Below, one piece after another: positions 1 to 64,000 of a DNA stretch of 64,000 nucleotides (its first letter is position 1; the number at the start of each line of letters is the position of its first letter). A model generated the notes under the pieces. The model ran no database searches. It saw only the letters and a program-made list of their open reading frames with translations, and was not told the origin of the DNA. The DNA is taken from positions 139,996,001 through 140,060,000 of the forward strand of contig NC_042997.1 of assembly GCF_006345805.1 (NCBI RefSeq), given 5' to 3'. The translations under genes were made by a program, and so were the position numbers. This stretch comes from Octopus sinensis. Taxonomy: Eukaryota.

Positions 1-539
1 TAACTGTTAAACCACTTTCAACCCACATTCTACTAGCTTAAAAAATAAGGAAGGATGCATAACATAATATAGTTGTAACTTGATACATGATACCTGAAAA
101 TAATTAAAAACATAAACATAATGGTCATAAATGGAATGCTAAACTAGAACTGATCAGTATCAAACAACTGAAAATGTGTAAAAATATTAGGTCTAATGTT
201 TTTGTTTATTTTTCTCCTGTATGTGTGAGTGCATGTGTTTCAATCTGCCTCTTAATTTTTGAATTTATGTATATTCTGCAAAATTAATTTTATTTAAAGG
301 ATAACAATAACAATTATCTTTTATCATTTACTTGTTTCAGTCACTGGACTCTGTGGCTATCCCGGGGCACTACCTCAAAGTGTTTAGTGTAACAAATCAA
401 CCCTAATCCTTTTTTTAAGCGTAGTACTTGTTCTATTGGTTTATTTTGCTGGATCACTATTTTATGGAGACATAAACAAACCAACCGCAGTTGCCAAGTT
501 GAGTTGAGTGACAAACACAAACATATATAAATATATATA

Positions 540-700
540 TACAGTTGGTTCCCACACAGTTTCTGTCCATCAAATTCACTCACAAGGCATCGGTCAGCCT
601 GGGACTATAGTAGAAGACATTTGCCCAAGATACCATGTAAATGGTCTGAACCCAAAACCACATGATTGCTAAGTAAGCCTTTTAGCCACACAACCATGCT
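540..700 (-). mobile_element. tRNA-head SINE fragment (family A head/core)
   Basis: Reverse complement resembles the head and core of the fuller copies at 13529 and 38197 (GGCTGTGTGG..AAG..GGTTCAG..CTTGGGCAAGTGTCTTCTACTATAG..CCTTGTGAGTG). Confidence 0.65.
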
Positions 701-1339
701 CTAAGAAATTGGCAAGGAGGGGAACAATCTATCTTTGCCTGATTTGAAAATGACTGGATATAATTAAATACTGATCTATTGATTCTGACAATCTATTGCT
801 TTTTGACACTTTTTCCATGATGGTATGGAATAGACCGTTTTTCTGAGACAGTGCTTAACAGCTGGATGCTTTTCAAATCACCAACCTTTTTTGTAACTTT
901 TTGGCGACAAATAAGTATACAATGTACTTGTTTTTGAACTGAAATGTTAGAAATCTTTATTATTTCAATTGTTCCTTTTTTCATTACATGCTTTCACTGC
1001 ACAGCTGAGTGCAACTCTGTAGTAAGCATTGTGTATTATAATGTTGTTTTACCAATTATATTGAAAGTATTCTATGTAAGGTGTGTGTGCAGTGTCTGGT
1101 AGTGCTATTTCTGTATGTGTGCAAATCCTGGCATTCTGTTTACACATTTATCAGCATCTTAAGACAATAGTTTATGTTTGTCTCTGATTCTAGATCTCTA
1201 TCTCAAGGTAGTTTCTCCATTTCTTTTAGAAATCTGTAATTCTTTATTGGCACTGACATATCACTCAGAAGACCTTTTTTTTACTAGTAGTCCTTGACAA
1301 TAATATCCAATCAATTTACCTTGATCTCTGTCTAACATT

Positions 1340-2020
1340 ATAAGCAGGCTGACAGAATGTTTGGCAATATTTCTTCAGACTCTACATTCTGAAGTTAACT
1401 TTATCTTTCATCATTTCTGAATTGATAAAAAAAGCAATCAAGTATTGGGGTTAAAGTAATTGACTAACTCCCTCCCATCAAAATTTAATGATCAGTAGAA
1501 ACCAGTATTATTACAGGACAGGAAATTACAAATAATAGTGCAGACTAATAATGTAATGCAGTTAGATTTCTTTGTGTTCAAATCTGATCAAGACCAAGTT
1601 TACCTTTCATTTCTCCAAGGTCAGTGAAATAAACACCAGTATTACACTGGGTCACATTGATTCCATTCTTCTCTTTGGTCTGTGAATACATATTATTTTC
1701 AATTTAAGGGTCTTGGAGGGCAGAATATGAAGTAAGTACTGCTGTTGATCTATTTGACTATATTCTTCCCCCAAATTTATCTCCTTGTATCAATATGAGA
1801 AATCATGGATTGGTAGAATCATTAGTGGATCAAAATGTCTTGCACTATTTAGTTATGGCTCTTTATATTCTGAGTCAAAATTAAATTCAAAGGTCAAATA
1901 CACCTTTCATTCTTCCAGAGGTGAGAAAACAAAGTATAACGCACGTACTGGGGTTGATACAATCAACTGTTTCCTCTCTCCAAAACTTCTAATCTTGTGT
2001 CTGTGTGAGAAAACACTCTG
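1340..2020. mobile_element. cluster of old, degraded family-B SINE fragments
   Basis: Repeated degenerate GTTCAAAT..ACTTT..CTTTCATC..GATAAAA..AGTA motifs, similar to the copies at 4594 and 4841. Confidence 0.5.
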
Positions 2021-3239
2021 AAATTGTGTGGAGGAGCATGTATAACACACTGTAACTTGTATAATGCATTTGTCAAGAAACTAATAGATGTCATGGTTAT
2101 TTGAGAGGAATTCATGAAACATTTTAAAGATAGAGTATTAGTGAAGACTACAGTAAGTATGATAATTTAGAATAACCCTACTCTGAGGACACAAGAAATC
2201 TTCTATCACATCCAGCTCCCAGAATACAAATGAGAACCTTTGTACCCAGAAAGTTTCAATATGAGCAAAACAAACTGTCAGAACTACTATATGAAGTGAA
2301 AGAAGACAAAGAGAATAGCAATGTGTTGAAAATGAGATGAGTCCAATGTGAGGAATACTCAAATGATAAATTACTATTGAGAACTACAGTCTACAAATTA
2401 TGAAGTATTGTACAGGATATGGAAAATTTCATATTCATTTCTGACACCAAAGATGCTCACAGGCATTTTGAAGTATAGCAATTTTGACAAGTATCAGACA
2501 GTCAATATCAGGGATGCACTAACCTAAACTACTTAATGGGTTCTCAGCTGTGTGTGAGTTACTCTAAAATTTTTTCCATGGTTTTTACTAATTTTTGATA
2601 GGTTCATTGTATAATGTCCCTATCCAATGTCTCCTTGACGATATAAATACCACTCTATTTGTGTGGGTTGATGTAATCAACTAGCTGTCTCTCCCTTAAA
2701 ATTGATGTTCTTGCTTAAATCAGAAGTCATTATTTTTATAAGGACAAGTTGAACACTGGGGTGAATGTAATTGACACGCCCCCTGCCCACCAAATTTAAT
2801 GCCTTATACCTCTAGTAGAAAGGATTATTATTAGATGTAGAGAGGGTGTAGATACAGGTTAGCTGCTAGAATAATTGATGATACCTTATTATTAAAGTTC
2901 AACTTCTGAAGTTCTTGCTTTCCAGTCTCCCAGAGTCAGTAAATTGAAATATCTGTAAGATATGCAATTTTGGAGATTGCAGTAGTCTGCTTTGCCAGGA
3001 AAGAATGACAAGATGCTGAATGTAAATACAGATTACATAGAAGAGAAATAAAAGAAAGCACACCATAGCATACAACCATTTTAAGCGGTTGACTAAAAGG
3101 GCAATACTTTAATTTGAACAATGTATAACAACCAACCCAGACAGTAAAGTGTTCTAGAAATATTTATGCATACAAAACAGAGGTATCACTCTCTAGTTAG
3201 CCTTTTCTGCATTAGCCATACAGGTCAGATTACTGATAA

Positions 3240-4420
3240 TCCCAAGGAGTGCTCAAAGCTTAATGTCAAATTCTATGGTAGCACTTTTACTGCTGAAAAT
3301 CCAAATGTACCATTGTCATTGTGACTAACCAAATAGCATGATATCTGTTTACACCTGCAATGTTGCAATATCATCTGAATCTAAAGTATAAAGGCAATAC
3401 TGTTTCCTTAGCTCTAAATTGTGTTACTTATATGTCTCTCAAGCAGTATAAAATTTCCATCATTATTCTTATTGTAAAAGGTGACTGCACATCACCTGTC
3501 TATTATCAACCTGTCAGTCTCATTAGCTACATCAAAAAATTGGAGTTTTACATCGGAGAGATACTCCGGAAATCTATAGCCTTATTCAATTCTCACAATT
3601 TGTACTTATCTCTAACTCCAGCTGCTGTGTACAACTTATTAAATTTCTTGAAGGCGTTATTCAAATTACAGATGGCACCGCATGGGTGGATATTGTCTAT
3701 CTAGAGGTCACCAAAGCATTTAATTGTGCCACAGCAAAGCTCTTGGCAATGGGCTAATCTTTATAACTGGTTAAAGTCCTTCATTGGGTGAAAAAAAATA
3801 GTTGTAGCACAGGGACATTGTGTACCTCTGCAATGGTATGAGGAGTCTTGCATAGATCTGTTCTTGGTTCTCTGTTGCATCTATTAATGAAATAGATGCC
3901 AAATTTATTAAAATACTACATTTCTCAAATTGTGAAAACATTCAAAGGTATTTTGGCAGCATTCAGTAACACTTCCCTCAACTGCTCAATAGCTATCTAT
4001 TTAAAGCTATATATGGCTATGGTGCCTGTATATCTCTTATTTGGAACCCCTATCACATTCTAAATACTAATCTACAGGAAGCTGTCCAGAAATGTGCAAC
4101 TAGATGAATATCTCCATTAGTTACTATACCTGGTTCTCTGGGCATCAACACACTTAAGCTTCAGCATCTAGCAGCTGACTTGGTAGAAGGCCACAAGATT
4201 ACCCATCATCTTCCAACAGTTAACTTAGACCACTTTTTTTAAAAATCAATATCTCTACTACCCATGGATGCATTCATATAAAGGATAGAGCCCCCGCCAG
4301 CACAATAGCCATTTCTTTCAGAAACACTTCATGCTCAGAATTGTCAAAGCATGGGATAATCTACCTCTGTTGGTTGTTTGCTATCAGGGCACTGTATCCT
4401 TAAAAAATTCCAAGCTTCCC
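3240..4420 (+). pseudogene. CR1/L2-like LINE reverse-transcriptase remnant
   Basis: Translates in pieces to YQPVSLIS (NYRPISL-like) at ~3500, a GSVLGPLL-like segment at ~3860 and a late LKLQHLAADL-like segment; many stops and frameshifts. Confidence 0.55.
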
Positions 4421-4593
4421 CAAATTTGCCAATGCCACTCCCGTCTTTTTGCATTTTATGCTGTGTATTGTGCTTGTACTTTTTACAATCATAGTAGTAT
4501 TTCTTCACCGGATTCTGTTTTGTCCCCTCTTTTACCCTTTTCTTATGAGTTGTTTTGCACCTGAGAACTGTGAACAATTAACTGATTATTATT

Positions 4594-4810
4594 AAGGTGG
4601 CGAGCTGGCAGAATCATTAGCACACTGGGAAAAATGTTTTGCGATATTTCGTCCATCTTCACCTTCTGAGTTCAAATTCTGCCAAGGTTGACTTTATCTT
4701 TCATCCTTTCAGGGTCGATTAAATAAGTACCAGTTACACATTGGGATTAATGTAATCGACTTAATCCCTTCCCCCAAATGTGAGGCTCTGTGCTTCCAGT
4801 AGAAAGGATT
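4594..4810 (+). mobile_element. family-B tRNA-head SINE
   Basis: AAGGTGGCGAGCTGGCAGAA head, GAGTTCAAAT B-box, core GACTTT..CTTTCATCCTTTCAGGGTCGATTAAATAAGTACCAG. Confidence 0.8.
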
Positions 4811-4840
4811 GTTGTTGTTATTACTACTACTACTACTACT

Positions 4841-5060
4841 AAGGTGGTGAGCTGGCAGAATGGTTAGCATGCTGGGCGAAATGCTTAGCAGTATTTAACC
4901 TGCCTTCATGTTCTGAGTTCAAATTCCGCTGACGTCGACTTTGCCTTTCATCCTTTCGGGGTTGATGAATTAAATACCAGTGAAACACAGGTTGATTGTA
5001 ATTGACTCATCCCCTCCCCCAAAATTTCAGACCTTGTGTCTATAGTACAAAGGACAAGGG
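4841..5060 (+). mobile_element. family-B tRNA-head SINE (tandem with previous, separated by (TAC)n)
   Basis: Same head, B-box and core as 4594-4810. Confidence 0.8.
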
Positions 5061-5325
5061 TTTCTTTTTTTTTTCTTTTTTTAATGATGTGTAGAGAAAA
5101 AATGATTACCACAAGAAGTGGTAAACAAAGAATGAGTGCCTGATATTTCAGAACCTTTGTCATCATTATTGTTTTAACATCTGGCTTTTTTCTAAGCCAA
5201 ACACATGGCTATGGTTATGTCTTTGACCATTGTGCCATATTTAAAATGCTTAACACATATCTTGACCAATAAGCATTGTAGTACATACATACTCTCTCAC
5301 ACACACACACACACATATATATATA

Positions 5326-5567
5326 TCATCATCATCGTTTAGCGTCCGTTTTCCATGCTAGCATGGGTTGGACGGTTCTACTGGGGTCTGTGAAGCCAGA
5401 AGGCTTCATCAGGCCCAGTCAAATCTGGCAGTGTTTCTACAGCTGGATGCCCTTCCTAACGCCAACCACTCCGTGAGTGTAGTGGGTGCTTTTTACGTGC
5501 CACCTGCACAGGTGCCAGACAGAGCTGGCAAACGGCCACGAACGGATGGTGCTTTTTACGTGCCACC
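5326..5567 (-). mobile_element. RTE-LINE 3' tail / 5'-truncated copy with (GAT)n end
   Basis: Reverse complement nearly identical to 37960-38150, which terminates the RTE coding remnant at 36700-37530. Confidence 0.85.
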
Positions 5568-5964
5568 ATATATATATATTGACCATTTCATCAGTGGAAT
5601 ATTCAATATTAATAAAGAAATTTCCTGTTAATATTTACAAGTTTATAAATTAAAAATTTTTTTGAGTAGTAGTAGTAGTAGTAGTAAGACTATAAAATTA
5701 TTTTCTGAGATGTTTACTTTTCAGCATCTAGCACTCATTTTCAAAGCTTAGTTGTTGTACATTTTCCAATGTGCCACTTAAAAGACTGGTTGGATTTGAG
5801 GAAAACTTTCTTTCTCTAACTTCCACACAAAGCAACTATGTCAAGGCATTCATTGGTTCATCTAGACATAATACATCCCCTCTTTATATATATATATATT
5901 AATCATTCATAGTTGTGCCAATATAGATCGTTTCTCTGAAGAGGTGTAATAAGAGCGAAACATA

Positions 5965-6580
5965 TCTATTGCTTCCCAACTACATGGTCTCAGGTTCAGT
6001 CCCACTGTGTGGCACCTCATGGCAAGTGTTTTCTACTTATTTCTTTACTGACCACAAGGGGCTAAACACAGAGGGGACAAACGAGGACAGACAAATGGAT
6101 TAAGTTGATTATATCGACCCCAGTGCGTAACTGGTACTTATTTAATTGACCCCGAAAGGATGAAAGGCAAAATTAACCTTGGCGGAATTTGAACTCAGAA
6201 CGTAATGGCAGACAAAATATCACTAGGCATTTTGCCCGGCATGCTTAACGTTTTTGCCAGGTCGCCACCTTTCTACTATAGCGCTGAGCCAACCAAAGCC
6301 TTGCGAATGGATTTGGTAGATAGAAACTGATGTATGTGTGTGTATTACTGTCTCCTTGGTTTGACTTCACGTGATGATTGTAAATGAATGCCACCATCAT
6401 GCAAGCAGTGTCCTTCATTTCCAGTCTTCCATGAAAACAATGTTTGGTCATAGGGAATATTACTTGCAAATAGGTGAGAGTCAGTGACAGGAAAGGCATC
6501 TGGTTGTAGAAAATTTACCTCAAGCTCCACCCGAGCCATGCAAGAATGAAAAAGTGAATGTTAAAACAATGGTTATGAAA
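5965..6580 (+). mobile_element. family-A-head SINE with (GAT)-type tail, interrupted by a nested SINE
   Basis: Head at 5965-6037 resumes at 6270 (TTTCTACTATAGC..CCAAAGCCTTG), then the tail GGAAAGGCATCTGG..GTAGAAAA..CATGCAAG..GTTAAAA. Confidence 0.7.
6038..6269 (-). mobile_element. family-B SINE nested in family-A SINE, 8-bp TSD TTTCTACT
   Basis: TTTCTACT at 6030-6037 and 6270-6277 flanks an inverted family-B copy. Confidence 0.85.
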
Positions 6581-6762
6581 TCTAATTGTGCTCATTGCAC
6601 TATATACACATCAATGTATATTTATTTTTCCATGGTTGCATGAGTTTTGAATGGGAAGCCTGCTTCTTTTGTCTCTGCTGGCATGGTTTGGACAAGTATT
6701 ATTAGGGCAGTTCTACAACTGAGTAGCCCTTCTATTGCCAACACTTGTTTAGGTTTATCTCA

Positions 6763-6810
<48 letters not shown>

Positions 6811-6814
6811 GTGT

Positions 6815-7020
6815 GTATATAAATAATGTATATAAATCGTTAGCTCCTACACACATTTTTTCTCTCCTTGTTATTTTTCTGTGTATCTTTCTGTCAAAGA
6901 GCGTAGGCTCAAAACGTAAAAGACTTGTTCTATTTCTATTCCTGAGCGCCATACTAATACATTTGTTTGTTTGTACTCCACCTGCCTTCGTCTTTTGTTT
7001 ATTTTCATAAACCTTCCCGT
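6815..7020. repeat. short interspersed element embedded between (CT)n(TA)n and (TA)n tracts
   Basis: About 200 bp of complex sequence bounded on both sides by dinucleotide microsatellites; contains hairpin GAGC-GTAG-GCTC. Confidence 0.5.
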
Positions 7021-7054
<34 letters not shown>

Positions 7055-7118
7055 CACACACATATGCACATTCAAATTTATATATCATATTTATTTTATT
7101 ATTTATTTCTATTAACAG

Positions 7119-7505
7119 GATGTCAGGCCAAATGAACCAAAGGAACAATGCCGAAGGTCTGAATTCGATAGTTTAATTCCCATGATTGACATGCAATCGG
7201 AATGTCACGGAAGCAAGTTGATGAAAGGATATCAGAAGTTACGAGATGATGAGCATTTATTTGACTATACAATATATGTTGAAAATGAGAGCATATCTGT
7301 TCATAAAACTTTGTTGGCTGCAAGCAGTGACTATTTTCATGCCATGTTGACAGGAAGTATGAAGGAAAGCCGTGAGGACTCTGTAACATTGCGTGGTCTT
7401 ACAGCTATAGGAGTTCAAGCCATTATCAACTTTGCTTACACTGGCTTGTTAGAAATAACAAGCGATAATATAGATGACATTCTCTTAGCTGCTAGCCATC
7501 TTCAG
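7119..7505 (+). CDS. Kelch-like protein, BTB/POZ exon
   Basis: Acceptor TTTCTATTAACAG|G at 7118. Frame open from 7119 (DVRPNE..PMIDMQSECHGSKLMKGYQKLRDDEHLFDYTI..HKTLLAASSDYFHAMLTGSMKES..IINFAYTG..LLAASHLQ). Donor CAG|GTAAAG at 7505/7506, phase 0. The start is either ATG 7182 or an upstream exon that I could not locate. Confidence 0.92.
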
Positions 7506-7989
7506 GTAAAGCTTATTTTTTTAAAAAATTATTTTCTTTTATTCATTTATTATTTTTATCACCTTTGAGAGCAACAGGTAGTTAAATTGCTAGTACTTCA
7601 GACTTCCAATTGAAAGGATTACAATTCATCAACTGTTCCCAATGCTGAGTAAGATCCATGGCGAAAATAATTTAGTTTAAAAGAATCTAGGGACCCATTT
7701 TAATTTAGTTAGGTTTCATGAATTGAGTAAAACTCACTATTGTAAAAAGCAGGAGCATTGTGTAATTGATGATTGTTTCACTAATCTTGCAATGCTAAGT
7801 TAAATTCTTACTATCTATAAAGTTTGAAAAGATGGGCTCTATTACATTGATTTGCCCTTGGTATGGACACTACATAAAACAATGTCTTAAAGGTGTTATG
7901 AGACTCACTGTGTGTGTGTGCATGTACATGTAGCATGGTAGAGAGGTGCTATAAACTAATTTTGATTCCTACTTGTAACCATTTCACTT

Positions 7990-8800
7990 CATGTCACAAC
8001 TACTCTTAGGGAAGGTATATATCATATGACTGAATCTAAGGAGACTTGTGGTGGTCTGCATAGGCAAGACTTGTAGTATTTGGATAAAGCAACAGAAAGA
8101 GTAGTGTAAATACCATGGGGAGTGGATTATCCAGTGTTTCAGAGTCCTTCTTCAGGGTAAAGATGAAAAGAAATGAAAGAAAGACAGCAGTTCTAGCTCT
8201 TCAAAGATTATAAGTAAGATTGCCAGGGTCTGTCTGGCAAGCTAATCACTAATAAGAAACCAAAAGGGATTTCCTTCTTATAGCCTTTACAGATTTTATT
8301 AAAAGATTCTATAATCTCAGTAGAGGCTGCATATCTTTTTACTATTTAATTAGTGATTCAAAAAGAGAAAGCTGTTCCCATGAACTTTGCAGGTCAGATT
8401 ACTGAAACTGATGTAGACGATATTGTCTGAACTTTTCGAGAGCAAAGTTGCTGGAAAAAAAAATGGTGTAGAAATATTCCAGGGATAATAGTTCAGAGAA
8501 GAAAGGCTTGGAAAATTAGATTTAGTGCTGTATTCAAGGAGTGGGATCTAAGACACAGTAAGAAGTGCTTTATGTGGACTTGTGTGGAATGGTGTAGAAA
8601 TATTCCAGGGGTAATAGTTCAGAGAAGAAAGGCTTGCAAAGTTAGATTTAGTGCTGTATTTAAGGAGTGGGATCTAAGACACAGTAAGAAATGCTTTATG
8701 TGGACTTGTGTGAAATGGGTACACAGCATATGAGTTCAGAAAAGCAGACATTATTATTGGCATAGTAAGAAAGGCTGAAGAAAGCAACATATCAGTTATT
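7990..8800 (-). pseudogene. CR1-like LINE 3' remnant containing a 126-bp tandem duplication (8462-8718)
   Basis: Minus strand reads HKALLTVS*IPLLEYS (LYKALVRPHLEYC-like); the unit AATGGTGTAGAAATATTCC.. recurs at 8462 and 8588. Confidence 0.5.
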
Positions 8801-8813
8801 GACACCACAATTA

Positions 8814-9304
8814 CACTGTTTAACAAAATTTCTATTTATCATTTTTTTCTGTTTTTGGTCCGTAAGTGTTATTTCCTATTTGCTTCCATCTAGAAATAAA
8901 AGGAAATGGCTATTATTCCCTTCAAACTCTTCTTTTGTGACCTGGACATTGATGTTTTGAAACTGACATATTGTCCATTACATTTCAGACAAATTTAGTG
9001 CTGAGTTGAAACAGAAATAGTTATTGCAAACATTCTGCTCAACACTACAGATTTGCTTGTCAGTTGTTTGACTATAACCACTCGAGCATGTCCCTTAGTG
9101 GCTGACAATATGTACATTTCTGATCACAAACAGGAGTAGCAGAAGTGCATCATAGCCATGTGTTGAGAGGGGTTCTCTGGGGTTTTAATAAATGTAACAA
9201 AAGGAAAGTTTGAAGGAAATATTAGCCATTTTTCATACTTTATAGGGGTAAGCAAATAGGAAATAACAGTTGCTACCCAAGGTCAAAAATCATGTTACAC
9301 AGTG
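8814..9304. mobile_element. MITE with long imperfect TIRs (CACTGT..ACAGTG)
   Basis: Left GTTATTTCCTATTTGCTT..AAATGGCTATTATTCCCTTCAAACT is complementary to right AGTTTGAAGGAAATATTAGCCATTT..AAGCAAATAGGAAATAAC; a second copy lies at 19625-20044. Confidence 0.75.
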
Positions 9305-10130
9305 TTGTTAATAATCATCTGAACCACTTTCTTTTGGATGTGGTCTAGGATGTTTGCATATATGTGTAGCAACATTGTCCCAGATATGTGAGCAACACTC
9401 ACTATCTTACTCAAACAACTGATCAGAGACAGAGTAGTTTTGGGCTCCAAAGAGAAAGCTTATTTTTGTGATGCAGTTTTGATTGCATATAATCTTTGAA
9501 AGCAATAAATCAGCTTTTCATTTATTGCATACACACACACACACATGCACTACAGTCATCACTTCTAGGTAGTATTTTAACTTTGGAAAAATTGTGTCCT
9601 GTAAGTTGTAGTCAAGAGAAGAAGACAAAGATGTATTTTCAGCTTACTGATTAAACAAAGCAAACTATAATACAATGTCTATTTACCTATATGCCAATAT
9701 TAAAATGTAAAACATTATAATATAGTTTGATGATGAGTACTATACTCCTTTAGATGGTAGAGACACCACTGGAAACTCCATATTCATGTAGTGTATGTAG
9801 GATCAATAGTTTGCCAGGGCTCATGATCTGTGGCCAAGCAGAAATTCAGCATTAAGGGAACAAAACAAATGATTTTACAGCACTGCTATTACTTACAACA
9901 GAAACTTGTTCTTAGCTTATTATGTATGAAACTGTGTTCCAAGTCATTAGAGATTTAAGTGTTTCAACCTTAGATACAGTGTGGTTCCAGCAACAGGTGT
10001 GATTTGCTGGTCTCTTTTGCAATGTCTTGAAATTCTAGCAAGGGAACATTAACTCTATGAGCTCTACAACTTAACACTTGTTAACCTGTTTAGCAGAGAT
10101 ATCTATTTTTGATTTCATCATTACAGTAAG

Positions 10131-10300
10131 CGTGGGCATGGCTGTGTGGTTAGGGAGCTTGCTTCCTAGCTACATGGTTTCGGGTTCATTCCCACTGCGT
10201 GACACTTTGGGCAGGTGTCTTCCACTATAGCCCCGAGTCGACTGAAGCTTTGTGATTGATTTCGGTAGGCGGAAGTTACTGCCGTGTGTGTATATGTGCG
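10131..10300 (+). mobile_element. family-A SINE head/core
   Basis: GGCTGTGTGGTTAGG..GGTTTCGGGTTCATTCCCACTGCGTGACACTTTGGGCAGGTGTCTTCCACTATAG. Confidence 0.75.
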
Positions 10301-11229
10301 TGTAGGTGCTCAGTGCCTCTCCGAAAGAGAGAGAGAGAGAGTTAGTATATAGTAGCATTGTTGCTCAAGGTTTCCAATGGTTCAGCCACTTGTTCAGAGT
10401 ATTTTGGAAGGAAGTGACAAAGGAGTGTCTTAACTAGATTAAGAGCAAATATTTCAAGAAAGCTTGTTAGTAAAGCAAGTTAAGTTTTCACACTAAGGTT
10501 TACATCCTTTGCCAAGATATTGGAGAAAGATACACATGTACCCCAAACATATGACAGGTTTCTGCACAGTTTCTGTATACAAAATTTTACTTGTAAGGTA
10601 TAAGTAGAGTGGTTGTAGACACTTCTTCTAAGTGCTGTGTAGTGGAATTGTACCCAGAACCACATAGTTGTGAAGTGAACTTCTTACCCATACCCATAGT
10701 GAATACTTGCATCTATAACAACTCATTTGGGTGGAATTCAGTGTTACAGATATTTAGACAAGTTGATAAGGATAACTTTCTCCTTCCTCCTACTACTGCT
10801 GGAAGCTCTGAAAAGAGCCAAAGGCAGGTCCTTCCTACTCTGACTAAAATTTAAAAACAAAAGGTGCTGTGTCCTTATAACATAACTCATGCAAGAAAAA
10901 TGCTTACTGACAAATGATCAAGTAGGCTTTCATAAAGCTAGATCTAGCAGAGACTTCCTCTCCTATATCACTTAGCAGTGATCCCTCACCATTGACTTAC
11001 TTCAGGAAAACAATGTTGTAATTAACATTAATAAAACCTTCAGCCATGTCTAACAAGAATCTTCTAGCTAAGGTACCTATCTGTAGTCTTCATCTGTCTC
11101 TCATTCTTTGGACTGGAATCTCCCTGTCAGACTGCATCATCAACATAACTCTTTCTCTAACCATATTCTATCAACACTGATACAGCCCAAGGCTACCTAA
11201 TGTTTCCAATTCTTTGTTGGGCCTCACAG

Positions 11230-11800
11230 AGGCAATGACAGTGAAATCACAGCTGTAGCCTACACCAGTGTCGCATAACCAGTCCATTTAAAAAGTACTG
11301 TTGAATCATCAGGCAACATGCCGTGCTTGAGGAGACCTATTGAGTCAAGTAAATCAAAATCAAATCAAATCACAACCAAATGGAAATTGTAGTCGTGGCT
11401 GTTACCAGTGCTGGTAGCATGCAATAAGAACCATTCATGCGTGGGTTGCTGCCAGAGTCACCTGACTAGGTCCCTGTGCCAGTGGCACGTAAAAAGAACC
11501 ATCCGAACGTGGTTGATGCCAGCCCCCCCCCCCCCCCTGACTGGCTCCTGTGCCAGTGGCATCTAAAAAGCACCATCTGAACATGGCTGATGCCAGTGCT
11601 GCCTGACTGGCTCCCATGCTGGTGGCATGTAAAAAGCAACCACTACACTCTCGGAGTGCTTGGTGTTAGGAAGGGAAGCTAGCTGTAGAAACATTGCCAG
11701 ATTAGATTGGAGCCTTGTGTGGTCTCCTGGCTTGCCAGTCTCCAGTCAAACGATCCAACTCATGCTAGCATGGAAAACGGACGTTAAATGATGATGATAA
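11230..11800 (+). mobile_element. RTE-LINE 3' UTR copy with internal ~60-bp tandem units and (GAT)n tail
   Basis: Repeated GCCAGT..TGACTGGCTCC..GTGCCAGTGGCA..TAAAAAGCACCATC units; ends CATGCTAGCATGGAAAACGGACGTTAAATGATGATGAT. Confidence 0.75.
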
Positions 11801-12014
11801 TTAATGGCCATCTTACTGTCATATTTTTAATACACACATGCACCATCCACAGAGTTCAAACATTTTAGGTCAGACATAAAACTGAATCCATGAACAGAGA
11901 TGGTTCTGAGCATCCCTCAATGGGGACAATACAACTATGTTGCTTTGGACAGTACTAAAGCTAAATCCTTATAGTCTTGTATCTCACCCTCATTAGTTAT
12001 AAAAAAAACCTCTG

Positions 12015-12350
12015 AGCAGGCACAGCTGTGTGGTAAGAAGTTTGCTTTCCAGCCACTTGGTTTTAATTTCAGACCTACAGCACAGCACCTTGGGCAAGTG
12101 TCTTTTATAGTCCCAGGCCAACTGAAACCTTGCGAGTAGATTTGATAGGCAGAAACATCAGATAATTGTTGTAAATGAGTGTCAGTTTCCAATCTTCCAT
12201 AAAAATAGGTCATGGGGGAAATATTACCTTACTTGGAAATGAGTGAGGGTTGGCAACAGGAAAAACATCTAACCTTAAAAAATCTGCCTCAACAAATTCC
12301 GTTTGACCTATGCGAGCATGGAAAGTGGACATTAAAATGATGCTGATGAC
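12015..12350 (+). mobile_element. family-A-head SINE with (GAT)-type tail
   Basis: Head GCTGTGTGGTAAGAAG..CTTGGGCAAGTGTC, then tail GGGAAATATTACC..GAGGGTTGGCAACAGG..AAATCTGCCTCAAC..CATGGAAAGTGGACATTAAAATGATG. Confidence 0.7.
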
Positions 12351-13528
12351 AACGATAGCTGCTACAAATGCAAGACCTCTTTGTCTCTGATAACCTTTTA
12401 TATGATCCCAAAATATGAAACACTGACCAAGTGCATCACAAAAACTCCTTAAAGATAGGAAATGCCTGAACCACCCTTAAATATTACTATCACAATAAGG
12501 ATGGGAATGCTGTTACATTCTGCATCAATTGTGCCTGTGAATGCAGCTGTGATTGTGTGTTTAACAAGTTCACTTCACAACCACATGCTTCTGGCCTTGA
12601 TCCCAATGCACTGCACCTTCAACAATTGCCTTCTACAATAGCTTGAGGTTGATCAATAACTTGGGTATAGGATTTAGTAGAAAGGATCAGTTTTGAAGCA
12701 TGCTTTATATATCTCTCTCCTCCTTTCTCATACATGTGTGTGTGTGTGTCATATAATGTCTGTTCTCCATGCTGGCATGAGTTGGACAGTTTGACAGGAT
12801 CCAGTGTTAGAGGACTGGGTCTGTGATGTCTACAGTTAGATCCCCTTCCTAACACCAGCTTCTTTACAGGGTGTACTGAGTGCTTTTACAGTGAAGTTAT
12901 GTTACAGTTTACAAGACTGAAGGGCCTAGAGGGTCTTTTATAACTGAAAGAGAGAGAATTTTAAGTTAGGTTACGAAAGAAGGTAAATATGATGAGAACA
13001 ATAGATTTATAGTTGCAAGTGGGTAGTAGTGGAGAGCCTAACAGAGTAGACCAGTAGTTCCCAACTGACTTTTGGCCAAGCTCCACCGAATCATTTCTAA
13101 AATCCTGATGCCCCCATGTGATATCTAATTTTTGTTATTCAAAATTTGGTTAATGTTTACAATATTACCCAGAGACAAAATTTTTTTAAAAATAGTGCAA
13201 CGAATGTAAAAAAAAATGTGTAGGAAACGAAAGCAACAGGTGGGGGTGACTTCGGATAATTCACAAGATCCGAGTTTTTCCCTCATAACTTTTAGGAAAA
13301 TGTTTTTTTTAACGAAATTTTATATAAATACCTTTCAGCTGGCATAGATTACGATTATAAGGAAATTTGTGGGAAAATCTTTTCCGAGGTATGGGGAGGG
13401 GACTTTGTAAAATTCACCAGATCCGAGTTTTTCGCCCATAACTTGGTGACAGTTTATCGTGGATAGCGGGTATAAATCCAAATTTTAAATATTCCTCTGA
13501 ATATTGATGAACTTTTTTTTTTTACTTC

Positions 13529-13693
13529 CAGGAGTGGCTGTGTGGTAAGTAGCTTGCTAACCAACCACACGGTTCCGGGTTCAGTCCCACTGCGTGGCAT
13601 CGGGCAAGTGTCTTCTGCTATAGCCCCGGGCCGACCAATACCTTGTGAGTGGATTTGGTAGACGGAAACTGAAAGAAGCCTGTCGTATATATG

Positions 13694-13726
<33 letters not shown>

Positions 13727-13925
13727 CTGTGTTTGTCCCCCTAGCATTGCTTGACAACCGATGCTGCTGTGTTTACGTCCGCGTCACATAGCGGTTCGGC
13801 AAAAAGAGACCGATAGAATAAGTACTGGGCTTACAAAGAATAAGTCCCGGGCTCGAGTTGCTCGATTAAAGGCGGTGCTCCAGCATGGCCGCAGACAAAT
13901 GACTGAAACAAGTAAAAGAGAGTAC
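13529..13925 (+). mobile_element. near full-length family-A SINE (young), nested in the hAT element
   Basis: AGGAGTGGCTGTGTGGTAAGTAGCTTGC..GGTTCAGTCCC..AAATGACTGAAACAAGTAAAAGAG; nearly identical to 38197-38615. Confidence 0.9.
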
Positions 13926-14505
13926 TCATTTTATATATTTTTGAATCGGTATAACTACAGATTTCTGCGCCCCCGACTTTTCAATTCATTTTAACTTTCA
14001 AGAAAATGGATATTTTTAAATGAAATTCTCTACAAATATACCTCGGACTATGTAGATTCCGAGGACGTAGGAATTTTGGGGGGAAACAATTGGGGGCTAT
14101 TTTTGAGAACTGTTCCCCCACTCGCAGGTGTTTCTGAACAAGTCATCCATATTTGTTTCATTTTCTCCGTTTTGTGTGTTTGTGCACACACACACACGCA
14201 TGTAATTAAAAAAGTTCGAAGGGGGAATTATTCCGTTGAATATCATGTTTATTATAGAGATTATGTAACAATTTAAAAAAATTTTAGCTTCTGGTGTCTT
14301 CTGCCTTTCTATTAGAAACGTTTACCTAGGAATTTACTTAAAGTACAAAAAAAAAAAAATACGTATGCAACAGATAAGTCATCTTAATAACATATCGATT
14401 TTTCTTACCTTTTGTTGAATTCACAAACTGACTGGTGGGAATAAAATGGCCTGTCAATTTTCATCTCTGTTCATATGTGTGTCTGTGTGTAACCAATACC
14501 ATAAA

Positions 14506-14517
<12 letters not shown>

Positions 14518-14557
<40 letters not shown>

Positions 14558-14570
14558 TCTCTCTTTCTCT
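14518..14570. repeat. (CT)n microsatellite
   Basis: Direct observation. Confidence 0.95.
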
Positions 14571-15869
14571 TCCTTCACTGATGCTACTCCTCACTTCCAC
14601 TCCATTTCAACCCATTCAATTCTTTCAACTCTCACCCCCAACGCCATTTATTGCCCTATCAACACTCTGCAGCACCACATTTTTCGGCATTCTTTCGATA
14701 TGAGTCCCATTTACGTCACGCGTATTTGTTTACATTTGAAGAAGATCGTCACTTTCCGTAAATTTTAATTTTTTTTTTATATATGTGGGGTTAGGATTAG
14801 TGGTAGGAGGGAAGGGTATCTTTTTTTCTTCAGAAATGTAAATAAACCCACGTGGGTTTATAAGTGACAGTTATGTTACTAGTAACGAATGATCGCCCTA
14901 TTCCTTCTTTCGTGATATCAGATCTTATGAATATGATGAAAACGACCTGTTGTCTCTAAAGTGTCCAAAATTTACAGAAGAGATATAAGGAATTTTTTTT
15001 TTTAATAACTCATTCTTGAATTGTCCTCTTTCTCTATTGGTATACTAAACATTGTGTACAAAAGATATAAATTCAATATTACCCTACGCATGCCTCACCA
15101 AAATATCACCATGCCTCACCAAAATATTACCATGCCTCACCGGTGGGGCATACACCCCACGTTGGGAATCACGGGAGTAGACATTGGGGGATGGGTATGA
15201 ACAGGGAACAAATTAATGATCATGAGAAAGAAAGTGACAGTGGTAATGGTAATGTGGTGGATTGTGTAGGATGGTCCAGGGATATTGCACATTATAAGGG
15301 CAAGTATGAGTAGAGGGTTTAAGAGGAAGGGATCATGAAGGAGGAAAAAAATGTAAATGAAAGTTGTAAGGATCAAAGAAACATTAACGGAAAGAGATGA
15401 ATGGAAGTCATGGGAGGTAGGCTAGAGAGGGTGTTGAGGTTGGCAGAGAAGCAGTGAGGAGATGGCTGAAAGAAAAGAGATAGGCAGTGAGTAAGTGAGA
15501 ATCATTAGTAGTGAGATGAGAGAAATAAATGATAGCACCACGATTGAAGCGTGTGGGGAGATGGATAGAGAGGAGAGGAAGGGTATGATAGAGTGATGAG
15601 GACGAACCAATAATCTTTCACACATTTACAAGGCCTAGTGAAGGGTAGGGAATGGATCTCTCTCTGTCTTTCTATCAAAACAAAAATGGATTAGTAATCC
15701 AGGTGGAATACTTCATAAGCTCTCTGTAGATTGTTCTTTATGTGTTCAGTCAATTCACCACAGATTGATTGATTAATATGACTGGACTATAGAACTAAAT
15801 CCCAATACTTGTCTAAAACAGTTGTAAGTCTTCAATAAATGTATAAAATCCATTATCTGTGTGTATTTT

Positions 15870-16290
15870 CTATATCATTGTCTTAACCGCCACTTTTCCA
15901 TACTTGCAAGGGCCAGGCAGAATTCATTAAGGCAGACCCCTCCCCAGTCAGAAGCCTTTCCTGTCACCAACCCTCACCTGTTTCCAAGTAAGGCAATATT
16001 TCCCCATAGGTGGACACATTTTCATGGAAGATTGGAAAGTAGAGGGACTCTACTTCTGAGACAGTGACAGTGACATTTGTTTACAACTCTTGCAGGATGT
16101 CAAGAAAAACACACCTTACACACATACACACACAAAATGGTCTTCTTTCAGTTTCAGCCTACCAAATCCATTCACTAGACTAGTCACCCTAGGGCTATAC
16201 TAGAAGACAGTTGCCCAAGGTGTCACACAGTGGAAATGAACCCAAAACCATGTGGTTGAGATGTGAATTTAACTACACAGCTATGCCTGT
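15870..16290 (-). mobile_element. family-A-head SINE with (GAT)-type tail
   Basis: Reverse complement resembles 12015-12350. Confidence 0.6.
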
Positions 16291-17099
16291 GTTTATATAT
16301 ATATAAGTGTGTGTCATCATCATCATCATCATTTAGCGTCCGTTTTCCATGCTAGCATGGGTATACATATAAAAACAGGTGTAAGCATTGCTGTGTGGTT
16401 AAGAAGTTCACTTTCCAACAATGTGGTGTCAGGTTCAGTCCTATTACATAACAGCAATATTTATTTTCTACTACAGTACAGGGCCAGCCAAAGCCTTGTG
16501 AGTGGATTTTGTATATAGAAGCAGAAAGAAGCCTGTCATTTATTTATACATCATCATCTTTATCACCATCATGTGATGTTTGTTAACAAACATCACCATA
16601 TTATAAGTAAAATCATTCATTTGCAATCTTCTGTTAAACGTGTCTGGCCATTATGCTGCCCATGTTTGAAGGATGAAAAGAAAAATATCTCCTTAGCTTC
16701 AAAACAAGTGAAGTGTTTGCAAGCAGGAAGGGCATCTGGCAACAGAAAATCTGCCTCAAGGAATTTCATCTGCCCCCTGCAAGCATGAAAAAAAACATAC
16801 ATACATACATGCATGCATGCACGCACGCACACACACAAACACACACACACAAACACATACATACATACAAACAAACAGACAAAATAAGGATAAGATCGTT
16901 AATTTAAATTAAATAACAATCTTAGCAAGTGGCCAGCATGGAAATAACAACCTTCAAAGGTAATAATTATTATTAAAATTATAACTTAGGGTATCTACGA
17001 GATATTGCCATGCTGAAAATAGCAGCCATGATCTGACTCTAAAGAACCATTTTAAGTGCTGTGTTCATATAGCACATGGAAAGAAGACAAAAAGACTAT

Positions 17100-17169
17100 A
17101 CACAGATATATATATACATATATACATACACACTTATATATATATACACACACACACATATATATACAT

Positions 17170-17230
<61 letters not shown>

Positions 17231-17265
17231 CATACATACATACATAAATACATACATATATATAT

Positions 17266-17315
<50 letters not shown>
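17100..17315. repeat. (TA)n/(CATA)n compound microsatellite
   Basis: Direct observation; it generates the spurious YIYI ORFs. Confidence 0.95.
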
Positions 17316-17317
<2 letters not shown>

Positions 17318-17546
17318 ACAGTTGTTGTTAAGGTGTTGGTTGCCAGTATGCAAGATGGAAGAAAAGCAGCAGTTTAAGAAAATATTTATTTACCGTTACT
17401 TTGTATAATGTTTTGCATTGACAGACAGGTGTGTGTATCATATAAAAACAATAGAGTTATCTTTTCTTGTATGTTGTTGCTGGTTATGTTTGGTCAACTG
17501 CTAGCTGCCTAGCTAGGAATTAGAGGAAGATAGAGTGAATGTTAAA

Positions 17547-18760
17547 TGTAGGGAGTCAATTAAATGATACCTTCATGGTGCCTGACATTTAAACAGCAGT
17601 GGTGTAGTGATAAGACACTGTATCATAGTTTGACATTCTCACAGGTAAGCCTTCTCTCAGTTGAATTATCTCACTAACTGGATTTTGCCTTTGGTCGCCT
17701 CTCCATCATCTCCTTTTTGCCAACTAGGTTCTCACTAACTAACTTTGGCTTACAGAGTTCTTGCTTTTATAACTAGCCAGAAGGATAGGCATATTGTTGA
17801 GAACAATAGATTTCGTTGGAGGTCTGTTATCTCCATTCTAGCCCTGGCCAGCAAAATACGTACAAATTCAGTATTTCAAAAAAAATTCCAGATGAGTGAT
17901 TTACAGGCACCAATGCCTTAATTTCTACACGAACACCTACAAGACTTATTTATTTATTTTTTCTTTCCACTGAACTTCACAAGGACCATACCTTTAACAC
18001 TTACACTGCTCTAATTCAATTTCCTGTTTGTTATATTAAATTAAAATTGATTGTGCTTCTTTTGTGTGTTTGCTGTGAAGATGTTGAGGTTCTTGTGGGA
18101 GATGCAGAATTGACGATGATGATGTGGAATCGAGTTCAATGAAAGCTTTCTTAAGTCGATCAATACTTTCACTTAACATTTATGTCGATGACGAAGTATT
18201 TTTCCATTCTGTGTAGTACTCTGTAGGGTCTAGAATATGGTGGACAGATTTGTGATGGTATTCCATCATTCCGGATAAAAATGTACGTCCATTGGTTAAT
18301 GTCCGATGAGACATGTGTCCGTTTTTTGTGAACGGGGTCCATTAGGTGTGAGATGGGACATATGAGCACAGAGACAATGTGTATAAGTTGTGGGATCAGG
18401 AATATCCTGTAGAGGACCTGGAGTGATAATCTGCCCTGGCAGGGCCAGCATGGTGCTGTAAACTAACTCAACCGGTGAGTGACCAATGTCATCCTTAACA
18501 GATACATGGATACCGAGCAGAATAAGCAGAAGGATTTTTATCCAATTGATTAGGTCTGGACATGCATGTATGGTTGATTCCAGCTGTCTGTGGTCGCCTC
18601 TCTGTCATCTCCTTTTTGCCAACTAGGTTCTCACTAACTAACTTTGGCTTATGGAGTTCTTATTTTTATAACTATCCAAAACTAGCCAAAAGGATAGACA
18701 TATTGTTGAGAACAATAGATTTCATTGGAGGTCTGTTATCTCCATTCCAGCCCCAGGTGG
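17547..18760 (-). mobile_element. Ty3/Gypsy remnant: LTR-like 17547-17941, integrase C-terminal fragment ~18120-18560, partial second LTR 18590-18760
   Basis: TGTAGG..CCTACA ends; ~160-bp direct repeat (17690-17846 vs 18590-18755). Minus-strand translation LLGIHVSVKDDIGHSPVELVY..YIFIRNDGIPSQICPPYSRPYRVLHRMEKYFVIDIN..SIDRLKKAF matches the GPY/F region. Confidence 0.75.
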
Positions 18761-18892
18761 TCTAGAAGGAGTTAGAAGGGTCAAGTGGCAAAGACATTAT
18801 TCTGTTTAGCAATGGCATCTGGCAAATGTAACTGCTGTCACTCACAGAAAAACTATTATATATAAACACTAATACATCTATCTATCTATCTA

Positions 18893-18952
<60 letters not shown>

Positions 18953-19094
18953 TATATTTATACACAATATACAAGTAAGACATGGCTGTATAGTTGAGAA
19001 GCTTGCTCCCAACTACATGGCACCTTGGGCATGTGTTTTCTACTTTGGCTAGACTGAATGAAGCTCAGTGTGTGCGCGTGTGTGTCTATATCAC

Positions 19095-19385
19095 CGTGAC
19101 TGACCAGGCTATCAGATGTTGCTACACATCGCTGGTCACAATGCACTTCGCCTTGTTTCAGCTTTCAAATAACGCCACCCCACTGGCTAAGTGAGCAGGC
19201 CAACAGAAGAAAGAGTGAGAGAAAGTTGTGGCGAAAGAGTACAGAAGGGACCCCCCCCCCCTGCCAGAGCCCCATGGAGCTTTAGGTGTTTTTGCTCAAT
19301 AAACGCTCACAATGCCTGGTCTGGGAATCGAAACCGCGATCCTATGACCGCAAGTCCGCTGCCCTAACCACTGGGCCACTGCCTC
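19095..19385 (-). mobile_element. third SINE family with well-preserved tRNA-like head
   Basis: Minus-strand GCAGTGGCCCAGTGGTTAGGGCAGCGGACTTGCGGTCATAGGATCGCGGTTTCGATTCCCAGACC has A and B boxes and continues into non-tRNA body. Confidence 0.75.
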
Positions 19386-19624
19386 TGTGTGTCTATATAT
19401 GCATGCATAAATATATACATATATGTATGTATATACATGTGTATGCATTTTTGTCTCCTTGTCTTGACTGCACATAATTGTCATAAATGAATGTCACTAA
19501 TTTTCAATATTCATCAAAACATATTTGTCCATCCAAAACTATTACCTTGTTTGGTAATAGGTGAGGGGTGGCAACAAAAAGGGCATCTGGCCATAGAAAA
19601 TCTTACTAAACAAATTCTGTCTCA

Positions 19625-20044
19625 TGCTGTGTAACAAAATAAAAAAATTTTTTTTATCTTTGGTCAGTATGTGTTATTTTCTATATATTTCAGTTTAGAA
19701 ATCAGAAGAAATGAGTTATTCCCTTCAAAGTTTGCTTTTGTGACCTGGACATCAATGTTTTGAAACTGACATATTTCCATTACATTCCAGATAGATTCAG
19801 TGCTGAGTTCCTGAAACAGAAATATTGCTATAGCAAATATTCTACTCATACCACAGATTTCTCAGCTGCTTGACCTTAACCACTTGAGCATGTCACTCAT
19901 GTGTTGAGAGGAATTCTTTGGAATAAATGTAACAAAAGCAAGCAAAATTTGAAGGCAATATTAGTCATTTTTCATACGTTCTAGGATGTAAGCAAATAGG
20001 AAATAACAGTTGCTACCAAAGGACAAAAATTGTGTTACACAGTG
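19625..20044. mobile_element. second copy of the CACTGT-TIR MITE (internal deletion)
   Basis: Aligns by eye with 8814-9304 (TTCCCTTCAAA..GTGACCTGGACAT..GTTTTGAAACTGACATA..GTTACACAGTG|TA). Confidence 0.75.
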
Positions 20045-22082
20045 TAATGTGTGGCTAGATTGGCTCTTCCATGATACAACTGCAAAAAATATGTTTAGAG
20101 AGAAAAAGAAAACCCTGTCTAGTTTGGTTTATATTGAAGTGTAATTTTAGTATGTTAGTTTGTCAATTTCCCTGCACAGAGTTGACCCCTAACATGACCA
20201 ATGCTCTGTAACAAACATGTGTATTTCTAATATCAGAATTAGTGAAAATAACATTGAAGAGGAGGAAATTTATAGAAACAAATGGCATGGTTGACATTAT
20301 GCTGTAAATCTCTCATTATCAGGTCCCATAGAAAAGTTGGATAGATCTAATCCAGTAGCCAAGGCTACTGTCCTCTTGTATCTCACTTCATTCTAAACAA
20401 AAACTTAGGTATAACTCTGAATTGTTTAATTTCTAAAATAACTACAGACAAATATATTATCCTGCACAGTTACTTAGCGATTCTTTCATCAATGCCTGAA
20501 CATATACAGTAAGTTTTATGCTCAGTAGCTTAGGATAGATTGAAATACACCTGGAGTTATCTCTGATACTCTTTGCATTAAATATGTTAACATTAACAAA
20601 CCTATGTATGTATGAATTGTTTTCAACCATACTAAATGGCTAACTTATCTGAATTTATGGCACATAAAAAGCATCCATTACATTCTTGGAGTGGTTGGTG
20701 TTAGGAAGGGCATCGAGCCGTAGAAACCATGCCAAATCAGACTGGAACCTGGTGCAGCTCTCTGGCTTACCAGTTCCAGTCAAAGCATCTAACCCATGCC
20801 AGCTTGGAAAGTGAATGTTAAATGATGATGAAAGTTCTCAAGTAAACTGAATTATTTTTGCTATGCAAACATTCATTACCAATGTTTTTGTAATAACAAA
20901 AACATTTATAGAAAAGATTAAATGCTTGAGATAAAACTGTTATCAATACAATTAGATTCTTTCAGGCTGTTAACCTCACTGACATCAGGTACCTTACTTC
21001 TCGATTTGTAAGTAGTACCAAACAGGAATTAAAATAGGCACATCTTGTTTTAAATTAATAGTCATGCTCTTACCCTTTTTTCTGATTTGAGTACATCATG
21101 TTTCTATGTATATATCCAGAAATAAGACAATGATGATGATAGAGAATACTGATCAAAATGTTTGTAAATATTAAAACAGGTTTCATGTTTGTTAGATGGG
21201 TTATCTAAAAAAAAAAAATAATAATCATATGAAAAAGGAAAGTTGATGAAATTGAAGCATTGGCAATATCTCACAAATCTACCGGAAGATGATCCTAAAA
21301 GAGTTTGTAGCCAGAATGTAAAGGGATGAAATTAAATACAAGACATTTAACCTGACCCCCCTCATTTCTGCTACTCTACTGCCTAAAAAGTTGAAAATTT
21401 ATAAAGTATATATTGTTGGAGCAACTTTAATCTTTCAACAATGCAAATAATTTTCCCCAAACACTACTGCTCATATTTAAGGCAAGCTGAGTTTCTTTCA
21501 TGCTTTGCTTGGTCCCTGGCACACTAACTACAGTAAGTGTACCATGGACCAATGTTTTTTACTCTATTGGCTGTGATTTGCAGGATACAAGTAAAATAGT
21601 GTCAAAGGAATGAACTGGTGTTGACATTTAGTTTTCATAAATTCACTTAGTATCCTGTTAGTCTGTATCTCAATCACTTTAATCCTTTCAACTTCATTCC
21701 TCTCTCATATCAAGTTGTCTTTTGTAAAACCATTGACTTGTAACAATTCAAAATGCACTATAACCTTTAAATCTTTTTTCAATCAGGCTCTATAAAAATG
21801 TGCAAATAGTACCTTTATCACCATTTTACATACTCCTATGCTATGCAGACATGAGTTGGGTGGTTTGACATGACCCAATGTGTCAGATAACTTTGTTGTG
21901 CTCCAATGTCATATGCATGTATATGTTAGAGAAAGGGACAGTGCTATGACTTTCACAGGCCCTCCAAACAAGTGAGTTCATGTCCAAAGTTGAAAAGTGA
22001 AAATCTTCAACAAATACCTAAAACTGTCAAACGCATGCCAGTATGGAAAAAAAGGACATAAAATTATGACATATATATATAT

Positions 22083-22140
<58 letters not shown>

Positions 22141-23363
22141 TATTAAATTAGAGATAAAACCACTATTAGGCAAATCAAACAGTGAAAAACATAAACCAAA
22201 ACATAGAAATAAATTTAATTAATATAAAGTCAACAATCACAGGAAAAATTTGGGCAGGTGAGGATTCCAGATAATTGTAGTTTTGGAGGGTGGAAAGATC
22301 AGCCATAATAGTTAATGTAGGGCTAGGAGTAGCACAGTATGGATAACAGGAGAGGAGAGAGAGAGAGAGAGAGTTGGGCTGAATGGAGGTGACATGAAAC
22401 TATGTAGCACAAAGAAGCAGTGGTCATTGTATCAGTAATACAATAGACAGTCAAAAGACAGCATATTTGTAGGCAAAAGATTGTAATAAGTTTGGTGTAT
22501 GATTGTGTTAGGCCTTTCTATGAATATCTTTTTTCAGTTTTTATGCCTGACAAAATAGCTTCCACTTTCACAATCCCAGTTGAATATTAAAACTTCATTG
22601 TAAATAATTATGCAGCAACAAAAATACAGCATTAACTCATAGATCATTATTTTAAACATTTCAGAAACTACAAGAGATAATAGCTTGATGCAGCTCACTG
22701 ATTCCCTGTCAAACCATCCAACCCATGCCAGCATGGAAAACAGAAGTTCAGTGATGATGATACATACATTCATATATACTTACATATGCATATATATACA
22801 TGCATATACCTGTATGCATGAATATACAGATACAGTCCTTGTTGATCCTCTCATCAAATGAACACTGTGTAATGAGCTAGAGAGAGAGGTAGCATATCAT
22901 AGGGAATAGTTTGGATTAGAAGTGTGAGATGTCATACAACTTTCAATCAATAAATTACATCAACTTTAATCATTTAAAAACAAAGCAAAATAAGTTGGAA
23001 ATAAAAGTTACAAGCATCATAAATATTTTTAAAAACAAAATGCATATTTAAACACTTGTTAAGAAACAATTGTACCTCAAAATACTCCTGTGCAGGCACT
23101 GAACAGTTCTTGTTTGAAAATAGTTCATAATGTTCTATACTTGTTTCCCATTTATGTTATAATTTTATGTGATTATCTTATGCTTATGTTCACCATTTTA
23201 TGTTATATTTATATGTGATACACCAATAGGTGTATTAATGTATTTATACAATTTTGAGTACTTACATATAGTTGCTTGTATATGTACTGAATTTTTATTA
23301 TAAGGAGGATAATTTAGAATTCCTGAGATCTTTTGTTATTATAGTTTTGTTTTCTTCTTACAG

Positions 23364-24731
23364 GTTATTGATTCTGTTGAATTGTGCACTGAATACCTTG
23401 TCAAGTCAATTAATTTGGATAGCTGTGTTGATGTCCTCATCCTTGCTGATCTTTATTCACTTGTAAATGCTCAAGAAAAATCTCGTGACTTCATCCGTGA
23501 AAACTTTGAACGCATTGTTACTTCAGAAAAATATTACCAATTGACACATACTCAACTAGCATTTTTACTTGCTGGAGACAACTTAAGGGTCACTTCAGAA
23601 TACCAACTGGTCATGTTTGTACTTGAATGGGTCAAATGGGATGATCAGGTGCGCAAACAGTATTTACCACAACTGCTTGAAAATATACGCTTACCTCTTT
23701 TACGTGTAGATGAACTTGATAAATTAGCTCGTTTGCATATCATGAGGAATAACCCAGGATGTAATCGGCTTTTCCGTGAAGCTCAAGAATATAATCGTAA
23801 CATTTTTAAACAGCCTATGTATCAGACTAAACGCACTCAGGTTCGGTCAGAAAAAGTTAGTCTTGTTCTTTGCCATGGTGAATCTCCTAAAAGTTATACT
23901 TTTAAAACAGAGAAGTTCACAACTTTGCGAAATCCTTTAATTCCTATGTATAACCCCGGTGTCATTGTTGTTGATAATTTTATGTATGTCTGTGGCGGCA
24001 CTTGCAACAATGATCATAATTTTAACGCTTCACCCCGTTGCTTCCGCTTTGACCCTAGATTTGACACCTGGACTGAATTCACTTCATTATTAGAGGCTCG
24101 AAAGGATTTTGTAATGGTTACTGTAAATAAAACATTGTATGCCATTGGTGGAAAAGATAAGAACAATATCTCTTCTACTATGGAGAGTTATACAGTAGAG
24201 TCAAACCAGTGGAGTTGGAGAGCTCCAATCAACATTGCTGTTTATGGACATGCTGGAGACGTTTGTAAAGGAAAGATCTATGTATGTGGGGGACAAACCA
24301 CAACAGGCTGTGTTAACAATTTTCTCCGCTATGATCCCTCTACTAATACGTGGGAAGATCGTTCACGCATGTTGAGACCTCGTTGCAACCATATTTTGGC
24401 ATGTGTTAAAGAGAAGTTTTATGCAATTGGAGGTAATGTAGAGGATAGTCATGGATTGGCCAGTCCAATTGATCTTATTGAATCTTATAACCCTAACACT
24501 GACCAGTGGACTACAATGGAAGTTACAGTTAGTATTCGAAAAGCAGGTGCTTTTGTACGTGATGATAAAATCTATATTACAGGTGGACTGAAAGAGCAGA
24601 GGCTTTTAGAAATCATTCAAGAGTATGACCCTGTAAAGAACACGTTAAAAACTTCCCACACCTTTCCATTTGTCATTCTTGGCAGGGCATGTTGTTTGCT
24701 CACATTAAACAGATGTGAGCCTTTCCGATAA
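23364..24731 (+). CDS. Kelch-like protein terminal exon (end of BTB, BACK domain, Kelch repeats); KLHL9/13/26-like
   Basis: Acceptor TTTTCTTCTTACAG|GTT at 23363, phase 0. Joining gives ASHLQ|VIDSVELCTEYL, the canonical BTB-BACK junction. BACK motif LLENIRLPLL; Kelch motifs MYVCGG, FRFDPRFDTW, LYAIGG, YGHAG..IYVCGG, FYAIGG, IYITGG; TAA at 24729-24731. Confidence 0.95.
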   Translation, partial: VIDSVELCTEYLVKSINLDSCVDVLILADLYSLVNAQEKSRDFIRENFERIVTSEKYYQLTHTQLAFLLAGDNLRVTSEYQLVMFVLEWVKWDDQVRKQYLPQLLENIRLPLLRVDELDKLARLHIMRNNPGCNRLFREAQEYNRNIFKQPMYQTKRTQVRSEKVSLVLCHGESPKSYTFKTEKFTTLRNPLIPMYNPGVIVVDNFMYVCGGTCNNDHNFNASPRCFRFDPRFDTWTEFTSLLEARKDFVMVTVNKTLYAIGGKDKNNISSTMESYTVESNQWSWRAPINIAVYGHAGDVCKGKIYVCGGQTTTGCVNNFLRYDPSTNTWEDRSRMLRPRCNHILACVKEKFYAIGGNVEDSHGLASPIDLIESYNPNTDQWTTMEVTVSIRKAGAFVRDDKIYITGGLKEQRLLEIIQEYDPVKNTLKTSHTFPFVILGRACCLLTLNRCEPFR

Positions 24732-27429
24732 TGCTGCATTCCCAATAAGACTCCTTAGTATCACGATATATATTCTTTCATAGTTTGCAAGGAAGAGAGC
24801 AACATTTGATTGTGTGATTGAATTGTATTTAAGTGCTGTGGAAGGGGTTTAAGTGAAGGAAAAAAAATCATCGGTGATTGGATAAAGGTTTTTAAGTTTT
24901 CATTATTAGTTTATAAATGAGGATCAGAAATGTGTTGTGTGTAAATATGTGTGTTTGTTGTCTGTCTGTCTATGTGTTGATCCATGGCAGAATGAAATAT
25001 CGTTATGATTCATTTGCAGTATGATGGCCTTTGGTACCACCAGATATTATGACTGTGCAAACTATTTAGCCAAAGATGTAAAAATAAGAAAGCAGAAAAT
25101 TGAAAATTATTTCTATACTAAGCAGCTTATTTTAATTTTTATCCTTCAATACTAAGACAATATGATTTTTAAATTCTACCGTGTGGACATAGCTTTAGGT
25201 TGGATTGGTGAAAAATCATCAGCAATGAACTTTTCACAACTTTACTGTATCAGATTTTAACCCCTCCTCATTTACAAAAGAAATTAAGTGCCATTATTAT
25301 GTTAGTGAAAAGTCTTATTCTGTGTAGTATGACAGTATCATTTGTTATTTGTGTGGCTTTAATTAGGTATATTTCATATCTCAGAGTTTTGATGACACTA
25401 TTAACTTGTGCATGCATGATAATCTGCACAACTTCGCTTCCTTTTGCCATGTCTGGATGTTCACAATCTGTAGCAATGTTTTCGTGTTTTAAAAGTCAGT
25501 ATGGATAAGTATTTATTTATCCTGTGATCTGGTGCAATAAATAGTCACTTGCTGACCATGAATGATAATAGGTAACCATTAATGGGTTGTCAGTCTTAAA
25601 GAGAATGGAAAAATGGAGGTTGTGACATCCTTACCTTTAGTATTAAAAGGCACTGATGGCATGAGTGAAGTAAAATAGCTACGTTTGGTCTCAAAACCAG
25701 GTCACAATCAGTTTACAACAGAAATACTTCCTATATATTACTCATCTAATGTACTCTACAATTTAATTATAAGTTTCTGTATCAATACAAGGCACAAGAT
25801 TTACAGGAGCAGGAAATAAGAGTGTGAAAAGAGTATTGCCAGCATTAGGATAGTGAATAATTAGGATAATTCTGCAACCAAGAATTAAAACTGGGTGCAC
25901 CACTACTCTGTGACTATACAACATTCATGTCTTTCCTAAGAGCATTAGTAACACAAATGAAGAGAAATTAAGACCCCACCCCAATTATTGTCATCTTTAT
26001 ATCCTATGACAACTTTCTAAATAACTATTTATGCTTTGTTCCTCTTACTATCAAACCATTATCTAATTCAGCTAATTGCAATTAAAGATATCTATTAATG
26101 GGTGATAAGTTTAGCGACTTCAGATAGGACAAGGATGAGCATTGTTATTATTTCCCCCCAAAGCATTAATGACATGAACGAAATGGTTTTACATGGAACT
26201 AAAATTGGACCCAATTAGCTGATACTTTACCAGCACCCTATAATACTTGCTATTCCTTATTAAAATTTGAAAAATAAAGAAAGCTGAGAGGCTTAAGTAA
26301 GTAAGATGCTAGCAGCAAAGACGGAGCATGATGCAAATTAATTTCATTAGACTATTAAATTCAGCTACTTCTACAGCTTTGCAGGGTCCTTATTATTTTC
26401 AGGCAAACTACTGCAAGCTGCAGCAGATACAAATTAAAATGAACAGTTTTAGGTATTTGTTGAAGATTTTCACTTTTCAACTTTTTACTCCTATATATAA
26501 TGCATCTAACTTCAGCAGTTTGATGGGTTATTTGTAAATTTTATCATAAATATTATTTCAAACAATCATATTAAGCTGCACAAGGATTTTCCAGCAAGCT
26601 AAATGTTATGCAAGCCCGTACCAATGTGTAAAGTCTTAAGCCAAAGAACATAACAGACTGTGCCTCCTCCTAGGAAATTAATATATCTATATTTCATGTG
26701 AGGGAAAATAAAAACATTAATCAAGTAATACACTGTATACAAAAATTAGATCTATTTTGAATTTAATAAATGCTATCATCATCATCACATCATCATTATT
26801 ATTTTAATGAAAATAATTTTTTCTTCTTTAACTCTTAGAAAGACCACTTGTGAAAAATAATTTAAAATCGTTTCCTTTTATGTGGTTTGTTTGTCACATT
26901 CAAGGAGGAAGCTTTTCATATGACTGATTGACTTTTCTCACAAATTTTCTGTTGTCTCATTTTACCTCCCTCCCTTGCTCTTATGAAACTAAAGATGTTT
27001 ATCTTTTCACTAGAATCTATTTTAGCATTTACAAATTAAGTTTATACTGGAAGATGCAACATATTCCTTTCTCTGTAACTTTTGAATTGCTTCACTATTT
27101 TTTACTTATTTCTTCCACCTCCATATCGGCAGCTAAACCCTGCATTATTAAGCCAATTAACAACGAAATCTTTTAACCGTGGAAGATGTCTTCCAGATTT
27201 TTCATAGATATGCCAAACTTGTTTTATCTCTCTTCTTCATATACAGCTGTGCAATGCTGAAATTTCATGGAAACTGTAAATTTAGAAAGAATTAAATATA
27301 TGTTGTATTTTAACATTTTTCTCTGCCCTAATGGATGTTGGTTAAAAATATTTTTAAGTCGAATAATATGTTGAATGACATATTTAACAAACCTTGTGAT
27401 CCTGTAACAATATTGTGTTAATACACAAG

Positions 27430-27490
<61 letters not shown>

Positions 27491-27541
27491 ATATGCATAC
27501 ATACACAAGAAATAAACGAAGTTTTATTTAGATTTTAAAGT

Positions 27542-27718
27542 AAATACACTTAACCGGTTTCATATTTGTATGACTGTCAGAAGTGTACATTGTGAGGAAT
27601 GTGGATATGTATCACAAACTATTGTTTCTCAGAAACAATAAAGTTTGCAGAAACTCCACATTCCTCATAATGTACACTTTTGATAATTATATAAATATGA
27701 AACCGGTTAAGTGCGTTT
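27542..27718. repeat. imperfect inverted repeat carrying two decayed hammerhead-like motifs
   Basis: Arms ACACTTAACCGGTTTCATATTT..AGTGTACATTGTGAGGAATGTGGA and TCCACATTCCTCATAATGTACACT..AAATATGAAACCGGTTAAGTG; each arm has GAAACCGGTT with CTGACAG or TTGATAA upstream. Confidence 0.6.
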
Positions 27719-27787
27719 ATTTTAATATTTAAATTAATCTTAATATATACTCTGTGCATTTTCAACTTCATTTATTTCTTGTGTGTA

Positions 27788-27826
<39 letters not shown>

Positions 27827-27838
27827 TGTGTGTCTGTG

Positions 27839-27879
<41 letters not shown>

Positions 27880-28644
27880 GTGTGCTTGTGTGTAAAAGAG
27901 AATTCTTTTATTTATTTTTCAAAATTTTTATGTTGGGAATTATATTAGTTGTGACAAGTGCACTGTGTTTCGAAGTGTAATAAAGATCAAATAATGAACA
28001 GAATTATATTATAATGAGTTTACTTTGTTGTTGTAGAATCCTGAATAATCAGTTAAGACATTTACCTAGCAGTGGATGTCTGTACATGAGAGGAGACTCA
28101 CTAGAAAATTATATGGAAATTCTGCATTTTATTAATTAGTATTAAGACAAAATTAAATATTTTTCTTAGTAACTTGAGATAAAAACTACTTTAAATGTAC
28201 TTAAAAATCTAACTTACCACCATCATCATTATCATTGTTTTAACATCCACTTTTTCATGATACCCTTTCCTTCACAGGAAAGTCATATTTCCCCTTTGTC
28301 CTTCAAACACAAACAACACAATGACTGAACATGCAAACAAATGATATCATATCTGTGACAGTGACATTTGTTAACAATCAATACACAATCTCAAGACAAA
28401 GAGACGTCTGTACACACTTTCTTCAATACCATAATTCAGTTAAGGGATCTTGTCTTGTGATTACCAATGCTGGTGTCATAAAAATAAAAGCATCCAGTAT
28501 ACTGTAAAGTGGTTGGCATTAGAAAGGACATCCAACCATAGAAACCATGGCAAAGATAACACTGGAGCTTAGTGCAATCTTCTGACTCAATCATCAGTCC
28601 CTGTCAAACGCATGCCAGTATGGAAAAAAAGGACATAAAATTAT

Positions 28645-28679
<35 letters not shown>

Positions 28680-28682
<3 letters not shown>

Positions 28683-28952
28683 TATTAAATTAGAGATAAA
28701 ACCACTATTAGGCAAATCAAACAGTGAAAAACATAAACCAAAACATAGAAATAAATTTAATTAATATAATATATAAAATATAATATTCAAAATTTAAATT
28801 AAAAGTTAAAAATTAAATTTAAATAATTTAAATTTTGAATATTATATTTTATATATTTTGTATATCATATTAAATTTATTTCTATGTTTTGGTTTATGTT
28901 TTTCACTGTTTGATTTGCCTAATAGTGGTTTTATCTCTAATTTAATATATAT
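28680..28952. repeat. AT-rich fold-back element (~120-bp arms, 24-nt spacer) between (TA)n tracts
   Basis: TTAAATTAGAGATAAAACCACTATTAGGCAAATCAAACAGTGAAAAACATAAACC.. is complementary to ..GGTTTATGTTTTTCACTGTTTGATTTGCCTAATAGTGGTTTTATCTCTAATTTAA. Confidence 0.85.
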
Positions 28953-29028
28953 ATATATTTATACTGTAAAATTAGATTTAATCCTAAATCTAATTTTTCC
29001 CTGTAAGTTTGGATTTACTCCCTAATAT

Positions 29029-29098
<70 letters not shown>

Positions 29099-31053
29099 CA
29101 TAGTGAGTTTTCTCTTTCACTTTCCTGCTACCAAATCAACTCACAAAGCTTTGGTCAATTTGGGATTATAGTAGAAAGCACTTGCACAGTAGGACAACCT
29201 AGAACCACATGGTTGAGAAGCAAACTTCTGACTCAGTTATGCTTGTGCTTTACTGAAATGAAAATAATTTTTTCTTACTTTTTGATCTAATAGTTCCACA
29301 TCCATTGTACAGCAGTAACAGATGGGATGGCTTTTTTGTAGATTTTCTTTGTTCTTGGATCAATTATTATTATTATTATTATAGTTGAAAGATCTTCCTT
29401 TTGATAAGGTCTCAAGCATAAAGAAGGAAACTTGGATGCTAGTTATCCAGTTTAAGGAAAGTAGAGTCGTGTCCCTTGTTCAATAAGTACAAAGACACTC
29501 TCTGTAGTAGTAGTAAAGTTCTATCAAAAATTAAATGGCACAACTTCACAGCCATTGTGACTATCTAAATGTTTGAAATGCAAGTATTAATTTACTTGTT
29601 TCTTTCTCTATTACAGCAGTTTTATGTCAATTCTGGCTTATATATCAAACTTACAACCAATCTAAATGGTTGCATTTGGCACACCAATTCTAATTCTTGC
29701 ATAAGTCATTGTATTGTCAAGATATTTTATGTCTCTTTATGCTTTAATTTGATATTTGAATTGATTTAATGTTAATCTTACTGCTTAAGGTTAGTCCTAG
29801 ACTGACAATTAGAAACGATTTACTTTGTACACAAATGAGACTTAGTCGCTATAGTTAGTAAATTTGTGATACGTGTAGGAAACTGAACTGGACCATTGAT
29901 TGTTAAGTGTTTTGTCTAAAAACATTACAATACTGGTTAACAGTATATGAATTGTCCCCTCAGTTAGGTGTCTAATATTCTGTAAACTTGATCATCCATG
30001 TCTTTGGCTTACATTTTTGTATAGCTTAAAGGAAGAAGAGCAGTGCTCATGAGCCTTGGAAGACCACTATCACTAGTAGGAACGAAGGAACCATGACTTG
30101 ACAGATATGTGTATGGCAGAAATTATGGAATTTTATGCATTAAAGAAGTTGGAATACATTCTTCTCTTTCTAACAGGTACAGAATCTCTTAAGTGAAATA
30201 TTAGTGCATCTTTTGAACAAACTGAGCAGATCATTTTGAACATATGTGGCACAATTGGAAAGAATGAGGTAAAATTCAAAAATTCTATTTGGAATTTACT
30301 TGCTTAAAAGGTTCAAAATGATCTTTCTAACATATGCAGAATATCTTAAGTGCAATGTCTGAACATGTTTTGTAGTTTGTAATTTTCAAGACAGAATATC
30401 ATTAGACAAACATTTGAACTTATTTTGGAAAGTTTGGAGTAACTTTCAAGACATACTCATTTTCTTGGATGGATGAGAAGTGCCAAAATTTCAAATTTGA
30501 CAGATCCACATACTTGAAATTATGTAATTTTACCCAATTGAAAAGTTGAATTTTTTTTCTTATTCCAAGAAGTACAGAATGTGTTGGAGCAATTGAGTGG
30601 TTAATTTTGAAGAAATTTGATATTACATTGGTAGGAATGAAGCAAAATTCTAAAAGGGGAATGGTGATAATTGTGAATTTTCTCCTAGTTGTAAATTATC
30701 TATTGTAATAAATGCATAAATCTTTAGAAAATTTTTTGAACCTGGTTGGGTGCAACAAAATCAGTTATAAGTTCAAGAAAAATGGTAAAAATTTCGAACA
30801 TCTGACAGATTTATGTACTATGAAAATCAAATTTCACATTAAAATGGTTGACATCTTTTATTCGAACAGACACTGAATCTTCAAAGTGATACATTACTAC
30901 ATTAAGCAGTACCCACAAATTTCATGGCTATTTTAAAAACTGTAAGATGATTAGAAGTTTACAGAGAAACCATAAAATAACTGAAGTGCATTTTTTCTAA
31001 AACATTTGAGTTTTGAGATATGTAAAAGTTCTTATAGGTAGCATTGAAGAATC

Positions 31054-31163
31054 CAGTCTATAAGAGAACATCTTTGAAAGCTATTTTCTTTGTTATCTAC
31101 TATTTTTCAGTCTATAAGAGAACATCTTTGAAAGCTATTTTCTTTGTTATCTACTATTTTTCA
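31054..31163. repeat. 54-bp perfect tandem duplication
   Basis: CAGTCTATAAGAGAACATCTTTGAAAGCTATTTTCTTTGTTATCTACTATTTTT occurs at 31054 and 31108. Confidence 0.9.
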
Positions 31164-31544
31164 CTTTGCATCCAAAAGTTAACCATCTTAACTATGGAAT
31201 GAAATTAAAACATTATCACTATCAATACTACCACCACTAACACTAGTACAACCACCTTCACTACTCCCATCTTGAATATCCTTGTTATTCTGCTGCTGTA
31301 TAACTACATTGGTAAAGCTTTGACAAATCTTAATACACTGTATTACATCCTGATTTTTATATCAGAAAAAAAAATGCTCATGTCTAAGTTTGAGCTTACA
31401 GATCCAGTAAACACAGATACTCCACTAAACCATGGATTCTGACAACAATATATCAATAATATGGGTGTAAACATGGCTATATACTGATATATTATTTGCT
31501 TGGTAGTTATGTAGTTCTATGTACAGTTCCAGGACATAACACCT

Positions 31545-31925
31545 AAGTCCAGTGTCTTGTGTATGTATCTGTCTTTTACTTGTTTCAGTCATTGGAATGC
31601 AGCCATGCTGGGGCACCATCTTGAAGGGTTTTAGTTGAATGAATTGTTCCCACTGCTTATTTTCCAAAGTCTAGTACTTATTGTATTGGTCTCTTTTGCT
31701 AAACTGCTAAATTATGGGGATGTAAACAAACCAACACCAGCTGTCAAGCAGTGATGGGTGACAGGCACAAACACAAAGACATCGATGTAAAACACACACA
31801 CACTGAAGAAGCTTCTTGAGTTTTCATCTACCAAATGCACTCAATGCTTTGCTTGACCTAGAGCTGCAGAAGGCACTTGTCCAAGATGTCATGCAGTGGG
31901 ACCGAACTCAGAACCATGTTGTTGG
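31545..31925 (-). mobile_element. family-A SINE, older copy
   Basis: Plus strand TTTTACTTGTTTCAGTCATT..CATGCTGGGGCACC..CCAAGATGTCATGCAGTGGGACCGAAC is the reverse complement of family A. Confidence 0.75.
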
Positions 31926-32018
31926 GAAGCATACATATAGCAATTAATTTTGGATATGAACTTTATAGTGTGCTTTACAAATGCTATCATACTGTGAGAA
32001 TGATGATGTCACTGAATA

Positions 32019-32288
32019 TCATCATCATCATCATCGTTTAACGTCCGCTTTCCATGCTAGCATGGGTTGGACGGTTCAACTGGGGTCTGGCAAGCCCGAA
32101 GGCTGCACCAGGCCAGTCATATCTGGCAGTGTTTCTACAGCTGGATGCCCTTCCTAACGCCAACCACTCCGAGAGTGTAGTGGGTGATTTTATGTGCCAC
32201 CGACACAGGTGCCAGACGAGGCTGGCAGACGGCCACGCTCGGATGGTGTTTTTTATGTGCCACCGACACAGGTGCCAGACGAGGCTGG
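32019..32288 (-). mobile_element. RTE-LINE 3' tail copy
   Basis: (CAT)n then CGTTTAACGTCCGCTTTCCATGCTAGCATGGG..; nearly identical to 55925-56255. Confidence 0.85.
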
Positions 32289-32692
32289 GAATTTTGTAAG
32301 TATCTGTAGAGTTTATGCAAAAAATATGAACAATAGAAAATGGATTGAGCAACAGGCTTTATTGCATAATGCTACAATTGTTTCACTGCTGATTCACCAG
32401 TAGAAACATTGCCAGCATAGTAAGAAGCTTGGCTCCCAACCACATGGTTCCGGGTTCACTTGCATTGTGTGGCAACTTGGGCAAATGCTTTCTACTATAG
32501 CCTCAGGCTGACCAAATCCCTGTGAGTGGATTTGGTAGAAAGAAACTGAAAGAAGCTTGTATGTGTGTGCGTGTCTTTGTGTCAGTACCCCACTACTGCA
32601 TGACAACTGGCAATGGTGTGTTTGTGTCCCCAGCATGGCTTTAGTCTTAATGACTGAAACAAATAAAAGTTAAAAGACATCATGTCATTATT

Positions 32693-34060
32693 AGGGCAGT
32701 GAGCTGGCAGAAACTTCACCATGCTGGGCAAAATGCTTAGTGGCATTTCATCTGTCTCTATGTTCTTAGTTCAAATTTCACTGAGGTGGACTTTGCCTTT
32801 CATCACTTCAGAGTCGATGAAATATTGGGTTGTCTGGAAAGTTTGTGCTGATTTATAGTAGCTTACATTTCGACTTAGGATTTGACTACACCTCCATTTA
32901 GAGCACAGTTTAAGCTATCTTTTTGTAGAAGAAGGTTTATGTTACTATAACCTGTGTTAATTCTGTAACCCTTTAAAATGGAAGATAAGAAAGTTCATTT
33001 TTGGCACTTGATGCTTTTCTTTTTCCGTAAAGGGAAAAATGCCTCACAAGCAACCAAAGAAATATACGCAGTTTATGGTGATGTTTCTTTATCCGAAAGA
33101 ACTGTACGGAAGTGGTTCACAAGGTTCCGAGCTGGAGATTGTAGCCTTATTAATAAAGAGCAATCAGACAGACCATCCACTACAGATGATGACCAAATCA
33201 AGTCATTAATTGAGAATAACTCACATTGCACAACCTGAGAATTGGCAAAAAGCCTCAACCTATCAAAATCCTTTAGTCATGATCACCTGGTAAAACTTGG
33301 GTATACAAATCGCTACGATGTTTGGGTACCACATTAGTTGAGTGAGAAGAACCTTTTGGATCGCATTTCCATCTGTGATTCACTTTATAAACGGAATGAA
33401 AATATACCTTTTTTAAAGCAAATTGTGACAGGTGATGAGAAATGGATTATCTACCGAAATGTTCAGAGAAAGCGATCCTGAAGTAAGCAACATGAGCCAC
33501 CCCAAAAGCAGATCTTCACCCTAAAAAAGTCTTGCTTTGTGTCTAATGGGATTGGAAAGGAATTCAGGACTGTGAGCTTCTTCCAAGTAACCAGACAATT
33601 AACTGAACGAGTTAAAAGCAACAATTCAAGAGAAACGTCCAGAATTGGCCAACAGGAAGGGTGTTGTTTTCCAACATGATAATGCAAGATCGCACGTTTC
33701 TTTGGGAACCAGACAAAAATTGCTGCAGCTCCACTTACTCAGGTCTCTGCAGAATAGTCTTAATGGTAAAAATTTCAATTCCTTGGATGACGTAAAAAAT
33801 TACCTTGATGAATTCTTTGCCATGAAACCAGCTCAATTCTGGGAAGAGGGTATTTTCAAGTTAAAGGAAATATGGAGACGCATTGTGCAACAAAATGGTT
33901 CATATTTGGTTGATTAAAAATGTAATGGCAAGTATTTATTGACCTTTTTCTTTCCTTTAAAAGTCGACACAAACTTTCCGGACAACCCACTAAATACCAG
34001 TTGAGCACTGGGGTTGATGTAATCAACTTACCCTCTCCTCTTGTGCCAAAATTTGAAACT
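32693..34060 (+). mobile_element. family-B SINE split by a mariner insertion (halves 32693-32824 and 33991-34060)
   Basis: Core ..CTTTCATCACTTCAGAGTCGATGAAATA| resumes as |TAAATACCAGTTGAGCACTGGGGTTGATGTAATC. Confidence 0.8.
32825..33990 (+). mobile_element. Tc1/mariner transposon with TIRs and defective transposase (32978-33917)
   Basis: TIRs TTGGGTTGTCTGGAAAGTTTG and CAAACTTTCCGGACAACCCAC; TA TSD. Protein motifs LSERTVRKWFTRFRAGD, WVPH, IVTGDEKW, FQHDNARSH, LKEIWRRIVQQNGSY. In-frame stops, and the YSPDL(A/D) motif region is deleted. Confidence 0.93.
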
Positions 34061-34953
34061 ATTATTATCATTATTCAAGCAACACTGGAGAATTTCATCT
34101 CTTCAGGTGGGGGACCACAAGACAGAGTCTGCTAAATCATACTTATATCTCACATAATATATACCTTCAAAATATATTATTAGTAATTTACAGTCAAAAC
34201 AAAGAGCAAAAAATAAAAACACCAAACCATTTTAGTATAAATCACAAATGTAGCATCACCCATCAGGTATTTTAGGAATAAATATAAGTAAAAAATACAT
34301 GGATATGTAGTATAATAAACAAAAAAAAAAGTAAACAGATAAAACTATCTTTTAACTCTTGATGTTTCCCTTTTAAGACAATCGCTGATCCACATCTTCC
34401 CTTATTATCACAGCACGATACATTTCCTTAAAACCCTTGTTCTGGACTAGGACCTATGAGCTATGTCCAGCAGTTTGTATCTTTATTGTTGTTTGGAGCC
34501 ATTGAAAATCTAGTAAAAACACATATATACTGACACATCTTTATCCATTCTCAAACATAGATTACAGTATTAACAAGCTAATGTATGTGTTTATTGGCAT
34601 ATATGGTTGTATATACTTATGTATAAACATATGTAAACAACCATATACTCAGACTTGCTATACTTTTATATCAATACTAGCTGATGTACCTGGTAATTCC
34701 TGGAAAAGCAGGGCTTATACCTTGGTTCCGTTCTCATAATTGTTTCGCTAATCCAATAACAACAATACAAAGTATGTAACCCTTAAAATGGTTTTCGTAC
34801 ATTTACAGAGAATACTGAACTGTCTTACACAGGATCTTGTTTTTAGGAACTCCCAATAAGTTATGAATACTCAAATTGTGAAGTCAGTTATGTAATAACA
34901 TGAAATTAGTTACCCGATTGTAAGAATTCAAATAAAGTAGCCACGAATAGGGG

Positions 34954-36436
34954 TGTAACGTGAAAGGATCTATCATCGAAGCACTGGCAGGGTGTCGAGA
35001 TCCTTTCTAGTCACATACAAAAATTCTTGTAGAAAACAACAGACGAAACTCAGGTTAAAGGTGAACAGACAAACTGGTTTATTGATTCATGGTTGTACGT
35101 TGTCTGATGGGGGAATAGACAGCCTCTGATATACTGCTGGTGTTGGTCGTTGAGGTTGGTTGAAGTTGGTTGAAGTTGGTGTGTGGCTGTCAGAGCCAGG
35201 AAAACCGTGACCGATCGCAGTGCTGTCTTGAGCCGAAGAGAGAGATTTGAGGTTCGCGGGCTCGAGAGATGTTTTCCTCCCATCACATGCGCATGGAAGA
35301 CTTCCGGTGGCCACCCGAAGTAGTCCCATTCTGCGCATGCGCGCCGAACCCTACACTGTAGCATCACTACAGGGCTCCCCTCCGAGTGCGAAGTACGGCA
35401 ACCAGAATATTGTGGTGGTGCTGCAGAAAACAGAAGGCTTGCCGATCCCCCAGAAGACTTGGTACATACTATTATACAATAAGAAACATTTTAAAGTTAA
35501 ATGTAAATTGTTTTTGAAAGTTTCTTGGGCCAATGCACTGTTCTGCCCGACTTTGTAACATACGGTGTGCTCGGGGCACCCGTTGACGGCGAGGGTGGTG
35601 TTGTAGGAGCCGGTGAAGGTGTTTGTGCAGGTGAAGGCGTTTGTGTGCAGGTGAAGGCGTTGTGCAGGTGAAAGTGTTGTTAAAGGTGCATAGGTGGGTG
35701 TCAAGGTTGTCATCAAAAGATGAAGACGTCTCAAAATGTGCCTTTTTTAAACGGTCCACGGAAACGTCTCCGAACGACCATTTATCTCAATCGTGAAAAC
35801 CTTTGGTGTGCGAGAAAGCACACGAAAAGGTCCTTTATAGGGAGAAACAAGTGGGCCCTTCACAGAATCGTCCCGAACAAAAACATGCGACCAGGTGTTC
35901 ATATCCGGTGGAAGATGGGACGGTGGAGATTGCTTTCTGGGAAGCATGGGCGGAAGGTTTGAAAAATATTCCCGCAGTCTGGTGACATAGGTCGCCGGAT
36001 CATCACGTCGGGGTCACCAATTGTAACGTGAAAGGATCTATCATCGAAGCACTGGCAGGGTTCGAGATCCTTTCTAGTCACATACAAAAATTCTTGTAGA
36101 AAACAAACAGACGAAATCAGGTTAAAGGTGAACAGACAACTTGGTTTATTGATTCATGGTTGTACGTTGTCTGATGGGGGAATAGACAGCCTCTGATATA
36201 CTGCTGTGTTTGGTCGTTGAGGTTGGTTGAAGTTGGTTGAAGTTGGTGTGTGGCTGTCAGAGCCAGAAAACCGTGACCGATCGCAGTGCTGTCTTGAGCC
36301 GAAGAGAGAGATTTGAGGTTCGCGGGCTCGAGAGATGTTTTCCCGCACATGCGCATGGGGAAGACTTCCGGTGGCCACCCGGAAGTAGTCCCATTCTGCG
36401 CATGCGCGCCGAACCCTACACTGTAGCATCACTACA
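34954..36436 (-). mobile_element. complete non-autonomous Gypsy LTR element (TRIM-like): LTRs 34954-35371 and 36022-36436, 650-bp internal region
   Basis: Both LTRs TGTAACG..ACTACA; 4-bp TSD GGGG (34950-53, 36437-40). PBS ATCACGTCGGGGTCACCA at 36002-36019 equals the 3' end of eukaryotic tRNA-Trp; PPT complement at 35372-35387. Internal ORF pieces HVFVRDDSVKGPLVSPYKGPFRVL..DRLKKAH are the integrase GPY/F tail only. Confidence 0.95.
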
Positions 36437-36699
36437 GGGGTTTAATGCATTTCCAGAGCATATAGAACTTAAGAGGAAATACCTATAAGGAATGTATACC
36501 AAAATCATGAAACATGTTACCTAATAACAGGCTAATTGGATATGAGATAATAACAATTCAAAGTAAATAACTCTGAAAAGGGCTTTTGTGCATTCCCAGA
36601 GAATATAACCCTTATGGGCGCTAGTGTTGAAATAGATTTACAATGAATGTAGAAACAGACTGACATTTAGTTTTACAGTAGGCATACAAATAAATTTGC

Positions 36700-38155
36700 A
36701 TATAGATTTTAAAATAAAATAACACCTTCAGGTAGATGGCCCTGCTCGATCTGTAGAAAAGGTGTAGGTAGAAACTCTATAAGATGCACCAAGTGTAAGC
36801 TATGGACACATAAGAGATGCAGCAATGTCAAAGGAAGGCTAACTAGGAAGATGGTTTTTGTATGTGGCAGATGCTCAGGAACAATAAACACTGAAAATGC
36901 TCTGAGACCAACTTCCGTCACTTTCCAGGGAGAAAAACTAGAAATAGTTGATAGTTTCCGTTACCTAGGTGACCAAGTCACAGCGGGGCGGGTGTGCTGA
37001 AAGTGTAACTGCTAGAGTAAGAATAGCTTGGGCAAAGTTCAGAGAGCTCTTACCTCTACTGGTGACAAAAGGCCTCTCGCACAGAGTGAAAGGCAGACTG
37101 TATGATGCGTCTGTACGAACAGCCATGCTACATGGCAGTGAAACATGGGCCGTGACTGCTGAGGATATGCGTAAGCTCGCTAGAAATGAAGCCAGTATGC
37201 TCCGATGGATGTGTAATGCCGGTACTCACACACTCGGCAGAGTGTAAGTACCTTGAGAGAAAAGCTGGACCTAAGAAGCATCAGTTGTGGTGTGCAAGAG
37301 AGACGTTTGCGCTGGTATGGTCATGTGGCGAGAATGGATGAAGATAGTTGTGTGAAAAAGTGCCACACCCTAGCGGTTGAGGGAACCTGTGGAAGAGGCA
37401 GACCCAGGAAAACCTGGGATGAGGTGGTGAAGCATGACCTTCGAACTTTATATCTCACTGAGGAAATGACTAGAGACCGAGACCTCTGGAAGTGTGCTGT
37501 GCGCGAGAAGACCCGGCAGGACAAGTGAGTCCATAACCCGTGGCCTTCTACATGGGATGGAGCCAGCCTACGTATGCATACCTTCCCTTCTTGGACACAA
37601 AACTCTACTTGTGAAGACGTGATGAGGCAAGTGAGGATCAGAATCGAAATCGATCAATGGAAATTGCGGATGTGCTACCAGTGCTGGTGGCATGTCAAAA
37701 CTCTGCTTGTGAAGACCCGTTGAGGCAAGTGACGATCAGAATCGAAATCGATCAATGGAAATCGATCAATGGAAATCGATCAATGGAAATTGCAGATGTG
37801 TTACCAGTGCCGGTGGCATGTAAGAGAACTTTCCGTTTCGCGACCGTTGCCAGCACCGCCCCGTTTCGTGTCCGTTGCCAGCCTCGCCTGGCCCTCGTGC
37901 CGGTGGCACATAAAAAGCACCATCTGTTCGTGGCCGTTTGCCAGCTCTGTCTGGCACCAGTGCGGGTGGCACGTAAAAAAAGCACCCACTACACTCACGG
38001 AGTGGTTGGCGTTAGGAAGGGCATCCAGCCGTAGAAACACTGCCAGATTTGACTGGGCCTGATGAAGCCTTCTGGCTTCACAGACCCCAGTAGAACCGTC
38101 CAACCCATGCTAGCATGGAAAACGGACGCTAAACGATGATGATGATGATGATGTC
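36700..38155 (+). mobile_element. 5'-truncated RTE-clade LINE (ORF2 C-terminus, 3' UTR, (GAT)n tail)
   Basis: RVRIAWAKFRELLPLL..MLHGSETW, ERRLRWYGHVARM, GRGRPRKTW, DRDLW; 3' UTR with tandem ATCGATCAATGGAA units; tail GGACGCTAAACGATGATGAT. Confidence 0.9.
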
Positions 38156-38196
38156 GATTATCAATACATTTACAACACAAATATTACAGTTAGTAC

Positions 38197-38615
38197 AGGA
38201 GTGGCTGTGTGGTAAGTAGCTTGCCTACCAACCACATGGTTCTGGGTTCAGTCCCACTGCGTGGCATCTTGGGCAAGTGTCTTCTGCTATAGCCTCGGGC
38301 CGACCAATGCCTTGTGAGTGGATTTGGTAGACGGAAGCTGAAAGAAGCCTGTCGTATATATGTATATATACGTATGTATGTGTATGTATATGTTTGTGTG
38401 TCTGTGTTTGTCCCCCTAGCATTGCTTGACAACCGATGCTGGTGTGTTTACGTCCCCGTCACTTAGCGGTTCGGCAAAAGAGATCGATAGAATAAGTACT
38501 GGGCTTACAAAGAATAAGTCCCGGGGTCGATTTGCTCGACTAAAGGCGGTGCTCCAGCATGGCCGCATTCAAATGACTGAAACAAGTAAAAGAGTAAAAG
38601 AGTAAAGAGAGTTAA
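38197..38615 (+). mobile_element. full-length family-A SINE (young), tail (AAAGAGT)n
   Basis: Near identity to 13529-13925. Confidence 0.9.
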
Positions 38616-38619
38616 ATAA

Positions 38620-41414
38620 TAAATACCTGATGATTTGGTGAATCTTATTAAGTTTGCAGCTTCTTGATAAACAATGTTTTTGGTCTTTCCTTGTGGGGCA
38701 TAAAAAAAACAAATGATTAGGATTGCTGACTCTTGAGCATCTCGCATAAAGTTGGCCATGGGAAAAACTGGTTTTGCAAGGTTCAGACCTACCACATCCA
38801 AGGACTGCCCCTGGGCCTTGTTAATGCTCATTACAAAGCTCAGTTTCAATTGGAATTGCAAAGATATACCCGAGGGAATAATTGGAATTCTAGGAATAAA
38901 TATAGGCTCATCACTTGCTTTAGCAGTCAAAATTATTGTCTCCAAGACTGTTAAAATCATCTTCTTTATTATAAATCGCATGCTATTGCAAAGCTTTGGT
39001 GGATTGAGGTTTCAAAACAGCATAACTGGTGCCCCAGTCTTGAGGTGGAATTTGTGAGGTGGGAGGCTGGGTGGTGTTAGACTATTCAAGAATTCAACTG
39101 GATAATTCACAGCTTCATCAATGTTGAGTACAGTGTCAATGGAATTGTATATGTGATGCTCACCTGGCAACTGTTCCAGAAGTTTGATGGTCAAATCATC
39201 AACTGCCACATTCTTTGGACCTAAAATGGCATGGGTTTTCAGCCAGTTGTGGTCTGTAAACTGATTCCTCAAGTTAGGAAACACCTTATTTATTAGTTCT
39301 TTTAAATCAGATGCCATATGTCCAAAAGGCAAGCTTACCCAGCCATCCTTCTCACCAACCAAAGTGCTATTACTGACATCCAACAGTTACTTTGAAAAGG
39401 TTCTGTCTGCATCATCACCACTGAGCTGCAGTCTCATGTTGATTGTGAGTCACAGCTTTTTCACATTGCTCCATAAGTAGGACGACTTTATGCTGGCATT
39501 TACCTCATCAGTTCTTGTCTCTTTTGGAACCACAGGAAGGGTTTGTCTAAAGTTTTCTGCAAGCAAGACTGTGGCACCTCCCATAAGCCTGGTGTTTTGT
39601 CTCAGATCCTGAAGGGCCATGTCAAGAGCTTCAAAGGAAACCTTATGGCACATCGTCGCCTTATCCCAGATGATCAACCTGCATTCACCCAGAAGTTTGC
39701 TTTTTATAGAATCATGACTGATGTTGCAGTTTGCCCTCTCTTTCTTGGACAGGTCCAAAAGGAGTTTGAAGCAGGAATGAGCTGTGTGGCCACCACTTAG
39801 CAGAGTTGCAGCTATTCAACTTGACACCACTGCTATAGCAATGTGTTTCATTTGGCGCAGTTTAGCCAGAAGAACATTGATGACAAATGTCTTGCCAGTT
39901 CCACCTGGAGCATCCAGAAAGAAAAGACCTCTTTCGTTTTCAATGCTTGAAATAATAGTCTTATAAACACTCAGTTGGTCCTCCATCAGTTTGTATTCTT
40001 TATCAGCTAAATATGCCCTCATTTCCTTGATGTCATAGCTGATTTCTCACAAGTACTCAATTGCAAGACTGTTTGCTGCCTGCTCTGGTTGAGGCAGACC
40101 AAATGTGGCAATGCCTTGACCTCCCATAGCTTGCACTCAGGTGTTCAGGTCAAGTAATGCCTCATTGTAAATGGCGTTATTGAACATGGCAATTTCCACT
40201 GAAGTTTGCCTTCGTTTCCTTTGTAGGATGTTCTCTGCCATGCTGGTTTTGTGGGTTGCCCAAAGAAGTTCACCCAAGCCACATATCATCAACATGATAG
40301 AAAATAGCTGGCACAGTTGACTTGGTGCTCTGCTGACTGCTACCTCCTCCAGTGTCTGGTCCCAGTGAGCATTGTCCTCCAGTAGTCCATGTTTGGTGCA
40401 GGCTTCTCAGTAGGTCGTGCAGACCTCCCCATTGTGTTTTTGAAGGTCTAACAGTGTGCAGTAGTAGATGCAGAAAGAAGCAGTCTTGCTGATTAGGGTG
40501 TATAGTGTACACCTGCCCGATGGCCCCACTTCAGATGACAGCAAGTTCTTCCCAGCCCTAAATGCATGCTCCTTGCTTGCATCTGTTCCATCTATTGTGT
40601 GCCCAGGTATAGTACCTCAACATGCAATAATGTTCAGGCAAACAGATTACATTGCCTTAATTTGAAGAAAGCTGTCAAAGTGGTTTCTGGTAGATTCAGA
40701 ACTACGTTTTGAGCATGTCTTCTGTGAAATATACATGCTGGCTATTTTCAAGATGTACAGATAGATTCACCACTGTTGAATGCCACTTGTGGATTTCGAA
40801 GCCCAGGATGTGTCACATTGCCTTGTTAGAGGAAATATACCTGCCCAACTTATATTGCTGAAGTTTGTCTACCTGCCTGCCCTCCTGTTCAAGTCCCCAA
40901 ACCACTATATCTGAATCCTTATTGATGTATTTACATATATATTTAATACTTTTTATAGTTGCATGACTCAACATTAACATGGGCCTGCAATGTTTTAGAC
41001 AGCAATGTGTTGTAGGACATGATCTACCTGTTGTCAATTTCCATCCCCTGACCATAAATATGAGCTTGGTTGTGTTTCTACCATCTTCTGGTTTTCAGTG
41101 CCTGTAGAGTGGGTAACCATCATGTCCTGTATGTGTCTCGTGGATAAATTCCCTGGGGAACTGTTTAATGCACTTCTTGTACTCCATGAAGGGTGATCAA
41201 AGGAAAATGAATGGGTTATTTCCCATGGCTGTTAAAAGAAAATATATGGGTTATATATGTGGACCCCTTCAAGGATCCCTAGCCATCCAATTATAGGGCC
41301 TAATAACAAATTGGATGTTACTTTAACATGTTTGCAAAGTTTCATGAAAATTCATTGACAGGTGTAGATGGCAACTTGACACAAACAGACAACTTGAATT
41401 TATATATGTATAGA
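38620..41414 (-). mobile_element. Helitron Rep/helicase remnant, internally deleted and frameshifted
   Basis: Minus-strand fragments KSIKYICKYINK, FFLDAPGGTGKTF (Walker A), IIWDKATM, ENFRQTLPV, FLNSLTPPSLPPH, SINKAQGQSL. Putative 5' terminus A|TCTATACATATATAAA at 41414; no 3' CTAG found. Confidence 0.88.
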
Positions 41415-42797
41415 TTACCTCATGTAGAATTAAGAATTAACACAACAGTTTGTATCTGTTGTTTTAAGCTTTTAAATAAAGCTAGTAAAATAGCTGACAC
41501 ACACACATTTACATATATCTCCACAGATATATGCACATATATGTATCTACTCCTACTCATATGATATTAACAAACTAATATGTGTAATTACTGGAGTGTG
41601 TGTGTATATATACCCACATGCACATCTATGTTTACACACATATTCACACATATTTATGCAACCACAAATACCTGCACAGACACACAATATTTACCTCAAT
41701 GCTGTTGATGAATATTAATAATTACTAGAAGATTTCTATAAGGTTAAATAGTAATAAATTATGTGTAGAGATATACATAATTTTACAAGCATTAGATATT
41801 CATACTCCTACATCAATACTGATATGGGAATACATGCACCAGTCGGAAGATTGCTCAGCTAAAATTGTAGAATCCTATCATAAACTAACTGTTCTTGGAT
41901 AATGGGTTTGATTCACCTAGATTAACACTAGCATCAGGCCATTTCACCATTTCAGTGAAGCTACTACCTCTTTTTGTAAGCCACTTTGTTATACATTCAG
42001 TCATTTAACAACTTCACTTAGTGATAAATGCACCTTCAATCATCTATGCATTCAGTTATCTGCACATCAGGAACACAACAATTGGCTAGATACTTTGTTG
42101 GTGGGGATCCATTCAATTCATGCACACATGGAAAAGTAGATGCAGAAGTGATGATGAGATGATATGTGTGTGTATATACTTGTACAAGTATAATTTGTAA
42201 AAGTGCTAAATCATCACCATTTTTACATCTACTCTCTATACATGCAAAGGTTGGAAGAATTGTCATAATCCAAGTCAGATCTCTTCAGGAACCACTGCCC
42301 TCATTGTTTACTTTTATACATTTTATTGTTGAACTAGCATTAGAAAGGTTGTCAAATCCTTCGCAAATAGGACTGGAGACCTCTCAACCAATCACTAAAG
42401 AATGCACTGGCATGAGTGGGATTGCCTTGTACACAGAAAGTATAAAGAATACGCCCTACCCTGCTTTATACAGCATGGAAAAATGATTGTAATGAACAGA
42501 AACTTATTTGAGGCATTATTTTATGGCTTGATGTTCTTCCAGTCGCCAATCCTTACCTAATTTCTTAAATGCAGTTTTTGAAAGCACAAAGTGACCAGTC
42601 ATATCAACAATGAATTTAAACACATAGGAATATCAAGAATTGTATGCACACATACAGAGAATTCTCTGCAGATTCTCTCAAACAATTTCATCCACAAGGT
42701 GTTGGTTGTCTCAAGGCTATTATAGAAGACATTTGCCTAGAATATCACATAATCAGAACTAGAACATCTGGTTATGGAGCATTACAGAACTCCAGCA

Positions 42798-42875
<78 letters not shown>

Positions 42876-42905
42876 GCGAGAAAGAAGCAACAAGAATGGA
42901 TAGGT

Positions 42906-42996
42906 TTTTAGTACGATCGTTTCATACAAGGACAGGTTTTATTAAAAGTTGCAAAGATTACAGCATATAAACGAGTCCCGTACTCATCAGCTAAAA
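42906..42996 (-). ncRNA. mirror-image type I hammerhead ribozyme motif
   Basis: Reverse complement of the 43189-43278 motif in the left arm of the palindrome. Confidence 0.78.
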
Positions 42997-43188
42997 TACA
43001 TGTAAGTTCTCTAGACATCCTAGTGTTTGAGGCTATACTCATGAAGTAATGTAGATAATTAAACAGATTTCTAAAGTTCATTAAAGTTCTTTAAAGAACT
43101 TTAATGAACTTTAGAAATCTGTTTAATTATCTACATTACTTCATGAGTATAGCCTCAAACACTAGGATGTCTAGAGAACTTACATGTA

Positions 43189-43278
43189 TTTTAGCTGATG
43201 AGTACGGGACTCGTTATATGCTGTAATCTTTGCAACTTTTAATAAAACCTGTCCTTGTATGAAACGATCGTACTAAAA
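43189..43278 (+). ncRNA. type I hammerhead ribozyme motif (minimal stem III)
   Basis: Stem I TTTTAG/CTAAAA; core CTGATGA 43195-43201; stem II GTACGGGAC/GTCCTTGTAT; GAAAC 43261-65; palindromic loop GATC; GTA cleavage triplet 43270-72. Confidence 0.8.
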
Positions 43279-43459
43279 ACCTATCCATTCTTGTTGCTTC
43301 TTTCTCGCTTATAATCACCCCACATTACTGTATTGTTAAATCAGTATAGTTTTTTTTTGGTGCATCTAAGTTAGGTACCATATTCAAGTAAATTTTTTTA
43401 AATTAACTTGAATCTTTATTGCTCTTTGTATATATATATATATATATATATATACATAA

Positions 43460-46400
43460 TATACATACATATATATATATAAGGTTACTGGAGTTCTGTA
43501 ATGTGAATAATCTTTTGATCTGCAACACCAACTTTAGGAAGACTGCCAATCACCTGATAACTTATCAATCAGGTGACTCTGCTAGAAAGATAGGTTTCAT
43601 TTTCACCAGACAGTGGGGTGCATGGTTGCTCTTAAAATGCAGACTCTTCCTGGTGAAGAATGTATTCCCCAGCATAGACTAGTCATTAGCGACTTTAGAC
43701 TCCTGGCCAGAATGATGCCAAGAAGCAGACCAATCTGGAAAAGAAGGACCCTTCATATGGTCAAAGATTTAGGGACATCCTAATTGAGAAATTTGATGAG
43801 AGAGAGGAGCAGCTACAAACTTGTGACATAGAGGGCAACTGGGAATTCCTGCAGGACAACTTGCTGAGCTCCACAGACCAAATCTGTGGCTGGTGCAAAG
43901 ACCATTCCAGACCTAGGGTAACCTGATGATGGAACAATACTGTAGACAGAGCCATTAGAGCAAAGAAACAGGCCTGGAAGAGTGGGGGCAGCAAGGAACT
44001 GTATCAGATAGCCAGAAGGGAAGCTAGGAGACAGGTGTATCTAGCCAAGGGAGAAGCAGAAAAGAAGTTTGCCCATGTTCAGTGACTTGAGGACCAAGAA
44101 CTGAAGTATTTTGGATTGCAAGACAGCGTGTGAGAGAAAATTGTGATGTCATAGGAGCGAAATATGTCAGCATGGATGATGGTGCACTTGCTTTCAATGT
44201 GTCTGCAAAGAAAGAGACTTGGAGATGCCATTATGAAAGACTGCTGAATGTGGAGAATGAATGGGAGGAGGAGAGTCTGCCAAATGTTGACCTAACTGAA
44301 GGACCAATTTTCCGAATTGATAGTACTCTGGGAGATAACGCAATTAGGGATATGAAGACTGAGAAAGCTCCCAGCCCATCAGGGACCACTGCTGAGGTGC
44401 TTAAAATATCCAGGGGTGGGGTTATGGTCTAGTCACCCATATTGTAAATCAGGTGGTCCATGAAGGAGTCATACCCAATGACTGATGTAGCAGCACCATA
44501 GTCAACTGCTACAAGGATAAAAGTGATGCATTAGATATGAATAATTACAGAGATATCAAGTTGTTGGATCAGGTGATGAAAGTTGTGGAGAGAGTCATAG
44601 CATAACTAATCAGGGAGAGAGTTAGTCTAGATGAGATGCAATTTGGCTTTGTGCCATGTAGAAGCACCACTGATACTATATTTCTGGTAAAGCAGCTGCA
44701 GGAGAAACACCTAGCCAAAAATAAACCTCTGTACTTGGTTTTTGTTGACTTGGAGAAAGCTTTTGACAGAGTCCTCCAATCAGTTATCTGGTAGTCAATG
44801 CAGAAACTAGGGAAAGACGAGTGGTTGGTGAGAGCTGTACAAGCCTTGTATAGGGACACTACCAGTAAAGTGAGGGTAGGCAATGAGTACAGCAAAGAAT
44901 TCAGGGTACAAGTAGGGGTTCACTAAGGATCACTGCTCAGCCCCCTCTTGTTCATCGTAGTCCTCCAGGCAATAACAGAGGAATTCAAGACCGGCTACCC
45001 CTGGGAACTCCTCTATGCTGATGACCTGCTCTTATAGCTGAATCACTACCAGAGCTAGAGAAGAAGTTCCAGGTATAGAATCAAAGGGCCTTAGAGTTAA
45101 CCTAACAAAAACCAAAGTCATAGTAAATAGGAAGGCAGACAAATTTCAAATCCCCTCAGATAGATGGCCTGCTCAATCTGTAGAAAAGGTGTAGGTAGAA
45201 ACTCCATACAATGCACCCAGTTTAAGCTTTGGACACACAAAAGGTGCACAGGCATAATAAATGCTGAACATGTGCAGAAAATAGACTCCATCAACTGCCA
45301 GCAGGGGCAAGATAGAAGTAGCAGATAGCTTCCAGTATCTAGACAACCAAGTTAGTAGTGGAGGTGGTTGTTCTGAGAGCATAACTGTGAGAATAAGATT
45401 AGGCTGGGCAAAGTTCAGAGAACTCCTACTCCTGCTGGCAACAAAGGGCCTCTCTCTCAGAGTGAAAAGCAGATTGTTTGATGCCTGTGTGCAAACAGCT
45501 ATGCTGCATGGTAGTGAAACATAGGCTATAATAGCCATGGACATGCATAAGCTTGAGAGAAATGAAGCCAGTATGCTTCGCTGGATGTGCAATGTCAGTG
45601 TGCAGGTTCAACAGAGTATAAGCATCTTGAGAGAAAAGTTAAGCATAAGAGGAATCAGATGTGGTGTGCAAGAGAGATGACTGCACTGGTATGGTCATGT
45701 GATGTGTATGGATGAGAACAGCTATGTTAAGAAGTATCCTGTGGAGGGAACTTGTGGTAGAGGTAGGCCTAGGAAGACATGAGACAAGGTGGTAAAGCAT
45801 GACCTACAAACTTTGAACCTCATAAAGGCAATGACTAGTGAACGAGACCTTTGGTGACGAGTCCTCTTTCCTTAAGAGGACTCGTCAAGCCAAGTACACA
45901 TATGTTGGTGCCACATAATAAAAAAAAATCAACCTTTGGACTTTGGGCACCGTGGCTGAGTACCTTTCGAGCATTGGGCCTCATGGAGGCATAGTGACTG
46001 AGTTCCTTTTGAGTGTTGGGCCTGACGGAGGAAAAGAGTCTGAGTTCATTTTGAGTGTTGGGCCTCATGGAGGCAAAGTGGCAGAGTTCCTTTTGAGTAA
46101 GCCTCATAGAGGCAAGTTGGCTGAGTTCCTTTCGAGCACTGGGCCTCATGGAGGCAAAGTGGCTGAGCTCCTTTCGAGTGTTGAGCCTCATGGAAGCAAT
46201 GACCAAGATCTCTGGCATTATGTCATGCTTGAAAAGAAGACTCATCAAGTAGAGCAAAATTGCAGCCATGGCCGATACTGGTGTCATGCAAATGGTGCCT
46301 GTGTCAATGGCACATAAAAGCACCCTTTACACCCTCAGAATAGTTGGCATTAGGAAGGGCATCCAGCCATAGAAAACCATGCCAAATTAGTCTCGAACCC

Positions 46401-46500
46401 GGCACAGCCTTCCAGTGTGCTATGCAACTCATGCCATCATGGATAATGGACCATCCAACCCATGCCAGCATGGACAATGGACTGAAATGATGATGATGAT
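43460..46500 (+). pseudogene. long degraded RTE LINE (endonuclease end, RT, C-terminus, 3' UTR, (GAT)n tail)
   Basis: Plus-strand pieces ICNTNFRK, QFGFVPCRSTTD..KQLQEK..FVDLEKAFDRV, ELLYADDL, RIRLGWAKFRELL, MLHGSET, GRGRPRKT, with many stops; tail CATGGACAATGGACTGAAATGATGAT. Confidence 0.88.
45951..46200. repeat. 42-bp minisatellite, ~6 units, in the RTE 3' UTR
   Basis: Consensus GTGGCTGAGTTCCTTTCGAGYGTTGGGCCTCATGGAGGCAAA. Confidence 0.85.
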
Positions 46501-46504
46501 CATG

Positions 46505-46813
46505 ATATATATATGTGTATATATATATGTATGTATACATATACAGATACCTATATATACATACATGCACATACATATATGTACATACATATATGTACAT
46601 ACATACACATACATACAAATACATACATATATATACATACATACACAAACACATAATGGACGTTAAATGATGATGATGATGATGATATATATATATGTAT
46701 ATATATACACATATGTATATATACATACATGCACATACATATATATATATACATACATATACATATACAAACACACATATACATACATACATATACATAC
46801 ATACATACATACA

Positions 46814-46845
<32 letters not shown>

Positions 46846-46850
46846 CACAT
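46505..46850. repeat. (TA)/(CA)/(CATA)n compound microsatellite with a (GAT)n fragment
   Basis: Direct observation. Confidence 0.9.
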
Positions 46851-47981
46851 GACTTATATATAAGGGAACTGAATATCAGAAAATGTATATAAATTGAAAC
46901 AGTTTGTTGGCCTTTTATGTTTTTTTTAAATAATTGTTTATGTTATATTATATTCATAATATATCATGTAATATTATAATATGAATAAATTATTGGATTG
47001 TCAATAGTATCTCACTATTCAATTTATCTTTGTAATTTCATGTACACACACATATATATACACACAACACACATATATATATATATACACACACATATAC
47101 ATATATATATTTATACACATATACACACATAATTATGTATATATATATATACACACACATACATACATACAAATACACATTATATATTTATATATAAATA
47201 CATGCATATACATATGTATATACATATACACATATATGTATTCCAATAAGGAGCAAATAATACAAGAGTGAATATTTGCGAAGATATTATTAACTCTATT
47301 ATAGTCTATGGTACTATAATTAAATTGATAATGACAGAATTAATAATATAGGCGATTGCAGGCCCAAAATAAGCATTAGATAATTAGCTGAATGATGAAA
47401 AATTTATATTGATCAAAGGATAATTTGCAAATATTCACTCCTGAATTATTTACTCCTTATTGGAACTCTTTTCACACTGAGGCTGCTATAACAAATCAGC
47501 GCATTGCAAACTTCAACATGACATTTCTAACCCTGAGCGAGAAAGGAGGGGCAAACCACACAACTTCACATATTCTAGGGTTAGAATTACTGGATATATT
47601 AGGATTTTCAGGGGCAGACAGTTTATAGTTATATTTATTACTATTATTATATTGTTTATGGTTTCGAGCTAAATCCTTTAAATTGCAGTTGATTACTGTT
47701 AAGTATATTTAATGAGCCTAATTTCCCTAAATCTACAGAATTATTAGAAGTGGTATTCACCAGCTTCATTTTTAATTGTCTATTTGGTATATAATAAATG
47801 CCTTTGTCAAATCTGCTTAATTTCAGGGCATTGTTATAAAAATAAAATTCTTATCACTTTATTTGTTACTGTTCCATTTAGTACCTGAACCCAATTCACA
47901 TAATTTATTTCATTGTGTTTTAAATTATGCTTTTGAATTTAATGGTTTTAGTAAATTTATACAGAAAAAAGAAGTATTATA

Positions 47982-48741
47982 CAGTCCAGCATAAATAAAA
48001 GTCTACTTCATTATATTGTTTCTGTAAAAACTTATTCTGACATTAAATGAGTCAACTTCTGGTACGAATGTTTACATTTTGTACATCTTTTTTCAACAAA
48101 AAATTTTATTTGTAAATTCTGGAAATTATCTACTTATGTAATTTATGCACCCACTGAAGTTTATTTTTATTTTTGAGGAAAAAAAATGTGTAAATTACAT
48201 GGGTTTTTATGGTGTATGGTTGCAGTTTATGCTATCAGTATTTTTAGGGTTACTTACATTGCTGTGATTAGAATGGTGATAATAATTTTCATGATTTTTG
48301 TTCTTATTATGAATTTTTATTTACTACAAAACCCATGTAATTTATGTACTTCTTTTGTAAAACCAAAAATAAACTTTAGTGGGTGCGTAAATTACATGAG
48401 TAGATCATTTCCAGAATTTTTTAGAAATTTTTTTGTTGAAAAATGACATATGGGAAGTTTTTACAGAAAAGATAATGGCTTAACCCTTTAGTGTTCAGAT
48501 TATTCTATCAAACATAATGCTTATTGATTCACATTGATTTGAATTAATCATGCATTATCTCATATCTTCAAGATGTTGATGGTGTAATTACTTAATGTAG
48601 AATAACATTGTAGGGTAGGTACGAGAGCCTGGATCTGGTCAGTTTAAACATAAAACAGATTAACTATTTTGGCCGGATATGGCCAGTTTAAATACTAAAG
48701 GGTTAAATATAATGAAGTTGACTTTTATTTATACTGGACAG
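47982..48741. mobile_element. MITE with TA TSD and internal long hairpin
   Basis: TA|CAGTCCAGCATAAATAAAAGTC..ACTTCATTATAT vs ATATAATGAAGTTGACTTTTATTTATACTGGACAG|TA; inner inverted arms at ~48090-48165 and ~48360-48445. Confidence 0.7.
48484..48702. mobile_element. piggyBac-type MITE nested in the previous MITE
   Basis: TTAA|CCCTTTAG ... CTAAAGGG|TTAA. Confidence 0.85.
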
Positions 48742-49665
48742 TACAAAACTTACTTTTTCTGTATAAATTTACAAAAACCATTAAGTGATTAACTACTTTT
48801 GAAGTTGGACGTTCATGCTGGTAAACATGGTCCGGGCCATATTTTACTTTGCTTGGAGCACCATTGACATACGTAGAGACATGGATATTCCTCACTGAAA
48901 AAATGTAATGATATAGATAATCTTGATCGCATGTTTTTATTTTTGTCTGTTTATTACTAGGCACAGTCTAAGTTTTTCATACTGTTTATGCCAATTCCAA
49001 ACATTGACTTCATTAACATTAAAATACTTTCTGGCAGCTCTGTTGGCACATTCAAATACATATTCAACATATTTGAATTCATAAGTTTTGCCCATACTGA
49101 CAATAATGGTAATATTAAATTTTAAAGTTTGCTTAACATTTTATAAGTGTGAAATGGCTAAAATTTTGATACTCTGTATAAAAGATTCCAACAAGAATAG
49201 ATGGAAAAGAATTCTGTGTACATAACCAGTTTGATCAGTCACCTTCTTCAGTCGGTTGAGTAAGGTGTCATCCAAGCTGATGTTTATTGGTAATTAAACT
49301 CATTTTGCAACACCTATGCATATTTATCAGCTTTGTTTTTGTAAGTAATTCTTATCAACAACTTTTCCTGTGATTGTGATTTGAGAAGACATACAGAAGT
49401 ATGCTAAAGATCAGCATAATCTCTTGTGGGCAAGAAATGTAAAATAAAGTTTATTATAAACAACACAAACATTTTGTTATTTAATAGCTTTTAATGTGAC
49501 CTGCACATTATTGCTTATGATATATATATATATGTACTTACTTTAATGTAATGTATTGTACTTCCAATTTTTAAATGTGTATATTTTGTATATGCATATA
49601 TCTATGTGCATGTTGTGTAGCCTGATATTTTTTGCACATATTTATGAAAGTATTTTTGAATATAT

Positions 49666-50704
49666 TGTTACGCCGCACGCTCACTCAGGACCCTAAGACC
49701 CTAGGCCTTCCAGGTCGATAACGGGCCCCAAATTGCGACGACGACGACGATGCTCAGTCAAACGGAAGCTCACCACAGAAACAGGGGAAAAAAAAGCGAA
49801 TGAATACCAGAGACCAGAGACAAAAATAACAAACGAGAGAAACACCAGAGGTTGCTTAGTTTAACAATTCTTTTTTTAACTTCACAAAATCAGAACATTT
49901 CAAAACAAAAGCATTTAACTGCAACACGATTCGAATAACAATCAAATACATTTAAACATAGTACAACTGTTCGATTTTTCTAAACAAATCAATTAACATG
50001 CAACACAATACAGTTCGGAAAACAATCAAAACAAATAGTCTTTCTCTTTCTTTTCTTTTAAAAACACATCTTAGTTCTTTTTCTCTTTCTTTTCTCTTCC
50101 TTCTAACACAATGTTCTTTTTCTTTTCTCTTTCAACAGATTACAACACGGAGTCCCCCTTTTTTTTTCATTTGAACAACACAATGTTTCTCCCCCTTTTT
50201 TTTTATATTTAAACATCAAAATTCAAAACACAAATAAACACTACCGGCACATGTTCCTCGTCTGTAACACTCATCACAAAACCCCCACTATATCAGTTCG
50301 AATTCAAAATGTCTCTCTTTGCCCCCTTCACTGCCATCTTCCTTATTTCCTCTCGCCTTCTCCATTTCTCACATTCACTGCCTGTCTTCTTCGCTTTGCC
50401 GTTGCCTCTCGCCATCTCCACCATCTCCCTTGTCCGCTAGCTGTCATGCATCGAATGACTGGCTCTTCCCAACTGAACTCCTTATCCGGTCTCTCACTAA
50501 CTGACCGCTAACCCCAATGCCAGGTGCATTTATATAGGGTAGCATTTTTATTGTTTTATCAACTCTCCGTGACCGTGTTGGGATCAAATATCACTTCCTA
50601 AGCTCATTAGTTACCGTGATTGTTGAGAGGACAAAGAACATTCCATCATCCTGAACAACTGGAGCACCGGTTCAACTCCAACCAATGGAAGAAGGGGCGC
50701 AATG
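49666..50704 (-). mobile_element. probable solo LTR (~1 kb)
   Basis: GC-richer island with ends TGTTACGCC / GGCGCAATG (imperfect inverted pair); minus-strand TATA (plus TTTATATAGGG at ~50530); shares CTCACTAACTG with the 17547 LTR. No TSD seen. Confidence 0.5.
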
Positions 50705-51144
50705 TTTTTCTGTTTATCTACCTCTGTAGCAATATATAAATTATATATACGTATCATGTTATGCTGCCCTCTCTGTATACATGCAAATATTTATTATTTT
50801 ATAAATTATTATATATATACTATTTTAGCAACTAGTTTTTATAACTATTTTTATTTTTATTAAAAATATTTATAATATTTATAAACAATTTTTAAATATT
50901 ATAATTCTTATAAATTTTTAATAATGTATATATGTTTTTATAATGTATATTTGTACGTATGTAAACCTATATGGCCAATATACATTCAGGCCTATATATA
51001 TAAACATTATTTACAAACATATATATACATTACTCCAAGTATGCCGCGTATAAGGGTATTGCTATGTTATTGATGTGTATGGGGGTATTAGTATATACAT
51101 TATGGTATGTTCAGGTATCTGTTTGTTTTCTTGGTAATTGCCTG

Positions 51145-51179
<35 letters not shown>

Positions 51180-51842
51180 AGACAGATAGATAGTTAGATA
51201 GATAGATAGGTATTTATCAGTGCATGTTGTTTCCATGTACAAAAGTCATTTGTATATGCATATATGGTTGTACCAGTATGTATACACATAAACTTTTAGA
51301 TATAAAGCTATGTATGACACACATTTTTGCATGTACATGTACATATCCATCTACATATGATGTCAATCTATTTACTCCTTATTATTATAGCAAATATAAG
51401 TAAGACTGTATTCCCTACCTACTAATTGTTATCTCCCCTACACTACTCATAATTCTGACATTTTTTCACTTTTCTCTTCAATTATACACAACTCCTTTCG
51501 CTATTATTAAATATAACTTTTCTATACTGTCCCATAGTTGCTTATATATGTTTTAGCAGTGGATAATGTAAGTTAATTCCCCCTCATCTTCTTATTTATT
51601 TTTTATTTTCTAATTTTTATTTTTATTTTATTAAACGTTTTTTAGTATCTACCTCTTAAAATATGCTTCTACAAGTTTAACTACATTCCGGAATATTACA
51701 CTTATTTTCTTCTATTAGAATTTAGACATTATTTACATAAAACATTTTAATTATAAATTTTATATACCACAAACCATTATGGTTACTATTAAATATTTTT
51801 TTCTAATTAATTACTTAGCTGTATTTATTATTGGTGGTTAAA

Positions 51843-52060
51843 TAAGGCGGTGAGCTGGCAGAATCATTAGCATGCTGGTCGAAATACTTAGAGGTATTTA
51901 GTCTGTCTTTTTGTTCTGAGTTCAAATTCTGAGGTCGACTTTGCCTTTCATCCTTTCTGAGTCAATAAATTAAGTACCAGTGAAATTCTGGGGTCGATGT
52001 AATCAACTAGTCCCCTCCCCCAAAGTTTCAGGCCTTATGCCTATAATAGAAAGGATTATT
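51843..52060 (+). mobile_element. family-B SINE
   Basis: AAGGCGGTGAGCTGGCAGAATC..GAGTTCAAAT..GACTTTGCCTTTCATCCTTT..TAAGTACCAG. Confidence 0.85.
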
Positions 52061-52369
52061 GATGGTTAAATTATTTTTTAGTCCCCAGTATTTCAAAATT
52101 CCGAACTTCCTTATTTGGGTAGTCCTTATCTTTAATATACAGCCCTAGCAAGTTTCACCTCATATATGGGAGTTTTAAATTGGCACCTTTATATTAATCT
52201 ATAAAGAGAATGTTACCCTTATTAGTATTATATACATCAACACCCAAGCATTATACTTTAGTTTTGTTTTAAATAGACATGACTCCAAGAATAATAACAC
52301 ATTACAGAAATATGTAAGAACACCATACCTATGTAATCCTAACTTCGTTTTAGCTTTTTTTTTTATTTT

Positions 52370-52450
52370 CGACTACTGATGAGTACTTTTTGACAACTCA
52401 AATTCTTAAAATGAATTTATTGTCTTTCTGTATGAAACAATTGTATAGCT
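52370..52450 (+). ncRNA. type I hammerhead-like motif, second family
   Basis: CTGATGA 52376-82; stem II GTAC../..GTAT; GAAAC 52434-38; palindromic loop AATT; GTA 52443-45. Stem I is only CTA/TAG. Confidence 0.55.
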
Positions 52451-52859
52451 ACATGAAGAAAAAAATTATCATCCATATCAACATCTAATCTCCATTTATG
52501 TAAAATATGATTGAATTTGTTGAACTTTGTTTAATAAGTTAAATCATATACTTAATATATCTATATATGCATACATATATACATACATACAATATACATA
52601 TATATATATATATATAATATATATGTATGTATATATATATATGCATACATATACAATACATATATATATGTGCATACATATATACATACATATATACACA
52701 TACATACATATATACATACATATAGATACATATATACAATATATATATATATACGTATATAATATATATATATATAATATATATATATTATATATATAAC
52801 AAATTAATAAATAAAACATATGCATATATACATACATATATGTACGAACCTACCTCTAC

Positions 52860-53175
52860 ATGTATATATACATGCATATATGGGTACAGGACACCAAAAA
52901 ACCGTCGAACACAATGAGAAACGAAAACATAAACACAAAACCAAGGAACTGGATATTTTTCTTAAACAACGAAAAGATAGAATACAGGACAAATAACACA
53001 AGGAAAATTCCCCTTCTTCAGTCACCATGGTTTCATCTACTCTGCATTTCGAAGGTGAAGGCGATACGCATCTTCGATAGAAACTTTCCTTCCCGCGAAA
53101 AGCAAATTAAGTAAAATTTGAGATCTTTTTGCGAAGGGGTAAAAATGGTAACAAAAACAGGACAGTAACGACAGT

Positions 53176-53178
<3 letters not shown>
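52860..53178. repeat. short interspersed element embedded in (TA)n tracts
   Basis: About 320 bp of complex, CpG-containing sequence flanked on both sides by long TA-rich microsatellites (52560-52850, 53179-53450). Confidence 0.55.
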
Positions 53179-53260
<82 letters not shown>

Positions 53261-53295
53261 CATACATATATATATAAATACATACATATACATAC

Positions 53296-53341
<46 letters not shown>

Positions 53342-53405
53342 ATAATATATATATATATATATAATATATATATATATATACATGTATATATACATATACA
53401 TGTGT

Positions 53406-53439
<34 letters not shown>

Positions 53440-54105
53440 CACATACATATATCATTTGTTTTGCAATATTCCTGACGTGAAATTGTGTGTTGAAAGAGAT
53501 ATTGTTGTATTTCAGGATGGTCATTTAATTTTTTTTGCCAAATAAACACACGCACTATATTATTTTTTCTTCACCCATTTATTACTGTTCTTATTCTATT
53601 ATTTTAACTCCTGTCCATTGTCTGGAAATCTTTCATGTGAGTTCTTGCTCCACTAACACCATTCTGTTCTTCTAAGCTGTGTATCCTTATGTGCACATGT
53701 GTGTGCATGCTTGTGAGTATGTCATAGTTTTTAGCAACAGTACGGCCTTCCCCTCAGCCCTATCCTCTCAGCCCACTGTGCTGCTGCTATCCTAAGACCT
53801 GAACCCCCCACCAAACAAAATATGGTACAGTTCCTGTGTATGTGTGTTTGCTCACGTTGTTGCCATTGTGGTAGTTGTTTTTGTTGTTATTGCCATCATT
53901 GGCACCACTGCTGCTGCTGATGTTAGTTGTGTTGTTGACATTGTTATGGCCATTCATTAAATTTCATGTGTGTATATGAGTTTGCTTTATATGTTGTATG
54001 TATCCATGCTCTTTATATAGTTTTATTTATTTATTTTATATATCTCTGTGTCATATTTATCATATGTATATGACAGATATATTTATCTATTTATATATTT
54101 CCTTA

Positions 54106-54410
54106 TCTTTATATATAAAACTAAAGTTGTGTGTGTGTGTGTATCTGTCTGTCTGTCTACTCCGATTTAGATTCCTAACTACTCCCACATTTTGCGGTGC
54201 AGTTTAACCAAAAGTGGGTATCTTATAGTCGTGATTCATATCGAGCCCTTCTGGGTATTAGCGTGCGTCTACGATGAGTCTACGATTTAAAAAAAATTTA
54301 CCATCATTTTTGATGATTTTTGCTCGGTTATATAAGGGAAGTAACTCTCTAAAAATGCTTATATAGTTATTTCCCTTACAAACACGAGCAACGCTGGGCG
54401 ATACTGCTAG
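54106..54410 (+). mobile_element. non-autonomous Helitron (305 bp)
   Basis: A|TCTTTATATATAAAAC 5' end, internal (GT)n/(GTCT)n, subterminal GC-rich CGAGCAACGCTGGGCG, 3' CTAG|T. Confidence 0.85.
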
Positions 54411-54999
54411 TTATTATTATTTTTTTTATACATCTATCTCTATTTCTCGTATCACAGGGAAGTACATAAATGTCTATTGTGTGTATTACCCTGTATATTT
54501 CTGTGTATTATTTACAGTTTTTTCCCCATCTCTCTTCTCATCCCTACTGTCTTTAGTCATGTGGTGTGGTGGCAGATGTTACTGTTCCATTCGGGTTTTC
54601 TATTGAAGCCCAGTCTGTCTACTGTTATGTGTGTAGCCTCTGTGAAATGTCTATGCTGTCATGTCAGTTCTATGTGTCGATATTACTTTGACCTCTATGC
54701 TATTAATCAAGCCACCGTGTTCAGCCTGAACATGTTGGCAGAGCACTGACGAGCTTTTCCCTTCTTTGAGCCCTTGTGAATATTCCCCTCTATGCTCTCC
54801 TACACTGCATGCAGTCACTCTAATGCTGGTAGTTGTCATATTTGGGCACCATCCCTCAGTACATCATAAGCTATACACTACATTCCTAACCTTACAGTTA
54901 ACCTGTGGGTTAATCCTACATACAACACAATTGTACTCTGTAGAGGGGGACTTATCGAAGGGATAGGTATTACAGATCAGCAATATCTAATTTATGGTC

Positions 55000-55922
55000 T
55001 AATTCATTCCAGGTTCAACTGGTTCAACTCATTGATAATAAACTCAAATTTATCCAGTTTGATATCTGCAGTTATTATTCCTCTATCAATCCCATCATCC
55101 TTAATAAGGCCCTATGGTTCTCACATAATAAATCTGGCCACACCTGTGATGAATTTCATGTTATTTTAACAGCTAGAAAATCTATTATCAAATTTGATAA
55201 TATATTTTGGGATCGTAAAGATTGACCTGACTGCTTTGATATATTTATGGGGTCTAGTGATTCAGCCCAAATTTCTGATTTGGTTGGTATTTATATTCTA
55301 TCAGAATCACAAGGATTGCCTCCTTTACCTTCAAAATATCTCTAATCAAAAATTACAAAATGTTAAATATAATCTAGTTAAATTCTTTAGCAATATGGGC
55401 CAAAATATTACCTTTGATGATGATAGAACAAAGGTTAATTTCCTTGACCTTACACTCAACTTAGATACAACTTTATATTTCCCATACCATAAATCTTCAA
55501 TCAATCTAAAATATATCAGCATTTTTAGCAATCATCCTACTAATATAACAAAAAAATTTGGTTAAAAACATGTCACTTAGAATCTCTAAATTATCCGCCA
55601 ATATTAATGTTTTCAATAATAATGCTGATTTCTATAAGCTGTCCTTATATAAGGTAGGATATAGGGAGCAAATTAAGTATTATAACCCTCTTGATCCCAA
55701 TTCAACCTCTAATAATCTGGTTAATAGTAGTTATACTAATAATAACAATAATAATAATACTCATAATGTTTCTCCCATAGGTAATAATCCAGATAATAAC
55801 CCCTTATATCAAAATAGCCAAAGACCTAATTTTGGAAAATTTAAGAATAAAGTATAAGGGCAGTAATTATACTTCGCCACTCTTTCTGTGAAAATAGAAA
55901 AAACTTCAGGTTTTTTAATGAG

Positions 55923-55956
<34 letters not shown>

Positions 55957-56508
55957 TTAGCGTCCGTTTTCCATGCTAGCATGGGTTGGACGGTTCAACT
56001 GGGGTCTGGGGAGCCCGAAGGCTGCACCAGGCCAGTCAGATCTGGCAGTGTTTCTACAGCTGGATGCCCTTCCTAACGCCAACCACTCCGAGAGTGTAGT
56101 GGGTGATTTTATGTGCCACCGACACAGGTGCCAGACGAGGCTGGCGAACGGCCACGCTCGGATGGTGTTTTTATGTGCCACCGACACAGGTGCCAGACGA
56201 GGCTGGCAGACGGCCACGCTCGGATGGTGTTTTTATGTGCCACCGACACAGGTGTCTCCCTATAAATTGCATGACCCTTGTAAAACTATTTGGTTTATTA
56301 TTCCATATGGAAAACAAGTTAAAAGTAACATTCCTTACCTATTTCTTCAAACCATCAAAAGGAAATGTCCCCAAAATTCCAAGTACTACTCCATTCTTAA
56401 CACACATCGTATCCAAATTGATTACTCCAACACCAATAACCTCCTACAAATTATATCCTTGCATAACTACTATATTCTTAACGGTAAAAGCTTAATAAAT
56501 GTAATAAC

Positions 56509-56543
<35 letters not shown>

Positions 56544-57340
56544 TAATCTCTCCTTAAATAATAGTATCAATAATAATAGTCCTTGTAATTGTGATCCAAA
56601 CAAAATTTGCAGAATTAAAAATGTTGTTTATCAATGTAAAATTTATGCAGGACCTAAAGAATATTTTTATGCTGGCATTTCATTCGCAGAATTAAAAAAA
56701 ACAAGTTGCTAACCATCTTTTTACATTTAAATATATTCATAAATGTAATACTACAGATCTTAGTAAACTAATTTGGCATCTCAAAGACTGTAATAAATAA
56801 TTTTCTTTGGATTGGAAAATTTTGCCAAGATTGTTTCCCTATGATAAAGGGAAATCTTTCTGCTCTCTTTGTATGTACAAACAAATATTTTCCCTTTTTC
56901 CAAACACACACTAGTCAACACCTATAAAGAACATGTTTACATTGGAAAAAACACTCTTTCAGCTTTTTCAAATAATATCTGCCCCCTTACCTAATAATAT
57001 CTGCAACTTAAACTTTATTCTTTCCTTCATCTTTTCTATCCATCTGTCATTCACTTCTATTTGTTTATATTTCCATTACTCCTTTAATTCTCTTTCTCCC
57101 TTCCTTCTCTTCTTCCCTCATCCTATGATGTCAAATTTCTTAGCGGTATTTCAAAATTATTAGCATTCCCTATCCACCTTCATTTTCCATATATATATAT
57201 TATATATTGTAGTTTCGTACATCTTTAAAAATGACATTGATGAGCACTGTTGTTTATATCCTCCTTGAGAACATTGATGCATTTTTCCACATTATTCTTT
57301 CTCTCGGATTTATTTTAATGCATCTACCAAAACATATGTC
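55000..57340 (+). pseudogene. Penelope-like element remnant (RT thumb plus GIY-YIG endonuclease)
   Basis: VNFLDLTL..SNHP, IWFIIPYGK (IWFNPPY-like), C-x-C..NVVYQC..YAGIS..ANHLFTFK..LSKLIWHLK..WKIL..CSLC; stops and frameshifts; interrupted by an RTE tail. Confidence 0.8.
55925..56255 (-). mobile_element. RTE-LINE 3' tail inserted in the Penelope remnant, with ~61-bp tandem units
   Basis: (CAT)n, TTTAGCGTCCGTTTTCCATGCTAGC..; unit TTATGTGCCACCGACACAGGTGCCAGACGAGGCTGGC..GGATGGTGTT occurs about 2.5 times. Confidence 0.85.
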
Positions 57341-57449
57341 AGTGATATATGGTGATATAAATGATTTAAATAGCATCTTGAGGGTTTGTCTCCATTTTCA
57401 ATTATTTTTATATACACACACATGTATATATACATATATATACACACAT

Positions 57450-57495
<46 letters not shown>

Positions 57496-57599
57496 TCATG
57501 TATATATATATATATATATACATTCATGTGTGTATATATATATATATATATATACATACATACATACATACATATATATACACATATATTTACATATAT

Positions 57600-57845
57600 C
57601 ACCATCATCATCATCGTTTAACGTCCGTTTTCTATGCTGGCATGGGTTGGATGGTTTGACTGGAGACTGCCAGGAGGCTGCACCAGGCTCCAATCTAATC
57701 TGGCAATGTTTCTAGAGCTGGATGCTCTTCTTAACACCAACTACTCTGAGAGTGTAGTGGGTGCTTTTTACGTGCCACAGGCATGAGGAGCCAGTCTGGC
57801 AGCACTGGCATCAACCACATTCGGATGGTACTTTTTACATGCTAC
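57600..57845 (-). mobile_element. RTE-LINE 3' tail copy, older
   Basis: CATCATCGTTTAACGTCCGTTTTCTATGCTGGCATGGG..CTGGATGCTCTTC..GAGTGTAGTGGGTGC. Confidence 0.75.
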
Positions 57846-57949
57846 CAGCATACAAATATATATATATATATATATACATACACATATATATATACACATA
57901 CATATATATACACACATACAGACATATACGTATATAAATGTATTCAGGT

Positions 57950-58140
57950 GCAGTAGTGGCTGTGTGGTAAGAAGCTGTCTTCCCAACAACATGGTTCCAA
58001 GTTGAGTCCCACTGCGTGGTACCTTGGGCAAGTGTCTTTTACTCTAACCTTGGTCTGACCAATGCCTTGTGAGTAGATGTGGCAGACAGAAGCTGAAAGA
58101 AGCCCATTGTATATATGTATGTATGTATGTATTTGTGTGT
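57950..58140 (+). mobile_element. family-A SINE head/core
   Basis: AGTGGCTGTGTGGTAAGAAG..CCCACTGCGTGGTACCTTGGGCAAGTGTC..GAAGCTGAAAGAAGCC. Confidence 0.8.
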
Positions 58141-58555
58141 CTGTGTTTTTCGACTAAGCAACATGCTATGTGTCCGTTTGGACTACTTCAGGCCTTAACC
58201 TGTGGGGGTTATGTGATTTTTTAATGCACGGAAAAGCTGTCAGTGATATACTCTCTTTGGCAGCAGTCAGCACTGTGTCTAACACAATCCATCATCTGAA
58301 ATGTTGACACCTCCTTCGGGGTTATTGTCCTACATCACTCAAAGTAAATTTGGAGGAACTGTGGTTATTTATTTGTAGATAACAGGGAACCAATGTGGTG
58401 ATAGACTTGCCCTTGAACTTTGATGTTGGCATAAATTCATGTTTATCTATCTTCTTAGATGCACCAAATGATGTCATTTGCAGAGTTGTATTGTCTGATA
58501 TTGTTCAGTCACTAGTCATTGCCTCAATAAGGCCAAATGTTTGAAGGTCGTGCTT

Positions 58556-58598
<43 letters not shown>

Positions 58599-58726
58599 TA
58601 TCAATAATAATAAAGGGTAAAATTAATTAATTAATTAATTAATAATTTTACCAAGTAGTTCGGTATGTTAAAAGAATCATTATCAGTAAACTTATACATA
58701 AAATTTTATAATTACGAGTATAATTA

Positions 58727-58775
<49 letters not shown>

Positions 58776-59414
58776 AAGTTAACATGAAACTGGTAATTTC
58801 TTCAAAAACTATGTCACTGTATGAAAAAATTTTATAACATTCTTCTGACATAATGACTCAAATATATTTTTTAACCTTTTAAAACAAGCCTGTAGTTTTT
58901 TCACTTTTTACTATTTTCTATATATTCAACCACGTGCTTTCACACACCAACTTTCTCACCTATATATATATATGTATATCACCCATTGTTGACTTTCTGC
59001 AGGCATTTTGCATCAATGTGCTGTGTGGTCTTGTGTGCATGATTATTTTATTTTCACTGACCAGTATAAATACCTTACTAGTGTGAAGGTGTAATAAAAA
59101 ATGATAATCATATTAATGATAGAAAATACAGTAGTGAAGCATGAGAACAAATATTTCTGCTTTTTAAGTCTAGGAAACTTTTCAGAAATTTTTTGATGTG
59201 CATGCATGGATATAAAATTTGATATTAAATTCTATTCTTTAAAAGTACTAGGGGAAGTCAGAAAATATCTGCAGTTTTGTCAAAAACTTCTTTAGGTTGG
59301 CCACATTGCCTTCAACACTTGTATGTTGAAAGGCAGTAAGTACTCTTGTGGTTACGTAACTGAGATTTGATCTTGATTACTCCAGTTTTCTTTCTTGTGT
59401 TACAGAGTAAACAC

Positions 59415-59915
59415 CATTTCTCTGCTGGCAGTGTGCACTAAGGAAGAACAGAGATCACTGATCCGATTTCTCTGGTCTGAAGTTATGTTAGGGGCTGGAA
59501 TTTAATGCAGGCCATCAGTACAATGTGGGGACAGCACTCTACCATGTAGAAGAGTGTTTCAGTGGATTGATAAGGTTAAACATGGCTGGACAAGAGTGAA
59601 GCTTGGAACGGGAGCAGGAGGCCTATCAATCTCCACCACTGACGAGAGATGGTTCAGTGAAAATTAGTCAATGTTCTGCATATGAAATCATTCACAACAA
59701 ACTTTGCTTCTGTAAAGCCTGTGTGAGGTGGGTTCCAAAAGATCTTCCTGAAGTGCATAAGCACAATTGTGTGGAGATCTGTCAACACTTACTTACCCCG
59801 CTACAACAATGAAGGTGAAGCTTGTTTGGTGAGAATAGTGACAGGAGAAGAGACATGGGTTCATCACTGGGTCAGACTTCAAATGACAGGGGATGGACTG
59901 GAAACATCTGGAGTC
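59415..59915 (+). pseudogene. mariner transposase N-terminal fragment (different subfamily from 32825)
   Basis: LLAVCTKEEQRSLIRFLWSE, AYEIIHNKL..VRWVPKDL, RIVTGEETWVHH; deleted and frameshifted. Confidence 0.8.
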
Positions 59916-60019
59916 ACCAGCGAAAAATAAAAATTAAAGTACCAACCAAGTACTGGGGTCAATGTAATTGCCTTTCCTACTTCCTTCAAAATTATTGGCC
60001 TTGTGCCAAAATTAGATTA

Positions 60020-60235
60020 TTATAGTGAGACAGCAAAATTGTTACCATGCTGGACACAGGGATTAGTGGCATTTCTTCTAGTTTTATGTTCAGAGTTCAA
60101 ATTTCACCAGAGTTGACTTTGCATTTCATCCTTTTGTGGTTGATAAAATAAGTACCAGTCAAATACTGAGGTTGATATAATTAATTCAGCTCTTCCCATC
60201 CTAAAATTTCAGGTCTTGTGCCTATAGTAGAAAGA
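60020..60235 (+). mobile_element. family-B SINE, older
   Basis: GAGTTCAAATTTCACCAGAGTTGACTTTGCATTTCATCC..GATAAAATAAGTACCAG. Confidence 0.7.
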
Positions 60236-60578
60236 ATCACTGTTATATGAATGCATGCATGTGTCCCCTACCACCACCATACAAACACACACACAGAGGA
60301 ACAAAGTGTGTGTGTAATAAAATAAACTGAAAGGTACTTAATATGGATATGTAAAGTCTGATTTATTTGTAAATGAAATTTGAAAGAAAATGAATATATA
60401 AGATAATAATGTCATGGTAATTATAATTCTTTCACTTCTTTCCGTTTGTTGTTTTAGCCACAGTCAAAATCTTATAAATCATACTATGTGATACTAACTA
60501 TGGTGCACGTGCATGTGTAACTAAATACACAAGTTATGCATTGTTCTGCTTTTAACATGATCTTATCATTAAAGTTAA

Positions 60579-60647
60579 ACATAACCAATCATCTTAGCTT
60601 CAAACTCTGCAGTAGGCAGAGTTTGAAGCTAAGATGATTGGTTATGT
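60579..60647. repeat. perfect 32-bp inverted repeat with 5-nt loop
   Basis: ACATAACCAATCATCTTAGCTTCAAACTCTGC-AGTAG-GCAGAGTTTGAAGCTAAGATGATTGGTTATGT. Confidence 0.95.
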
Positions 60648-60746
60648 CAGTGCTCTCTGTCAGTGTAAAAGGTAAATCCCAACTTGAAATTAGAAATAGT
60701 TTTCTCAGAATTTCTTGAGGATTCATGGAAATGCAATTATCTAAAG

Positions 60747-60753
60747 TATAAAA
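60747..60753 (+). promoter_or_regulatory. candidate TATA box for the sushi gene
   Basis: TATAAAA 114 nt upstream of the ATG. The DNA is AT-rich, and a CTAG acceptor at 60820-21 would also allow an upstream non-coding exon. Confidence 0.3.
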
Positions 60754-60860
60754 GGCTCTCTAAACAGCCACTGAAAATAAAAGTAACTTGCAAGTATACT
60801 TTAAACACAACTATCTTCTAGTCTTTCTTTCACAAAGTTGCTACCATCAAAGTTGAAAGA

Positions 60861-62333
60861 ATGATATTCAAGATTTTGTATTTCCTTTTAATTATCATAT
60901 TAGTTGTGAAGAGTGAAAATATAACAATCAATAATGCTATGAAAAATATTCTATTGGATTATAATAACTCCACTTCAACTGAAAACTTTTCTCCGTGGTT
61001 TTTTAAACAAATGGTAGATATCCTAAACTGTGATTCTTTACCAAAATTAAACAACAGTCAAATGCAGTTTGTTTTGAAATCGAATGAAGAAAAGATATAT
61101 CTGGAACAAATATGCAATCGATATTTTGAAGCAAGCCAAAAGAATACGACTGATATTGTTTGTCTGAATGGTAAATGGAGATATGAAGATAAAAAATGTA
61201 AGTTAATAACCTGCCCAACTTTTCATAAGCCTGCTCACTGTAACATGACAAAAGTTTCATACACATATAAATCTGTTATTTACTTTTCCTGCTTTCCTGG
61301 ATACTTTTTGCAAGGAAACCGTTCAATACGCTGTGAAGAAACGAAACAGTGGTCATCTCCACCACCAGTTTGTAAACGTGTTACATGTATCCCACCTCAT
61401 ACACCAAAACATGCTAATGTGTCCACTACAAAAGAAGTTGAAGTTAACAAAACAATTCATTTCAGTTGTTTGGAACCATATTCATTGAAAGGTAAATCAG
61501 TATTAACTTGTCTTGAAGATGGTGATTGGAACTTTCCAGCACCTGTTTGCACTTGGAAATGTTTAGTGCCCAAAATAGTTGGTAGAGTGACAACTCTCTT
61601 ACAAAATAAAGTTTTAAAACCAAAAACATTAATTCGTAGTGGAAAAAAAGTGTTATATTCTTGTAAACAGCCTTTCCTTCCAGTAGCATTCGGAGTCATT
61701 CAATGTTTGTCAGGTAGATGGCATCCAGATATTCAGTGTAAAAAGACATGTAACATTGAGAGAGTAAAGAAATTAAACTATACTTTATCACATAATTTTA
61801 CAGTGATTGAATATCATTGTCCAGCAGGAGAAACATTATTAGGGGACTCTAAAAGAACCTGTTTAGAAAACGGAACCTGGAGTGGTAAACTTCCAGTTTG
61901 TGTAAAAAAATGTCAACTGTTACCTAACTTAGGCATTTATAGCTACCGAGATTCAGACAACTTACAATACCTTCCATTTGGAAGCTCGGTTCCAGAAAAC
62001 ACTAATATAACATACTTATGTCAGCAAAATTACACAAAGAAAACGGAGAATGTGAGCTGCTCAAATGGTGTATTGACTCCAGTACCACATTGCTCAGATG
62101 AAAGATTTTATGTAGAAAGCAAACATCTTCGATTCAAATATCAATCAACTCATTATTATGTTTGTGAAAATAATTATTCTTGCAATTTTTTTGGTTACCG
62201 TAATTACGGGAAATGTGGTCAAACTTCATGTTATAACAAAAACTGTGTTAGTTTCAGTGTTAACAAAGTATCAAAGCCGTATATGAAGAGATACGATGGA
62301 AGTTGTTGCATTATTATGTGTCATGAGAACTAA
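60861..62333 (+). CDS. intronless secreted protein: signal peptide, six sushi/CCP modules, 8-Cys C-terminal module (490 aa)
   Basis: Hydrophobic N-terminus MIFKILYFLLIIILVVKS. Six four-cysteine units with CCP signatures, e.g. FSCFPGYFLQG..IRCEETKQWSSPPPVC, YHCPAGETLLG..RTCLENGTWSGKLPVC. No transmembrane segment; uninterrupted 1473-bp ORF. Confidence 0.9.
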   Translation: MIFKILYFLLIIILVVKSENITINNAMKNILLDYNNSTSTENFSPWFFKQMVDILNCDSLPKLNNSQMQFVLKSNEEKIYLEQICNRYFEASQKNTTDIVCLNGKWRYEDKKCKLITCPTFHKPAHCNMTKVSYTYKSVIYFSCFPGYFLQGNRSIRCEETKQWSSPPPVCKRVTCIPPHTPKHANVSTTKEVEVNKTIHFSCLEPYSLKGKSVLTCLEDGDWNFPAPVCTWKCLVPKIVGRVTTLLQNKVLKPKTLIRSGKKVLYSCKQPFLPVAFGVIQCLSGRWHPDIQCKKTCNIERVKKLNYTLSHNFTVIEYHCPAGETLLGDSKRTCLENGTWSGKLPVCVKKCQLLPNLGIYSYRDSDNLQYLPFGSSVPENTNITYLCQQNYTKKTENVSCSNGVLTPVPHCSDERFYVESKHLRFKYQSTHYYVCENNYSCNFFGYRNYGKCGQTSCYNKNCVSFSVNKVSKPYMKRYDGSCCIIMCHEN

Positions 62334-62457
62334 TATCAAACTACTTTCTATGCATATATAAAACTCACCAGCATTGCTGTTTTAATGCATGAAAAACAAC
62401 CCTACTTTGTAATTTCAAGAGGTTTCTGATATTCATTTAATGATATCACTAACTGGT

Positions 62458-62463
62458 AATAAA
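62458..62463 (+). terminator. candidate polyadenylation signal of the sushi gene
   Basis: AATAAA 125 nt after the stop codon. Confidence 0.4.
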
Positions 62464-63229
62464 GCAACTGAACATTAAAACAATTTTCAATCTTCAATAT
62501 AAATATATTCTTCTGAGTATTGTTTCAAGAGCATTCTTCCTCCAGTCAGACACATTTTATCACACTTTCTATTCTATCAGTGAGTGCATTTCAGGAACAT
62601 TTCCAGGTGAAACATTTTTCAATGAGTAATTCAACACTGATGAATGGCATACATACATATATACACATGTATAAATTCATTTAAATATTAACCCTTGAGC
62701 TTAATGTGTTAAGCTTATCCACAAGTACAAATGAATTTTATACTTTTAATGACTAATTCTGTATGTGTCATTTCAATGACACCTCAAGAATCAATAACTG
62801 CATATATTGTTGCATTATATATCAAGATTGATGGGATTGTATTCAAATAAAACAACTGTAAATTGATGTAATAAAAAAACTTGCTCACTCTATTCTTCTT
62901 GTTTGTAATCATATGTGTGTATGTGTGTGTGTGTGTGTGTATATATACACATACAATTAATTAATTTTTTTATTAGTCACTATGAGGATATTTAGACCTC
63001 CTATAGGGATATTTTTAACCAAGAAACACTGGTTTAATATATTGTATTTTGAAGAGATATTTCTTCAATGGATATATCATAAAATATCAAATATTATTAT
63101 TAAGTTTGAAAATGGAGAGATTCAATGGATATAAATTGATTTATTAATCAATTATCATCATTGCCTACAATTGTTTCATTTCACATCCAGTTTAAATTAC
63201 AAAATATATATAAATATACAGAAATGCCC

Positions 63230-64000
63230 GACCTAGGAATTCACAGTGCACATCAAGGTAACAATGCGGAACAGGGGCAACCTTAGAATCTCTGAGGCCA
63301 TCCTCATACATCGGATCTAAGCTCAAAATCAGACCCATAGTATCAGGAACTAACAGTCCTTTCTATAAAATTTCTTGGCTCCTCTTTAAACTCCTCAAGC
63401 CCTTATTACACACATTCCCAGACGCGTCAGCAGCTCCCATGAAATCTTCACAAGACTCAAAGATATCGATCCCTCCATACTTAAGACTAACAAATACCCT
63501 TTTAGTTTAGATGTAGTTTCTCTCTACACCTCTGTACCTGCTTTCCTGGCCATTGATATCCTCATAGTCCACATCATGTCCTTATCTCCCCCACTTCTCC
63601 ATGCCCCTACCTTCCATATCATCTCTACCTCCCTCCCCTTCAACCTCATCTTCCCTATCTACCCTTCATCTTCTCTCACCTCCCCAACCATCAACCTCCA
63701 GCTCTTTGGCCTTACACCCTCAAACATATAAGAGTTACTAACCATTATAGTTGGTAACACCTACTTCCAATATAATGGTGTGATTTACAAACAGACTTTT
63801 GCCCTACCTACGGAATCTAACCTTTCAGGCCTGCTGGCCATCACGTACATAGATAAGCTAGAATGCACAGCACTCAACACTTGCTGCTCATGCATCTTCT
63901 TCTCCAGGTACATTGATGACATCCTTATCATCACATCCTCCAGGGAGAGGCCATTAATATACACTGGACCTTCAATAACACTGACATAAACATCAGCTTT
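63230..64000 (+). pseudogene. Penelope-like reverse transcriptase remnant, running off the window
   Basis: IRPIVSGTNSP, SLDVVSLYTSVP, YFQYNGVIYKQ, FSRYIDDILII; frameshifted. Confidence 0.8.

Follow-up and report, generated by a model that had tools for sequence, protein, structure and literature searches.

An octopod-restricted family of predicted secreted CCP proteins with a rapidly diverging eight-cysteine C-terminal module

A conserved intronless gene and its promoter

Positions 60861 to 62333 (+) of the 64-kb stretch of Octopus sinensis DNA that we analyzed (the window) hold one uninterrupted open reading frame (ORF) of 490 codons followed by a TAA stop; the chance of an equally long open frame anywhere in the window is about 5e-11. 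The O. sinensis assembly annotation (chromosome CM016859.1) also gives the gene as one exon, and all five complete family genes examined at the DNA level are single-exon, orthologue and paralogues alike. The orthologous ORF of O. bimaculoides has equal length and 90% identity, and an ORF of this length is also kept in O. vulgaris and Argonauta. The encoded protein is about 54 kDa and basic (pI about 9) and consists, in this order, of a signal peptide, a 38-aa N-terminal segment, six CCP (sushi) modules, and a 79-aa C-terminal module.

The putative core promoter is a TATA box, GTATAAAAG (60746 to 60754, +), 114 nt upstream of the ATG. This box and blocks of the 5' untranslated region (UTR) are invariant in five aligned gene copies (two orthologues and three paralogues), and a TATA box is found 80 to 114 nt 5' of the ATG in each of the five complete genes examined at the DNA level, for instance as TATAAA in paralogue P0030 (-100) and in P0008 of Argonauta (-80). 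The 200-bp block from 60768 to 60967, comprising 93 nt upstream of the ATG and the first 107 nt of the coding sequence, is 98% identical to O. bimaculoides, and blocks further upstream are 88 to 92% identical. Judged from these alignments, the promoter has been duplicated together with the gene copies. A putative polyadenylation signal, AATAAA (62458 to 62463, +), lies 125 nt past the stop and is conserved in the O. bimaculoides orthologue. A sigma-70 promoter and terminator scan, irrelevant to a eukaryote, recovered the upstream palindrome again.

A gene without introns might be a nonfunctional retrocopy, or the model might be an annotation artefact, and some members of the family would fit such a reading: P0006 has lost two cysteines of the C-terminal module (the fourth and fifth), P0011 lacks two CCPs, and a 787-aa O. 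vulgaris model (P0020) leaves the ORF at a GT in codon 470 and continues into a distant arrestin-like gene. Since the arrestin-like gene is absent within 10 kb downstream and all other copies read through to the CC-x3-C end of the module, that fusion is a probable mis-join. Against a retrocopy or artefact stand the ORF, its length, its promoter, and its cysteines, all conserved from Octopus to Argonauta, as well as the dN/dS of 0.40 in the CCP region, indicative of purifying selection, and the promoter that was duplicated along with the gene copies; this alternative is largely refuted, and we give it very little credence. Because so long a frame is not expected by chance, its length is kept across octopods, the TATA box and 5' UTR are invariant, and the CCPs are under constraint, the sequence evidence indicates that the ORF is a real, functional intronless gene, and we infer that the O. 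sinensis copy in the window is expressed.

A glycan-rich rod of six CCP modules

The Kyte-Doolittle mean over 19 aa exceeds 1.6 in residues 1 to 19 alone and elsewhere reaches 1.08 at most. These residues cover a predicted signal peptide of 18 residues (MIFKILYFLLIIILVVKS-EN; 60861 to 60914, +), whose cleavage motif, VKS-EN, is conserved in the family and by inspection fits the -3/-1 rule. As no such segment occurs beyond these residues, the 490-aa chain, which ends in CCIIMCHEN, has neither a transmembrane (TM) segment nor a hydrophobic GPI-type tail. It holds 17 N-x-S/T sequons, of which the pair at N35/N36 overlaps; in 20,000 shuffles of the mature sequence, the number was 5.5 +/- 2.1 and never reached 17. 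Nine of the positions are conserved, each in 7 or more of 12 family members. The initial annotation had read the same features from the letters (a signal peptide, about 17 sequons, and no TM or GPI-type tail), and together they point to a secreted and N-glycosylated protein. The N-terminal segment that follows the signal peptide (aa 19-56; 60915 to 61028, +) is rich in sequons, carries a conserved PWFFKQM motif, and has a mean pairwise identity of 62% within the family; it contains no known domain, with no Pfam match and no similarity to the CCPs in hhalign comparisons.

The count of six tandem CCP modules in the initial annotation also stands, with five units recovered by Pfam and the sixth by profile comparison and AlphaFold. 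Over the whole protein, the Pfam Sushi model (PF00084) scores 107.6 bits in five stretches, compared with a cutoff of 20.7. When the modules, all on the forward strand, were scanned singly, CCP2 (aa 118-171; 61212 to 61373; E = 1.1e-11), CCP3 (aa 176-230; 61386 to 61550; E = 3.5e-12), and CCP5 (aa 297-347; 61749 to 61901; E = 1.2e-6) lay above the cutoff. CCP1 (aa 57-113; 61029 to 61199; 17.2 bits, E = 0.0069) and CCP4 (aa 234-293; 61560 to 61739; E = 0.0056) reached about 17 bits (E about 0.006), and both have the four cysteines and the tryptophan, at Trp106 and Trp287, respectively. Each of the six units has four cysteines, and the tryptophan of units 1 to 5 is replaced by leucine in CCP6 (aa 351-411; 61911 to 62093), which alone has no Pfam match. 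Profile comparison by hhalign relates CCP6 to CCP4 (87% probability, E = 4e-6), CCP3 (71%), and CCP2 (64%), and AlphaFold predicts an all-beta unit with a pLDDT of 75 to 92 (means over 10-residue blocks). Its top Foldseek matches, among them C4BP, CD55, CR1, CD46, and factor H, are nearly all CCP proteins, yet only at E values of at least 0.2; beta-2-glycoprotein I is also among the matches. On these sequence and model comparisons, we take the sixth unit to be a divergent CCP. The protein has 33 cysteines in total, the odd one being C127 in CCP2; the O. bimaculoides orthologue and all paralogues have Ser or Gly at this position, and the cysteine is shared only with O. vulgaris.

An eight-cysteine module outside the cataloged families

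The last 79 residues (aa 412-490; 62094 to 62330, +) have the framework C435-x5-C441-x10-C452-x4-C457-x4-C462-x19-C482C483-x3-C487, which is exactly the spacing first reported for this end of the protein. The first 23 residues are free of cysteine, and the closing CC-x3-C is followed by variable residues. Across the family, all eight cysteines are invariant or nearly so, as is an FFGY motif after the second cysteine, in which F444 and G445 are invariant. The joint loss of the fourth and fifth cysteines in P0006 would predict a disulfide between these two.

Among the modules of 10 family members scanned against Pfam, no family was matched by more than one; the five single matches were to unrelated intracellular families or, at an E value of 5.3, to Endothelin. 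There was no credible Pfam-A match in these 10 sequences to EGF, WAP, Kazal, ShKT, PAN/Apple, CTCK, or chitin-binding domains, and the Ly6/uPAR, snake-toxin-like, and activin-receptor models gave no match at E <= 10, which the HMMER filters make effectively about E <= 0.1. The candidates PAN/Apple, three-finger, WAP, CTCK, and beta-microseminoprotein were set aside, as none had Pfam support in the 10 sequences, and the original placement of the module outside EGF, WAP, ShKT, Kazal, and Ly6 agrees with the Pfam-A results. A module profile had 0 matches at E <= 10 among PDB sequences. When 1.84e9 representative proteins were searched exhaustively with an HMM, only the octopod family and two spurious repeat proteins were retrieved; no known family carrying the module across many phyla was found there, and the idea of a lineage-specific secreted CCP protein with an unclassified disulfide-rich domain is upheld by Pfam, PDB, and HMM searches that yield the octopod family alone. 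A word-index protein search with the module alignment returned zero matches, its own family included, which reflects a limit of the index with short queries.

A Y-x-C-x-x-x-G-Y motif raised the possibility that the module is a degenerate seventh or aberrant terminal CCP. This was rejected: against the six CCP profiles of the family, hhalign gives the module probabilities of 0.2 to 1.3%, compared with the 64 to 87% of CCP6 against CCP2, CCP3, and CCP4 as a positive control. AlphaFold models of the module alone (10 sequences) have a mean pLDDT of 61, and in models of CCP6 plus the module (12 sequences) the blocks of the module range from 27 to 66; a Foldseek search of the PDB with these low-confidence models gave no match at E <= 0.001. 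The module is predicted, at low confidence, to be all-beta, and as the alignments are too shallow, the models are too uncertain for a fold assignment.

An octopod family under borrowed names

Eleven members, from O. bimaculoides, O. sinensis, and Argonauta hians, can be aligned with the window protein over its full length. We define the family by a single-exon ORF of ~490 aa, a signal peptide, the PWFF N-terminal segment, six CCPs, and a C-C-C-C-C-CC-C module with FFGY, all of which are present in the window protein; it comprises about 11 clusters, all from Octopus species and Argonauta. Full-length searches return octopod members and then generic sushi proteins, the nearest of which are 26 to 29% identical across no more than about half of the protein. 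P0026 and P0027, 8 kb apart, are the sole pair close together, and no further copy is present in the 64-kb window or within 10 kb on either side of the window gene, P0001, P0003, and P0008; for P0030, the downstream flank covered was about 1.3 kb.

Databases name the orthologue (XP_014777951.2) P-selectin and paralogues SVEP1 and CSMD3, and "factor H-like" is also in use. P-selectin combines an N-terminal C-type lectin domain, EGF, and CCPs with a TM helix and a cytoplasmic tail, SVEP1 has VWA, EGF, and pentraxin domains, and in CSMD proteins CUB domains alternate with CCPs. None of these identities was retained: Pfam gives Sushi only, the signal peptide is the sole hydrophobic segment, and the precomputed Pfam content of complete family members is PF00084 only. 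The names would imply a true complement regulator, comparable to factor H or C4BP, or a selectin. A CCP array is indeed present, and the thioester proteins TEP1 and CD109 occur in octopus skin mucus, so that a target system exists (PMC10138644). The names are automatic, though, the protein has no C-type lectin, EGF, TM, CUB, VWA, or pentraxin domain, and its similarity to the nearest nonfamily proteins is as low and partial as given above. We consider this alternative improbable and both "P-selectin" and "factor H-like" misnomers; such names have been carried into octopus proteomics as evidence of complement regulation (PMC10138644).

At the protein level, paralogue P0030 (A0A6P7TXA6), about 60% identical to the window protein, is listed in the skin-mucus proteome of O. 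vulgaris (PMC10138644, Table S2), where it was detected by one unique peptide and one PSM (3% coverage) in a sample that also has muscle and hemolymph proteins. For the roles suggested in the initial annotation (immune, egg coat, skin/mucus, or gland secretion), this peptide is the one direct datum. A literature search with RefSeq and UniProt accessions and with octopus sushi/selectin terms found the family only in this table and gave no report tying it to salivary glands. This bears on the view that the protein is a salivary-gland or venom secretion whose cysteine-framework head acts as a toxin-like effector against prey. A conserved cysteine framework, hypervariable loops, gene duplication, and secretion are typical of venom peptide families, and the octopod family would have all four. 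A 54-kDa glycosylated CCP rod would be an unusual toxin carrier, and with the one detection being in skin mucus we rate this origin a little lower still than complement regulation.

Module divergence above that of flanking DNA

The initial annotation proposed paralogue number and dN/dS as a check, which yielded the about 11 clusters, the 0.40 of the CCP stalk, and omega values of 0.88 and 1.36 for the module, neither significantly above 1. Family-wide identity is 38% in the module versus 64 to 81% in the CCPs. Between O. sinensis and O. bimaculoides, dN is 0.153 in the module and 0.030 in the CCPs, and DNA identity is 85.9% in the module, 96.2% in the CCPs, and 91 to 94% in the noncoding flanks (Fisher P = 1e-4), so that module DNA has diverged about twice as much as the noncoding DNA beside it. 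The O. sinensis and O. vulgaris proteins differ by 4 replacements over 58 residues of the module and by none over the 361 residues upstream of it (P = 3e-4), and the pair P0003/P0027 has an omega of 1.36 in the module versus 0.45 in the CCPs. As module DNA changes faster than the noncoding flanks, its divergence exceeds the neutral expectation; this case for positive selection sets the module against the flanks and against the dS of the remaining gene. At codons that encode the same amino acid, the module has no clear excess of synonymous change, and a local mutation hotspot or gene conversion may be a source of the divergence.

These rates weigh on two further explanations, both of which appear unlikely to a similar degree. 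In the first, the module is an assembly or anchoring tail, for covalent oligomerization or tethering to a matrix, and diverges by relaxed constraint around a cysteine core. Its C-terminal position on a CCP rod matches the architecture of C4BP, whose tail, like the CTCK domain of mucins, serves in oligomerization or anchoring; the module omega is about 1, and the odd Cys127 of the window copy could form an intermolecular bond. Relaxation would not carry divergence above the neutral expectation, as seen relative to the flanks, and the module lacks a CTCK or other Pfam match and is predicted, at low confidence, to be all-beta and not an amphipathic helix. In the second, the protein functions in reproduction, as part of the egg coat, oviducal gland, seminal fluid, or spermatophore, and the head serves in species-specific recognition of gametes or mates. 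Gamete-recognition proteins classically show taxonomic restriction, heavy glycosylation, and fast, localized amino acid change around a fixed set of cysteines. The sole protein-level detection of a family member is nevertheless in skin mucus, and several retained paralogues fit a defense repertoire at least as well.

A recognition head on a conserved stalk

Starting from the observed gene structure, domain anatomy, taxonomic restriction, and contrast in rates, we infer a head-on-stalk binding role, and a tissue setting, for the protein. The reading that we favor, at about even odds, is that this lineage-restricted protein is secreted and binds a ligand through a diversifying, octopod-restricted recognition head borne on a CCP stalk. 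The TATA-driven intronless gene would yield a secreted, basic, heavily N-glycosylated protein whose conserved rod of six CCPs serves as a stalk or scaffold and whose beta-rich module, with four predicted disulfides, serves as the ligand-binding head. The family falls into two lineages, each with an Argonauta member; one has been expanded by tandem duplication, and the window copy is a singleton in the other. Selection would keep the stalk, the eight cysteines, and FFGY while driving the inter-cysteine loops to change rapidly, a pattern that suggests a head engaged with a fast-changing partner; that the module changes faster than neighboring noncoding DNA makes such a target probable. The most likely setting would be extracellular defense or surface recognition in mucus or hemolymph, for example, by binding microbial surfaces or by regulating a thioester-protein (complement-like) system.

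A stronger version, which we hold to be doubtful, is that the module is a new disulfide-rich fold born within Octopoda and the family a diversified secreted repertoire for mucosal or humoral immune recognition. Octopods would then have their own counterpart of snail FREPs, sea urchin 185/333 proteins, and amphioxus VCBPs, built from a constant CCP stalk and a head that varies under positive selection and has a hypervariable loop between the fourth and fifth cysteines.

To our knowledge, cephalopods lack adaptive immunity, and only a few of the recognition molecules that they secrete have been characterized. The family offers a concrete, testable candidate: it is small, taxon restricted, and intronless, its domain is absent from the catalogs searched, and the module changes faster than neighboring noncoding DNA while its predicted four-disulfide scaffold stays fixed. 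If the module is a new fold with a defined ligand, it would add a domain family to the catalogs and a case study in the origin of lineage-specific binding domains; if it is a plain structural tail, it would be a routine lineage-specific cysteine-rich domain. The misleading names P-selectin, factor H, SVEP1, and CSMD3 are corrected as well.

Comparison with known systems

The soluble CCP proteins of the RCA type, such as factor H and the C4BP alpha chain, are, like the octopod protein as predicted here, secreted glycosylated rods of tandem CCPs, and C4BP likewise ends in a non-CCP domain of about 60 aa. The similarity is that of the generic CCP fold, at the 26 to 29% identity of the nearest nonfamily proteins, and the C4BP tail is a helical oligomerization tail, whereas the octopod domain has eight cysteines and is predicted to be beta-rich and the octopod gene is intronless. 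Beta-2-glycoprotein I (apolipoprotein H) resembles the octopod protein in having a short CCP array whose last domain, aberrant, basic, and with an extra disulfide, is the ligand-binding end; that domain is a recognizable modified CCP, in contrast to the octopod module, which is unlike the CCPs of its own protein.

The Ly6-uPAR/three-finger proteins share the cysteine order C-C-C-C-C-CC-C with the module, a likeness that serves as a lead. Both are small and beta-rich (by prediction in the octopod case), a long hairpin precedes the CC in each and the closing loop is short, and both combine a conserved scaffold with fast-evolving loops. Ly6/uPAR domains have an N-terminal C-x2-C and a C-terminal CC-x4-C-N. 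The octopod module differs in its loops (x5, x10, x4, x4, x19, x0, x3), in the 23-residue cysteine-free hairpin in front, and in having neither an N-terminal C-x2-C nor a conserved Asn after the last cysteine.

Bivalve "P-selectin-like" CCP genes form lineage-specific expansions that also carry automatic "selectin" names (PMC9484242). The full-length and exhaustive HMM search results contained no bivalve member of the octopod family. By description, both are molluscan, lineage-specific sets of duplicated CCP genes, and the octopod family is set apart by its own N-terminal segment and its eight-cysteine module.

Gene structure and genomic context

The gene at window positions 60861 to 62333 (+) is real. 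It comprises an uninterrupted 490-codon ORF, and a stop-free run of such length in DNA of this composition is expected only ~5e-11 times per window. The locus lies at ~140.0 Mb on Octopus sinensis chromosome CM016859.1 and is a single-exon gene in the assembly annotation, as are all of the complete family genes for which DNA was fetched (5/5; 486 to 495 codons). A TATA box (GTATAAAAG, positions 60746 to 60754) is located 114 nt before the ATG and, along with several downstream 5'UTR blocks, is invariant in five of five aligned gene copies, which include paralogs with only ~60% protein identity. TATAAA is also present upstream of the paralog P0030 (UniProt A0A6P7TXA6) and of the Argonauta hians gene P0008, and an AATAAA 125 nt past the stop codon of the window gene is kept in O. 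bimaculoides. Because the promoter is kept across copies, it was duplicated along with the gene. This favors duplication of an intron-less gene at the DNA level over repeated retroposition. The alternative of a dead retrocopy is contradicted by the conservation data and, on these sequence comparisons, can be regarded as essentially excluded.

Positions 60579 to 60647, 214 to 282 nt upstream of the ATG, form a perfect palindrome whose 32-nt arms are separated by a 5-nt loop. Since O. bimaculoides carries the left arm alone at this site, with ~22 unrelated bases replacing the right arm, the hairpin arose recently by inverted duplication in the O. sinensis lineage, and we rejected it as a conserved regulatory element. 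Elsewhere in the window, a Kelch-like (KLHL-type) gene (7182 to 7568 and 23382 to 24731, +) has its BTB domain on one exon and a BACK domain with five or more Kelch repeats on a large exon 16 kb downstream. Two adjoining ORFs at 38505 to 39383 (-) are similar to the C-terminal region of a Pif1-type helicase (Pfam Pif1_2B_dom, E 3.5e-7) and are probably a Helitron-like transposon remnant. A short ORF at 63780 to 63989 (+) with a reverse transcriptase YxDD motif (Pfam RVT_1, E 1.5e-4, under cutoff) resembles a fragment of a retroelement at the window edge. Dense AT/ATAC microsatellites and a 42-bp minisatellite (tracts at 45952 to 46199, 46505 to 46847, 47050 to 47241, 52555 to 52798, 53179 to 53452, and 57409 to 57599) account for long "YIYIYI" and "MYVC" ORFs, which we discarded as spurious.

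Architecture of the encoded protein

The initial annotation described a secreted protein with six tandem CCP (sushi) modules, about 17 N-glycosylation sequons, and neither a transmembrane helix nor a GPI-type tail, and each of these features was recovered. The sole strongly hydrophobic segment is the signal-like residues 1 to 18, ending VKS|EN (19-aa Kyte-Doolittle mean of 2.1, versus 1.08 for the best segment elsewhere). A glycan-rich segment follows (aa 19 to 56), with a PWFFKQM motif conserved in the family and no domain match in Pfam or in hhalign comparisons with the protein's own CCP profiles. Next come six four-cysteine units, across which Pfam Sushi scores 107.6 bits in five stretches; scanned singly, CCP2, CCP3, and CCP5 are above the cutoff and CCP1 and CCP4 just under it. 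Unit 6 (aa 351 to 411), in which Leu stands in place of Trp, has no Pfam match when scanned alone. In hhalign comparisons of family profiles, it aligns with CCP4, CCP3, and CCP2 with probabilities of 87, 71, and 64%, and AlphaFold folds it confidently (pLDDT 75 to 92 in 10-residue blocks). Its best Foldseek matches, none better than E 0.2, are almost all CCP proteins (PAPP-A, CD55, C4BP, MASP-3, GABA-B R1a sushi, CR1, beta-2-GPI, and CD46). We accordingly count five CCPs by Pfam and a sixth by profile comparison and structure prediction, unit 6 being a CCP despite the missing Pfam match.

With a pI of 9.0, the mature chain is basic, and its mass before glycans is 54 kDa. It has 17 N-x-S/T sequons, compared with 5.5 +/- 2.1 in shuffled sequences, none of 20,000 of which reach 17; nine sequon positions are common to most family members. 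Correcting the initial annotation, the protein has 33 cysteines, an odd number. The odd one, C127 in CCP2 (window 61239 to 61241), adjoins the sequon N128-M-T and is shared with O. vulgaris, whereas O. bimaculoides and all paralogs have Ser or Gly at this position; its thiol may be free or engaged in an intermolecular bond.

An octopod family with a distinctive C-terminal module

The last 79 residues (412 to 490) hold eight cysteines with exactly the spacing reported initially, C-x5-C-x10-C-x4-C-x4-C-x19-CC-x3-C, and the earlier failure to place this module in a known family was upheld by every profile search. Pfam gave no match for it at E <= 10, no Pfam family was matched by more than one of 10 family modules, and a profile run against every PDB sequence returned zero matches at E <= 10. 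Against the protein's own CCP profiles, hhalign probabilities are only 0.2 to 1.3%, which rules out a recognizable derived CCP. In the decisive test, an exhaustive HMMER search of 1.84 billion representative proteins, the module profile retrieved three representatives of its own family (E 1e-19 to 1e-20) and, beyond these, nothing but two repeat proteins that share the brief stretch "C-x-x-F-G" (E about 1e-4) and were judged spurious on inspection. The module thus appears to be octopod restricted within the libraries searched, which leave out unannotated cephalopod genomes. AlphaFold runs on 10 to 12 sequences suggest about six beta-strands in three hairpins, with a low pLDDT of 27 to 66, and Foldseek with this low-confidence structure found no match.

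Searches of 5.8 billion protein clusters with the window protein and then with a 12-sequence profile converged on one set of 11 clusters, which come exclusively from O. bimaculoides, O. sinensis, and Argonauta hians; the next-best matches were generic sushi proteins (from beetles and a bat) at 26 to 29% identity over about half of the query or less. Cluster look-up added further O. sinensis members and one O. vulgaris copy. A neighbor-joining tree separates two lineages, one containing the window gene, its O. bimaculoides ortholog (90% identity), and Argonauta P0008 and the other containing the remaining Octopus paralogs and Argonauta P0009. With an Argonauta member in each, the split seems older than the Octopus-Argonauta divergence. 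The window copy is a singleton; the second lineage has tandem pairs, namely, P0026/P0027, 8 kb apart, and P0006/P0030, which are 90% identical and share the 34-kb O. sinensis contig VCDQ01000500.1.

The automatic database names P-selectin, factor H-like, SVEP1, CSMD3-like, and clotting factor C are wrong, as no lectin, EGF, CUB, VWA, pentraxin, or transmembrane element is present. In the MetaClust entry P0010, CCP4 of one copy is followed directly by the signal peptide of another, which marks the entry as a chimera of tandem copies. O. sinensis P0011 is without CCP2 and most of CCP3. The 787-aa O. vulgaris model P0020 (CAI9716043.1) is spliced from a GT at codon 470 (window ~62267) to the arrestin-C-like gene LOC115211206, >10 kb away, thereby dropping the last three module cysteines; this fusion is probably a mis-join, though it may be a read-through isoform.

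A constrained stalk and a fast-evolving module

Mean pairwise identity across the family is 64 to 81% in each CCP versus 38% in the module, in which the eight cysteines, like the F-G of an FFGY motif, show little or no variation. Between O. sinensis and O. bimaculoides, dN is 0.153 in the module, compared with 0.030 in the CCP region (dS 0.076, omega 0.40). At the DNA level, the two species are 85.9% identical in the module, 96.2% in the CCPs, and 91 to 94% in 3.7 kb of noncoding flanks, the module divergence exceeding that of the flanks (Fisher P = 1e-4). Replacements relative to O. vulgaris affect 4/58 module residues versus 0/361 upstream (P = 3e-4), and the P0003/P0027 pair has an omega of 1.36 in the module versus 0.45 in the CCPs. 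These comparisons indicate that the module evolves faster than neighboring noncoding, presumably neutral DNA, which we read as probable diversifying selection on a fixed scaffold. The excess may instead stem from a local mutational or conversion effect. In-module dS looks raised; the Nei-Gojobori estimate is inflated there because two or three bases have changed in many of the replaced codons, and synonymous differences at same-amino-acid codons are not clearly above those elsewhere. Scaled to the CCP-region dS, module omega is ~2.0 to 2.7. A further rival to diversifying selection is relaxed constraint on a module that acts as a tail for oligomerization or anchoring.

The most variable loops are those around the third to fifth cysteines, and the one joining Cys 4 to Cys 5 also differs in length (4 to 7 residues). 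P0006 has lost both of these cysteines (to Tyr and His), and its neighbor P0030 retains them; the paired loss hints at a bond between the two that closes the loop of variable length, or else at decay of P0006.

Proposed function and setting

In the best-supported model, the window protein would be a secreted, glycan-shielded rod, its six CCPs serving as a conserved spacer or scaffold and its C-terminal module as a binding head that tracks a fast-changing partner. Entry 321 of an O. vulgaris skin mucus proteome is the paralog P0030, listed as "complement factor H-like" from one unique peptide and one PSM at 3% coverage (PMC10138644, Table S2). The sample also contains muscle and hemolymph proteins (PMC10138644), and the detection, weak as it is, fits secretion at the body surface. 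Because of this match, the multicopy repertoire, and the thioester proteins present in the same mucus (PMC10138644), extracellular defense or surface recognition would be the leading setting. Its rivals are a genuine complement regulator, a role in gamete or mate recognition, and a salivary toxin-like effector.

Relation to known systems

CCP arrays are ordinary. What appears to be new is the octopod-restricted architecture with intron-less, TATA-driven genes, the C-terminal domain without a cataloged relative, and the unusually sharp difference between a stalk under constraint and a putatively diversifying head. The finding would gain weight if the module turned out to have a new fold and to bind an immune ligand. 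The module shares its cysteine order, C-C-C-C-C-CC-C, with three-finger proteins but differs from them in its loop lengths, its 23-residue cysteine-free leader, and its CC-x3-C end without the conserved Asn. These differences, together with the absence of a profile match, argue against membership in the three-finger class, and we retain the common cysteine order as a lead only.
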